A stretch of DNA of 61,698 bases, counting the filler, from Basidiobolus ranarum (Eukaryota), in the NCBI GenBank assembly GCA_040143965.1. It is 21 parts of 21 records of this genome, joined end to end, with 100 filler letters (N's around TTAATTAATTAA, not from the genome) between each part and the next. Parts side by side here need not be neighbours in the genome. Positions count along the whole stretch, not along the records: positions 20,669 to 23,515 come from JASJQH010002926.1; 20 more parts are not named here. One strand, given 5' to 3'. The position numbers and the translations under genes are program-made. Positions 1-61,698 of this stretch are shown piece after piece (the stretch's first letter is position 1; each line of letters begins with the position of its first letter). Under the pieces are notes generated by a model. It had not been told where the DNA came from. It did no database searches and saw only the letters and a list, made by a program, of their open reading frames with translations.

Positions 1-670
1 CCAAACAACCATTTGGACATGAAGGTAGTTTAATTACTGATGGATTATAAGTTATACAATTGACAAGTGTTTTCCACTTGTAGCAGGTCTGCGGCAGGCT
101 ACTGTTGCCAATCAACTGTGGTAAAAGTGTAAGAAAACCAATAAACACCTGGTTGCTAAGATTAGAGTGAACTCTCCACTGCTCAATAATCAAAGCTGCT
201 TCCTTTACTGTAAGTGTTATGATTGGACTAATGTTTGCCAATAACAAAGAGTCTGTAACAAAACCATTATCTTCATCTTCAACTTTGGATATACTACTGT
301 TGATACTGGAATAACCAAGGTCAACATCTAGCAGCTAGTCCTCAAAGTTGTCTGGACTTACTGGTTCAACCAAAGTTGCATTTCTACCTATATTATTCAG
401 GTCATATAACCAAGGTAACTCCACAGTATCTTGACTTTTGCCAGTGTTAACAAAACTTTATGGCAAAGTACAGTCCTTGGACTCATTGGGCATAACTAAA
501 GTGGATTTTGTTCACTCTTTACTTTTGATTTTCACCAGGCTTTGTGTAGTTAGTGACTTTGTACAGTGACTTTGCATGAGATTATTTCTTTTATGAAGGC
601 TCTGGCTTTCATAGCACAAGAATTTGTTAAAAAAGTAGCAGGGCTTCTTTAAACATTTTTGTTGGGGCAT
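1..670 (-). mobile_element. CACTA/EnSpm-type transposase, N-terminal part, degenerate
   Basis: Homologous to 20707-21260(+), 37760-38226(-) and 55620-55730(-). ATG at 670 (MPQQKCLKKPC...), TATA-like TATATA about 35 bp upstream, in-frame stops. Confidence 0.75.
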
Positions 671-882
671 GAGAAGGATATGGTGGGAAAAAGAACACCT
701 CCTATATAAGAGTGGTATTTTAGGTATAGCCCATCAAAATCATCAGCTGATTCTGAGATGGTGTCCCAGATGAGTCATCATGTGATTTTCAAGATATTTC
801 CGGTAACTGATGGCAATTTTGGTTTATTATAAGCTGTTCTAAGCAATTTCATTACACCAAATTCATTATCTGAAAATTTCAG

Positions 883-1479
883 TGCCATTCAAAGAGCATT
901 CAAAATCGGCTTCCAAGCCAAAGCCTGCTGGCACAAAAGGAAAAAGACCGGCAAGAACTGGGTACTTAATTGATGAGTAGTCTAGTGATCTACTATCCAC
1001 TTTGGTAGGCATTGACATGCTGGAAACTAACTCAAGTAATGATGAATCATTTATCAATTTACCAGATGTGTTCCTTTCCAGCAATAGTGCAAGAGAAGAG
1101 ATTGTAGTCCCCCAATTACATAGTAAATCAATAGTTGAGCAAAGTTCAACCAAAACAACATCAAGACCATCAACTTCCAAAATGGCTACTGTGCCCACTA
1201 CTGAACAACCCTCTGTAGATAATTTGGATAGAATTACTACAACTAGGGAATTGCAGGCAGAACACTTTAATGATTTGTATGCATTCATAAGTAAAAACCA
1301 ACAAGTAGCTGAACAGGCCATGACAAGCAATAATGCTGCAATATTGAAATTAATGCAGCATTTGGAAGCAACTAGTCAACAGTTAGAGAGTCACTCAACA
1401 ATAATACAAGACCTTCAGAATGATGTACTGTAGCTACAGCAATATGCTTCTCCCTCTGTCCATTCTTGTACAGGACTTC
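883..1479 (+). mobile_element. Repeated Ser/Thr-rich ORF with a coiled-coil-like segment, divergent from the transposase (putative second gene of the CACTA-like element, N-terminal part)
   Basis: Second copy at 27325-27600(-), where the TAG near 978 reads CAG. CpG-depleted and cut by an LTR at 1480. Confidence 0.55.
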
Positions 1480-1857
1480 TGTTGAAGTTTATTGACTTTA
1501 TTGCATTTGTTATCTCTATCTTTATACACCTAACTATTTCATATATTACACATAAGTTAGTTAGCATTACTTAGTCCAATATCACTTAGCTGAAAATTGG
1601 AACATATATTATATATATATGTGAGTAATGGGAGAATTATCAATTCCATATTGGAAATTTCTAACTTGTCCAAATTGCCTCAAAGATAGCTCATTTTACT
1701 CCCACAGATGTTCTGAACAAAACCCAAGTGTTAGTTGTCTGTATTTCCACCAAAGTGTATAAATGCTTGATTTCTGGACAATATATAATTATCTCACAAG
1801 GGAATTCACAACTCCACTTTTAGAAAGTTCCTCCAAACAGCCCATATCTTACCAATA
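1480..1857 (+). mobile_element. 5' LTR, copia family A
   Basis: TGTTG...CAATA ends, directly followed by a primer-binding site (PBS) and gag. Partial copies at 20028-20333, 29281-29406 and 55731-55836. Confidence 0.85.
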
Positions 1858-1869
1858 GGTTATGAGCCC
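1858..1869 (+). promoter_or_regulatory. Primer-binding site complementary to the anticodon arm of initiator tRNA-Met (half-tRNA priming)
   Basis: GGTTATGAGCCC abuts the LTR end. Its reverse complement GGGCTCATAACC is the iMet anticodon stem-loop. Confidence 0.9.
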
Positions 1870-1889
1870 CATGTTCTAAACTTTACAGC

Positions 1890-2855
1890 ATGAGAGAAAC
1901 CACTACCACCACTTTTATTAACTCAAGTGTTGAAAAGCATAATGGAGAAAATTACAATTTCTGGAAGTTCAAGATGCAAATCATGCTGGAAGACAGGGAG
2001 CTTTGGGATGTTGTCCCTGGAGATGAAAAGGAACCTTCTGACCCTTCTTTATTGGAAGTTTACAACAAAAGAGAAAAGAGGGCCTTTAATGTCATTTGTC
2101 AAGGTTTGAAGGATTAACAACTTGTGTATATTCAATATGCAAAGACTTCCCATTGAGCTTGGACTATATTGAAGGAGTGTTATGAAGCAAAGAGTCTTGC
2201 CAATAGACTCTTTCTCAGACAAAAATTCTTCAATATAAAGATGGAAAGGTTTGACAGCATGGTTACTCATATTTCAAGTGTGAGATTTGTGGTGAAACAA
2301 CTGGGAAATATTGGTGGAACTTAACAGGAAGAAGATGTCATTATGACTCTTCTAAGTAGTGTACCAGAACAGTATTTAAACCTGGTCACTGCTTTGGAAG
2401 CAAGATCTGGCAACTTGTCTTTGGAGTTTGTGGTGGCAAGGCTAATAGATCAATGCCTCAGAGGTAAGTATTTGGAAAAAGAATCTGAGGAAGTGGCTCT
2501 TTTTGGAGCTGGAAAATGTAACTTTGGCAAGTACAAAGGTTACAAAAGAAGGAAAGCAGGTTCATGCTATGGTTGTAACAAATCAGGACATCTGTTAAAA
2601 GATTGCAAATCAAGAAATTACAACAAAAATGAGAAGTCAGAGCAAGCAAATTGGGTTTCAACCAAAGAGGAAGTTTTATTCATTTCAGCCCAGTCAGTGA
2701 CCTCTGAAAAAGACTGTAGGTTATAGTATATTGATTCTGGAGCCTCTCAGCATTTCTCTATTCAAAAAAACTGGTTTAAGACACTCAAAACTGACACAAA
2801 TGAAAAGGTTTATATGGGAGATGACCAGCCACTTGAAGCTCTGGGAGTGGGAGAA
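1890..2855 (+). mobile_element. Ty1/copia gag-protease, degenerate (family A)
   Basis: NGENYNFWKFKM gag start, CYGCNKSGHLLKDC zinc knuckle, IDSGASQH protease motif, premature stops. Confidence 0.92.
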
Positions 2856-2955
2856 NNNNNNNNNNNNNNNNNNNNNNNNNNNNNNNNNNNNNNNNNNNNT
2901 TAATTAATTAANNNNNNNNNNNNNNNNNNNNNNNNNNNNNNNNNNNNNNNNNNNN
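2856..2955. other. Artificial contig linker (N44-TTAATTAATTAA-N44), first of 20. The others start at 5811, 8765, 11718, 14670, 17620, 20569, 23516, 26462, 29407, 32349, 35289, 38227, 41164, 44100, 47035, 49970, 52904, 55837 and 58769
   Basis: Identical 100-bp spacer with stops in all six frames. Contig lengths fall steadily from 2855 to 2830 bp. Confidence 0.99.
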
Positions 2956-5222
2956 CGTATTCTTTTTCCGAATCTAATCGCATTCATCTTTGACATGCAA
3001 ATAAGATTGTTATGCTAGTACTTCTAATTTGGAGCCTTCTGCGCTTCATCGCTTCTATTTGGCTCGGTGGTAAGGGAGGCATTGCCTCCTGGTTTTATGG
3101 TACATTCTCTATCTCCCGGATCATCAGCCCCTTATTACCTGCAGCTCTTGTTGTTGGACAAACAGTAGCGGCTAAACGTCTTCGGGATAAGCAAATTTTT
3201 TGTGTCGATCTTCCCAGGATCATTATTGCTGGTAAAATTCAAATGCTTTGTTTCGATAAAACTGGTACTTTGACCAAGGAGGGTTTAGAATTCTATGGTG
3301 TTCAACCAGTTGGTAGTTATGAGCAAAGAATTGGTCAGGATCTTTCCCAAACTATCCTTGAGTTCGGTCCACGTACTGAGAACTTCGTCGCTATCACCAG
3401 TTTATTTAGGATTGGTCTTGCCACATGTCACTCTGTCACACAAGTGGAAGATCAGTTAATTGGCAATCCAGTGGATATCGAGATGTTCCGCTCTACCAGA
3501 TGGCAACTCCATGACCAGCCTGAGCACGGATTTGTCGATTTGCTGAGATCATCTGATGATCCCAACGGTCAACTCATCCATGTTGTTAAACGTTTCGAAT
3601 TTATCCACGCTAGAGCTTCCATGTCAGTCGCAGTTATGGACCCGATCACGCAACATGTTCACATATTTGTTAAAGGATCATTTGAGGAGGTCAAAGAGTT
3701 GTCAAACCCTAACTCTGTTCCTGCTGATTATGATTCGATGGTCAATAAACTTTTGAAGGCTGCTATGTTTTAGCTATGGCCCATTACGATTTAGGGAAAA
3801 TCGATCCAGCCAGTGTTCGTTCACTGAGCCGTGAGCAATTAGAGTCAAACATCGATTTTATGGGACTTTTTCTTTTCAAGAATATGCTCGAACCAGACAC
3901 CAAGGAGGCTATTGAGGAACTCAAGGCTGGTGATACTCGTACTATCATGATTACTGGAGATACTGCTTTGACGGGTATTTATATTGCTCGTGCGTGTGGA
4001 ATGCTTCCATCCAATAATCAAGTTCTACTTGGAGATGTCGATCGTAACGAAGCTGTTGTCTGGACTGATATTGACTCTGGAGAGGTTTCTGATGTAGAGA
4101 AAACCCTTGAATACAAGCATACTCATCCCGTAGAATTGGCAGTTACAGCAAAAGCCTTCCATGTTCTTTGTGAGAAATCTACTGTTGGATATAGAGTTTT
4201 CGCTCGTATGAAACCTCATGACAAGGTCGAGTGCGTTCAATTACACATGGAGCGTGGTGTTACTACTATGTGTGGTGATGGTGGTAATGACTATGGGGCG
4301 CTTCGTGCCTCACACGTCGGTATAGCTCTTAGTGATGCTAAAGCCTCTATTGTCTCCTCATTCAGTTCGAGCTTCCGCTCGATTATGTCTTGCGTTGAGT
4401 TACTGAAGCAAGGCCGTGCTGCTTTGGCCACCTCTTTCGCTGGATATAAGCACCTAATCATGTACGGTCAGACTATGTCATTTATGAAGATTTTCACTTT
4501 CTACTATTCTATGTCTCCAGCACAAAACATATGGATTCTGATCGATGCGTTTATCACCGTTGGTTTGTCCTGGGCTGTCTCCCAATCAAAACCAGCGAAG
4601 AGTCTGGCCAATAGTCGCCCGAATTCTTGGTCCAGAAACTCTGACCTCAGTACTTGGATTGATAATAATCAACCATTTGTTTGTTATTGGTGCTCATAAT
4701 TTACTTCGTCGACAACCATGGTATCTCTGCAATGAGTTCGATTCTTCCAGCGTTGACTATGTCAAATGGTGGTTACTCGGGGACAATTATGAAGCTGAAG
4801 TGATTGCATTGATGGCCCTCTTCCAGTTTGTCAATTCAGCATTTATCTTTAATCTTGGATATCGATTCCGTGCTAGATGGTATCGTAATTATGCCTTGAT
4901 TTTCCTTTGGGCCGCGTTTGTGGTGATTGTATCCTATATTGGATTAGCTGATCCCAACCGCTTTGGTTGTCTCTTCCGAATTAATTGTGGTGACCCCGAT
5001 CGTGTTGCTGAGCTAGGATATGATCGCCCTAACTGGTATATTGAGACATACAACTTACCTCAGGGATACAACGTGATGCCCATAGACTTTCGTTGGCAAT
5101 TGTGGGGTATAGGTATTGCCAATATGGTACTCGGCGTCTTGTGGCAGATTGTTATTCTTGGGTCAGTTCGTGAGTACTTCAAAAAATTGTACCCATTGAA
5201 ACGTCTTGAGCTTAAATTATAA
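2956..5222 (+). pseudogene. P5-type (P5B/ATP13A-like) cation-transporting P-type ATPase, C-terminal half, two frameshifts
   Basis: PLLPAAL, DKTGTLT phosphorylation site, TGD and GDGGND motifs. Split over three frames, with breaks near 3752 and 4620 and no intron signals there. Confidence 0.85.
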
Positions 5223-5524
5223 TTGAACATTTAATAAGATAGATGCTCCCTCAGCGTTATTCTTTCCAAACTTGAAGTATAGATGTATGTATTAAAACTG
5301 AAAATATTCAATAAACTACTTGAAAATTTATTCACAGTGTGTTAATATTATACCACCCTAGATGATTCACCAGTCCCTAATATCTTTATCTAGTATTGTG
5401 ACTTCAAGTGATATTTATAGGGCCTTAGTAGGGATAATCTATTATATATATATATATGGTCAATTAATTTCTCAGCATATCAGCTTGATATTATCCTGGT
5501 AATACTATGTCCCTAAAAATGCAG

Positions 5525-5561
5525 GCAAGGGGCGTTGACTTCGGATCTGGGCTTTTGCTAC
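5525..5561 (+). pseudogene. Internally deleted, inverted copy of the neighbouring tRNA-Arg gene
   Basis: GCAAGGGGCGTTG + ACTTCGGATCTGG + GCTTTTGCTAC match, in order, the 5' flank/acceptor, anticodon arm and terminator of 5694-5766. Confidence 0.7.
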
Positions 5562-5693
5562 CAAAGGTCGGAGTTGTATGCTATTTTATCCAAATTCTGG
5601 GCGTTGTAAAGGATATACTGGTAAAATATGTGAGTTTGAGCATGATTCATATATCCTTGGTGGGAATGTATTGTACGTACTAAGTAACAAAAG

Positions 5694-5766
5694 CGAGGCG
5701 CATGGGACTCGAACCCACAATCCCCAGATCCGAAGTCTGATGCCTTATCCATTAGGCCAACGCCCC
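5694..5766 (-). tRNA. tRNA-Arg (anticodon TCG)
   Basis: 73-nt cloverleaf GGGGCGT...GCGCCTC-G, anticodon loop CTTCGGA, T loop TTCGAGT, TTTT terminator downstream. Confidence 0.95.
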
Positions 5767-5910
5767 TTGCGTAAATTATTAGAGATATTGTTGTTCACCG
5801 ATAAGAGCAGNNNNNNNNNNNNNNNNNNNNNNNNNNNNNNNNNNNNNNNNNNNNTTAATTAATTAANNNNNNNNNNNNNNNNNNNNNNNNNNNNNNNNNN
5901 NNNNNNNNNN

Positions 5911-6021
5911 TCTGCTCTGCTTATATATCCTGCTTAAACAGTTCTAAGATTCTGCACTTAACTGTTTCTTTGGTTCAGTAAAGTTCAAGACTTTTTATCC
6001 ACTTTTCTCTTGGACACAACA
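5911..6021 (-). repeat. LTR-like repeat family E, partial
   Basis: Begins TGTTGTGTCCAAGAG on the minus strand. An inverted copy starts at 8530. Confidence 0.6.
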
Positions 6022-6360
6022 TGAGCTAAACCTTGGGTATGAAGAACTCTATAAAAATATTCAGGAGAATACATCAAAGAAACTAGTGATTTTGAAGGTG
6101 ACAAATTAATGTTCAAGTAGTAAATGTATAAAATTTGAGTTATGTTTTTTGCACATTTGCTGGTCCATCATTTTCTGAGATTGTGACCAATCATGTCAAC
6201 TGTTTTGTAAGATCTTGAAATTTCACTCCTGAAACCAAAAAAATTGATTAAAATCAAATCTAACTTGATAATTTAATGACAGTAAGTTTATGGTCAAACC
6301 AAAATGGATTAAAATTGTGATGGTTTTCTTACAATAACAATCCTCAAATTTCTGTTAGGG
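6022..6360 (+). mobile_element. Terminal segment of repeated DNA element ending ...TTTCTGTTAGGG
   Basis: Homologous to 18375-18709, 19948-20027 and 50470-50810. Three copies end at the same GTTAGGG; 18709 lacks the last two Gs. Confidence 0.75.
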
Positions 6361-6389
6361 ATGATGGTGAACTGACACACTATCTTGGA

Positions 6390-7263
6390 ATCCAAATTAA
6401 GATAGATAAAGCTACCAAAGCAATAACTTTAAACCAGTCTATGTATATCCTAGATATGCTAAAGAAGTTTAAAATGAAAGAATATAATCCAAAGTCTACC
6501 CGAATGGAGACAAATCTAAGCTTGACCAAAAATGGCTCCAATCAGATGGTCTTGGATTCAAATGGAAGCCAGAAATTTCCTTAGCAGCCTATGATTGGTA
6601 GTTTGATTTATATCATGGTTGAAACATGGCCAGATATTGCATATTCCAAGGGAGTTATGAGCCAATATCTTCAAAATTATGGATCTGATCAAGTCATAGC
6701 AGTTGAGCAGATTGTCAGATATTTGAAAGATACTATGGATCTCTGCTTATGGTACACATATTCTGGATCTAACTTTGATCTGATGAATATACAGATGCAA
6801 ATTGGGAAAGAGATACTGAAGAGAGGGGATCTCAATAGAATACTTATTTCTTTGCTATAATGCAGCTATTTCTTGGAATTCAAAGATAGAACCTACCATA
6901 TCACTTTCAACAACAGAAGCAGAATCCATGGCAGTCTGTGAAGCAACAAAAGAAGCAATACAGTTAAGAAAACTCTCAATAGATTTAGGTTGTTCTCAAA
7001 ATTCACCATCTACATTATTTCAGGATAATCAAAGTTGTATCAAATTAGCTAAAAAACCCATATTTTATAATAGAAGAAAACATATACATGTTAGACATCA
7101 CTTCATTAGAGAGACTATAGTAAATAAGCTTATTGTCTTAACCTAGTATTCTGCCAAAGACATAATTGCTGATATATAACCTCAGATAATTAGCTAGACA
7201 GAAATTAGAGATATTTAGACCTTTCTTAAGATTAGTTTATATGACTATTTAGTTGAGGGAGAG
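6390..7263 (+). mobile_element. Ty1/copia RT-RNase H 3' end plus polypurine tract (PPT), degenerate (family B)
   Basis: IGSLIY..WPDIAY, DNQSCIKLAK and KHIHVRHHFIRE motifs; PPT AGTTGAGGGAGAG at 7251-7263. Confidence 0.92.
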
Positions 7264-7603
7264 TGTTGAAATTAGCTTTGCTTAAGCACCTATATAGTCA
7301 TATATAACTTAGTATTAGCTATCTTACATTTCACCAAAATATTATCCATCATTATCAATTGGAATTTACCTAGAATATTTTTACCAACTTAGAAGTTCTC
7401 AGATACATAGATTTTCAAACTGGTGCTAGAAAACCCAAGCATTGCACACATGTTTCTGGGACCTTCCTCAACAAATTCTACACATTAGTTTACTTACATC
7501 ATGATAAAAGTATAAATGTCAACTTTCTACTCAATAAATCATTAAGTGAAATTCACCAATTTCTCTGATTCTCCACATCACTTCTAACATGCTCTCAAAA
7601 ACA
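7264..7603 (+). mobile_element. 3' LTR, copia family B
   Basis: TGTTGAAATTAGC start directly after the PPT; at least eight related copies in the window. Confidence 0.9.
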
Positions 7604-7828
7604 TGAACACAGAATGTGTCAAGGAAGGTCCCAGGAATATGTGTGCAAAGTTTGGGGCTTCTAGCACAAGTTTGAAAAATCTATATATTGGAAAACTTAC
7701 ATGTTGATAAACAAATTGTAAGAAAGTTCCAATTGATAATAAAAGGTAATATCTTAGTGGCATGTAAGATAACTAAACACTAAGCTAGATATGATTAAAT
7801 AGGTGTTTAGGCAATGCTGATTTCAACA
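7604..7828 (-). mobile_element. Partial family B LTR, inverted (tail-to-tail with the previous LTR)
   Basis: Reverse complement of the first ~225 bp of LTR B, ending TTTCAACA. Confidence 0.85.
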
Positions 7829-7860
7829 AAGGGCAACATGATGGTTAAGATGGCATATTT

Positions 7861-8142
7861 TGTTGAAAGTGTGGTCACTTGTGGTACAAGCAGTAATTCC
7901 CAAAGAGGAAAAAATGGAGTATGGTGACTGCATCTGAACACAAAGTCTAAGGCCAATCAGTTGCTTGTATAGCTGAAATGCCAAAGTACCATACATTGAC
8001 AGACTAGGTTAAGATTCCCTAGCAGTATAGGCATAGCATACAAGGACTGGTAGCTCAGTGGTTAGAGCACCTTGCTAGAGTGAAGGAGGCCCCAGGTTCA
8101 AATCCTGGCCAGACCAATATTTATCCCTAAATAATTTCAATA
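7861..8142 (+). mobile_element. Solo LTR (family T, 282 bp) containing a tRNA-like gene
   Basis: TGTTGAAA...TTTCAATA termini; 5-bp TSD TATTT at 7856-7860 and 8143-8147; gap-free alignment to 22361-22642 (27 differences by hand count). Confidence 0.92.
8044..8116 (+). ncRNA. tRNA-like sequence inside the LTR (isotype uncertain)
   Basis: Acceptor GGACTGG/CCAGACC, D arm GCTC-AGTGGTTA-GAGC, T arm CCAGG-TTCAAAT-CCTGG, A box TAGCTCAGTGG, B box GGTTCAAATCC. The anticodon arm is imperfect. Confidence 0.88.
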
Positions 8143-8340
8143 TATTTAGCTGTGCACATGGACTATCATGGGAGCTAGGTTATGTAAAAAAAGCACTTAT
8201 ATATGTTTTATTGTGTAGGTAGCAGCTAAAACTGTGATATCTTAAGGGTCTTGTCAGGTGTCTCAAGGATGCAATAATCATGGTTGAATAACTCTGGAAT
8301 GAACTGTCTCTTGCCTCTTGGGTCTGTATGACAAAGAAAT

Positions 8341-8529
8341 TGTGGGAGGATCATGACATAATGGGATAGACTTTATATGCTGGAGGCAACTTATGAGAAT
8401 GTTTTTTGGTTACTCTATTCTTAAGAAAATATGGTGACTAAGATAGTAGAGAATTATATCATATGTTTAAGATATTTGGGAGTCTGTGTGACAGGATGTA
8501 ATACATAAGTGGGGGTAATAAGACATAGT
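8341..8529 (+). mobile_element. LTR family D fragment, interrupted by family E
   Basis: Matches 47135-47243(-) (TGTTGGAGGATC...) and 50811-50897 / 59400-59510. Confidence 0.7.
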
Positions 8530-8764
8530 TGTTGTGTCCAAGAGAAAAGTGGATAAAAAGTCTTGAACTTTACTGAACAAACGAAACAGTTAAGTGCAGA
8601 TTCTTAGAACTGTTTTAAGCAGAATATATCAGCAGAGCAGATCTAACTAATACATGTCTTGGGAATAGCAGTGGGTTGCTATGTTATGGTAGAGAGTAGG
8701 TTTGCTAGGCAGCTAGGCTTGGTGTTCTGTAGGTGCTAGTGGATACTAGGCTTGGATAGAAATG
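8530..8764 (+). repeat. LTR-like repeat family E
   Basis: TGTTG start; the first ~110 bp are the reverse complement of 5911-6021. Confidence 0.6.
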
Positions 8765-8872
8765 NNNNNNNNNNNNNNNNNNNNNNNNNNNNNNNNNNNN
8801 NNNNNNNNTTAATTAATTAANNNNNNNNNNNNNNNNNNNNNNNNNNNNNNNNNNNNNNNNNNNNGTTTGGAG

Positions 8873-9194
8873 TGTCGAAATTAGTATTGCCTAAACACTT
8901 ATATAGTCATATATAGCTTAGTATTTAGTTATCCTATATTAAACTAAGGTATCACCCACTATTCTCAATCGGAATTCACTTCGAATATTGACACCAACTG
9001 AGAAGTTCTCAGTTATATAGATTTTTCAAAGAAGCCCCAAACTTTGCACACATGTTTCTTAAACCTTCCTTAACACATTCTACACGTTTGTATGTTTACA
9101 TCTTGACAAACTATAAATGTAAACTGAGTACTCAATAAATCAATTCTTCTGGATATCCAAACCTCTTCCAACAAACTCCCAAAACACTTCAACA
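8873..9194 (+). mobile_element. Family B LTR
   Basis: TGTCGAAATTAG...CTTCAACA; retains several CpGs that other copies have lost. Confidence 0.85.
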
Positions 9195-10217
9195 ACATGA
9201 AGCCTAATATACATTAGGTATATTTTTGAAGCAATGCGCCTTGTTAAGGGGCTCTTTATCAAATGAGCTCTCTCTAACCTGACGATAAAAACTCAAAGAA
9301 CATTAGTATTTGTAATATTACAATGGTATCTTTGGCAGAATATCAGCAAAATATTGACTCAGTCTTACTGGAAAAAGACATGTTCATGATGCAGCTTTGT
9401 AGTTGTTGTTAAAGGTACTACCTCTGTCATATTTGTTATTCCTATCTTTATATCCTTGCCTATTTCGGAATCGTATCTCAGTTAGTTAACATTCTGTATA
9501 ACACTTAAACATATGTTGGATTCTTCTTGATTATCCAAGAATCAGCAATTCAGAACTTGAAATACAAATCTTTCAACCTGAACTCAGAATAACTTATGGT
9601 TGTTAATGTTTCTAGTATATTAGGTGATCGTAACATAGCTGAGTATTTCGTTTCTCCATTATGATTGAATTCTGTTTATAAGCATTTATGGATGTTCTGG
9701 TTAGGGTGGGAAGCGAATGGCAGAATGAGTTTAATAGAAATAAAGTGCATGGTAAGTTTACTTGGATTATACCAACTTAATTAGCATCCTACTTTATTTT
9801 AGTATTGCTCTCTCGCAATCAATGCTTATCAAGTATGCGTTTGTATAATAATAAATTAAACTTACTATAGTCGTAAGAATCATAGAGACGAACTTCATTA
9901 TAGGAAAAGTTTGAATGTGTTACGGATAAGCATGGGCTACGGATGAATGAAACACCAACAGTTTGAATATGCGGCATTAATGGAAAGCACTATCGGCTTT
10001 ACGCATCTTGAATAGAAATAATAAGGAATTTCTTCCAATCCTATTGTTAAGATAATTCATTGATTATGCTACGCTTGTCTGCTTTGGATGATCCTTGGAA
10101 TGATCCTTGACTAGTGTGAAAGTTAAGTGGGCTTTTATTTACGAAGGTATAGTTGTAGCTACAGCGTGTACTTAATCTTATTCGTAGCATTAATATGCAT
10201 TGTGAAGAAACTATGTC

Positions 10218-10468
10218 TAGTGATAAATCAACAATAATACAGAGCTCTTTCGGGTCTTGGACTGAGTACATTTTATATTTCTTAATGAGCCAAGTCTGGC
10301 GCTAGTAGTCACAGTAATTCCTGCTTCAATAGCATTTATTAAAGTTGTTGGAATTAAAAAACTTGGAGCTGAATTTTGGACCTTGGTAAAGTGGTCTGCC
10401 TATTTGGGTCCATGTCTTAGCTAGGTCTGGAAAGCTTAGGTGTCATTGACTCGGTATCCACGGGAGTT
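10218..10468 (+). pseudogene. Degenerate 18S rDNA fragment (region leading into V4)
   Basis: CAAGTCTGGCGCTAGTAGTCACAGTAATTCCTGCTTCAATAGCATTTATTAAAGTTGTTG matches the conserved 18S tract CAAGTCTGGTGCCAGCAGCCGCGGTAATTCCAGCTCCAATAGCGTATATTAAAGTTGTTG with many substitutions. Confidence 0.85.
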
Positions 10469-10853
10469 ACCTACTCACTCAGCAATTCATAAGCCATAAG
10501 CAAACAGTTGGAGTTATGAGGTTAAATGTAACCAGACTGAAATAGTCACAATTATGTGTCCTATAAACGGTGTTGGATAATCCGTATAAATAATTATTTA
10601 ACGTGTTTGGGTGTTTGGTGAGTGTTTGTTAATATGATATTGGACAAAGATAGTTCATGGTAAATAATGTGCAAAGAATGATTATTGATTGGTTTATCTT
10701 CGAGATTAATGCAACGGCTTAAAGATTAATAAATATGGTCCTTTCTACATGCAACACCTGAAGACTATGTATGGTCATAACGACATAGCTAAATGGCTTT
10801 TCCCAACGCTCCAGTCCATAAAAGAGAAGCTGGCTCAATAATCTATTTACACA

Positions 10854-11516
10854 ATGATGTTTCTCCAATATCTTCTCTTTGCTTCGTCCATCACTACTGT
10901 TCTCTCCGCTCAATGGAGCTTACCTTACTTTGCTGAAGCCTTCATGGCTACTCAAACGGGAATTAATATCTTAACTGGGGTTGCTACTGGTATGGCCTCT
11001 TTCTTTGGAATTGGAGCCCTATTGACTCAGTATCATAACGATAACCAAGAGATTCATGCTGTTTTTTGGGACATGGACACTGCTACATGTACCAATACTG
11101 TAACTCTGTTGGGCTCTGGTTCTTGTGGCTCTAGTGCATGGAAATCTTGTGCTTTAATATCTACCACTGCCGCTGTTTTCAATAGAAATGCTAAAGTTTT
11201 AAATGGTAGCTCTGGTAAATGTGCTCTTATTCCTAACAGTGAGAGTTATGCTTCCTGTGACGCCGCTGTAAAGGTGTTCGATCAAGAGAAAAGGGATATT
11301 GACACTCTGCTATTCACTTTCCACTCAAGTAATGGATATTCAGCCAGTACTAGTGTAACACGCGATAGTATCGCAGCACTCATCCGTAAGGAATTTAAAC
11401 CACAGAATATAAATGCTCAAAGATATGTCTGTAGATCGGTTGATCCAGTGGCTATTGTTACCTCGGAATGTAAGAGACAGACGGCCAACGCTGGAAAAAA
11501 ACACTGTGTTTTATAA
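10854..11516 (+). CDS. Putative secreted Cys-rich protein of unknown function (220 aa)
   Basis: Intact intronless ORF, signal-peptide-like N-terminus, 8 Cys, CATAAAA upstream and AATAAA downstream. Confidence 0.75.
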   Translation: MMFLQYLLFASSITTVLSAQWSLPYFAEAFMATQTGINILTGVATGMASFFGIGALLTQYHNDNQEIHAVFWDMDTATCTNTVTLLGSGSCGSSAWKSCALISTTAAVFNRNAKVLNGSSGKCALIPNSESYASCDAAVKVFDQEKRDIDTLLFTFHSSNGYSASTSVTRDSIAALIRKEFKPQNINAQRYVCRSVDPVAIVTSECKRQTANAGKKHCVL

Positions 11517-12235
11517 TCATGTTCTATTCTGATGATAAAAAATATTAACCATGTTTCAATTCTGATGATAAAGCGAATTTCCCCTACAATAAAGGCAAAT
11601 AACTCCGACAAATCCACCTAAATTGACTAGGACCTCTACAAGCATTACCTGAAATAAAATTTTCATAAATTCAACAAACACTTCAATAAATAATAAAAAA
11701 AGAAATAATTTGTATTTNNNNNNNNNNNNNNNNNNNNNNNNNNNNNNNNNNNNNNNNNNNNTTAATTAATTAANNNNNNNNNNNNNNNNNNNNNNNNNNN
11801 NNNNNNNNNNNNNNNNNCTCTCTGCCAAATTGGTACCTGTCGGCGCGACTGACATCTGAATTGTTAACAGAAGAATATAGCAGTATGAGTAGTTTGATAT
11901 CCTATTTAGAGTCATGTTTTCTCCGGTTTCAAAAGTGGTTTGAACTATAATAGTTTGTTTATATCGAAGAACTCTGGCCTTCTCTAACTGGGGCTGCATA
12001 AACTACAATTTATGAAGCTATAACCTCAGCCCTAAATATATAAGAGATATTGTTGAATGAGGAATTTCAAGAAACTATCGTTCTAATAAACACTTTTACC
12101 CTTCTATAACTTCCACATTTACATCTGTACATTTCACCCAGTAGATCTAAATAGTCATATTAATCTATCGTATCTCTTTTTGTACTTAATAGCTTCTTAA
12201 TGTCTAGTGTCTCCTGGTTAAAAATCTCATTTCCC

Positions 12236-13713
12236 AGCCGAGAAACTGGTGAAAAATTAGGTTTCCATGTTCAATTTTTGAGCGCATCAAAAGGTTGGTT
12301 TCTTTCTTTAGCAGTGGAAAATTTTCATCCATTAACTAATAGGTCCATAATTTAGTCATGTGTGTTCATTGCCGTCAAAATATGGTTGTTGGACCGCAGT
12401 CATTTAAGGTTTTACGTTGTACCAGCTGTGGAATACAATTTTTCACACCACTTCATTCATCCTGTTCTAAAAACCCTGACTCAACAATCACTGCTGACTT
12501 TAAATTCGACCGACCTGTTGATCTCGGAACATTTCTTCATAATCATGGTACAGGGTTGTCTTCTTCTTCTGCTCGCATAGGATTCGTTTACTTTAGAGAA
12601 AAATCGGGCCCTTCCTCGTTGCTCAACAGGTCTACAAAAAAAATTCGAAACGATCTGAGATTCTTAGGCAGTATCTGGGAAAAGGCGCTAGCTATAGTAT
12701 CTGGCTCTTGGATTCGATTTTATGATCTTCAAAGTGAGACGAGTTTAGACGCTCAATACAAGGTATCCTTATCCACAAGCATGAGTAAAGTCAACAAGGC
12801 GCTAATCTTTCGTTAGCTTATCGGTGAATTGGAATTGAAGGATATTCAACTCGATTTCTTGACCGAATATAAAGGACGCCGTTGTGTTCTTGCTCTTTCC
12901 AGAGGCAGATCTTACGTCTATATTCAAGTTGGTTCGAGTACACTACAATACTGGTAAATGTCAGTTTATTCTTGTTAAATCAAAGCAAACTTCTAACACG
13001 ATTCAATATACAATATCTTGCTTTCATAGGTGGGGCGAATGCTTCGAATATTTTGTACAAAAACTACGTCCTCCTAGACATTATAACTCTAGTAGCAGTC
13101 TTAACTGTCGAACATATCAGACTAATGTAACCTCGCCATTAAGTCGTCCACCACATACTGGAGGTTTACCTAAATCCTTTTTTGAATTGGAGCGAGGTAA
13201 TACTTGATAACTCCATCCACTTTCCAAACAACCTTAGCTAATCGAATGAACCACCTTGTCTCCTCATATTTAAATAGTGAAACATCTCAAGAAGCGTCTG
13301 AGCTCCTTTCATATCGGTGGTCTTGAGCTGATTTCTTCTCTCGGTAACTCTGAGCGTAAGTTCTAACCAGCTGACCCTATCTACTACAAGTCATTGATCC
13401 ATTCCGATTTTCTCTTAGAGCGTTACTCCTCCAACATATATTCAACAGGTAAATTGAATCAACATTTCCAATTCAACCTTTGGCTAACTATTGACTAGAC
13501 TTTGTGCAGGAAACCACAGATGCGGATGACTTGCTTTCGAGTAGCCCTGACTCCTCCACCGTAGAAGGCTTTAGTAGCTCGGAAGGTGATGAAGAGCCTC
13601 ATGATTGCAATGGTCGATGGTCACATAATTTAACCGAATCGAAGCCGGATAGTTTACAAATGGAGTCTAATTGGGAATATCTGCTAGATGCATTTCCGCT
13701 GCCCCCAATATAG
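12236..13713 (+). CDS. Multi-exon gene with a CxxC...CxxC motif and a probable PH domain (boundaries approximate)
   Basis: Introns at about 12763-12816 and 12954-13029 (GT...CTAA(C/T)...AG) splice in frame to give GFVYFREK...WEKALAIVSGSWIRFY...KLIGELEL...YIQVGSSTLQYWWGECF, a PH-like pattern. Confidence 0.55.
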
Positions 13714-14256
13714 CCCAGAAGATTCTTGACTCACTGAAGGCAATATACCCAAGGACCAATATTCGGTTTGTACAAGTCGCAAACACCTTTCCCTTTCTCC
13801 TCTGAATCTTACTGTATATATTTGATTAATCATATTCTAAGATGTTATCAAGCTTTATTTTATAATTTGTAGATAAGCTTGAATTGTTCATTGATTTTTG
13901 TACTTCACTAATTGTTCATAAGTAACATAGTCGCATCAATATCCCTCAATTTCTATAATTAAATAAATGATATTTTTGTCAGCTAAAACCTGGCATTTTA
14001 CAAAATTACAACCCTTTCTCCGAGTCAATTTTTTGCCTATATAACTCAACATACCGTTGGTGTGGCAAGATTACTTGAAAAGATCCAAACATTTAAAATT
14101 TCTAACGATTTAATCAATCAAAATGTGAATCTTTTATGCCTATTAAATGAGGAGAAACTTTGAGCATTTTTCATCGACATCTATCCACAATATCAAATTC
14201 TACTTTCGTAGTAAACTTGACCGTTTGAACTTGTAGAACCCGCTTTACTCTGTAAA

Positions 14257-14649
14257 ATGTTCTTTTTCCCAAACAGAAAGCTAAACCCAACCGGAAAGAG
14301 GTGAATTTTTCTTTTAACTTTTTTTTTCTGTTGGTCAGCCTCTTAATAGATTACTGGAAGCTAACGTTATCATTTCAACTGAACATTAGACTTCTTACCG
14401 TGATCGTTTCCTTTCCAATCTTAGTAGTCACTTCTTATGTGCAATACAAGCGATGTTAGTAGTTAATTTCCATCGAATATTTTGGTCTTGAAAACTAATT
14501 ATTCTCTCTTGGCTTCTTTAGTTGTTCTTGGTGAACCCGTTAAAAGTCGTGCTACAAAAACCCCCGAGCAAATCCTACTTGAGGATGCTCAACGCCTGCT
14601 TGATGAAGAAGACCCTCACGCCGCTGCTGGAACATCCGGCAGTCAATGA
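14257..14649 (+). CDS. Small single-pass membrane protein, 78 aa, three exons (14257-14300, 14390-14454, 14522-14649)
   Basis: Canonical GT-AG introns with branch sites splice in frame to MFFFPNRKLNPTGKRLLTVIVSFPILVVTSYVQYKRFVLGEPVKSRATK...GSQ. Not present in the ORF track. Confidence 0.75.
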
Positions 14650-14769
14650 GTTCCACGTTATCCTATACANNNNNNNNNNNNNNNNNNNNNNNNNNNNNNN
14701 NNNNNNNNNNNNNTTAATTAATTAANNNNNNNNNNNNNNNNNNNNNNNNNNNNNNNNNNNNNNNNNNNN

Positions 14770-16198
14770 AAATTCAATATCGATGAGCCATTTGAGATAG
14801 GATCAAAGTTTAAATCAATGGGGAAAATGCTTGAAAACATCAAGATACCATCAAATTTTACCAGGACTCCCATCAATATCCACTCATCTAGGCATTTATT
14901 CAAATACAAAGACTGGAAATATTGGATTTGTATATATTCAAGTGGAATCTTGAAAAGAATTCTGCTGGATAAGTATTGACAATATTGGGAGTTGCTTGTT
15001 GATATTGTTAATATATTCTTATGGCATCAACTCACATTGGCAGGTATCAGGCAGATACAGTGACGGCGCAAAGATTTGGTAATTGAATATGAAAACTTTA
15101 TTACAGGTTTAAAGAAAATAGACTGAATCTATGCCTGTATTCAAAACATTCCCTGCTGCATCTTTCACAATGGTAGAGATTATAGGCCGTTGCTATACAT
15201 TCTGGGAGTTCCCAATGGAACACACCTGTGGCCAAATGATGCTCTATGAGAAATTGTCAGTATAACCATATGCTAATCTGATTAATAATGTATCAGCAAA
15301 ATCAGTGATGGAAATAATGTGATGGGTTGAGCAGATTCCAGAGTATATTAACCTTCCAACAAAGGGCTCTTTTCAATGTGCTTACAGGTATTCACATTGT
15401 TTGAGCACAATAACAGCAACAAGACCCAATCCATGGACACAGAGTAAGTACCACTATAATTTGGACTAATTTGTTTGTGTAACAACCTGAGAGTATTTTT
15501 AGGAAAGCTGCAAGACAAACTTCTTAGCAAGATAGATCAAGATATGCAGTGCTATAGTCTTAGCCTTGAGCTAATCTATTCAAGCAATGGCACATCTACT
15601 TGTGGCAGGACATTTGTTGACTGCAAGTTGGGGATATATTGGCTGAATTCTTTACAGAAATATACCAAAATCCAAGCACATATTCTCATTGTGAGTGGTA
15701 TCAAGAGTCAGCTATTTGCCAAGTGTCAGTGCCCTTCAAAATCTCAGATATTTAGCAATTTTTCCACTGTCAGTTTGCTGGTGAAGAATATTGATGTTGT
15801 TGAGTTATGTCTGATCAGCCAAGTATATGCATATGTAGATACAAAACACAATAAGATCCCTGTATTTTTTGATTCTCATTATGGCAGGAATAAAAAGCCA
15901 AAAATATCCAAATAAACACATGCATAATAATTTGAATTCCAATAGCAGTAAACCCAGTAGCTTGCCATTCAAAAATTATATCTTTGCAAAAATTGCCAGA
16001 AATTAATAACACCTGCTAAATAAGAGGATGACTATTTTAACATGTACAAATACCATCATAATAGCATAAAGAAACTGCTGTCACACCATCAAAATCCCTT
16101 GCAGAATACAAGCCACTGATATTTTGATGGTTCTCAGACATTTTGAAATTTAGAAGGGTGGATCCAATCCGGATGAAATTGATTTAATTTTGTTAGGG
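14770..16198 (+). mobile_element. CACTA/EnSpm-type transposase C-terminal half plus element end (...TTTTGTTAGGG)
   Basis: KDWKYW, GRCYTFWEFPME motifs; the terminus matches the reverse complement at 53183 and 53372. Confidence 0.85.
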
Positions 16199-17619
16199 TA
16201 CTATCCAAATACAAGATTAAACTCCATGCTTTTACCATCAATAGCCTGGTCAGATTTCAGCATGATCCCTGATATCAACTCACCAAACAGTCAGTCCAAC
16301 ATGAAACTTGGTATTAGCCATAATCCAAAGATTATATTGCTAAAGGTGATCAGCTGGTGCCAGAGTTTCCCATCAGGCACTATGCACATAATGATCAACA
16401 ACATTCCAATGCTACTTGCTCTGCAATATGGTGGAAAATTCAAAATGAATGAGCTATCTGAAATAGGATCAAAGCTTGAATCTATTGTGAAAATGCTTGA
16501 AAAGGTCAAGATACCATCATGTTTTACCAAGACTCCCATCAATATCCACTCATCTAGGCATATATTCAAATTAAAGGACTGGAAGTATTAGACATATACA
16601 TATTCAAGTGGAATTTTGAAAAGTTTTCTGTCTGATAAGTATTGGCCACATTGGGAGTTGTTTGTGGAGATTGTCAATATATTCTTATGGCATCAACTCA
16701 CATTGGCAGATCTCATGCAGATATAGCAACTGTGCAAAGATTTTGCAATTGGATATGAAAACTGTATTACAGGTTTGAAGAAGATAGACTGAATCTACAC
16801 CGCTATTCAATACATTCCCTGCTGCATCTTTTGCGATGCTTAGAGAATATAGGCCCTTGCTATACACTCAGGAGTTCCCAATGGAGTGCATCTGTGGTAA
16901 CATGATGCTCTGTGTCAAAATGTCAGCATTACCATATGCTTATCTGATTAACAATGTAGTAGCAAAATCAGTGATGAATGCAATGCAATGGGTAAAGGGG
17001 ACTCCAGAGTATATTAACCTTCCAACAAAGGGCTCTTTTTAATATGCTAATGGGTTTTTGCATTGTCTGTGTACAATAACTGCAATAAAGCCCAATCCAT
17101 GGACACAGAGTTAATATCTCTATAATTTGGACTAATTTGCTTGTGTAATAATCTGATGGTATTTCAAGGAAAGCTGCAAGACAGACTTCTTGGTCAGATT
17201 GATCAAGATATGCAATATTATTATTTTAGCCATGAAGGAATCCATTCAAGCAATGATACATCTACTTGTGGCAGGACATTTGTTGACTGCAAGTTGGGGA
17301 TATATTGGCTGAATTCCTTACAGAAATTTGCCAAAATCTGAGAGCATATTCTCATTGTGAATGGTAACAAGAGTCAGCCATTTGCCAAGTGTCAGTGCTG
17401 TTCAAAATTTTGGATGTTTAGCAATTTTTCCACCATTGGTTTGCTGGTAAAGCATAGTGATGTTGTTGAGTTAGGTCTGATCAGTCAAGTATATGCATAT
17501 GTAGAGACTAAACGCAACAAGATTCCTGTATTTTTTGATTCTCATTATGGCAGGAATAAAAAGCCAAAAATATCTGAATAAAGGCATGCATAATAATTTA
17601 AAATCCCTACAGCAGTAAA
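16199..17619 (+). mobile_element. Second CACTA-type transposase copy, interrupted by the preceding copy
   Basis: Resumes mid-gene right after GTTAGGG; TMH, KDWKY and EFPMECICG motifs. Confidence 0.85.
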
Positions 17620-17719
17620 NNNNNNNNNNNNNNNNNNNNNNNNNNNNNNNNNNNNNNNNNNNNTTAATTAATTAANNNNNNNNNNNNNNNNNNNNNNNNN
17701 NNNNNNNNNNNNNNNNNNN

Positions 17720-18709
17720 AAGAAAAGCAGCTAAAGAAGTACTTGAGGGGCAGGAAGTTAGTAAACCCAAGGGAAAAGCAAAGGAGCCAGTGAGCATAGG
17801 CTCTACTGTACCACTTATCAAATACTTTACAACATTACAAAGATCTGCATTTCCAGAGTCAGACACACAGGCAAAAAAGTTTAATTTTACCATGGAACCA
17901 GGTGCACCAGTTGGAAGAGTGCCAAATTCAGAAGTTTATCCAACACCTGGCACCTCTCAACAAGCCAAAACACCAGCAAATAAAACTCACAGCTTGCCAA
18001 CCTCAACTGGTACTTTTCAAAGTGTTGAAATTAGCTCCAAAGATAAAGGCAAGCAAAAAGCTGCACAAACACCACAAAGCACCCTCAGTAGTGTCACACT
18101 ACAAGGATGTATGAAAATAGTAAAAGTGCTTGAGGAATATATTCAAAAGTATGAAGGGAAAAACGCAGTGCAGGTATGCAGAAAGTGGCTTCAGAAGAAG
18201 AACATTCAACTTGACATTCAGTCTGGTGTTGACCATGCAGATATCTGGGAGAACTTAATACAGAGTGGCACAATATTGCAGGGTATCCACCAGAGAGATG
18301 GAAGAATGTTCATTCAGCAATGTTAATACAATGGTGGGCTTTGATGGAGATATTGATACAAACTCATGTTAAATATGAGCTAAACCTTGGGTATGAAGAA
18401 TTCTATAAAAATATTCAGGAGAATATATCAAACTAGGAATTTTGAAGGTGACAAATTAGCATTGCAGTGGTAAATGTGTAAAATTTGAGTTACATTTTTT
18501 GCACATGCATTGCTCCATATTTCTCTGAGATTGTAGCCAATCATGTGTAGCTATTTTTTGAGATCTTGAAATTTCACTCCTGAAACTGAAAAAATTGATT
18601 AAAATCAAATCTCACTTGACAATTTTATGACAGTTAGTAAATGGTCAATCCCAAATGGATTAAAATTGTCATGGTTTTCCTACAATGACAATCCTCAAAT
18701 TTCTGTTAG
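17720..18709 (+). mobile_element. Repeated unknown ORF (C-terminal part) plus element end
   Basis: KGKQKAA...VCRKWLQKKNIQLDIQSG... near-identical to 50135-50528, followed by the TTTCTGTTAG terminus. Confidence 0.75.
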
Positions 18710-18714
18710 ACGAA

Positions 18715-19600
18715 AGGCACTGTGGTTTTGTGCTTAAAATACACATATTCTGGATCAGACTTTGATCTGATGGGTTATTCAGATGCAAATTGGGGAGGAG
18801 ATATTGAAGACAGGAGATCTACAACAGGATACTTCTTTCTTTGCTGTAATGGAGCTATTTCTTGGAATTCACAGAAACAAGCTACCATATGTTGAAATTG
18901 GCATTGCCCAAGCACCTTTATAGTCATATATGGCTTAGTACTTAGTTATCTTATAATTCTCTAAGATATTATCCATTATTCTCAATTGGAATTTACTCTG
19001 AATATTTTACCAACTTAGAAGTTCTTATATATATATTTTTCAAACTTGTGCTAGAAGCCCTAAACTTTGCTCCAATGCTCCTGGGACCTTCCTTAACACT
19101 TTCTACATGTTAGTTTGCTTACATCTTGACATAACTATAAATATCAACTTTTTACTCAATAAATCATTAAGTGAAACCACCAATTCCTCTATTTCTCCAA
19201 ACCACTTCTAACAGGCTCCCAGACACTTTAACACCATAGCACTCTCAGCAACAGAAGCCAAATATATGGCTGCCTGTGAAGCAACAAAAGAAGCAGTATG
19301 GGTAAGAAAACTCTTAACAGATTTGAGTTATTCTCAAAATTCACCAACCACATTATTACAAGATAATCAAAGTTGTATCAAATTATCAAAAAATCCCACA
19401 TTTCAAAATAGAAGAAAACATGTAGATGTTAAACATCACTTCATTAGAGAGGCTGTAGAGAATAAGTTTATTGACTTAACTTATTGTTCTATAGAAGACA
19501 TGATTGCTGATATACTAACCAAACTATTAGCTAGACAGAAATTTGAGAAATTTAGACCTTGATTAAGATCAGTTTATATGACTATTTAGTTGAGGGAGAG
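18715..19600 (+). mobile_element. Ty1/copia RNase H (family B), split by a nested solo LTR
   Basis: YSDANWG..RRSTTGY..ISWNSQKQ | ALSATEAKY..DNQSCI..KHVDVKHHFIRE; PPT at 19588-19600. Confidence 0.92.
18890..19233 (+). mobile_element. Solo LTR, family B, with TSD
   Basis: TGTTG...TAACA flanked by CCATA at 18885-18889 and 19234-19238. Confidence 0.93.
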
Positions 19601-19947
19601 TGTTGAAATTAGCATTGCCTAAACACCTATATAATCATATATAGCTTAGTACTTGGTTATCCTATAATTCAGTAGGTTATTATCAATTATTCTCAATTGG
19701 AGTTTACTTAGAATATTTTTGCCAACTAAGAGGTTCTCAGATATATATATTTTCAAACTCATGCTAGAAGCCCAAAACTTTGCATACATGTTCCTGGGAC
19801 CTTTCTTAACACATTCTACATGTTAGTTTGTCTACATCTTGATAAAACTATAAATGTCAACTTTCTACTCAAGAAATCAATAAGTGAAAACCACCAATTC
19901 CTCTAATTCTTCAAACCACTTCCAACAGGCTCCCAAATACTTTAACA
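19601..19947 (+). mobile_element. 3' LTR, family B
   Basis: Follows the PPT; TGTTG...TTAACA. Confidence 0.92.
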
Positions 19948-20027
19948 GGTAAGTAGATGGTCAACCCAAAATGGATCAAAGTTGTTATGGTTTTCTTACA
20001 ATAACCATCCTCAAATTTCTGTTAGGG
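19948..20027 (+). mobile_element. Terminal 80 bp of the GTTAGGG-ended DNA element
   Basis: Matches 6282-6360 and 50731-50810. Confidence 0.75.
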
Positions 20028-20333
20028 CACACTTAAGTTAGCTAACATTATCTAGTTGAATATCACTAGCAAAAAATCAAAATATATATTTTATAAATAT
20101 ATGAATTATATGAAAATTAGCATTTTCAATGAAAACTTCAAACATGTCCAAGTTGCCCCAAAGTTAGCTTGTTTTACTCCCACTGACATTCTGAACACAG
20201 CAACAGTCTTAGTTCTCTATATTTCTACCAAAAAGTATAAATACTTTAGCTCTGGACAATGAATATTTCTCTCACAAGTTAATAACAACTCCATTTTTCC
20301 AAGTTCTTCCAAATAGCCCATATTTTCCCAATA
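20028..20333 (+). mobile_element. Family A LTR, 5'-truncated
   Basis: Homologous to 1549-1857. Confidence 0.75.
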
Positions 20334-20706
20334 AGAAAAGGATATAATCACCTCTTTAGGATAGAAGGACCACACAGCTTATAAATCAAAGATTCTCCAA
20401 CATCAATGGATTAAGTCTACTATAATTGTATTCTGTTCAGCTCAATCTTCTATCCTGTCTTTATGATCTAAAGATTGACCACACTGTTGTAACTATATTT
20501 CTAGACTTAATGCATTTTTCTTCTTTTGCAATTCTTTTAAAGCAATTTTTGCTTAAACTGCAAGTTCTNNNNNNNNNNNNNNNNNNNNNNNNNNNNNNNN
20601 NNNNNNNNNNNNTTAATTAATTAANNNNNNNNNNNNNNNNNNNNNNNNNNNNNNNNNNNNNNNNNNNNGTCCAAAACACTTCCAAATCCCCTAAACACTT
20701 TTATCA

Positions 20707-22360
20707 ATCACAAGCACATTCATTGTACACAGCCAACAGCTGCACAAAGCATGGTGTATAACAACAGCAATAAGTGCACTAAATTGACTTTAATTTTGCC
20801 CATTGAGTCCACTGACTGCACTTTGCCTCAAAGTTTTGGTAATACTGCCAAAAGTCAAGATACCACGGAGTTACCACAGTTATATGATCAGAATGATATA
20901 GGTAGAAATGCAACTTTGGTCAAACCAGCTAGTCCAGACAACATTATATATCAGAAGTTGAAGAAGAAGACAACAGTTTTGTTATGGACTCTTTGTTACT
21001 AGGAAACATTAGTCCACTCACATCACTTACTGTAAAGGAAGCAGCTTTGATTATTGAGGAGTGGAGAGTTCAATCCAATCTTAGCAACCAGGTTTTATTG
21101 GTTTTCTTACACTTTTACCACAGTTGATTGGCAACTGCTGCTTGCCACAGACCTGGTACTAGTGGAAAACACTTGTCAGTCATATGACTTATAATCCTTC
21201 AGTAGTCAAACTGCCTTCATGTCCAAATGGTTGTTTGGCTTCCACCAGCAATCTTAAGAACCTGCAGTCATGTATGGTTTGCACACAATTGGCAATCACT
21301 GAATCAGGTAAATATTGTTCATATTAGGCTTACATACTTGTGATTCTCCTTCTCAAAGTTATGATGAAATCATCCAAACATAGATCATTGATCCAATACC
21401 TAAGTACTCACTGTAACACTAATGGTATTACCAATAGACTTGGTGGATATCACTACCAGAATCTGAAGAATCAAGATTTCTTTGAGAACATGTATGATCA
21501 GGTATTTAACTTGGCTTTGGATGGTTTCTCACTACACTAATATACCACTGGAAAGACTTGCTGGCCAATAATTTTAATTAACTTAAATCTTCCTCCTTCT
21601 GAATGGTATAAGAGTCAGAATATTGTGATACTATCCATCATATCTGGACCTAAATCACCAGTGCTTATAAAGAGTTTCTTACAGCCTTTGATTGTGGAGT
21701 TTGAATGGTTATCTAATGGGAATCAGATGGATGAATATTTATTAAAGCTAATATCATTGCATGTATTGGTGACACTCCTGCCATTGGTAAACTTGGAGGT
21801 TTCTGCCAGCACAATGCACTATGTTGCTGTAGACTTTGTCAAGTCAATGGAATATACTCTATCAGGCAAACACATTACTCCTATCCAAATCCAACACTAA
21901 ACTCCATGATTTTACCATCAAGAGCTTGGTCAGATTTTAATATGATCACTGATATCAATTCAGCAAATAGTCAGTCTAACATCAAACTTGGTATTAGCCA
22001 TAAGCCTAAGATTATATTGCTAAAGGGGATCAGTTGGAGCCACAGCTTGCCATTAGACACTATGCACTTACTATTCAACAACATTCCAATACTACTTACT
22101 CATCTATATAGTGGAAAATTCAATATAAATGAGCCATTCTAGATTGCATTAAAGTTTGAATTGATTGGGAAAATGCTTGAAAACATCAAGATACCATCAT
22201 ATTTTACCAGGACTCCCATCAATATTCACTCATCTAGGTGTTCATTCTAATGCAAAGACTGGAAGTATTGGATTTGTATATATTAAAGTGGAATTTTGAA
22301 AAGATTTCTGCCTGATAAGTATTGGTAACACTGGGAGTTGTTTGTTGATATTGTTAATAT
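20707..22360 (+). mobile_element. CACTA/EnSpm-type (Transposase_21/Tnp2-like) transposase, degenerate
   Basis: CPNGC..C..C, LALDGF, WPIILINLNLPP, GPKSP..SFLQPL, GDTPA and DTMH motifs; cut at 22360 by the family T LTR. Confidence 0.88.
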
Positions 22361-22642
22361 TATTGAAAGTCTGGTGACTTGTGGTGCAAGCAGTAATTCC
22401 CAAAGAGGAAAATACAGAGTATGGTGACTGCATCTGAACACAAAGCCTAAGGATACTCAGTTGCTTGTATAGCTGATATGCCAAAGTATTATACATTGAC
22501 AGATTAGGTTAAGGTTCCCTAGCAATATAGGCATGGCATACAAGGACTGGTAGCTCAGTGGTTAGAGCCCCTTGCTAGAGTGAAGGAGGTCCAAGGTTCA
22601 AATCCTGGCCCGACCAATATTTCTCCCTAAATAACTTTGACA
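22361..22642 (+). mobile_element. 5' LTR, family T (tRNA-containing)
   Basis: 282 bp, colinear with solo LTR 7861-8142, ends in CA, directly followed by PBS-like GGTTGCAAGCCCC and gag. Confidence 0.92.
22544..22616 (+). ncRNA. tRNA-like sequence inside the LTR
   Basis: Four differences from 8044-8116; A and B boxes identical. Confidence 0.88.
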
Positions 22643-22673
22643 GGTTGCAAGCCCCACACTTGCACTCTCTGTA

Positions 22674-23515
22674 ATGTCTACTTCTCAAATCTATAGAACT
22701 TTTCCCTCATCCAAAAAATTGGATGGAACCAATTATCAAGTTTGGAAGATTAAAATGAAAATGCTGCAGCAAGAAAAAGGACTTTGGGACATGGCTGTAG
22801 GAGAAGAAAACAATGCAAAACTCTTTGAAACCAAAGTTTTACTCGAGGTTAAAAATGAACAATATGCCTTTAACACAATTTGTCTTGATGTTAAAGACAA
22901 ATTACTAATTCAATGTTCAAAAGCTAAAACTCCCAAGAAGGTATGGAAAGCATTGGAAGACACCTACCAAACAAGTTCTGCTGCCAACAAGATGGTTCTA
23001 AGAAGACAAGTCTTTAACTTACAGATGAAGCCAGGAGAAGAAATTAAATCACTAATTAATTGAGTCACCATTTTAGTGGATCAAATGGAATGCATTTAAG
23101 TACCTACTACTGATCAAGATATCATATTTACAGTCCTGAACAGCCTGCCACAGAAGCTTCAGAGCCTAGTAATAGCTCTAAAATCAAAAACTGAAAATTT
23201 GACCTTAAATTATAAATTTAGCAGACATCTGGATGAAAATGTACAAAAATCAGGATCCAACCAAAAGAATGAAGAAAATGCTTTAATAGGCTATGGGAAA
23301 CCTTCCTATAAAGGTCCAAAGCACTTTTAGAAGAAAAGTAACAAATTCTGTGATTACTCTAAAAGAACTGGCCATTTAAGCAAAGATTCCTTTAAAAGAA
23401 TTGCAAAGAAGAAAAACATACTGAATCTGGAAATGTGGTTACAACAGAAGATCACTTGTTCATTTCTGCTCTTTCTATGACTACCAACAAGGATTCTCAG
23501 ACATGGTATATTGAT
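22674..23515 (+). mobile_element. Ty1/copia gag, degenerate, up to the protease WYID motif
   Basis: KLDGTNYQVWKIKMKM; decayed CCHC knuckle; near-identical to 29507-29791(-) and 53004-53182. Confidence 0.92.
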
Positions 23516-23615
23516 NNNNNNNNNNNNNNNNNNNNNNNNNNNNNNNNNNNNNNNNNNNNTTAATTAATTAANNNNNNNNNNNNNNNNNNNNNNNNNNNNN
23601 NNNNNNNNNNNNNNN

Positions 23616-23995
23616 GTTAAAGTAGTCATAGACCAACCCCCACATACCAGTTGAGCAATACCTTTGCCATTCAGCTCCTCCACAATTTTCGGCTTATTAT
23701 TGGAAGTATACCCTCTAATTTCGCGTCCTAAGCGGCCATGACTACTTTCACCCCAAGTGTAAACGGAGGGTTTAGTTAAAGCTTTGTATAATTTTTTCCA
23801 ACCGTCCAGACGAGAGGTTTGGGTCAAAGAAAGATTGAACTCGTTGTAGCAACGTTGTTTCCATAGAATTTCACTCTCCACAAGGTGGTGCAAATCTCTA
23901 CACACTGAACTTAGTTGAGTAAGTTCCGTAGCAGGAAGATACTCCAAGATCTCATCAAGCACTTCTTGAGGTAAATTTGTTAAAGAGAGTGACAT
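23616..23995 (-). CDS. F-box protein with RCC1-like repeats (Saf1-like), 5' part
   Basis: LTNLPQEVLDEILEYL..LSSVCR F-box followed by VYTWGESSHGRLG and IAQLVCGGWS; truncated at the contig end. Confidence 0.85.
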
Positions 23996-24508
23996 AGCCC
24001 ATACCTTACATGACTATTCATGGTTAAATATTGAATTTATAGTATGGTGAACAAAGCTATTGATCTGTGAGCGAGCGAATGTGCATAAAAGAATTGGTAT
24101 TTTGAATTTCGTTTATATTAATATTCATATAGATATATAAACAGATTTATAAAGTAAGCTATAAAATTAATTAAATGACTGTGTGTTGGAACTATTCTGA
24201 TTTTCTGTCATCCATTGGACTTGTAATTCTTGCCAATCGGGAATAGAAATGATATCTAACGCGCAACATATGAAATTTTATATGATATACATCCGAACTA
24301 CTCAAAGAGATATCTTGCAAAATGGACAAACGCTCTTCTTGCGACAAGCCAAACCAATATTTAAGGGTATATTTAGACATAATAACAAGCGATGACAAAA
24401 TAACAAATGATGAGAAATGGGGCAGGGAAATCATTTCTTGGAACACACATGCGAGATATTATTCAAAAAGTTATGGTATGTCTCACTGGAAGAATGCTCA
24501 CTAAAGTA

Positions 24509-24949
24509 CTAACCATTATTAGTTAGAGCTAAGCCGTGGACTATTCTCGAGGTTATAAATTTTACTTTATTTCTTTTTGAACCCTCAATTCGAACTGGAG
24601 CCGCGTAAACAATATTTGGTTCACTCGGCTTTCTACTGAAAGCAGCTCGTAAGTCATCTAGTCCGTCTTGGCTGTAGATATCAAAATTCCTTTTAAAAGA
24701 GGCCTCAGTATCCATGGTTCCCCAATTCCACACCTCTCCTTGTTCAATTAAAGTAGTCATTGACCAACCCTCACACACAACCTGGGAAGTACCTTTACCA
24801 TTCATCTCCACAACAATCCATTGTTTAGTATTGGAGGTACACCCTCTAATTTTACGTCCTAAACGTCCATAGCATACCCTGACCCCAAGTGTGGACGGAG
24901 GGTTTAATATTGAATTTACTGTGGTAAATAAAACCTTTGATCTGGACAT
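24509..24949 (-). pseudogene. Degenerate tandem partial duplicate of the F-box/RCC1 gene (RCC1 part only)
   Basis: YGRLGRKIRGCTSNTK..NGKGTSQVVCEGWSMTTL parallels 23616-23770; no F-box. Confidence 0.7.
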
Positions 24950-25150
24950 AAAATGCCATGAATGAGCGAACTAAAAAAGTATTTGATTTATATTAATATT
25001 TCCATCATGGAGATCACTACATTACAACTGAGATTTCTATTGGTTACGTCAACATGTCCATACAGAAGTACTTTCCAAGTCCTCAGTACGACAAGCATAG
25101 TGGTAACCAACGATCTTTCACTCTAAAGACCACAAACAAACACTTCGAAC

Positions 25151-26066
25151 ATGGGGGTATGTTTTTATTTTACTTTTAGAAAGTGGAATGTTATTTATTC
25201 AGTAAAAACAAAATTGGAATTTCAGATTAATTACATGTTGTTGGTTAGTCGTCAAGGCAAAGTTCGTTTAACCAAATGGTTCGTTACCCTTTCTCAAAAA
25301 GAAAAAGCCAAGATTGTCAAAGATGTGTCACAGATGGTGCTTGCCCGCAGAGCTAAAATGTGTAATTTCCTAGAATACAAAGGTGATTTCTGTTGGCCTT
25401 TAACTAGAGAGTAATATTCATTAGTATTTATTTTTAATCCATTTTGATACTTTGATAATAGATACGAAAGTTGTATACAGAAGGTAATGGTTATCTGTTC
25501 CCGGAGATTTACTCCACATCAAAGCATTCACCAAGTACTAACGAAGATACTTCTATTCACCAATATATTGAATTTTATGTTGACTTCAAATAGATATGCT
25601 AGTTTGTTCTTTATTGCTGGAATAGATCAAGACGACAATGAACTTATCACACTTGAGATCATCCATCGTTACGTAGAAATTCTCGACAAATATTTTGGCA
25701 ATGTGAGTTTTTTTCCATATCCTCAGATATTCTTACCCTTCACTTACACATCAATTGTAATGTATTTTCTTTAGGTGTGCGAATTAGACTTGATTTTCAA
25801 CTTCAACAAAGTATGTCATTGCTATATAATTCACTTTATAGTAGCGAACACTTACACCTCTTTCCAAATAGGCTTACTTTATCCTCGATGAGTTACTTAT
25901 TGTTGGAGAACTACAAGAATCTAGTAAGAAATCGGTTTTGCGAATTATCGGTCAACAAGATTCCATTGAGGATGCCGAGAATGAGAAACTTGAGAAGAAA
26001 TGGAGTGATCTCAAGTACGTATCGAAGGAGTTAATTTATAGATATATATACAAACATACTCCGTAA
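25151..26066 (+). CDS. APS1: AP-1 adaptor complex sigma subunit; exons 25151-25156, 25226-25382, 25462-25483, 25594-25702, 25775-25810, 25872-26066 (last boundary uncertain)
   Basis: [60 protein letters not shown] introns. Confidence 0.93.
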
Positions 26067-26561
26067 CTAATATTGATTCAAATTTTAGAAACGAATTCAT
26101 CGAAAGTTTTACTTCTTAATTCCATTGACTTCCTAAATTTACTCCCGAAAAGTAATCTTTTATAAAAATCAATTAGTAAATGATATCATTTTATATACAA
26201 CGGATAGTGCTACTGTACTGGTGGTGTTAGCAACTCCACCCCCCCCGAAATGTGCGAATGATTGCACAGCTGAGTTGACTGACGTGAATACAGATACAGA
26301 TGCAGATATATACAAGCAATTTATTTTTCTTTTTAGAAACTTGATTGTCAAATTTAGGAGATACTAGGAATATAGCATACAAGTATAAGGGTGTGAGGGG
26401 GAGGTAAAGAGAGAGAGCGAGAGAGAGAGTGTTAAACAGTCAAATGGTCTAACTTCCTGATNNNNNNNNNNNNNNNNNNNNNNNNNNNNNNNNNNNNNNN
26501 NNNNNTTAATTAATTAANNNNNNNNNNNNNNNNNNNNNNNNNNNNNNNNNNNNNNNNNNNN

Positions 26562-26830
26562 CTAGCACTTTCCACTACAGAATCAGAGTGTACAGCTGCC
26601 TTTGCTACTACACAAGAATCTATGTGGTTAAGGAAGTTATTTACTTACCTGGGATAAATGCAAAAGTAAGTTACTACTATATTCAAAGACACTCAACTTG
26701 CATGTCATTGGCTAAAACCCTGCATTTTATGCTGGAAAAAGCATATGGATACTGGGTACTATTTGGTCAGAGAAGCAATAAAGAATTATAAGATTGAACT
26801 TCATATTCTGATTACTCAGAACTTATTTCT
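26562..26830 (+). mobile_element. Copia RNase H fragment, highly degenerate
   Basis: ALSTTESE and LAKTLHF-like motifs. Confidence 0.6.
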
Positions 26831-26971
26831 GCCATTTTAACATGTTTGTTCATTGTTCTAATTGATAGAAAAAGCATTAGATCACTTCTACTATCTTTCA
26901 CTTTTTCACCAAACCTCTCCAAATTACCACAAACTTTTACCCATACTTTACAGGCATGTATGTCATGATTT

Positions 26972-27324
26972 TGATAAAAGTGCTTTGGGAATTGGGAAGT
27001 GTTTTGGACAAGATTTGGAATTTGTTTATCGGACACTCAACTTTTATTGAACTGGATATATCCTATTTATAGCTTATTATGAGATAGGACTATTGAATGT
27101 GCTTAGATCATAATAAACATGCCTGTTAACCATGGGTGAAAATTTGAGATGATTTGGAGAAGTTTGGAGAAAATAGTGAAAATTGGTAAAAGTGATCTAA
27201 TTGTTATATCTGTCAATTAGAGCAGTAAAAACTTGTTTTTGAATGGCAAAATTGAGTGCTCAATAACCAGAATATGAATAAACTAGCTACTAAATAATGA
27301 GTTGCTATTTATGTAATTTCAACA
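26972..27324 (-). mobile_element. LTR family C
   Basis: TGTTGAAATT...TTTTATCA on the minus strand. Related to 27640-27954(-), 26840-26970(+) and 20669-20706(+). Confidence 0.75.
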
Positions 27325-27600
27325 ACAGTAGTTGCTTTGGAAGTTGAGGGTCTTGAGGGTGTTTCTGATGAATTTTGCTCCACTATTGATTTACTATGCA
27401 AGTGGGGGATTATAATCTCTGCACTTGCACTATTGCTGGAAAGAACACATCTGGTAAATTGATTGATGCTTTATCATTACTTGAGTTAGTTTTCAGCTTG
27501 TTAATGCCTTCCAAAGTAGATAGTAGATCACTAGACTGCTCATTAATTAAATCCTCTGCTTTTGCCAGTTGTTTTCTTTTGAGCTGGCAGACTTTTGCTT
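27325..27600 (-). mobile_element. Second copy of the ORF at 883-1479, fragment
   Basis: Reverse complement aligns with about 915-1190. Confidence 0.7.
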
Positions 27601-27639
27601 ACCACAAATATCTGGTAAATTCCCTGATGTCTTATATGT

Positions 27640-27954
27640 GGTACATGATTTAAATTTGTGATTTTGACACTTAAGTGTTTTAACATGTTATGTGCTATCT
27701 ATAGTTTACTATGAAATAAGAGTATTGACATGCTTGGATGATACAAACATTCCTGTTAAGCATGGGTGAAGTTTTGGGGTGATTTGTAGGAGTTTTGAGA
27801 AAGTAGTGAAAATTAGTTGAAGTGATCTAATTGATTTTTTGATAAATCAAAGCAATAAACACTTGTTCTTGAATGGCAAAATTGAGTGCTAAGTAATCGG
27901 AACATGAATAAACTAACTACTAAGTAATGAGTCGCTATTTATCTAATTTCAACA
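27640..27954 (-). mobile_element. 3' LTR, family C
   Basis: Preceded on the minus strand by PPT-like TTGAGTGGGAT and RNase H; the far boundary is approximate. Confidence 0.75.
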
Positions 27955-27984
27955 ATCCCACTCAACCAATTATTTAGTATTTCT

Positions 27985-29280
27985 CTCAATCTTAACTTGT
28001 GTCTTAATAGTTCAAACTGTGCTTTTGCTACAGATTTGGTGAAGATGTCAGCAATCATTTCTTCAGTAGGGCAATAGACAGGTTCATTTATATCATTCTC
28101 TATTGCTTCTCAAACAGAGTGATTCCAATCACTATATGTATTGTTGTAGCATGAAATATAGGGTTTTTAGCTATGGAAATAAAGCTTTGATTACCTTCAA
28201 ATAGAGTAATAGTATATTGTTGAATGTATCCTAAGTCTGTAAATAACTTGCTTCACCATATAGCTTCTTGTGTAGTAGCAGAGGCTGCTGTATACTCTTA
28301 TTCAGTCATGGAAAGTGCTATGGTTGGTTGCTTCTTACTATTGCAAGTTATGGCCCCATTGCAATAGAGAAAAATGTACCAAGATGTTGATCTTCCTTCA
28401 TCCAGGTTTCTTCCCCAGTCAGCATCACTGTACACTTCAGAGTTTTGTGCATCAGGAGTAGCAGAGTAGTTCAGAACTAGATCTACAGTTCCTCTCAGAT
28501 AACTGAATATTTGTTTTATTGCAATTTTGTGCTTAGATCCTGGATTTTTGAGATATTGGCCAACAGTTCCCACCATCACAGCAATATCTGGATATGTTTC
28601 AAGCTTTATGTACATTAAACTACCTACCATGGATTGATAAGGGTACTCCTGGCTTTGATTTGTGTCATTTTGGGCCAAATTGGATGAAGTTTTGATTAAT
28701 TTCACATAAGGTTCTATTGGTGTCGATACAGGCTTGCTTCTCAAGTCATCTGATATAGCTTTTTTCTGGCTGTTTTGATATAAAATCTGTTATCTGCTCA
28801 GCATCATTGGAATTCCAGTGATTCCAAATAGGTCTGTATCTTATTATACCACGCTATGGGTGCTTGCTTGAGTCTGTATAGCAATTTTTGCAGCTTACAG
28901 ACCATGTTAGTGTTTGGGTCAACAAAACCATCTAGTTGGTCCTTATAGGTATCTTCTGTTGAAATAGCTACCCTAAACCCTTTTAGCATCTTCTTCCAGT
29001 CTCTCATTCAGAAAGGCAATTTTTACACCCATCTGAAATCAACTCCTGGAGTCTGGAAATAACCTTTCACAATTAATCTTGCTTTGTACCTTTCTATTAC
29101 TCTATCAGCTTGGTTTTTGACTTTGAAGACCCATTTGCAGCCAATTGGCTTTTTTCGTGATGGTTGAGGACTCAAAGATCCATGTTACATTGTCCTGAAG
29201 TGAAGAAAACTTGATTAACATTGCTTTTTCCCATAATTTCAGTTCTGGACCCTCCAAAGCTTGATCTGGAGTCTGTGGCT
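27985..29280 (-). mobile_element. Ty1/copia RT-RNase H, degenerate (family C)
   Basis: LYRLKQAP..WY, YQSMVGSLMY, YSDADWG and SKKQPTIALS motifs. Confidence 0.9.
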
Positions 29281-29506
29281 TAAGATAGCTCATTTTACTC
29301 CCACAGATGTTCTGAACACAACCCCAGTGTTAGTTTTCCGTATTTCCATCAAAATGTATAAATGCTTTATTTCTGGACAATAAATAATTATCTCATGAAG
29401 CTATTCNNNNNNNNNNNNNNNNNNNNNNNNNNNNNNNNNNNNNNNNNNNNTTAATTAATTAANNNNNNNNNNNNNNNNNNNNNNNNNNNNNNNNNNNNNN
29501 NNNNNN

Positions 29507-29822
29507 TTCCAAGGCTTTCCATACCTTCTTGGCAGTTTTAGCTCTTGAACATTGAATTAGCAATTTGTCTTTAACATTAAGACAAATTGTGTTAAAGGCA
29601 CTTTGTTCTTTTTTAACCTGGAGTAAAACTTTGGTTTCAGATAGTTTTGCATTGTTTTCTTCTCCTACAACAGTGTCCCAAAGTCCTTTTTCTTGCAGCA
29701 GCATTTTCATTTTAATTTTCCAAACTTGATAATTGGTTCCATCCAATTTTTCAGAAGAGGGAAAAGTTCCATAAATTTGAGAAGTAGACATTACAGAGAG
29801 TGCAAGCTTGGGGCTCATAACC
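29507..29822 (-). mobile_element. Copia PBS (29810-29822, GGTTATGAGCCCC), leader and gag start (ATG at 29791)
   Basis: Same gag and leader as 22643 onward, but attached to LTR family B. Confidence 0.92.
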
Positions 29823-30172
29823 TGTAAAAATATTTGGGATCCTGTTGAAAGTGGTTTAGAGAATTAGAGAAATTAGTGGTTTTCACTTTTTGATTTATTA
29901 AGTAGAAAGTTGACATTGATAGTTTTGTCAAGATGTGAACAAACTAACATGTAGAATGTGCTAAGAAAGATCCCAGGAAAATGGGTTCAAAGTTTGGGGC
30001 TTCTAGCACAAGTTTGAAAAATCTATATATCTGAGATTTTCTAAGTTGGTAAAAATATTCCAAGTAAATTCCAATTGAGAATAATGGATAATATCTTGGT
30101 GAATTATAAGACAACTAAGTAGTAAGCTATATATGACTATATATAGGTGCTTAGGCAAAGCTAATTTCAACA
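29823..30172 (-). mobile_element. 5' LTR, family B
   Basis: TGTTGAAATTAG...TTTTACA on the minus strand, abutting the PBS. Confidence 0.9.
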
Positions 30173-30304
30173 AAAAAGGCATGGCATAAACATCCACATG
30201 GCTATACTTAGCTTTGTAACTAGTTACTCCATTCTGTACTAAGATAACACCCATCATTCTGCGTTGGAATTTACTTATCATAACTTTACCAACTTAGAGG
30301 TTAT

Positions 30305-30625
30305 TATTGAAATTGGCATTGCCTAAACACCTATATAGTCATTTGAGCTTAGTACTTAGTTATCTTATATTGAGCTAAGATATTATCCATTATTCTCATA
30401 AGGAATTTACTTGGAAGTTCTTAGATATGCAGATTTTGATAACCTGTGCTAGAGGCCCCAAACTTTGCACACATGTTTCTGGGGCCTTCCTTAACACATT
30501 CTACACGTTAGTTTGTTTACGTCTTGACAAAACTATAAATGTCAACTTTCTACTCAATAAATTAATAAGTGAAAACCACCAATTTCTCTAATTCTCTAAA
30601 CCACTTCCAACAGGCTCCCAAAACA
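30305..30625 (+). mobile_element. Family B LTR
   Basis: Homologous to 19601-19947, with a small internal deletion. Confidence 0.85.
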
Positions 30626-30725
30626 ATAGCGACGTAAAGAATAACTCCAATGACTATTTCAATTCAGTCACATTGTTTATTTTAAGTTGCACCTAGTATT
30701 TTCAATCAAATAAGTGACAGAATAA

Positions 30726-31287
30726 TCATTTGCTAATAACATCACTCATCCTGGCTTTACTCTTTCCATTGGTACCCTGTTTTCTTGTGACGGGTTGGAG
30801 TGGAGATGAAGCAGAGGGTTTGGGGTTAGGGGAGATAGCGTGAGGTAAATCAGCCTTACTACCACCACTAAGGACGACACTGAAGAATGGAGAATATGAA
30901 GGATCAGGGTTACCAGAGGCTCTGATGGCGTATTTTCCTGGTGGAAGATTGGTGGGGATTGCCCACTCATATTTTCCGGCCGACGAAGGAATGTTGGTTC
31001 CTATCACTTCTACAACTTGTAACAAGGCTGGTGACCCATTCATCAACGTTAGAGTGATGGCAGTAGGCATGGGTACGTTATTTTTGTTGTCGATCCTAAG
31101 GTGAGGAGAGTATTTTGTTAATGTTAAAAGGTAACAATAAATCTATCGATTTTTACCATTTTATTGCCTGTGTAGTTCCCACATCCCATGTATCTAGCAT
31201 AGGCGCGGTAAATGCCAAAGCAGCTTCAACCAATATCTGCTTACCGAGAAAGACCGAAAATACAGCGGCAGTTGTAATACCAAACAT
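30726..31287 (-). CDS. Secreted protein with a Kre9/Knh1-like N-terminal domain (Ser/Thr-rich GPI-anchored family); exons 31287-31157 and 31095-30726
   Basis: Signal-like N-terminus, FTAP..W.VG..Q.IKW, ITLTLMNG, GKYEWAIPTNLPPGKYAI, YSPFFSV; GT-AG intron in frame. Confidence 0.8.
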
Positions 31288-31756
31288 GATGATTTAGGAA
31301 GTGGTAGTAGTGCTGAAGATAGCTGCTCTACTTAAAATTCCTTGGCACTTTAAATAGAAACCAAACGCGTGGCTGACATGTAGAGCAATTTTTTGGTTTG
31401 TCTCGACACTGATGAGTTACAATAACAATAGCTTTAGGAGATCAATATTGGAGTCTGAATGCATCCATACATCGATATAGCAAGGCTTATTTCATGGATA
31501 CGCCCATATATCAATATAATAAAGCTTAATGGTAAAGCTACGATGATTACTTCTACCATACAGTGTTTATTAGCCAGGGGAGGGAATGGAAGGAATGCTA
31601 TAACACTTAGCGGGATCTCACCATTGTAATAGGATTGTAGAGATGATTCGTTAAACAGCGATCTCCACTTTTTACCATTCACAGTAGATTTGTTAGTTAG
31701 GAAAGAAGAGTCACATGTATAATGGAATAATTAGCTTACTGGAATCTCTTGTGTTG

Positions 31757-31858
31757 TCAAGCATTGTTGTATACAAAATCTCCGTGGTGCCAAACTTCGT
31801 CATAATTATCGAAGTAAGCACTCTTGTATGTACTACCATCTTCATCATTCCAAAAATC
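31757..31858 (-). pseudogene. Isolated fragment of an acetoacetyl-CoA synthetase-like gene
   Basis: Translates DFWNDEDGSTYKSAYFDNYDEVWHHGDF, typical of acetoacetate-CoA ligases, followed by a stop. Confidence 0.7.
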
Positions 31859-33508
31859 AAGGTTTTTCTATTGAGATTAAGTGGCACAGCAAGTCTTAAT
31901 CAAGGATGTAACAATGTTACCATATTTGGGATTCTAACTAATTTGATGTCTAATTTTAGTCAGTTACTCATCAGGCATAATGATATAATATTAATAATAA
32001 ATATAATACTACTACTTGGTCTATGTTTTGTATAAACTTCAATGATCAAATGCATAGTATGATCAGTCTATGTTTTATATAATACAATAATAATACCAGG
32101 TCATCAAGTGTTCATCCGAGAGTTGGTGACTACTTACGTAACTTGATAAGTCTATAAGATAGTGATCTTGAGCTTTCACCCAAGTCTATTGTACATATTA
32201 TAGTAAAATAACCAGGCTATCATTAAACAACCAGGCTATCAATTTAATAGCATTTTGATTGCGGTTATTTTACTTGATTATAACTATTCAGTTAGGATAG
32301 TTACATAAATTTACGTCAAAATCCTTTAGCTACAAGTACGCTGAAAGANNNNNNNNNNNNNNNNNNNNNNNNNNNNNNNNNNNNNNNNNNNNTTAATTAA
32401 TTAANNNNNNNNNNNNNNNNNNNNNNNNNNNNNNNNNNNNNNNNNNNNATCCACTGACAGGATTCAATATTTTATTTATCGCCAAAGTGACCAATAGTGA
32501 GCAACTACAAATTCTGCTCTTACATTGGCCAAAGATCCCGTTTGCCCTGTACATTGGTATTTACTGGGGTAGGGGAAGGTCAAACATTGGGTAATGCAAG
32601 TCCCCTTCTTGAGGTAACCTTGGTCCAGGTTAGTTCTTTCCGAATGTGGCAAAGTGGCTCGGCTAAAGCTAATCGATGATCTGTGATCAAGATTTTCTTG
32701 CGATGAAACTGATGCCTGTCGATCTGAAACCTAGAGCCATATGGGTTATCCAATCCTGTTTAACCGATAGATGTTTTAGGATCAGCTTTTCCGCTTTCCA
32801 CTTTTCCGCCTTTTATCGAGGTAAGATAATAGAAATATTTAGAAATAGTTACAAGGGTCAGAAGGACTGACACTTATCTGTCTAGGTGCTATCTTTAATG
32901 CTCAAAGATTAGGTGCCATCTTTATTCATTTTATCCTCAGAGTTCTTCCCATTGCCAATTATGATTCGGTAAGCTAGTTAGGTAAGTTAGCTAGAAATCA
33001 AATTTAGTTCCTATTGTTGTTGAGTCTTTGGTGTAGGAGATAGGTTCGAAAATTAAAATATCCAAAGACCAATAAATATTATTCACGTTGCAAATAAGGA
33101 GCTTTGCATCGAATACCTACCGCTTATGCCAGGCTGCTCTTTTGGTAAAAGTGCAAAATATTAGCCATTTGATTGGTCAAAGATAGGCAGTTGATCATTT
33201 CGGTAATAGTACACTCTTCCTTACAATACCACTACTACTTATCTCGGGCTGCTCACTTGGTAAGAGCCCAGAGTCTTGGCTATTATGATTGGTCAAAATG
33301 GGCTATGGTCAGAGTCATTCCGGTAAGAGCACACTATTCCTCATGGGCTCATGGGCTAGTTATGGGTTTGTGGTAATCAACTTGCTCCTTGATATCTCAA
33401 TACGTCGGATCTAACTGCAAATACCTTTGTCAACAATCCTTTTGTTGAAAATGACATAGCTTAAGCATTTATATAGTCATACAATTAGCTTCCTAAATCT
33501 CACCTTGT

Positions 33509-34220
33509 TATTGCTCAATATTGTCATAAAGAAATAAATTGAAGTATTGCAACCAACTTGGAAGTTTCAACATTATACTGAAATAAATGGTGGCAATATA
33601 GCTGGCTCTTATCATACTGCAAAGGGCGATAATAGCAACGGAGATGGAAACACTGGTACTGGAAATGGAGGAGACAACGGCAATCGCAACAGCGGCAATG
33701 AAGCTGACATTTATGATACGGGAAAGGGTGGTGATACCAATGGAGATGGAAACGGTGGTGTGAAAAATGGAGGAGACAATGGTAATGGCAACGGTGGCAA
33801 TAGAGCTGGATCTTACGATATTGGAAAATATAGTGATGAAAATCGTCAAGATAACGGTGATACTGGCAATGGAGCGAGGCACTTATGATACTAGAAAGGG
33901 TGATAGTGGCAATAAAAATAGTAAAGGTGGAGCTAGGAACCGAGGAGACAATGGCAAGTAATGGAACCAGCACTTTTGATGCTGGAAAGGGTGGTAATGG
34001 AAATGGTGATGGTAAAAGTGGTTCTGGAAATGGTTGGGATAATGGCAATAGCATGGCGCATATGATGCTGAAAAGGATGGAAATGGTGCTGGCAATAGAG
34101 GAGAAAATTGCAATGGCTAGTTGAGACAGTTGCAACGGAGCTGGTGCCGATAATGCTGGAACAGGTGGTGATGGAAACAGTGGTTCAGGTAATGAAGGAG
34201 ATATGGGTTACGGGGGATGA
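33509..34220 (+). pseudogene. Gly/Asn/Asp-rich tandem-repeat protein, frameshifted
   Basis: About seven units of GNxAGxYDxGKGGxGNGDG...; unit starts at 33589, 33691 and 33793 (102-bp period), later units shorter and out of frame. Confidence 0.7.
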
Positions 34221-35288
34221 TAAACACCACAGGGTGTAATATTTATTTAAGAAGTAGATAAATAATCTCTAAATAAATAAGCCAATTTAGCATAAGATGC
34301 TAACAATATATGTCAAAGTCAAAATATCAAGAAATAAGAAAGTATGGAAATACTCTGGTTAAATGAAGACCTCACAGTTTACTGTATCCCATAGATGTTG
34401 AATAACAACATCTAGTGGAGGATGTAGTTCAACTGCCTGTTCACTATAATAATTTCTTGAAAAGTTGTTGACTAGAAGAGAGCAGAGTTTTTCAGCAGAC
34501 TGGCAAATCTGCATAAAAGTTCCTTTTTAAAACAGAAAGGTGCAAAAAGAGGGCTATCAATATGCTGTCTGAATGTGTGATCAAAGAGATCCCACTCAAG
34601 ATGATCCTTGACCTCTCCAATGAAAAGACCAGCAATATTAGTGGCAAGCATAACTTCTAGTAGGTTTCTGGAAATATATTGAAGGTTGATATTTTTGGCA
34701 TGTATATACATAGCTCCTTGAGATAATTTCTTTGCACAGATGTTGGAAGATATCCTGCATTGCTGAAGTAGCATACAGTCCAGTTGGTTGCAGGAGTAGT
34801 ATTGGTGGTACTAGGAAATCTTTTTTGTTTTTGGAAGAGGCTTGCATAGATGGCACTTTGATTGTCTTAGAAGTTAAGCATGGCTGAGTTTGAGGTGCTT
34901 GAGAGAAATTCTGGGAAGAGGCCAGACAAGGCCTTTGAGAAATCTGTGATTTCTGAGTGAAGAGTGGTGCAGGAATAGAGGCAGGAGCAGCAGAAGAAGG
35001 AGAAGGACTAGCAAATTTGATTCAATAATAAGGGAGTTGAAGTTCTGAGGGTGGGTAGGGGGGGAGACAGTCACCAAAAGGTGAAATCTTTATTTCAAAC
35101 AAAACAAAGAAGCCATAACTACTTTTGTAGTTTCTTAACTAATGTATGGAGATCTGGAGTATTTGTATGAATGTTGTAAAGCAGAAAAGTTAAGTCAGTA
35201 GAATCTAAGACACTGTTAAGTGGAGTGGGAGGGAGTAACAAAGGTAAAAATGGTTTGTCAACAATGGAAATTAGTGGAATGAGACTAG
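34212..35288 (-). repeat. Unclassified CpG-depleted repeat with a conserved end motif
   Basis: GGGGGATGA..CACCACAGGGTGTAAT.TTTATTTA shared with 43989-44026; essentially no CpG over about 1 kb. Confidence 0.5.
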
Positions 35289-35388
35289 NNNNNNNNNNNN
35301 NNNNNNNNNNNNNNNNNNNNNNNNNNNNNNNNTTAATTAATTAANNNNNNNNNNNNNNNNNNNNNNNNNNNNNNNNNNNNNNNNNNNN

Positions 35389-37400
35389 CTCCATATAGAT
35401 CTCTTCTTCTATATTTCCATTCAGCAAGGCTGTTTTTACTTCCATTTGATGTGAATCAAGGTTATGGATGGCTGAGAGTGCCAGAATTGATCTAATATGA
35501 GCTAAATTTAGCTTCTAGAGCAAAAGTTAAAATAAAATCAACACCTGGAGTCTGGGAATACCCTTTTTCATCTAATCTTGCATTGTACCTTTCTCTGGTT
35601 TCATCAGGTTGATTTTGACTTTATAGACCCACTTGCAATCAATTGGCATTCTCCCTGATGGAAGAGGATTTAAAACCCACATTTTGTTGTCCTGAAGTGA
35701 AGAAAACTCAACTGACATTGCTTTTTCCCACAATTTTGATTCTGGACTATCAAGAGCTTGATATAGAGTCTGTGGCTTGACACAGAATGCTGCATAAGCA
35801 TGTATATCATCATTGTAAGTGTTCCACTAGTGTTCTGGCTGATTTCTCCTTCTGAATGATCTTTGGGGTCCTGCATCATCCTCCAATGTAATTGTGAATG
35901 AAATTTTGGTTGAATAGAGCTCAGATACAGCTGGAATTTTGTCAGACACTTCCAAAATAGTGCTTATTGTGTTTTCTGGATCAAGACCCATGAATTGAAT
36001 CAAAAAATTTCCTTTTCATCAAATATCACATCTCTGCACTTGATTAACTTCTGATATTTGGTATCAAAGAGGCTGTAAGCCTTAGATCCATCAAAGTTAC
36101 CAAGAATATGCATTATCTGCTTTTGGGTTCCAATTTAGCGCACTTTTGAGCTGGAATTTGGCAATGTGCTGTGCAACCAAAGATCCTGAGATGATCCGCC
36201 CTTGGTTTTGATCCATGTAGGGCTTTGAATGGAGTAGAATCTTGTAGCAATCTGGTTGGACATCTATTTTTGATATGGACTGCAGTGGAGAGGGATTCAG
36301 CCCAATATTGGTATTCTAACATTTGATAATGTAGCATTGATCTTGCCATCTCCACCTTGGTCGTATTAGCATGTTCTGCAACAGGCCCACATAGGTCAGA
36401 ATGAACCAGGGCAAAATTCTGCATCAATTTGATCTCCCCAGAGTTTTGAGAATGGCTGTCTGTGATGATTTCCATTGATGCAACCTTTATATAAATCCAA
36501 TTTAGTGATATTTCCATTTTCTAAGCCTGAAAAAAGCTAATTTTGGATCATTTGGGTCAGTTTTTTTTCCCCAATGTGGCCTAATCTTCTATGCCATGTT
36601 TGAGAGCTTATTTCCCCAGTTTTGGCCAAGTTTGCATGCTCAGGATGCAATTTGTTCATTTCTGGCTTGTACAAGATTTGAGTTTTGAACCTAGTAGCTA
36701 ATTTGGTACCATTTGGATATGTGATAGTGCATCCCACTTTACTGAACACAAAATTTAGTCCTTGACTAGTTGCTTGGCTTACTGAGAGTAGATTCTTGGC
36801 TATATTGGGTATATAGAATACATTATTAAATTTTCCAGATCATGTAGCTGAATTTTGTTTCAATTGAATACAACTGTGCCTTTACCAACTGCATCTAGTG
36901 CATAATCATGACCTAAGTAGACTTTACTTGATTGGATTAGTTTAAGCTAGAAAACCAATATTTCCTGTTTGACATAAGCTGGGAAGCTCTGAATCAATGT
37001 ACCATGTTTCTAAGTCTTCTTTAGTGGTTACTGATAGGGCAGACACAAATAGACAATCCCTATTATTGCTTACTTGATTTGCTTGTTCCAATTTTAGCTT
37101 TTTGACAAAAATCTATTTTCTGCAATCTTTGATCATATGGCCTAGTTTCTTGCAATACTTGCAGATGATTGATTTCCTATTAGAGGGACCATTGTTGAAG
37201 ACTGTTGGAAATTTTACAGCTCCAAAAAATGCCTGATCTGCATTATTTTGCTGACATTTAGATCTCCTTAATTTCTTGTTCAAAAGCCTAGCACTAGCAT
37301 ATTCCATTGTTATTGGCTCTGATCTTGATTTTAAGGCAATTATGTGTTTCCCAAACTTATCTGGCAGGCTCCCAAGTAGTGTCATGACAAGGTCATTGTC
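35389..37400 (-). mobile_element. Ty1/copia gag-protease-integrase-RT, degenerate
   Basis: CKYCKKLGHMIKDC, WYIDS, WHRRLGH, HSDLCGP fused directly to VAEHAN (integrase core deleted), HLRIFGC, QMEVKTALLNG. Confidence 0.92.
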
Positions 37401-37523
37401 ATTGAGAGGTGCTACAATGGATGAGGGCTGATCTGCTATAGTTTCATCCAATTTATATGATTAAGCATAGTATCATCAGAATTCATATAAATTGAGAATA
37501 ATTCTTGCCTAAGCTATAGCCTA

Positions 37524-38226
37524 TTAGCCAGACTTACTTTTCAGATTATTGTAGTGATATCCATTAAGTATATTGGTAATAACATGAGCTTTATTGTGAG
37601 TATTTTGGTATTGGATTAATGATCTATCTTTGAGTGATTTCATCAAAACTTTTAGGTGGGGAATTAATGGTATATAAGTCAAATATGAACAAAATTTACC
37701 TGATTCAGTGATTGCCCATTGTGTGCAAAAAGTACATGACTTCAGGTTTTTCAGATCACCAGTGAAAGCCAAACAACCATTTGGATATGAAGGTAGTTTA
37801 CCTACTGAAAGATTATAAGTCCTACAATTGACAAGTATTTTCCACTTGCACCAGGTCTGTGGCAAGCAACAGTTACCACTCAACTGTGGTAAAAGCGTAA
37901 GAAAACCAATAAACATCTTGTTGCTTTGATGTGATTGAACTCTCCTTTCTTCAGTTATCAAAGCTGCTCCCTTTACTGTCAGTGTTATGAGTGGACTAAT
38001 GCTGGCCAGTAATGAAGAGTCCGTAACAAAACCGCATCTTCTTTTTCAACTCCTGACATACTACCATCAGTACTGGAACAAATAAGATCTGCATTAAGAA
38101 GTATGTTGTCAAAGTTGTCCGGATTTACTGGTTTGACCAAAGTTGCATTTCTATCTACATCATTCTGGTCATATAACTGTGGTATTTCCATGGTATCATG
38201 ACTTTTGGCAGTGTTACCAAAACTTT
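37524..38226 (-). mobile_element. CACTA-type transposase N-terminal fragment
   Basis: PNGCLAFTGDLKNLKSCTFC; homologous to 1-460 and 20830-21470. Confidence 0.8.
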
Positions 38227-38868
38227 NNNNNNNNNNNNNNNNNNNNNNNNNNNNNNNNNNNNNNNNNNNNTTAATTAATTAANNNNNNNNNNNNNNNNNN
38301 NNNNNNNNNNNNNNNNNNNNNNNNNNGGAACCAACAGCTACTGAAAAGAACAAATACGAAGTGATTCGTTGTCGTTGAGTGCACGATAGAGCTCGCATAT
38401 TATGTTTTCAACTTAAAGCCGCGTATTTTTTCTCCAATACGTTGTCTCTCCACACACCGTAAAACTGTCCTGGAGGTGTCCCCAAAAGAAAAGATTCAAG
38501 GTTAGAATATATCCAAACGGTAGCGCCTGTCATTTCTGTTTTCCAATTAATTGGGGTTTTTATCACACCAATAGGATTTACTAGTCCAATAAATTCTTGG
38601 GGCTTCGCGGAATTCCCTCTATGACCAAAGTAACTCCTGAATATCTCATTCGATCCACCATTCTCACGAGATCTGAATTCTGTTTAGATTAAAGCTTAGA
38701 CTAAGCGAACTTCTCTGATGAAAACTAATCATAGGTTCCTCTCTATTACACAAGTACATTGTGTGTCAACCATACATTGGAAACATTATTTATATATTTA
38801 CCAGATGATAATAAATAAAATGGGAAATTTATAAGATATTTGTAACATATACAAAGGGAGTATGAGTC

Positions 38869-39269
38869 TTATTCCTTGAGTTCGAACTCTTTGATGGTCA
38901 AGGTAACAAGATGCAAGAATTCTAAAAAGGAATTAACCGAGACACGTAACATACGTACAGTATGGCATTGAAAGGAGCTAAACAAAACAGTAAAAGCAGC
39001 TTGTATAAATAGACTTTCTTCTCAATCGAACTAACTGTTACTTACACTAAGAGTTGGTTATCTTTAACCTCAAGTACACGCAAAACCTGATCCTCCTTCA
39101 ATTCCTTGTCAACATTGAGTGTATTTTTGGCGATATCAGCCTGTTCAGGTGATTCGAAAGTAAAAGTAAGATTCCTAAGATGAGTTTCATTAGTGATAGT
39201 TATGACTAGCATTTAAAAAAACTGTCGACGTTCTGCGTACATGGAATGTTCCCAGCTTGTAGTAGACAT
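38869..39269 (-). CDS. PCC1: KEOPS/EKC complex subunit Pcc1 (88 aa); exons 39269-39241, 39174-39046, 38977-38869
   Basis: Splices to MSTTSWEHSMNLTFTFESPEQADIAKNTLNVDKEL...VRMLRVSVNSFLEFLHLV. Not present in the ORF track. Confidence 0.9.
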
Positions 39270-41263
39270 GATCTTTGAAGCTCTATAGTTAGGTAACAAA
39301 ACAAGCCTGAAAAGAGGGCAAAAATATTGAGCTTTTCTGAATACAAGAATATGATAAATTTACACCAAAAAAAAATATGCAAAAAGTATAGATTAACTAA
39401 TTATAATATGATTTGATTTTCAACGTGGCTAATTTGACATCCTCATCAGGTTACCATGTCACTTCCCAATTTTCACATTCATCAAACTCTGACACACGTA
39501 ACTATCTTGGTTAACATTCCAAAAATATAGGAGGACTGTATTCAAGCAACAACGACAGACATCAAATTCTTACCATTAGCGATGATTTCTAAGATACCAA
39601 CACTAACTCAATGCAGATTGAATTGACTTACGTTGATGCAAATGAGCACAACTATATACTTCCTTTAGTATTTGATAGGGAAATAGATCCTTCTGGGATA
39701 AAAACGAGCATTTGCAACACCAACCTTGCACTGCTTGCCCAAAAACTAATTCCCGAGAAATGGACGACTCGTAAAGAATGATGCGGAGAATATTTTTTAA
39801 CAGAATCTCGTGTACGATAGTTGATGTCTCATAGCGAAATGGAGTGCCCATGGGTAAGCAGGCTATTTGATTTGAAATTATTTGCGTGTTTGAATTAATT
39901 GTTACCTATAGCCTAAGACGAGTTTTCGAATATCTTCTGTCGAGGTAGATAGAAAAGGCCCTGACGAAGCTTTAGATATTGAAATTCGGTTTTGAAAATG
40001 ATTATACACTAGCGTGATAAAGGGTTCACAGATTCTACTTGGTGATAATTGATTGATTGTGCTTAAATTAACTTATGATGACCAGGAAGACGTTGTAGTA
40101 TGGATTTTCATCTCTTATTGGATTTCTAGAACACATTTTCTGTCTTCCTCCACTCTTGTCAATGTTATGATCGAGTGGCCAAGATTTATATGTGTAACAT
40201 AGTTGAAAGGAATATGGGGAGTAAGCCACACTCATTCACAACATGTAAGAGATTTGTTCGAGACAAGAAGGGGCACTATCTGTCCACACAATAAAAGAGT
40301 TTCATTACAAGTGACAGTTGTCTTTCAGAATCAACAAATTTGACAAGCAAAAGCATGTATATGATTCAGAACTTGGTGATTGTGAATCCTTGTGTGTGTA
40401 CTCCAATGTTCGGATCCAAAGGTTTCTGCAAAATTCCCCACCAATTCTTCCGAAATCAAGGGATTATTTGGTCCGCATCATGAAAGAGGCTTTCCTGACA
40501 ACATATGCTTTCATCAAAGACCTGAGATGCACTTTCGCCTTCCCACATTTATTTGACTTGCAAATAGACTTTCATTTGTGTGTAAACTCAAGTACGCTGG
40601 ATACCACGAGGCCTAAGGAAGCCAGTGAGTGATTGCAACTGTACCAAGACTTGGCCAGCCACCGAACTCAATGAACGAGCTATTGTATATCCAGCATGAT
40701 CCGCACAGATGAGCTCTGTAAGCTTGATCCTGTATGGTATAGAACTGCATACAGCCTCATGTTTGAAAAGAGCTCACAAAGGATTCATCCACCAACCACC
40801 TTTCTATGTTGGGACCGGGACGCAACCGTTAATCGCTATTACATAGCCTCAATTATCCAACGCATACAGTTAACAAAGCATCATCAATATTCATATTGGT
40901 TCTTACTCTCAATCGCCTTGTCTTTAATCTGACCATGTATTAATAACAAGGTGTATACTTGTTTCAGATCTCTTCAAAGTTTCAACTGTTTTAATGAGAT
41001 ACAGGGACGCAATCTAGGCTGAGGAGAGGACATTTATGTTGACTTGGGCATGTTTATTCTAATTTAACCTGTCCTCCCCTGCCCTGCTCTGCCTTGCATT
41101 AATTCAATTCTATTTAATTATATAGATCTTGGATACACCCTGTTACTGAAGTCCCATCCCTTTNNNNNNNNNNNNNNNNNNNNNNNNNNNNNNNNNNNNN
41201 NNNNNNNTTAATTAATTAANNNNNNNNNNNNNNNNNNNNNNNNNNNNNNNNNNNNNNNNNNNN

Positions 41264-41385
41264 CTTACTGTCCTTATCTGTCTTAAAGTAGATCCCAAAA
41301 TCCGCCGTACTCTTTTGGAAATCAAGTGATTCCAAGTATGAGTCTATCTACTGCATTCTACTTTGATATGCAGTCGGAATAGTTG
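41264..41385 (-). mobile_element. Copia RT fragment
   Basis: Near-identical to about 56605-56720. Confidence 0.7.
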
Positions 41386-42786
41386 AATGGGAAGAGTTTA
41401 TATACTTTTACTTGCTATACTCTCTGAATTCTGTCTATACTATATTGTTATCATGAACTCTAAGTTGAAAGGTGCCTACTCATCAATAGTCCCCATATAA
41501 ATAAGCACATTTCTGAATTTTTCCCTTGTGGTTTGTCGTAATGGAGGCTTATACATATCAGTTTTAAAAGGCTCCCAGAAAGTAGCCCTACCTATCAGTT
41601 GCTCTGAACTTGGCAGACCTAATACAAGGTCAGGATCCGATAGTTTACTGGTGTACTATGCTACATTTCCCAATAATCTCCACATATGATACCTGCATTA
41701 GTACTGGTAGTTCTCGATGAATACAATATTTTGACTAATCTACAACAGCAGTCAATATCAACTTGTTAATAATATATGAAATATTATAACCGATATATTG
41801 AGGCCAAACACTTAAACTATTGTTGAAATGGAATATCAGTGTTCTTCATCTAATGTGGCCAGTGAGATATCATTTAACTGACTGGTAGGACTAAGCTCCC
41901 TTTCACTCCCCGATTGGGTGCAAATGTATCCGAGAATCTTGCATAACGCCATAGGTCCGGTTGATGGGATCACCAATCGGATTCATCTCAGAAAATAGAT
42001 AAACTTACCCTACAAATAACACATTTAATCTTGGATGGCTGGAACTGTGTGAAAATAGGGCATTAGATCAATCTTGGACAATTCGCCGGGTTCTACAACT
42101 TCAAACGTCAATATGAAAATGGATGGCTTCATATTTTCATGGCGATCTCCGAAAGGCTTGGATAATGTATTATGCAGTCATGATTACCGGAAAAACTCAT
42201 ATCAAATATGACTAGTTTCTATCTAAATATTAAACACCCAACTTGGGTTCAAGCATCGTATGAGTTCATCCTTGATTTCCGCCATTAAAAACAGCACACG
42301 GCCGTCCTCATGTTTAGAGTGGATTCAGATAAAAGTATGATGACAAGTACTTTTTCAGGACAGATATGCCGCGCTATATTACCGATGTTGTTACTTATCG
42401 GAACTAAAATAAGCAAACTAATGCACATTACTAATCTCCATATGTGCGGGTTACTGGTTGGATGGGTTTTGAGCAAACAAACCTGGAAATCAAGCTAAAA
42501 AATAAGGCAGTGATATAAGGTGTGGAGGCCACATGTTATTTCATCATTATACTCTGAATCATCTAGTGAGCGTCATTGTAAGCTAAAAACCCAATTGGCA
42601 ATGAAAAGACAGTACCTAAGTCATGTACTAGAGCAAGAAACAAGGTGGCGCGGATCTGTATATGTTCTATTCATTTCACTTAGTATGCAGGCAAATATAG
42701 TCTTAACAGGCCAGACAGCCTGTCCACCGAAGTATAAAACCATGCATTTCTGACGGGTAAGGTAAAATTCTCTAACCATCGATAAA

Positions 42787-43930
42787 ATGTCTGCTGCTGA
42801 TCTTTCACAATTCACTGTTGGAAATCTGTTTGATGTTTCTGGGCGTGTTGGCTTGATTACTGGGGGCGGAAGGGGGTAAGGTCTTATTTTGCTTCACCCG
42901 TTTGTTGGATTATTAATTTTCATTTAGTATTGGCCTCATGATCACAAAAGCACTCGTAGCCAACGGGGCTAAGGTATACATCGCAAGTCGTCGTCTGGAG
43001 CTAATTGAGAGCATTGCCATCGAACTGACAAATATTGGACCCGGTACATGCAAGGCTATTCAAGCAGATCTTTCATCTAAACAAGCATGTGAGAGTCTAG
43101 CACTAAGAGTCGCTGATCATGAGCAACATCTAGATTTTTTGATTAATAACTTGGGGGTGGCACACCTTGCGCCTCTAGAGCAGTTTCCTGATGAACATTG
43201 GGATCAAGAATACAGGCTTAATGTCATATCTGTGTTTCAGTTAACAATCGCGTGAGTGTGTTGAGTATGCAGTAATAGTGTCTAAGCCATGCTGATCATC
43301 ACTTTCGTGTTTAGTTGTCTGCCTTTATTGGAAGCATCGCAGCGTCAGAGCGCTGATCCAGCAAGAGTTATCAATATTGGATCAAATGGAGGTAAAGTTC
43401 AATTCATTGTGTTGCATCTTGGAAGGACTTATCCCTATATATATATTTATATCTAGCCTTCATTCACAGTCCTAAAATCGAAGGGTTCTCCTACCAGAGT
43501 TCGAAAGCAGCCATCAATCATTTATCTTCGATATTATCTTCGCATTTGGCTGGTAGGAAAATAAATGTAGTGTGCGTGGCTCCAGGAATCTTCCCAAGGT
43601 TTGTTATCTACTATTGCCTTGATACTATCAAATATTTGTGTGTGGTCGCGTTGACGTTGCTAACTAATACTAACAATGGCAAATATATTAATAGCGAAAT
43701 GAGTGCAGATCTTGATGTTTGTGGCCCAGAGTTTTTGAGGGGTATTCCACAAGGTAAAAATATACTTTTATTTCTTTATCAATTGACAGATGTTCACCTT
43801 TCCTTTTTTAGACCGTTTAGGCAATGAAACTGATATGAGTGGCTTGGCCATATTCTTATGCTCAAAGGCAGCAGCGTACATTAACGGTTCCACCATCATT
43901 ATTGATGGTGGTGCCATACTGTGGTTGTAG
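42787..43930 (+). CDS. Short-chain dehydrogenase/reductase, multi-exon
   Basis: TGGGRG|IG NAD(P)-binding motif, LINN, RVINIGS, YQSSK catalytic YxxxK, VAPGIFP, YINGSTIIIDGG; several GT-AG introns. Confidence 0.9.
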
Positions 43931-44199
43931 TCATGTATAGCACGATACTAATGTTCACAATGGTACTATTGCTGGCATGTTTTTTTTAGGGGGATGAAAA
44001 GCACCACAGGGTGTAATCTTTATTTATCTCAAGTCATACAACACAAATAAACAAAGAAGCCAAATTGAAAGTAAAAGTCAAAGGTTTAGTCAACTAAGAN
44101 NNNNNNNNNNNNNNNNNNNNNNNNNNNNNNNNNNNNNNNNNNNTTAATTAATTAANNNNNNNNNNNNNNNNNNNNNNNNNNNNNNNNNNNNNNNNNNNN

Positions 44200-47034
44200 A
44201 ATTTTGCTGTGGAAACAAATGTTTGCTCTAAAAGATATGAGAGGCCCTACAAATATTAAACTTTCTTCATCAGGTGAGCAGATGGGCTGATGAGCAGATG
44301 ACTCACCATCTGATCAACAGTTCATAAAGCACAAAACAACTGTGGCTGAGACTTAAAATAATGCCTCCTCACTTCTTAAGACATATGTTCTAATCATACC
44401 TAAGTATAGCACCAGTCAAGATCATGCTGATTGGGTGATCCTTTCAATAAGCTGCAATGAGCATTAATACTAACTAAAATACCAATCTCATTAACTACCT
44501 AAGTATATTCCTATATATAAGGCATGTATGAACCTTTAAGATTGTTTAAGGTGGATGTATTTCTATAGTCAAAGTTATTTGAGATGATCTCATCACCATG
44601 TCTATTGATTAGCACAATAAACGCTCATACAGAATGCAAAAACTTAGTACAATCTAATCAGCATATGAGTTAACTAACTACTACACCTAACAATTTTAAA
44701 ATTTAATATTTCATTTCAAGCATCTTGCATTCCAATTGTTTCTTGTCCACATATCCTGAGTAAATCTCATGCAACTCTCCTCCAAGTGTTACCATAACAT
44801 GACTAAAAATAGCATCTGATGCTATGGTTTTGGTTTAATCAGCCAAATAAATGTTTGATAAGAAGTATGCATTTGAGAGAAGTAATAAAATAACTAGACT
44901 TTACCACTGATTTGGTAAATGCATTGACAAGTTACATTTTAGTATTGTCAACAAGCAAAATCCATCAAGTTCTGGTTTACTACTTTTAATTTGAGTTTCA
45001 CCCCTTGCCCATAATAATGTAAAAGGTAAACATAGAGGCTCTACTAAGAACTAATGAAAGCTTGGGACTAATTAGCAACTGCTGCTTTCTTTATGTTGCT
45101 TACACAACTATCAATAATTTATCTGTATTGACTTCCCTAATGGCTGAAGTACCAAATTTTATATTGAGATGAATAACCTTATTAGACTCACAAACTGCAT
45201 ATTGAAAGCATAGCCCTATCATTTTTTACCATACTTCATGACTTTTGAGTCTCTGCTGTTAAAGTTTGCCATAATCATTGTTTCTTGGCTGCATACCCAT
45301 GGCTCATCCTGGTGGTATTTGGCACTGCATACAATCTATTTTTAGCTAGTCACATACCTACATTTACTTGGCATTATACCAATCTTGCTTTACAGTAGTG
45401 CTTTTCATATTTAAAAGATTCTCAAGCAAATTTTTCCCAAATCATTCTTATTTATCATTGTACCTTTTAGCACTTATCAGTGATCTTTATGATATTTTGA
45501 ATGCTCCTTTGGGTATCTCCTGCGTACTTGTTTTCCTAACACCATACCTTCTATTATTTTCCAGCAGTCTTTTTGCTGCTTAAACTCTCTCTTTGGTGCA
45601 TCCCATACCATCTGGTACATAGTGTTCTATCTACTGTTCAATGCCAGCCAGTGTTATCACTGCATAGAATATACTTTCAGTGGCTTCCAACCAAGATACT
45701 TTTTACATCTTTGGTGCTTTCTACGTAAATTGTTGCTGTTGACCTATGCCTTTTGTTATTAGTCTACTGTCTTAATCAATGCTTAGACAATGCTTTAAGT
45801 GGATCTGTATCAATTTTCCCATGTTGCCATGCCATTTGTCATTGGACAGCAGTCTGGAGCACTTCAAGAACTCTTGTTTGCATTGTTTGCCCACCTGATC
45901 TCTGCTTTTGCCAAACACTTCATGATTTCCCAGTAGATACCAAAACAGCATGGACTGTGTTTAAGCTTTCTCATACTCCCAATTTCCTAGCACCATACTA
46001 TTCAAGGCTGGTCACTCATCTTTTGCACTGCGTTGACTTTGCTTTAAGATCTTCCCATAGTCATTGTTACTTGGCTCCATTTGTATTCTCACTGGTTGGT
46101 AGTTTTGTACACTACTTGAACTCCCCATTTAGTATTTCTGATATCTATTATTACCTAGCAACATAATTTTCATCATTTGTCAGCTATCTATACTGCTTTG
46201 TAGACTCTACTTCAAGTGGTTCCATCCACATTTTGTCTTGACACAATATAATTGGTCTTTTGCCAGCAACTGTTAGAACTTTGTATCATCTCCTTTTAGT
46301 GTTTGCCACACAGCTTGTTTCATGGAGCTATACCTTTTGTCATTTGTTGTTAGACATATTGGCTGTGTGGACTCTACTCAAGTTCTTGCCATTGTACTTG
46401 TTTCTTAACTCCATACCAATTGTTTTTATCTTTAGCAGTGCATAATGTATAGACTATATGTCAAGGGTTTAGACAACTATACAATTGTGAGTTACTGGTA
46501 GCTTATTAGATGGCATGGACACTGCTCTAAGCACTTCCCACACTCATTGTTTTTTAGCACCATAACATGTATACCTGTTGTTGATTGTCAGTAGTCTTGA
46601 GCATAGCATGAACTCTGCTTTAAGTGTGTCTATACCCAAAGTTTCTTGGCACCATATTGTTTCTCATTTGTCAGCTCTCCTTAGCATTTTGCACATTTAA
46701 GACCAAGTGTTTCCCATACAACCATTTTTTGGAACCCACCCCTTTGTCATTTGTCAGCAATCTTCAGAATTTTGCAAGGTCTCTGCTTAGTATGTCTTAT
46801 TCTACTCCTTTCTTGGTATTTAATCATTTGTGATCAGTTTTTAGTACATCTTATGCTCTACTTCAAGTATAGAGCATACCAGATACTTGGCATCACACCC
46901 AGTATGTATGTCTGCAGTCTTCAGCACTGCAAAGATCTCCCTTGGGTGTTTTCCTTACCCATGGTTTCTCAACACCATGCACCAAGTTGCTTGTAAATGG
47001 ACATATCAGCTGTAAGCAGTCAACAATGTAAGAG
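44200..47034. repeat. Unclassified, strongly CpG-depleted sequence (probable decayed transposon)
   Basis: Only a handful of CpGs in 2.8 kb, strong strand asymmetry, no motif I can recognise. Confidence 0.4.
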
Positions 47035-47134
47035 NNNNNNNNNNNNNNNNNNNNNNNNNNNNNNNNNNNNNNNNNNNNTTAATTAATTAANNNNNNNNNN
47101 NNNNNNNNNNNNNNNNNNNNNNNNNNNNNNNNNN

Positions 47135-47243
47135 CTACTATATAAGTCACCATATACTCTTAAGAATAAACTAACTAAAACTCACTATCATAAGTTGCTT
47201 CTAATACTCAAAGTCTACCCCATTATGTCAAGATCCTCCAACA
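47135..47243 (-). mobile_element. LTR family D end fragment
   Basis: Ends CCTCCAACA; matches 8341-8450. Confidence 0.65.
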
Positions 47244-48352
47244 AATACCCGGAATATATTATGTGTATGGTAAACCTCAGAGATAGGTTATGTGAGAAGA
47301 AAAAGGTGATTACTTTATTAAACTGAATAGAACTTTTATTACCATTGAAAGTCAAGAGAATTCAAGTCACAAGTATATTCCAGGATTTTGAAGTAGATGA
47401 CACTTGGTGCAGCTAATTAGTTTGCAAGTTACACTTGCTCATTAAATATATCAGTACCTACACTTTGGAAAATTTAGATTAAGCGAGGTTTACTGTTTAT
47501 CTGCAAGAAATTTCCGAAATTCAACTGTAAAAGTATTTAGCTAAGATTTTGAAAGATAATATTTGAGAAGAAAAAACATCGGCAGATGTCACATATTCAC
47601 CAATACTAAATCTCATATATAGACTGAGGACTTCCTACCCTAATATCTTTTATTGCTATAGTACCACAATAAACTTTGAATGTAAACCCATTTGAATATT
47701 CTAAATACCCATTGAAGGTTTAACAATGTCACCAAGATATATGTATGTGCAGATGTCAAGAGTGCTGAGGTGCCTATTTGAGATATGGTATATAATAAAC
47801 TCTGTTGATGAACAATTCAACCTATAAATTGTCATTATATTCTACTATTGGTAATGACTAAAGAGATGCCACAAGAGCCATCACAGTCCTATTTAAAACA
47901 TTATCCACACTCTTTGATGCAGAATAAATTGAGAATGATGGTTCACCTAGTTTAAGATATAATCGACACGCTTCAACCACGATTCTGAGATAAACTTGCA
48001 GAGAGCAGATTGGAATTTTAACGCTTCATTTCTGAGACATCTCACCAATTCTATATAGTACCATGTGGAATATTCGATCATTGAATCACACTTACTTCCA
48101 ATTTTAGTCATATCTATCAGTCATCATCCAGACCTTGAAAATGAATTTATCTACTTTTCCACGTATTAGTTTAAAGAACGAGCATGATGGTAATGAAATT
48201 GAATCTATAAAACCTACTCTGATTGATTGTTCTAGATTCATGATCATGATCACCCATCCTAAACCACTGTTACTAATCAATATTTAGGCTTCTGTAATTG
48301 GTTATAGGTAGAGCTAAGTTCTCCACCACTACATTTAACTCAAACTAGAATT

Positions 48353-48400
48353 TAGGGTGATCTGATGTATCGGTTGTAGGGTGATCTGATGTATCGGTTG
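48353..48400 (+). repeat. Perfect 24-bp tandem duplication
   Basis: TAGGGTGATCTGATGTATCGGTTG x2. Confidence 0.9.
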
Positions 48401-48589
48401 ATTCGCATCACATGAGGTGTTTCCAGCAGGAATAGATGTCAAATAAGTATGCATTTATTAATAGTAACTACTTTTGGTCATTCAGACCGAGTATTAATGA
48501 TTCTATAATAAACAAAGGTTGGGGGAATACATGGGGGGAAAGCGTTTAGATTAGGTTGAAGATTAGGATTATAGTGATGCTGAATACAT

Positions 48590-49900
48590 TTAGCGCTTAG
48601 GTTTCCTGTTTAACCAAACAAACAGGATAAACACTGAAACGTTAAAGATATAGAAGCACCATAGAATCCCGAAATTTCTCCACCTATGATCAATCGTCCA
48701 CTCGAACACCCTCAAGAACTCCGTACCACTGGAATATTGACAGTACTTGCATACATCGGTGGCAGATGGATCCTGTAGGTATCCGGTGGTCTGCTGCAAC
48801 CAATTAGCAGTGTACGCTTCACACGTTTGTCCACTTGGTGGAGTGAATCGAGTGAAATCAGCTTCAGTACATCTTACTTGCATGTTATTGAAAATGGTCG
48901 TGACAAATCCTTCCAAGAAATAATGGTAAGGATCAAGAGGATACATCCACACTCTCCAGAAAGTAACCATGGCCGCTGGTGGTGATAAAAGACCGGCGAA
49001 TAAGAACAAAAATGTGTTGGGAATCGGTGTAACGATAGACGCTTGTGCCATGGTTTGTAACATCGCAGCAATGGCGAGACCGAACGAAATGGAGAACAAT
49101 AAGAAGATGACCAAGAGAAGGTACAGATAAAATCCATCTAATGCTGTAGTCTCCAAACCAGCTGTCCAATAAAGTGGTAAGAAACCAAGTGCACCGGCTA
49201 CACACATATATGGAATTTCTACTAGGATCATTGACACAGCAAATGCAAAGAATCCATAGTATTTCGAGGCATAATCACGACGGAAGAAGGCACGTTGAGC
49301 CATGAATTGTGGTTGAATAGAGAAAATCAAGGTCAATCCCATGACCAAAATTTGGAAGACAATCAAAGAACGTAGTTGTAACTCACTAGGAGTTGGTGAC
49401 AACTTCCAGAATGTAAATCCGTTAAGAAGTCCAATGAAGAAGGCTTGCCAAATACGTCCGATGTTGAAATAAGGATCTCTCCACCAAATTAAGTTGATAC
49501 GTTTGTACACTTCCCATAATTGATATGTAGAGCTGGTAGCGAACTCACGGGCATTGGGATCCTTGACTTCGTTACTAGCATTTGCATTTAAACTCTGTAA
49601 TTCCTTCTTGATTTCAACAGCTTCTGGACTATTTCTCCACACTTCAGTCCAATCTTGTAACGCTTTTCCGGATGTACCAGCACCAATAACTTCTAGGATG
49701 TATTCAGCAGGATTCTCAGACTGATCACAACGACGAGCACCATTGCGTTCAAAGTATTCGTTCATAACCACGGAATTCTCTCCAATATCTCCAAAGTATG
49801 CTACCTTACCACCACGGGCAAGTAACAAAAGTCGATCAAAGTGCTCGAATAAAATGGAGGAGGGTTGATGGATAGTACAGACCAAAGCCATACCAGCATT
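48590..49900 (-). CDS. PDR/ABCG-type ABC transporter, end of NBD2 plus TMD2 (5'-truncated)
   Basis: CTIHQPS, FDRLLLL, NPAEYILEVIGAG, six-TM domain, C..C.Y..G and WRNFGI motifs. Confidence 0.93.
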   Translation of the reverse strand, partial: NAGMALVCTIHQPSSILFEHFDRLLLLARGGKVAYFGDIGENSVVMNEYFERNGARRCDQSENPAEYILEVIGAGTSGKALQDWTEVWRNSPEAVEIKKELQSLNANASNEVKDPNAREFATSSTYQLWEVYKRINLIWWRDPYFNIGRIWQAFFIGLLNGFTFWKLSPTPSELQLRSLIVFQILVMGLTLIFSIQPQFMAQRAFFRRDYASKYYGFFAFAVSMILVEIPYMCVAGALGFLPLYWTAGLETTALDGFYLYLLLVIFLLFSISFGLAIAAMLQTMAQASIVTPIPNTFLFLFAGLLSPPAAMVTFWRVWMYPLDPYHYFLEGFVTTIFNNMQVRCTEADFTRFTPPSGQTCEAYTANWLQQTTGYLQDPSATDVCKYCQYSSGTEFLRVFEWTIDHRWRNFGILWCFYIFNVSVFILFVWLNRKPKR

Positions 49901-50069
49901 TTGGATGTTTTTGGCTGATTGTATGTGCCTCAATTGAGAATCTCTGAGATGTAGACAAAGTGTTGAGAGNNNNNNNNNNNNNNNNNNNNNNNNNNNNNNN
50001 NNNNNNNNNNNNNTTAATTAATTAANNNNNNNNNNNNNNNNNNNNNNNNNNNNNNNNNNNNNNNNNNNN

Positions 50070-50810
50070 TCACTTGCGCTGATGATGAGTGGTTTAACAT
50101 TTTGGAAACTGTGCGGAATCTTGCCCCTTAGGAAGAGTAAAGGCAAGCAAAAAGCCGCACCAACACCACAAAGCACCATCAGTAGTGTCACACTACAAGG
50201 ACATACAAAAATAGTCAAAGTTCTTGAGGAGTATTTTCAAAAGTATGAAGGGAAAAATGCAGTGCAAATATGCAGAAAGTGGCTACAGAAGAAGAACATT
50301 CAACTTGACATTCAGTCTGGTATTGACCATGCAGATATCTGGGAAGAACTTAATACAGAGTGGCACAATATTGCAGGGTATCTGCCAGATAGCTGGAAGA
50401 ATGTCAATTCAGGAATATTAATACAATGGTGGGCTTTGATGGAGATATTGATACAAACTCATGTTGGGTATGAGCTAAATATTGGGTATGAAGAACTCTA
50501 TAAAAATATTCAGGAGAATATATCATAGCGACTAGGGATTTTGAAGGTGACAAATTAGCATTCAAGTGGTAATTGTGTAGAGTTTGAGTTGTGTTTTTTG
50601 CAAATGTGTTGATCCATAGTTCTCTGAGGTTGTAGCCAATCACGCGCAACTATTTTGAGAGATCTTGAAATTCCACTCCTGAAACTGAATAAATTGATTA
50701 AAATCAAATCTAACTTGACAATTTTACAGTGGTAAGTAAATGGTCAATCCCAAATGGATTAAAATTGTGACGGTTTTTCTATGATAACAATCCTCAAATT
50801 TCTGTTAGGG
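50070..50810 (+). mobile_element. Repeated unknown ORF C-terminus plus GTTAGGG element end
   Basis: The ORF to 50528 is the frameshift-free version of 18045-18436; terminus TTTCTGTTAGGG. Confidence 0.78.
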
Positions 50811-51022
50811 AGTAAAAAAGTAAATCAATTGTTTGAGATATACAGGAGTTTGTGTAATAAAATATAATAGATAAGTGGGGGTAATAAGACATACTTGTTA
50901 TATAGATATAGAGATATCACTATTTAGAATATAGGGGCTATAGATTTGTTGCTTTCTGTTTCTGATGTATGTATCATAACTAAAGTTAGCTATGATGTTG
51001 AATTAAGATTAATTATCCAACA
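50811..51022. mobile_element. LTR family D, partial
   Basis: Ends TTATCCAACA; copies at 58869-59021 and 59394-59636. Confidence 0.8.
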
Positions 51023-52903
51023 GGGTTTTGTGTATGAAAAACAAGCCAGGCAACCAATCAAGAGCCCTGGTTTAATCATATCTGTCAAAAAATTGGATCT
51101 AATTCATTCAGATTTGTGTGTACCTATGCAAAATTTGTCTTTAGGCAGAAAAAGATATTTAATCACATTTAGTGATGATTGTGCAAGATGCACTTGCATC
51201 TGCTTCATAGAGAGAAAAGAGGAAGCTCTCTCTATCTGTAGAGGCTTTAAAACACGTGTGGAGACTGAAACTAGTACTAAAATCAAGAAAATACAGACTG
51301 TTAATGGTGGAGAATGTACTTCAACACTGTTTAAGCACTTTTGCAAAGTTCATGGAATTAAGTAAGAAACTACTGCCCCATATTCACCTCAACAAAATGG
51401 AGTTGCTGAAAGAGCTAACAGGACTATATAGAAATGGCAAGATCTATGATGAATGCACAAAATTTATCTCATAACTTTTGGGCAGAATCTGTTGCTACAG
51501 CTGTCTATCTGAAGAATAGGAGTTTTACTAGAAGTCTGTCTTACTCTACACTGTATCAAGCTTGGTTTGGAGTTAAACCTGTTGTAAAACATTTGAGGAT
51601 CTTTGGATATGTTGCTTACATCAAAAATATGACCCAAAATTGGTCAAAAATTGATCCAAAAAGTATGAAATGCATATTTCTGGGTTATTGTACTGAAACT
51701 AAGGCCTACAAACTCTATGATACCAAAGTTGCCAAGTTAATCAAGTCCAGGGATGTTTTTTTTTAATGAAAATTAAAAAAATTCACATAAAATGACCTGA
51801 GATGATGTTGGAAATCAATTTTCTCCTGATCCAATCAGTCAAACTGATTCAAACCAAAACAATGAAGAAAATAGCATTCCTGTGAACTCTTCAACCAAAA
51901 CTTTGCCTACTGAAGTGCCAATACAATGCCAGAAGTTGTAGTACCTTTATCCCAAACCGGGAGATCAAATTGGTTCAGAAATAGCTCTGATTACTATATC
52001 AATGAGTCCCAAAATTGGGCCTATGCCTGCACCTCTCAAATACACAAACCTCAGACTGTAAGGGAGGCCCTGTATAGCTCTCACACAAAGTTTTGGAGAT
52101 CTGCAATGGCTGATGAGCACCAGGCTTTGATTGATAATCAAACTTGGATTTTGACCAGCGTACATGATGGTAGAAAATCAATTGGCTGCCAATAGGTGTT
52201 TAAAGTTAAACACAACTCTGATAGCAATATAGAAAGATACAAGGCTAGACCAGGAGCCAAATGCTATTCCCAAACATCAGGAATAGATTATATAGAAACT
52301 TTTGCTCTTGTCACAAAGTTTAATTCAATTAGATTGATTTTAGCAATTTCAGTTAAATATTAGCTTATTATACATCAAATGGACTTTAAAACTGCCTTTT
52401 TGAATGGTAAGCTTGCTGAGGAGATCTATATGGACCAGCCAGACAGATTTGTGAACCCAGAAAACCCTAAGAAAGTTTGCAGGCTCCAGAAAACACTCTT
52501 GGGCTTAAAACAATCTCCAAGAGCTTGGAATAGCATGATAGATGCTTTTTTGGAAACACTCAAATTTCAAAAGAGTAATTTTGACTATAGTATCTACTTC
52601 AGGCCAGATAAGAGACACCCAGTTTTATTAGCCTTATATGTGGATGATCTTATTATAGCAACCAAAAAGAGATATTGAAGGCAGGAGATTTACAACAGGA
52701 TACTTATTTCTTTGCTGTAAAGGAGCTATTTCTTGGAATTCAAAGAAACAACCTACTGTAGCACTTTCAACAACAGAAGCTGAATATATGCATGCCTGTG
52801 AAGCAACAAATGAAGCAATATGGTTAAGAAGACTCTTAACAGATTTGGGTTATTCACAAAATTTACCAACTACAATATTTCAAGATAATCAAAGTTGTAT
52901 CAT
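51023..52903 (+). mobile_element. Ty1/copia integrase-RT-RNase H, degenerate with internal deletion
   Basis: [51 protein letters not shown]; integrase-before-RT order. Confidence 0.94.
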
Positions 52904-53003
52904 NNNNNNNNNNNNNNNNNNNNNNNNNNNNNNNNNNNNNNNNNNNNTTAATTAATTAANNNNNNNNNNNNNNNNNNNNNNNNNNNNNNNNNNNNNNNNN
53001 NNN

Positions 53004-53182
53004 GAAGACACCTACCAAACAAGTTCTGCTGCCAACAAGATGTTTTTAAGAAGACAATTCTTTAACTTAAAGATGAAGGCAGGAGAAGACATTAAATAAC
53101 TAATTAATACAGTCACTATTTAAGTGGATGAAATGGAATGCATTGGAGTACATACTACTGATCAAGATACCATAGTTACAGT
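53004..53182 (+). mobile_element. Copia gag fragment (same gag as 22674)
   Basis: Aligns with about 22956-23135; cut by a CACTA-type terminus. Confidence 0.85.
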
Positions 53183-55730
53183 CCCGTAACAAAGATAAAA
53201 TCAATTTGATCCGGATTGGATCCACTCTTCTAAAGCACAAAACCATCAGAGAACCATCACAATATTTGTGGCTTGCTTTCTGCTAGGGATTTTAATGGTG
53301 TGATGGTGGTCTCTTGACAGTATTTTGACAGTATTCATACATCTTAAAATATTGATCCTCACATTGGGCATCCCTAACGAAAAAAAATCAATTTGATCTG
53401 GATTGGATCCACCCTCCAAAATAGCAAAGCCATCAGAGAACCATTACAATATTGGTGGCTTGCATTCTGCCAGGGATTTTGATGGTGTGATGGTGGTTTC
53501 TTGATGGTATTTTGATGGTATTCATACATGTTAAAACATTGATCCTCAAATTTGGCATGCATTATTGAATATCCTGCAATTTTTGAAAAAAATAATTTTT
53601 GAATGCCAAAATACTGGGTATACTGCTGTAGGCATTTGATTTAATATGCATGCTTTTACTTAGATATTTTAGGCTTTGTATTCCAGCCATTATGAGAATC
53701 AAAAAACACAAGAATCTTGTTGTGTTTAGTCTCTACATATGCACATACTTGACTGATTAGACATAACTCAACAACATCAAATTGCTTTACCAGCAAACTA
53801 AAGGTGTAAAATTGCTAAATATCTGAAATTTTGAATAGCACTAACACTTGGCAAATAGCTGACCATTGTTACCATTCACAATGACAATAAGCTCCTGGAT
53901 GTTTGCAAATATCCGTCAAGAATTCAGCCAATATATCCCCAACTTGCAGTCAATGAATGTTCTGCCACAAGTAGATGTGTCATTGCTTGAATAGATTACC
54001 CCATGGCCAAAACAATAATACTGCATATCTTGAACTCTCTCACAAAGTCTATCTTGCAGCTTTCTTAAATATTTTGTCAGATTATCACACAAGCAAATTA
54101 GTCTAATTATAGAGGTACTTATTCTGTGTCCATGGGTTGGGCTTTGTTGCTGTTATTGTGTTCAAAGAATGCAAAAACCCATGAGCATGTTGGAAAGAGC
54201 CTTTTGTTAGCAGGTTAATATACTCTGCAGTTTCCTTAACCCATTGCATTACATCCATCGCTGATTTTGATGATACATTGTTAATCAGATTAGCATATGG
54301 TAATACTGACAATTTTATATGGAGCATCATTTCACTGCAGGTGCACTCCATTGGGAACTCCCAGAATGTATTGCAAGGGCCTATAATCTCTAAGCATTGT
54401 GAAAGATGCAGCAGAAAATGTATTGAATACCAGGGTAAATTCAGTTGATCCTCTTTAAACCTGTAATAAAGTTTTTTGTATCCAATTACAAAATCTTTGC
54501 ACAATCACTGTATCTGCCTGAGATCTGCCAATGCAAGTTGATGCCATAAGAATATATTAACAATATTGACAAATAACTCCCAATGTTGCCAATGCTTATA
54601 AGGCAGAAATCTTTTCAGAATTCCACTTGAATATATGTATGTATATAAATATTTGAATAAATGTCTATATGAGTGGATATTAATGGCAGTCCTGGTAAAA
54701 TTTGATGGTATCTTGATGTTATCAAGCATTTTCCCAATCAATTCAAACTTTGATCCTTTCTTGAATGGCTCATTGATATTGAATATTCCACTATACAGCT
54801 GAGTAAGCAGTATTTGAATGCTGTTGGATAGTGAGTGCATAGTGCCTAATGGGAATCTCTGGGTCTAGCTAATCCCCTTCAGCAATATAATCTTAGGCTT
54901 ATGGCTAATATCAAGTTTGATGCTAGACTGACTATTTGGTGAACTGATATCAGTGATTATATTGAAATCTGACTGGGTTCTTGATGGTAAATTCATGAAG
55001 TTCAATGTTGTATTTGTAAGTAGTAATGCATATGCCTGTTAGAGTAAACTCCATTGATTTGACAAAATCTACAGCAAGATAGTATATTGTGCCCACAAAA
55101 ACCTCCGTGTTTACTGATGGCAGGAGTGTCACCAATACATACAATGCTATTAGCTTTAATTATATATTCCCCCTTTGGAACCCCATTGGATATGCATTCA
55201 AATTCCACAATCAAAGGCTTCAGCAAGCTATCTATAAGCACTGGTGATTTAGGTCCAGATATGAATGATAGTATCAAAATATCTTGACTCTTATACTGAC
55301 CAGAAGGAGGAAGATTTAAGTTGATTAACATCATTGGCCAGCAAGCCTTTCCAGCAGTTTATTTGTTTAGTGACAAACCATCCAGAGCCAATGCAAATGC
55401 ATGATCCTATGTGTTCTCAAAGAAACTTGACTCTTCAGATTCTGGTAGTGGTATCCATCAAGTATATCATAACACCATCAGCTTTATGGTGAGTACTTTG
55501 GTATTGGATCAATGATCTATATTTGGGTGATTTTGTCAAAACTTTAAGATGGGTAATCAATGTAAGCCAAATATGAACAATATTTACCTGATTTAGTGAT
55601 TGTCAATTGTGCGCAAACAGTACATGACTTCAGGTTTTTGATATCCCTGGTGAATGCCAAACAACCATTTGGACATGAAGGTAGTTTAATTACTGAACAA
55701 TTATAAGTCATATGATTGACAAGTGTTTTC
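53183..55730 (-). mobile_element. CACTA-type element: duplicated terminus (53183-53371, again from 53372) and most of the transposase
   Basis: CCC(G)TAAC...GGATTGGATCCAC termini; INLNLPP, GPKSP, GDTPA..GFCGHN..CCRFC and GPCNTFWEFPME motifs. Confidence 0.88.
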
Positions 55731-55836
55731 TGTTGAAGTTTATAGTCTTTAGCATATTTGTTATCTTTATCTTTATATACCTAACTATTTCATATATCAC
55801 ATATAAGTTAGTTAACATTACTTAGTCAAATATCAC
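55731..55836 (+). mobile_element. Family A LTR start, inserted in the transposase
   Basis: Matches 1480-1585. Confidence 0.85.
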
Positions 55837-55936
55837 NNNNNNNNNNNNNNNNNNNNNNNNNNNNNNNNNNNNNNNNNNNNTTAATTAATTAANNNNNNNN
55901 NNNNNNNNNNNNNNNNNNNNNNNNNNNNNNNNNNNN

Positions 55937-58768
55937 GTGCTACAGTGGGTTGTTTCTTGCTATTCCAAGATATGGCTGCTTCACTATAGAGAAAGGTATA
56001 TCCAGTGATAGATCTTCTGTCCTCAATATCACATCCCCAATCTGCATAACCAAGCCCAATTAGATCCTTATTTGCATTGGAGTATGTGTATCTTAATCCC
56101 AGATAAATTGTCCTCTTCAAATATCTGAAAATCCACTCAACTGCTGCATAATGCTCAGATCCTGGGTTTTGCACATGTTGGCTGACTACTCCCACTGCAA
56201 AAGAGATATCTGGCCATGTTCTAGTCATAGCATAGATCAAACTACCTGCTATAGATTGATAGGGGAACTTGGGCCTTGCAAATGACATATTTTAAGCCAT
56301 ATTTGGCCAATTTTCATTTTTTTGATGGGCTTTTGACTAGTTGCACACCTGAATCCATGGGAGTTACTACTGGCTTACAATTCACCATCCTGTAACATCT
56401 GAGAATGTCAGAGATGTATTTAGATTGATGCAGAGTAATTGTTTCGCTCAATATATCTGTATGGATCTGCAGACCAAAAAAATATGTAAGTTCACCAAAA
56501 TTGGTCATCTAGAATTAGACTGATAGATCACTTTTGGCATTCCTGAGAGCTTCATCATTATTAGTAGCTGTAATCAGATCATCTACATACAAGGCAAGTA
56601 TTACCTTACTGTCCTTATATGTCTTAAAGTAGATCCCAAAATCTGCCATACCCTTTTGGAAATCAAGTGATTCCAATTATGTGTCTATCTTAGTGTAACA
56701 GGCCTTAGATGCTTGTTTAAGTCCATAAAGTGATTTTTAAAGTGTACACACATCCTCATGGTGCTCAGGATTGACAAAACCATCTGGTTGATCCATGAAT
56801 ATATGCTCTTCCAAGTCCCCATTGAAAAAAAGTAGTTTTAACATCCATTTGATGAATTTTTAAGCTGTGTTTTGCTGCTACTGCTAGAATGTTTCTGACA
56901 GAATTAAACTTTGCTACAGGAGCAAATGTTTCATCATAGTTTACTCCTCCCATTTAAGAGCATCCTTTAGCCACAAGTCTGTCTTTACATCTCCCTACAG
57001 ATCCATCAGCTTGCTGTTTGACTTTAAACACCCATTTGCATCCAATTGATTATTGGTCATCAGGTAACTTGACCAAAGTCCAAGTCAGGTTATCTATGAG
57101 TGACTGATACTCATCTGCCATTGCAGCTCTCCATAGCCTCCTGTACTGATTTGGGTTCACCAGAAAAGGCTAAATTAGCAATAGGCTCCTTTTGGCTAAT
57201 GTGGGAGTAGTAAGCAGGCAAAGATCTCATTCAATTGGATCTCCTAAGATGGGAAATTGGCACTACTACTTCTGGTACAGATTTAGGCAATGAAACCACC
57301 TCAGGCTTGGTTGAGGAGACTGCAGGTGAGGAATTTTCAATGTTTTTCTCACTGATCAGGATCTGGTGACAAAAAGAAGAATTTTCATCAATTTTTGGTT
57401 GTTTTTCTTGATCCTGGATTGTTTTGATTGAAAATTTTTCTTCTTCAGCAAATTCTGCATCCCTGGATTTGATTAGCTTCTTATTTTCAGTGTCATACAG
57501 TCTGTAACCTTTTGTCCCATCACAATATCCCAAAAAAATACATTTCTGGCTTTTTTGGTCCAATTTTGATCTCTTCTGGTCTGGAAAGATTGCATATGTT
57601 GTACTTCCAAAAACTCTGAGATTAGCCACATCAGGTTCACTTCCAAACCAAGCTTTATAAGGTGTCATAGCCAATAAAGACCTAGAAGGACATCTATTCC
57701 TAATATAAACTGCAGTTTCAACTAATTCAGCACAGAACTGTTTTGGTCAATTTTGATCATCATGCATTGATCTTGCATTTTCTATTATTGATCTGTTTGC
57801 ACATTCTGCTACTCCATTCTGCTGTGGAGAATATGGCACTGTAGTCTGCTGTTTTATCCCGTGTGTTGAGCAGAAGTCAGAGAAGAGTTTGGAGGAATAT
57901 TCCACTCCATTATCAGTATGGATAATCTTAATATTTAGACCTGTTTTGGTCTCCACCATTGCTTTGAACTTCTTGAAGGTATCAAAGGCTTCATCTTACA
58001 GGCCGGAAAGTACACCTCAGTATACCTTGTCTTATCATCAATAAAGGTCATATAATACCTTTTTCTACCCAAGGATTATGTCTGCATTGGGCCACACAGA
58101 TCTGAGTGTATCAGGCCCAATTTTTGATCAATTTTGCTCATTCCAGTGTCCACAAATGGCTGTCTGTGTTGCCTACCATATAGGCAACCTTCACATAGCT
58201 CCAGACCTGGTGGATTACAAAATTTAGTCTCATAATCATCTTGTGTTTGACTAAATTTCTCATATTTTCAGCTCCTAGATGACCCAATCTCCTATGCCAG
58301 ATTCTCCCATCTATCTCTTCAGCTGTGGCAGTATTTACTTGTTCCTATATTGGCCTAATATAAAGAGGTTTATACAAGTTATTTAGCTTTGCTCCAGAAG
58401 CTACATAATTCCCTTTTTGATCCGTGATAGTACAGCCATTTTGATCAAAATTCAAGCCATATCTCTCCAATGTAGCTTTACTCACTGATAACAAATTTTT
58501 TGGTATCCCAGGCACATATAGTATGTTTTTCAGTGTCAAATGCATGCCCCCAGAGATTCCCCCAAGATCTACTTCAATCTCTCCCACTCCCAGAGCTTCT
58601 GGTGGCTGGTCATCTCCCATATAAGCCTTCTTATTTAGGTCAGTTTTGTGTGTCTTAAACCAGTTTTTTTTATTAGAGAAATGTTGAGAGGCTCCAGAAT
58701 TAATATAACACAACCTAGAGTCTTGTTCAGAGGTCACTGATAGGGCAGAAATGCTTAAAACTTCCTCT
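55937..58768 (-). mobile_element. Ty1/copia pol (protease-integrase-RT-RNase H), family A, degenerate
   Basis: The protease region matches 2667-2855; PQQNGVAE, LRVFGS, ETFAPVAK, QMDVKT, YVDDL, ADWG and SKKQPTVA motifs. Confidence 0.94.
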
Positions 58769-58868
58769 NNNNNNNNNNNNNNNNNNNNNNNNNNNNNNNN
58801 NNNNNNNNNNNNTTAATTAATTAANNNNNNNNNNNNNNNNNNNNNNNNNNNNNNNNNNNNNNNNNNNN

Positions 58869-59636
58869 GATAAGTGGGGGTAATAAGACATACTTGTTAT
58901 ATAGATATAGAGATATTCCTATTTAGAATATAGGGGCTATAGATAAGTTGCTTTCTGTTTCTGATATATGTATCATAACAAAAGTTAACTATGATGTTGA
59001 ATAAAGATTAATTATCCAACATCTAACTACTTAGTTGAGGGAGAGTGTTGAAATTAGCATTACCTAAACACCTATATAGTCATATATAGCTTAGTACCTA
59101 GTTATCTTATATTTCACTAAGATATAATCCATTATTCTCATAAGGAATTTATTTGGAATATTCTTACCAACTTAGAAGTTCTCAGAAATATAGATTTTGA
59201 TAACTTGTGCTAGAAGCCCCAAACATTGCACACATGTTCCTGGGACCTTCCTGAGTGCATTCTACATGTTATTTTGCTTACATCTTGACAAAACTATAAA
59301 TGTCAACTTTCTACTCAATGAATCAACAAGTGAAAACCACCAATCTCTCTAATTCTCCAAACCACTTCCAACAGGCTCCCAAATACTTTTACAACCTTAC
59401 TCCTAAGAGAACATGGAGACTTATACAGTAGAGAAGTAAATTAATTGTTTGAGATATTCAGGAGATTGTGTAACAAGATATAATGGATAAGTGGGATTAA
59501 TAAGACACACTTGTTATATAGATAGAGATATTCCAGTTCAGAATATAGGGGCTATAGATACATTGCTTTCTATTTCTGCTATATGTATCATAACTGAGGT
59601 TAACTAAGATGTTGAATAAAGATTAATTATCCAACA
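58869..59636. mobile_element. Nested LTR cluster: family D (58869-59021), PPT plus family B 3' LTR (59046-59393), family D (59394-59636)
   Basis: Homology to the other copies; TG...CA ends. Confidence 0.85.
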
Positions 59637-60559
59637 AGTATACATTTATAGTTTTTTCAAGACGTAATCAAACTAATGTGTAGTTGTTTACAATAGGGGA
59701 AATAGCTTACTTTTCCAGTTTCAAAATTTTCACTACCATATGTGTCAATGGTAGAAGTGAAATGTGATGATCAATGTTTTTTTTTTCTTCAAAGATGTTT
59801 TTTAGCATACTAGCATATTGCAAATACTTCAATGAATATGTGATAGTAGATGACTATGATATCTTTGTTTTTAGTATTAGTGTGGAGAGTGCACAGAAAT
59901 ACTTTAGGAGTTTTGACTTCTCTCACCATTAAGATTCAAGAAATTTTTTGACAATAAATTCGATATAGATGTTGATTCGATTATTTTTAAGGATTAAATT
60001 AGGCATAGACAACGTAGTTCTGGAATATTGAATACATCTTGGCCACAGTTTGTCCGAGTTAATATTGGGGCACTAAATCAGTATTCTTCATTTCCCATTG
60101 GTGGAGAGAACACCAATTCCATCTAACGAAATTCCGTAGTTCTAGAAATTTCTTTGAAATTAAGATATAAAAGAAACACTCATGACATCTATCACACTAA
60201 ACATATTTCCGTTCAATTAGCAAGGCTGTCTAAATATATAATGGGTGACTTTCTTGTTACTAAACGGAATAGAGATAATGGGATATCAAATGCACATTGG
60301 AATTACACATGAATATTATGTAAATCCATCCACATTTGTTCCCACATTTATATATTTATATACATTATTCGATATAATTCAACCTCTTCATCGAGTTGGC
60401 TTTCTTTTAAACTCATGTCGCAATATTCTCCCTTCCCGACAAACAGTGAAGACTCGTTTGTTCGTGAGTCAAAATGTCACCAGAGTACAACAAACAAGGT
60501 TATATCTATGTTCTGATATGATGACTATTCTTGTGGTGGGTACTCACGGTATTCTTTTA

Positions 60560-61137
60560 TAGTCTACAGAGGAACAACCTTGGCAAGAATTCTATAATCA
60601 AGACACCTCGAAAGGAATCCAATGGAAACTTGAGAGTGATCAAGAGAAACATATTAAAAGATTAGGTATTTGGTTGGAAAACTCCTAGTATAGCTTGAGT
60701 AAAGTGTTCCTTCTGATATCTTATCTGAGATCATAATATCTAGAAATACTACACGCAAGAGCAAAAAACTCTCCCAAGACCGCCAATTTCGAGTCAGGTA
60801 AGAGAGGCCCTTGCGTCTTAACTCACTTCCTCACTTGAACTAAAACTCGTCGTATATAGAGGAGGAAGACGAGGCATCTTATGTTTCTCAAAACTCTACT
60901 GAAGATGCTTCACCTGATGCAAATGAGGTTGTTGCTGTTGACGAAGGTTTATGGTTATTATGGAAGCAGAAACAACCACAATACCCACCATCCGAGGATG
61001 AACCAACCAACATTAAGAGTGCTCTTATTTCACCAGTAAACGTGGAACCAACTCCTATTTATAAAACTGAGGGACAATTCTTGAGCTGGATCGATAGAAT
61101 TGGCCTCGCGTGCTGTTTTGGCAGTTATTCCGAATAA
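60560..61137 (+). CDS. Possible 3' exons of an unknown gene ending ...WIDRIGLACCFGSYSE
   Basis: Open acidic frame about 60845-61137, CpG-normal composition, GTAAGA donor near 60798. Gene structure unresolved. Confidence 0.3.
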
Positions 61138-61416
61138 TCCCATTGAAATATGGCAATAAAGATTAACATGGTCTGTGAAGCATTAACTGAGAATAATAAT
61201 GAAGCCAAGGAATAGTAAATGAGCCAATGATTTTATCAGAATTGTTTAATACCATTTGTAGATATTGAAAATACAAAACTACATCGCAACACCAATGATT
61301 CTTGATTTTAGGTTTCAAACGTTATATATTTATGATGTGAGTGTAAACTGGAATGAAAATGACGAATGGTATGATTGAAATGGGTGCAGATAGTGTAAAG
61401 ACAGCAGAGATCAAAT

Positions 61417-61698
<282 letters not shown>

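Follow-up and report, generated by a model that had tools for sequence, protein, structure and literature searches.

A Ty1/copia-type family in Basidiobolus ranarum (GCA_040143965.1) has a genuine 282-bp long terminal repeat, here called LTR-A, that carries an inherited tRNA-derived module. The stretch of DNA analysed (the window; 61,698 bases, filler included) comprises 21 contigs of 2,830-2,855 bp (~2.85 kb), sorted by size and separated by spacers of the form N44-TTAATTAATTAA-N44. LTR-A is present on contig 3 (5911-8764; copy 1) and on contig 8 (20669-23515; copy 2). The design is already in print (2024); what is new is the host lineage and the joining of a tRNA-bearing LTR to a coding Copia interior.

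Sequence reading and alignment place copy 1 at 7861-8142 (+ strand), where it opens with TGTTGAAAG and closes with TTTCAATA. The pentamer TATTT (+, sequence reading) is found on its left at 7856-7860 and on its right at 8143-8147, bearing out the solo LTR with a perfect 5-bp target site duplication (TSD) described in the first-pass annotation. The chance of such a 5-bp match at fixed borders is ~0.0014, calculated from the base composition of the window. In the flanks of 7861-8142 there is no primer binding site (PBS) after the repeat and no polypurine tract before it.

Copy 2 is located at 22361-22642 (+), as judged by alignment and by an empty site. It aligns to copy 1 without gaps, contig 8 against contig 3, so the second gap-free copy noted earlier on a different contig is real; the two differ at 27 of 282 bases (9.6% divergence). 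The ends of LTR-A are of the TG...CA type with a short terminal inverted repeat, seen in the start of copy 1 (TGTTGAAA) and the end of copy 2 (TTTGACA). One end is mutated in each: copy 2 starts with TA... and copy 1 finishes with ...ATA. Copy 2 is inserted in a DNA transposon of the Transposase_21 type, and an empty site corresponding to its left border was observed in 3/3 paralogues of this surrounding transposon. These paralogues (14770-15014, 16201-16680 and 55092-54554) match contig 8 up to ...GTTAATAT and go on with their own sequence beyond that point, where contig 8 enters LTR-A. Because the paralogues are uninterrupted there, the 5′ border of copy 2 is independently confirmed. The 5-bp TSD and the empty site together identify LTR-A as a genuine mobile LTR, which has transposed at least twice by a Copia-type mechanism. 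We note that decayed copies of the Transposase_21 (tnp2) transposon lie at 21541-22360, 14770-17619, 54505-55358, 2-334 and 37524-38045 (Pfam 4.3e-09; ORFs), the copy at 21541-22360 being the insertion site of LTR-A copy 2. A sensitive BLAST search of the 61,698-base window gave no further copies or fragments of LTR-A. Outside the tRNA part, a 21-mer of LTR-A had 0 exact matches in metagenome contigs, and a 22-mer likewise matched nothing exactly among prokaryote genome contigs or among viral contigs (0 each).

The tRNA-like segment is 73 nt long, lies in sense orientation and occupies the same LTR position in both copies, at 8044-8116 (+; LTR positions 184-256) in copy 1 and 22544-22616 (+) in copy 2. 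ARAGORN calls a tRNA in each. The Rfam tRNA scores are 58.6 bits for copy 1 and 43.8 bits for copy 2, relative to a gathering score of 29 bits and to 57 bits for an apparently genuine tRNA-Arg of the window. The minimum-free-energy fold of copy 1 is a cloverleaf, as the earlier reading of LTR positions 184-256 had proposed; that of copy 2 is not, its cloverleaf being partly decayed. All 4 changes in copy 2 weaken pairs or junctions, lowering the score from 58.6 to 43.8 bits. A motif scan combined with sequence reading located the A box TAGCTCAGTGG at 8051-8061 (+; LTR 191-201) and the B box GGTTCAAATCC at 8095-8105 (+; LTR 235-245). Both boxes are identical between the two copies, as previously stated, and stand at tRNA spacing. 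The acceptor stem and the anticodon stem each contain one non-pair, that of the anticodon stem corresponding to the imperfect anticodon arm seen at first pass. The anticodon is AGA (Ser), but the segment has the short variable loop of class I, whereas serine tRNAs of eukaryotes possess a long variable arm. The pairing of an AGA anticodon with a short variable loop thus indicates that the segment is not a serine tRNA, in agreement with the earlier view that it does not decode.

The tRNA-Arg (anticodon TCG) is found at 5694-5766 (-), 44 bp from the end of contig 2, and adjoins a P5-type ATPase gene split by introns, whose fragment matches B. ranarum best (82%), followed by B. meristosporus (78%). 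An ABC-G transporter fragment in the window has its best match in Basidiobolus meristosporus (82%), ahead of Umbelopsis and Bifiguratus (75-77%). These two host genes indicate an early-diverging fungus of the Basidiobolus vicinity; a rust, which the Helenus literature had suggested as a host, was rejected on their evidence. Contig 12 contains tandem 78-nt units (33508-34207) encoding Gly/Asn/Asp-rich peptide repeats.

The first-pass annotation had also observed that no T4 run precedes the LTR end, and we found none in either copy of LTR-A. A Pol III transcript could therefore span all of LTR positions 184-282. Beyond the segment of copy 1 the first T4 occurs at 8206, 90 nt downstream. The segment ends 26 nt short of the LTR end and 6 nt short of a ~20-nt terminal block held in common with a second LTR type, LTR-B. 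Rfam searches of the window revealed no other tRNA-like relics (E<=1) and no 5S match (gathering score and E<=1).

The tRNA-like segment is a heritable part of the LTR-A family that has been inherited through at least two insertions. It is not a one-off event confined to a single copy: two copies that have diverged by 9.6% and reside at unrelated loci carry it, gap-free, at an identical position. Conservation of this part, or of its boxes, above the neutral rate is not supported. The hand counts of 4/73 differences inside the tRNA part and 23/209 outside it were reproduced exactly, and the contrast between them is not significant (Fisher p=0.25, n=2 copies). Zero changes in 22 box positions at 9.6% divergence has a chance of ~0.11, and the invariance of the boxes is thus not evidence of selection. 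Since dead copies decay neutrally regardless, a comparison of two such copies is uninformative about the master copy. The observations of the first-pass annotation are confirmed in every detail, and its interpretation, right in kind, is partly supported.

The element to which copy 2 belongs, as its 5′ LTR, is an old and dead Ty1/copia retrotransposon that bears gag; by its coding content it is not a miniature non-coding element. A PBS-like sequence, GGTTGCAAGCCCC, directly follows the LTR at 22643-22655 (+), as seen in the sequence and by comparison with the sister element described below. A Copia gag, located by Pfam, tblastn and translation, begins 31 nt past the LTR and extends to the start of the protease (WYID) at 22674-23515 (+). 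The gag domains are Retrotran_gag_2 (2.7e-17) and DUF4219 (5.5e-07). The region contains 3 in-frame stops and 1 frameshift and reaches the contig end at 23515, so that the contig does not include the 3′ end of the element. The internal region is thus at least 873 bp long and comprises a full-length though broken gag, a degraded zinc knuckle and then WYID; by tblastn the 873 bp are colinear with residues 2-290 of P0241. In a gag protein search P0241, which comes from an ENA assembly, was the only database relative, with 63% identity over the first 129 residues, and the lineage of this gag is poorly represented in protein databases. A search for the gag locus in metagenomes returned only 3 distant loci, with 38-57% identity over short stretches; these gave no tRNA-like call and no LTR-like repeats related to the LTR-A family. 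The same search in viral contigs returned none. Our link between LTR-A and gag relies on one 2.8-kb contig of a fragmented assembly. The gag-bearing copy has T4 runs at 22700, 22837, 23071 and 23325 and, if these terminate, no full-length Pol III RNA could be made from it.

A sister of this element is found on contig 11, on the minus strand, where sequence comparison locates a tRNA-less 5′ LTR of 350 bp (LTR-B; 29823-30172; no tRNA match at E<=1), a PBS GGTTATGAGCCCC (29810-29822) and the N-terminus of gag (29507-29791). From the first base after the LTR the sister and the internal region of contig 8 are 91.8% identical over 316 nt without a gap, while BLAST and alignment indicate that the interiors of LTR-A and LTR-B are unrelated. 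The two LTR types have in common only their first 8 nt (TGTTGAAA) and their last ~20 nt, the end reading CTCCC(T)AAATA(A)CTTT.ACA in LTR-A and CTCCCAAATACTTTAACA or similar in LTR-B. LTR-B is the commoner type in the window, with 8 copies or fragments as against 2 of LTR-A. The LTR-B copies are 83-90% identical among themselves, and an Rfam search at E<=1 gave no tRNA-like part in any of the 8. Shared termini, PBS region and interior combined with unrelated LTR bodies would be expected if the same integrase and reverse transcriptase handle both types. The sister pair changes the picture, in that it would point to an exchange of LTRs within a Copia lineage instead of a non-coding TRIM.

Other LTR-B insertions were located in the window. 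A solo LTR-B at 18891-19233, with a 5-bp TSD (CCATA), lies in the RNase H end of another Copia pol, whose 3′ LTR-B is at 19602-19948. On contig 3 a 3′ LTR-B (7265-7599, +) abuts an inverted partial LTR-B (7827-7611, -) that begins 33 bp before solo LTR-A copy 1, and this area is thus a nest of insertions. The start of contig 19 (53004-53184) holds gag sequence with 90.6% identity to contig 8, resuming about where the gag of contig 11 (29507-29815) stops; contigs 11 and 19 may be neighbouring pieces of one element.

The PBS of the sister holds the complement of the anticodon CAU. By analogy we take it for a site pairing with the initiator tRNA-Met at its anticodon loop, a type described in the parts of Kojima 2024 (PMC10886601) used here. 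Relative to this site, the PBS of the LTR-A element has all three anticodon-pairing bases changed (ATG to GCA) with the flanks kept, and the first 20 nt account for 5 of the 26 internal differences (post-hoc binomial P ~0.011). The change, seen in one copy only, may be a switch of primer tRNA or a cluster of mutations. An in-frame ATG within the PBS (MSP...), upstream of the MST... start, is present in the sister (29790-29822, -) and in P0241; this PBS ATG is lost in the LTR-A copy. Self-priming by the tRNA-like part was considered and rejected, since no stretch of 8 nt or more in the LTR is complementary to the PBS region. An origin of the segment by primer read-through was also rejected: on the scheme of reverse transcription it would leave an antisense tRNA downstream of the LTR, not a sense one inside it.

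Helenus, which the first-pass annotation had named as a parallel, is in print and fits. The portions of Kojima 2024 (PMC10886601) on which we draw define these elements as TRIMs with tRNA-derived sequence in their LTRs; this sequence has conserved A and B boxes, and most of the tRNAs predicted from it are non-functional. Fungal Helenus have a 5-bp TSD and a PBS pairing with tRNA anticodon loops, including that of tRNA-iMet. They are described there as probably Copia-dependent; one example shares internal sequence, not LTRs, with Copia, and up to 198 bp of 5′ internal sequence is held in common. The fungal hosts in Table 1 of that paper are Pucciniales and two Agaricomycetes species, to which its text adds Amylostereum areolatum. 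The screen covered elements <1000 bp only; Helenus are short, the longest measuring 1263 bp, and have a non-coding internal part bounded by a PBS and a polypurine tract. The same portions of the paper state that 'not a few' Repbase LTRs hold tRNA-like pieces, that the Helenus design has lasted >100 million years in other lineages, that inflated tRNA-Ser-AGA predictions in rusts trace to Helenus, and that TRIMs driven by Pol III should have LTRs different from those of their autonomous partners (PMC10886601). In the parts consulted, PMC13537249 and PMC13570524 cite Helenus and have no other bearing on the tRNA-bearing LTR described here. Beyond Kojima 2024 and the papers citing it, our literature search gave no report of an LTR with a tRNA-like part, whether on a coding element or in an early-diverging fungus.

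Set against these descriptions, LTR-A matches the Helenus/TRIMp3 design on every LTR-level feature compared. It has a sense tRNA-derived segment with box A and box B motifs as given in PMC10886601, a predicted tRNA that would be non-functional because anticodon and structure disagree, and the 5-bp TSD of fungal Helenus. The PBS of the element appears to be of the tRNA anticodon-loop type, its internal part is homologous to Copia with an unrelated LTR, and the ARAGORN call of 'Ser-AGA' echoes the tRNA-Ser-AGA predictions of rusts. In the only LTR-A copy that has an interior, this part measures at least 873 bp and holds gag and the beginning of the protease, so that the copy falls outside the TRIMs as defined in the parts of PMC10886601 used here. 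The host belongs to the early-diverging Basidiobolus lineage, whereas those in the sections cited are rusts and a few agarics, and the termini of LTR-A, unlike those described there, are common with the LTR of a coding partner.

Cassandra resembles LTR-A in having a small-RNA gene with an internal Pol III promoter embedded in the LTR and copied along with it. It differs in being a plant element with 5S in place of tRNA and, as PMC10886601 describes it in the part used, with a conserved Pol III terminator in the LTR, where LTR-A lacks T4. Cassandra and Ajax, both 5S-derived, are excluded in any case by the absence of a 5S match in the window. A tRNA-derived SINE (SINE2) is likewise a mobile element using a tRNA-derived A/B-box module, but its tRNA head is 5′, its tail is LINE-related or A-rich and it moves by target-primed reverse transcription. 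LTR-A does not belong to this class either, since its tRNA part lies close to the 3′ end and the unit has LTR ends and a 5-bp TSD and is accompanied by a PBS and gag. No SINE body or tail adjoins the tRNA part, the 26 nt that follow being the shared LTR terminus. Drosophila copia and yeast Ty5, as portrayed in the portions of PMC10886601 cited, have a copia-type gag and a 5-bp TSD; as we read it for the sister element, their PBS, which adjoins the 5′ LTR, is complementary to the anticodon-loop region and not to the tRNA 3′ end. Their LTRs differ from LTR-A in being ordinary Pol II LTRs without a tRNA-like segment.

As to the role of the tRNA part, the likeliest, to which we give an even chance, is that of an inherited internal Pol III promoter module that is mobilised by Copia proteins. 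The segment would act as an internal type-2 Pol III promoter with a start near LTR position 184, and R-U5 would consist of the tRNA-like segment plus the end recognised by integrase. The RNA would be primed at a PBS of the anticodon-loop type and the cDNA inserted by a Copia integrase that coding relatives of LTR-B type would provide. That the two LTR types would use the same mobilisation machinery is suggested by the PBS and copia-type gag that directly follow LTR-A and by an interior 91.8% identical to that of the LTR-B element. From the gag-bearing copy Pol III would yield a short RNA only. Since T4 runs would limit the Pol III RNA, this copy is most likely a recombinant between a tRNA-LTR element and an autonomous partner, or else dependent on Pol II. 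Several observations count against a Pol III promoter: the gag-bearing interior of at least 873 bp, if T4 terminates; the argument on unshared LTRs made in the part of Kojima 2024 cited above (PMC10886601); the lack of a Pol III terminator in LTR-A, unlike Cassandra as described in the same source; and the p value of 0.25, the loss of the fold in copy 2 and the box chance of ~0.11, all from only two copies.

The tRNA part may instead be a passive passenger, a tRNA gene or cDNA captured once in the ancestral LTR-A and copied since, with no role in transcription or transposition. The lack of significant excess conservation, the decaying cloverleaf of copy 2 and the inability of the gag-bearing copy, given its T4 runs, to rely on Pol III for full-length RNA would all agree with this, as would the 'not a few' Repbase LTRs with tRNA-like pieces mentioned in the portions of PMC10886601 we cite. 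We nevertheless regard it as rather unlikely, because both boxes are intact in both copies, the 73-nt unit still scores as a tRNA at 9.6% divergence, its location just before the U5 end would suit a transcription start, and the same design has lasted >100 million years elsewhere, according to that source. Two copies cannot by themselves tell a passenger from a Pol III promoter, as dead copies decay neutrally. If the LTR is transcribed by Pol II, the tRNA fold or DNA could act in other ways, either as an R/U5 RNA element (RNase P/Z processing, packaging, 3′-end formation) or as a TFIIIC site (anti-silencing shield, tRNA-gene-seeking integration). Pol II would be needed for gag, the cloverleaf of copy 1 does fold, and TATAG at LTR 108 and 166 with AATAA at 270, near the LTR end, are weak hints that would fit Pol II initiation within the tRNA part or ahead of it, with polyadenylation where the LTR ends. 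Such short motifs are expected by chance in AT-rich DNA, a cut by RNase P inside the 5′ leader would strip the cap, and self-priming is improbable for want of the 8-nt complementarity noted above; a Pol II origin with some other use of the tRNA part is in our judgement unlikely.

The remaining alternatives concern the nature of the element and of the segment. The LTR-A/gag junction on contig 8 could be an assembly chimera, the real LTR-A element being a short non-coding TRIM of the Helenus type with the same PBS and leader as the Copia, to which the assembler joined it through that leader. The assembly is very fragmented, with contigs of ~2.85 kb, the Helenus examples given in the part of PMC10886601 used have as much as 198 bp of 5′ internal sequence in common with Copia, and a PBS unit of separate origin would agree with the clustering of 5/26 internal differences in the first 20 nt. 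The contig 8 interior is, however, 8% off the sister throughout and identical to no other copy in the window, no shared identical stretch is visible that might mislead an assembler, and homology with the sister begins exactly at the LTR border; a chimera thus appears quite improbable. Finally, a working tRNA gene spread by the retrotransposon would account for the intact boxes and for a copy 1 score (58.6 bits) equal to that of the genuine tRNA of the window (57 bits). It would have to read serine codons through AGA with a short variable loop and tolerate non-pairs in the acceptor stem (1) and anticodon stem (1); no T-run is close by, the first T4 being at 8206, and the fold is lost in copy 2. 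We consider this highly improbable. The even-odds reading of the tRNA part as an internal Pol III promoter module concerns its function; a further proposal concerns the ancestor, namely that a once-autonomous Copia was flanked on both sides by LTR-A and so was a coding element with a tRNA-type Pol III promoter beside its Pol II promoter. This is doubtful, though a real possibility.

LTRs with tRNA-derived modules (Helenus/TRIMp3) would, with LTR-A, extend from rusts and agarics to early-diverging fungi. A tRNA-bearing LTR on a coding Copia interior was judged unlikely in the portions of the describing paper cited here (PMC10886601). A sister that differs essentially only in its LTR makes the origin of such elements testable, between LTR exchange or parasite-partner recombination on the one hand and insertion of a SINE into a TRIM on the other. 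In practical terms tRNA-bearing LTRs inflate predictions of tRNA genes, and both ARAGORN and Rfam call tRNAs here. Were the coding element indeed flanked on both sides by LTR-A, the change from ATG to GCA in the PBS would mark a simultaneous switch of primer tRNA, and the element would belong to a lineage near Basidiobolus, from which none was known before. It would then be the missing intermediate toward miniatures of the Helenus type, with exchange for a tRNA-bearing LTR coming first and internal deletion later.

Follow-up and report, generated by a model that had tools for sequence, protein, structure and literature searches.

The closest described relatives of the locus analysed here are the Helenus elements (TRIMp3), whose LTRs bear a tRNA-derived part (Kojima 2024, Biology 13:119, PMC10886601); the statements on them below draw on parts of that paper and of its supplementary data. 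Helenus LTRs start with TGTTGA(A), end in ..ACA or ..ATA, and carry an A/B-box tRNA part near the 3′ end with a short T-rich tail. Two such LTRs enclose a PBS, a short interior and a PPT, for a total of 311-1263 bp, the insertions have a 5-bp TSD, and solo LTRs with TSDs are common. The module, which does not work as a tRNA, draws false calls such as Ser-AGA from tRNA finders and is taken, without experimental proof, as a pol III promoter (PMC10886601). In fungi, the Helenus PBS is of the tRNA-iMet anticodon-loop type, with the interiors in Data S1 starting ggttatgagccc (PMC10886601, section 3.6), and it is the PBS and the internal ends, not the LTR, that these elements have in common with Copia (sections 3.6 and 4.2). 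According to the argument in section 4.2, a tRNA-bearing LTR should not be shared by autonomous partners, because these have to rely on pol II. The fungal hosts are Pucciniales and a few Agaricomycetes, other fungal groups not having been broadly screened, and the screen covered only elements <1000 bp (Methods 2.1).

Similar to the LTR that we describe here, Cassandra, a plant TRIM, and Ajax have a pol III-type small-RNA module inside the LTR. Their module is 5S-derived rather than tRNA-derived, they occur in plants and nemerteans, and all known members are non-coding, as far as PMC10886601 describes them. The claim of the initial annotation that known elements with a small RNA in the LTR are non-coding is borne out to this extent, as Cassandra, Helenus and Ajax are all so described there. 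Where these miniature elements come from, and what moves them, is the question that our locus touches. In the parts of PMC10886601 used here, the sole printed link between Helenus and Copia is 198 bp of similar internal sequence in elements from two rust species.

The window, that is, the whole stretch analysed, comprises 61698 bases from 21 contigs of ~2.85 kb each, separated by spacers (N44-TTAATTAATTAA-N44), and our comparisons are drawn from this window, from distant public sequences and from the literature. Nested transposons form a mosaic across the window contigs of this genome. On the contig at 20669-23515, a decayed CACTA (tnp2) transposase fragment (20669..22360, + strand) is followed by a 282-bp LTR of Helenus type, here called T (22361..22642, +; TATTGAAAGT...CTTTGACA), and then by a copia gag. 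We give an even chance to the reading that 22361-23515 is a dead hybrid of a T LTR and a copia gag, and that T is a Helenus-type lineage riding on a copia family with an LTR of its own, LTR-X. T in Basidiobolus ranarum would be tied to this one conventional family, whose LTR has no tRNA part.

The insertion target matches Pfam Transposase_21 (PF02992, E 4.3e-9) in broken frames, and homologues of 20669-22360 lie on four other contigs of the window. All three uninterrupted copies in the window (3/3) read on from GTTAATAT into ATTCTTATGG, whereas on contig 20669-23515 GTTAATAT is followed by TATTGAAAGT, starting at 22361. Because the uninterrupted copies continue differently, the break at 22360/22361 is clean, and the insertion of the T unit into a CACTA transposase stands as first proposed. 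The final five CACTA bases, AATAT at 22356-22360, are the expected copy of the target site. The 3′ end of this insertion is beyond the window, so the TSD was assessed only on a second, solo copy of T.

The solo copy (7861..8142, +; TGTTGAAAGT...TTTCAATA) has the same length, 282 bp, and 91% identity to 22361-22642 (blastn E 3e-111). It is bracketed by a perfect 5-bp target duplication, TATTT, at 7856-7860 and 8143-8147. Since 5-mers match at this spacing at only 101 of 57566 window positions, we read the copy as a solo LTR with a 5-bp TSD, a few choices of boundary being allowed for. The termini are of the TG..CA type, with TATTG..GACA at 22361-22642 and TGTTG..AATA at 7861-8142. T is a true LTR, and it is the duplication around the solo copy that confirms the earlier proposal that family T acts as one. 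A search of the window with a profile of the two copies (nhmmer) found no third. SINE2 elements are marked by a tRNA head at the 5′ end of the unit, a LINE-type or A-rich tail and a TSD of variable length. We ruled out a tRNA-derived SINE (SINE2) for T, in which the tRNA part is internal, no A-rich tail is present, the termini are LTR-type and the TSD is 5 bp.

The tRNA-derived module of T spans 73 nt (22544..22616, +), from base 184 of the 282 to 26 nt from the 3′ end of the LTR. ARAGORN calls it Ser-AGA, and both ARAGORN and Rfam (RF00005) find it in both T copies, with Rfam scores of 43.8 bits at 22544-22616 and 58.6 bits at 8044-8116 (gathering score 29). The two modules are identical at 69/73 bases and keep A and B boxes, readable as TAGCTCAGTGG and GGTTCAAATCC in the Rfam alignment. 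A genuine tRNA-Ser is a class II tRNA with a long variable arm, and eukaryotic tRNA genes do not encode CCA. The T module is 73 nt long, its variable region is short and has no long arm, the encoded sequence includes ACCA, and one or two pairs of the acceptor stem are mismatched (two at 22544-22616); a genuine tRNA-Ser gene is ruled out.

These features also bear on whether T and the gag are neighbours by chance, either as a solo T beside a 5′-truncated copia or as a real tRNA gene next to which a copia was drawn to insert, in the manner of Ty1 or Ty3. We regard this as extremely improbable. The genome is a mosaic of nested transposons, and LTR elements that target tRNA genes are well known; against this, the Ser-AGA call comes without a long variable arm and with an encoded CCA and stem mismatches, and the tRNA look-alike moves within a 282-bp unit that makes its own 5-bp duplication. 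Moreover, the gag lies downstream of the look-alike, not upstream, and at the junction neither the end of the LTR nor the start of the PBS is off by a single base.

T resembles Helenus in its TGTTGAA start, the tRNA part near the 3′ end and the 5-bp TSD, and its PBS may be a changed form of the iMet anticodon-loop type, compared with the parts of PMC10886601 used here. Judged by eye only, its tRNA part and tail are like those of Helenus-4_PGr, Helenus-2_MLP and Helenus-16_CroRib. An exact 19-nt word of the tRNA part was found in only one wasp family in Data S1 of PMC10886601, in which FASTA line breaks may hide others. T departs from the fungal Helenus elements in LTR length (282 bp vs 111-260 bp in the Table S1 rows consulted), in its host, which does not look like a rust or an agaric, and in having a copia gag behind the LTR where their interiors are non-coding and 51 to 159 bp long (same rows). 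It has the A/B-box tRNA in the LTR, but not the short non-coding form with two LTRs, as at least 321 nt of gag (842 as assembled) follow.

As in Ty5 and Drosophila copia, both primed by the anticodon region of tRNA-iMet (PMC10886601, section 3.6), the sequence behind T may point to an iMet primer; those two elements have ordinary LTRs without a tRNA module, unlike T. A PBS-like 13-mer, GGTTGCAAGCCCC (22643..22655, +), adjoins T without a gap, its first base being 22643. It agrees at 10/13 positions with the exact PBS found at 29822-29810 (-) and 1858-1870, and we read it as a tRNA-iMet anticodon-loop PBS altered at the three bases that face the anticodon, where ATG has become GCA. The exact 12-mer GGTTATGAGCCC occurs in the window only at 1858 and 29811, each time between an LTR and a copia gag. 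The change from ATG to GCA abolishes the ATG at which a sister copy of the gag (29507..29822, -) and the gag-pol fragment P0001 start their frame. Of the 16 bases that come first after T, 5 depart from the sister copy, three of them being those that face the anticodon, vs 8% further on; with numbers this small, the change may reflect decay or a change of primer.

The gag itself (22674..23515, +) opens with an ATG at 22674, matches Retrotran_gag_2 (PF14223, E 2.1e-17) and DUF4219 (PF13961, E 4.8e-7), and after 842 nt as assembled reaches the protease start, ..DSQTWYID, at the contig end (23515). Three in-frame stops, ending at 23063, 23099 and 23330, and a frameshift near 23372-23399 interrupt it, and in tblastn against P0001 residues 2-251 fall in one frame and residues 226-290 in another. 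The T-headed gag is dead. Its identity to P0001 is 57.6% over 250 residues (tblastn); in a protein search, P0001 (570 aa, 63% identity) was the one longer relative, and no relatives of similar length were found in the protein collection. The copia assignment is based on the copia-type gag, the TG..CA-type LTR followed directly by a PBS and the 5-bp TSD of the solo copy. The contig ends at the first protease motif, and a pol in the order PR-IN-RT-RH, a PPT and a second LTR would lie beyond it.

This anatomy is what the initial annotation had described: T, a PBS-like 13-mer without a gap, a leader and a copia gag up to WYID, now supported by sequence and Pfam. Its view that a coding copia part, and not a short non-coding TRIM interior, lies behind T likewise holds on this contig, with at least 107 gag codons. 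The unit could also be a non-autonomous T element longer than a TRIM (T LTR, PBS, part of gag, PPT, T LTR) that kept a gag remnant and had no pol, which we consider very unlikely. Only gag is met before the contig end, and TRIMs that arose by internal deletion of autonomous elements are known (PMC10886601, Figure 1 legend), but the gag, 842 nt long as assembled, extends to the protease motif and shows no sign that anything is missing when compared with P0001 (residues 2-290 covered).

The gag behind T belongs to a family that also occurs behind another LTR, so that two LTR types head one gag family. The sister copy consists of the exact PBS GGTTATGAGCCCC and the 5′ part of gag, in an ungapped alignment at 91% (blastn). 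Its ORF is open from the ATG within the PBS, and P0001 residues 1-104 match it at 72% (tblastn). The sister gag continues at 53004..53184 (+), which is 90.6% identical to 22956-23136 (blastn), starts its contig at a point that maps 3 nt before the 29507 end, and ends against subterminal repeats of a CACTA element. Over both pieces, 38/463 nt differ from the T-headed gag without gaps (91.8% identical), with 9.5 synonymous and 22.5 non-synonymous changes (dN/dS 0.58). Read from the sequences, this divergence is mostly neutral decay from closely related sources.

The 5′ LTR of the sister gag is the ordinary 350-bp LTR-X (29823..30172, -; TGTTGAAATTAGC...ATTTTTACA), which abuts the exact PBS at 29822-29811. 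LTR-X also serves as a 3′ LTR at 19601..19947 (+), where it is preceded by a pol stop (19560-19562) and the PPT GAGGGAGAG. The same order of pol stop, PPT and LTR-X recurs at 7264-7609 and 59046-59393, which makes three places in total, and the interior of the LTR-X copia ends ...TTAGTTGAGGGAGAG. A solo LTR-X with a 5-bp duplication, CCATA, sits inside the RNase H region of another copia (18890..19233, +). The LTR-X copies are 82-87% identical to one another, and no tRNA was detected in them by ARAGORN, at the Rfam gathering score or, for four copies, at Rfam E<=1. LTR-X is the ordinary LTR of the conventional copia family that owns the gag behind T. Foldback MITEs were considered for the inverted repeats at 29833-30622 and 7264-7828, which would have left the sister gag without an LTR, and were ruled out. 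When 18680-20100, 6700-7500 and 58960-59460 were read, the candidates turned out to be LTR-X copies, and the presence of PPT, PBS and TSDs settles LTR-X as an ordinary copia LTR.

T and LTR-X have only their tips in common, namely the first 9 bases, TGTTGAAA, and the last ~20. A TGTTGAA start is given for all LTRs compared, T and LTR-X alike, and the last 20 bases of T, CTCCCTAAATAACTTTGACA, align with the last 18 of LTR-X, CTCCCAAATACTTTAACA, with 17 matches and two one-base gaps. Their interiors show no similarity, local scores staying in the shuffle range in 10/10 comparisons, and neither do T and the flank of the sister copy (score 34; shuffled sequences averaged 29.6, sd 5.1). The window also contains a third copia family, with its LTR at 1481-1857, which has the same exact PBS and a different 3′ end. 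The tips of an LTR are the ends recognised by integrase and reverse transcriptase. Common tips, a common PBS type and the same TSD length are what is expected if the proteins of the LTR-X copia move T elements, and we infer that T depends on this family. [quoted passage not shown]

The preferred hybrid reading turns on the contrast between the two parts of the unit. Since the gag copies are close (8.2% divergence) and the LTR bodies entirely different, one line or the other must have exchanged its whole LTR. The point of fusion would be the LTR/PBS boundary itself, with the T LTR placed before the PBS-gag region of the LTR-X copia family. As LTR reverse transcription is commonly modelled, base pairing at the PBS mediates the plus-strand transfer. 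When two RNAs with a common PBS and short homology near the PPT are packaged together, the product can accordingly combine the LTRs of one with the interior of the other. The hybrid may have arisen in this way, by a template switch between a T-element RNA and a copia RNA at the common PBS and leader; in a variant of this route, DNA recombination at the same place would swap only the 5′ LTR. Alternatively, it might be a relic of a stage before the T lineage lost its coding interior. On either route, the copy would be an old, dead insertion in the CACTA transposase.

Several observations count against the hybrid reading. The 60 kb hold one junction of T with gag and two T copies, and neither a complete T element nor a short one (T LTR, PBS, PPT, T LTR) was seen in the window; the initial annotation had advised looking for such short derivatives. 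As no short T element was seen there, the idea of a non-coding T lineage comes from the literature. The ends with pol, PPT and LTR-X are tied to the sister-gag family through LTR-X alone. Finally, the divergence of the gag pair (8.2%) and that of the T pair (~9%) also fit a T LTR and a gag that always travelled together.

This similar divergence would be explained if T elements are or were self-sufficient copia elements (T LTR, gag-pol, T LTR), with our copy a decayed member and the family an autonomous ancestor or partner of tRNA-bearing TRIMs, which we hold to be unlikely. In its favour, nothing foreign separates T from the PBS and at least 107 gag codons, and elements >1000 bp were dropped in the screen of Kojima (PMC10886601, as its Methods state), so that a family of this kind would go unreported. 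A T-headed coding element would need a pol II promoter in the 183 nt upstream of the tRNA module, which could hold a putative one. Four TTTT runs lie behind the module, within 22617-23515, in line with the argument of PMC10886601 that pol III would make no full-length coding transcript; the pol III activity of the T module is itself putative. On the other hand, the junction is single, three stops and a frameshift disrupt the gag, and pol is not seen. The sister gag has an ordinary LTR, LTR-X closes pol at three sites, and a dN/dS of 0.58 on 32 changes shows no long separate coding histories. A tRNA was present in 0/16 distant copia loci on metagenome contigs, a weak control at 19-28% identity. 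A scan of viral contigs with the gag gave 2 loci, with matches of 28 residues only.

Of the proposal that the T element is an autonomous partner or ancestor of tRNA-bearing TRIMs, the part that stands is the gag behind a tRNA-bearing LTR; there is one such copy, decayed and truncated where the contig ends. The LTR-X copia is the likelier autonomous partner, because the same gag family sits behind LTR-X, which closes pol and PPT at three places. We are doubtful that the T element was once a working coding copia with a pol III module in its LTRs, a coding ancestor or self-sufficient sibling from which internal deletion gave Helenus-type miniatures, in an early-diverging fungal lineage from which no such LTRs are reported.

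For the preferred hybrid, as for the self-sufficient family, the junction must be real. An assembler could have joined a short T element (LTR, PBS and leader) to a gag copy through exact words common to both after the PBS, which seems to us quite unlikely. The contigs are pieces of ~2.85 kb from a repeat-rich genome, and two exact stretches, 32 and 34 nt long, follow closely after the PBS. Helenus interiors can have their first 198 bp in common with a Copia (PMC10886601, section 3.6). Repeats did shape contig ends here: the sister copy is broken exactly at the longest identical stretch, of 42 nt (22953-22994), within which its two contigs end at 22958 and 22956 on the scale of the T-headed contig. 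The T-headed contig nevertheless crosses the 32- and 34-nt stretches unbroken, whereas the 42-nt stretch broke the sister copy, and its gag differs from the sister on both sides of the shorter stretches, so that a third, unseen copy would be needed. Because the sister contigs break within 22953-22994, the link of T to the sequence past 22994 is less sure than that to the first 107 gag codons.

[quoted passage not shown] Those two share 198 bp plus 12 bp and come from different species, whereas the T-headed copy and its sister share at least 352 nt (873 as assembled), gag included, in one genome. T and LTR-X, unlike that pair as described there, also have the terminal 9 and ~20 bases in common. 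The literature yielded no coding LTR element whose LTR carries a tRNA module, Repbase and the PDF supplements of PMC10886601 being outside this search. As for the novelty that the initial annotation had suggested, a tRNA-bearing LTR as such is already in print as Helenus (PMC10886601). What is new is that T is fused directly to a copia gag and that a conventional copia whose LTR tips match lies in the same window; the host lineage may be new as well.

One genome here holds, side by side, a tRNA-bearing LTR, a copia with the same PBS type and LTR tips, and a copy in which the former is joined to the gag of the latter. A real junction would directly attest that a parasite lineage and its partner exchanged sequence or are linked by descent. 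If T was a working coding copia, it would contradict the published view that tRNA-bearing LTRs and autonomous partners cannot share an LTR. With the unit known as one dead copy on a short contig, we treat it as a lead and not as a result.

If the host assignment is true, tRNA-bearing LTRs would extend past the fungal groups in which they are reported. A rust host, suggested by base composition and by the work on Helenus, was considered and rejected. Based on a single gene in the window, which encodes a PDR-type ABC transporter (48590-49969), the host lineage of T looks like an early-diverging fungus and not a rust. Among the 120 best matches listed for this gene, the closest were from Basidiobolus (82%), Umbelopsis (77%) and Bifiguratus (75%), with Pucciniales absent from these 120. 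The contig of the transporter gene has a repeat in common with the contig of the solo T copy.

The gag reading frame of the sister copy, which carries the same gag family as the T-headed copy but lies behind LTR-X (the ordinary copia LTR), is opened by an ATG inside the PBS (29816-29818, minus strand). The gag frame of P0001, a gag-pol fragment that is a protein relative of this gag, likewise runs from an ATG inside the PBS, and its protein begins MSPELSL. Start codon and PBS therefore overlap in both the sister copy and P0001, where this PBS-internal ATG is complementary to the anticodon of tRNA-iMet. The T-headed copy, the one whose LTR includes the tRNA look-alike, has GCA in place of the PBS-internal ATG, and 31 nt lie between its LTR and the first ATG downstream. 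A third copia family (LTR and PBS at 1481-1870) has a 377-bp LTR of its own, TGTTGAAGTT...CCAATA, with no tRNA part; ahead of its gag stands the exact PBS GGTTATGAGCCCC, identical to that of the sister copy.

At two loci, a second LTR-X was found beside an LTR-X in the opposite orientation, one upstream of the sister copy's 5′ LTR (30297-30622) and the other immediately after a 3′ LTR (7610-7828). Both loci look foldback-like because the LTR-X copies adjoin in inverted orientation, and nested opposite insertions or rearrangement are candidate causes of these pairs.

The sister copy belongs to a single locus split over two contigs of the window (ends at 29507 and 53004), and the assembly broke where 42 nt match a third contig exactly (22953-22994). 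Contig ends in the window reflect repeat boundaries rather than biology. We also observed that the nesting of the copia-type element and CACTA is reciprocal between two contigs: in one, the CACTA transposase hosts the copia-type element (junction 22360/22361), and in the other, the sister gag adjoins CACTA subterminal repeats (53184/53185) at the equivalent of position 23136. These repeats form tandem units at 53184-53371 and 53372-53558.

In contrast to both Ser-AGA calls, the tRNA-Arg (TCG) at 5694-5766 (minus strand; Rfam, 57 bits) looks like an ordinary tRNA gene. Every stem is paired, CCA is not encoded, and a P-type ATPase gene lies on the same contig. The host is probably an early-diverging fungus whose genome is very rich in repeats. 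Elsewhere in the window, a PDR-type ABC transporter fragment (48590-49969, minus strand) shares 82% identity with a Basidiobolus meristosporus protein and 75-77% with proteins of Umbelopsis and Bifiguratus.
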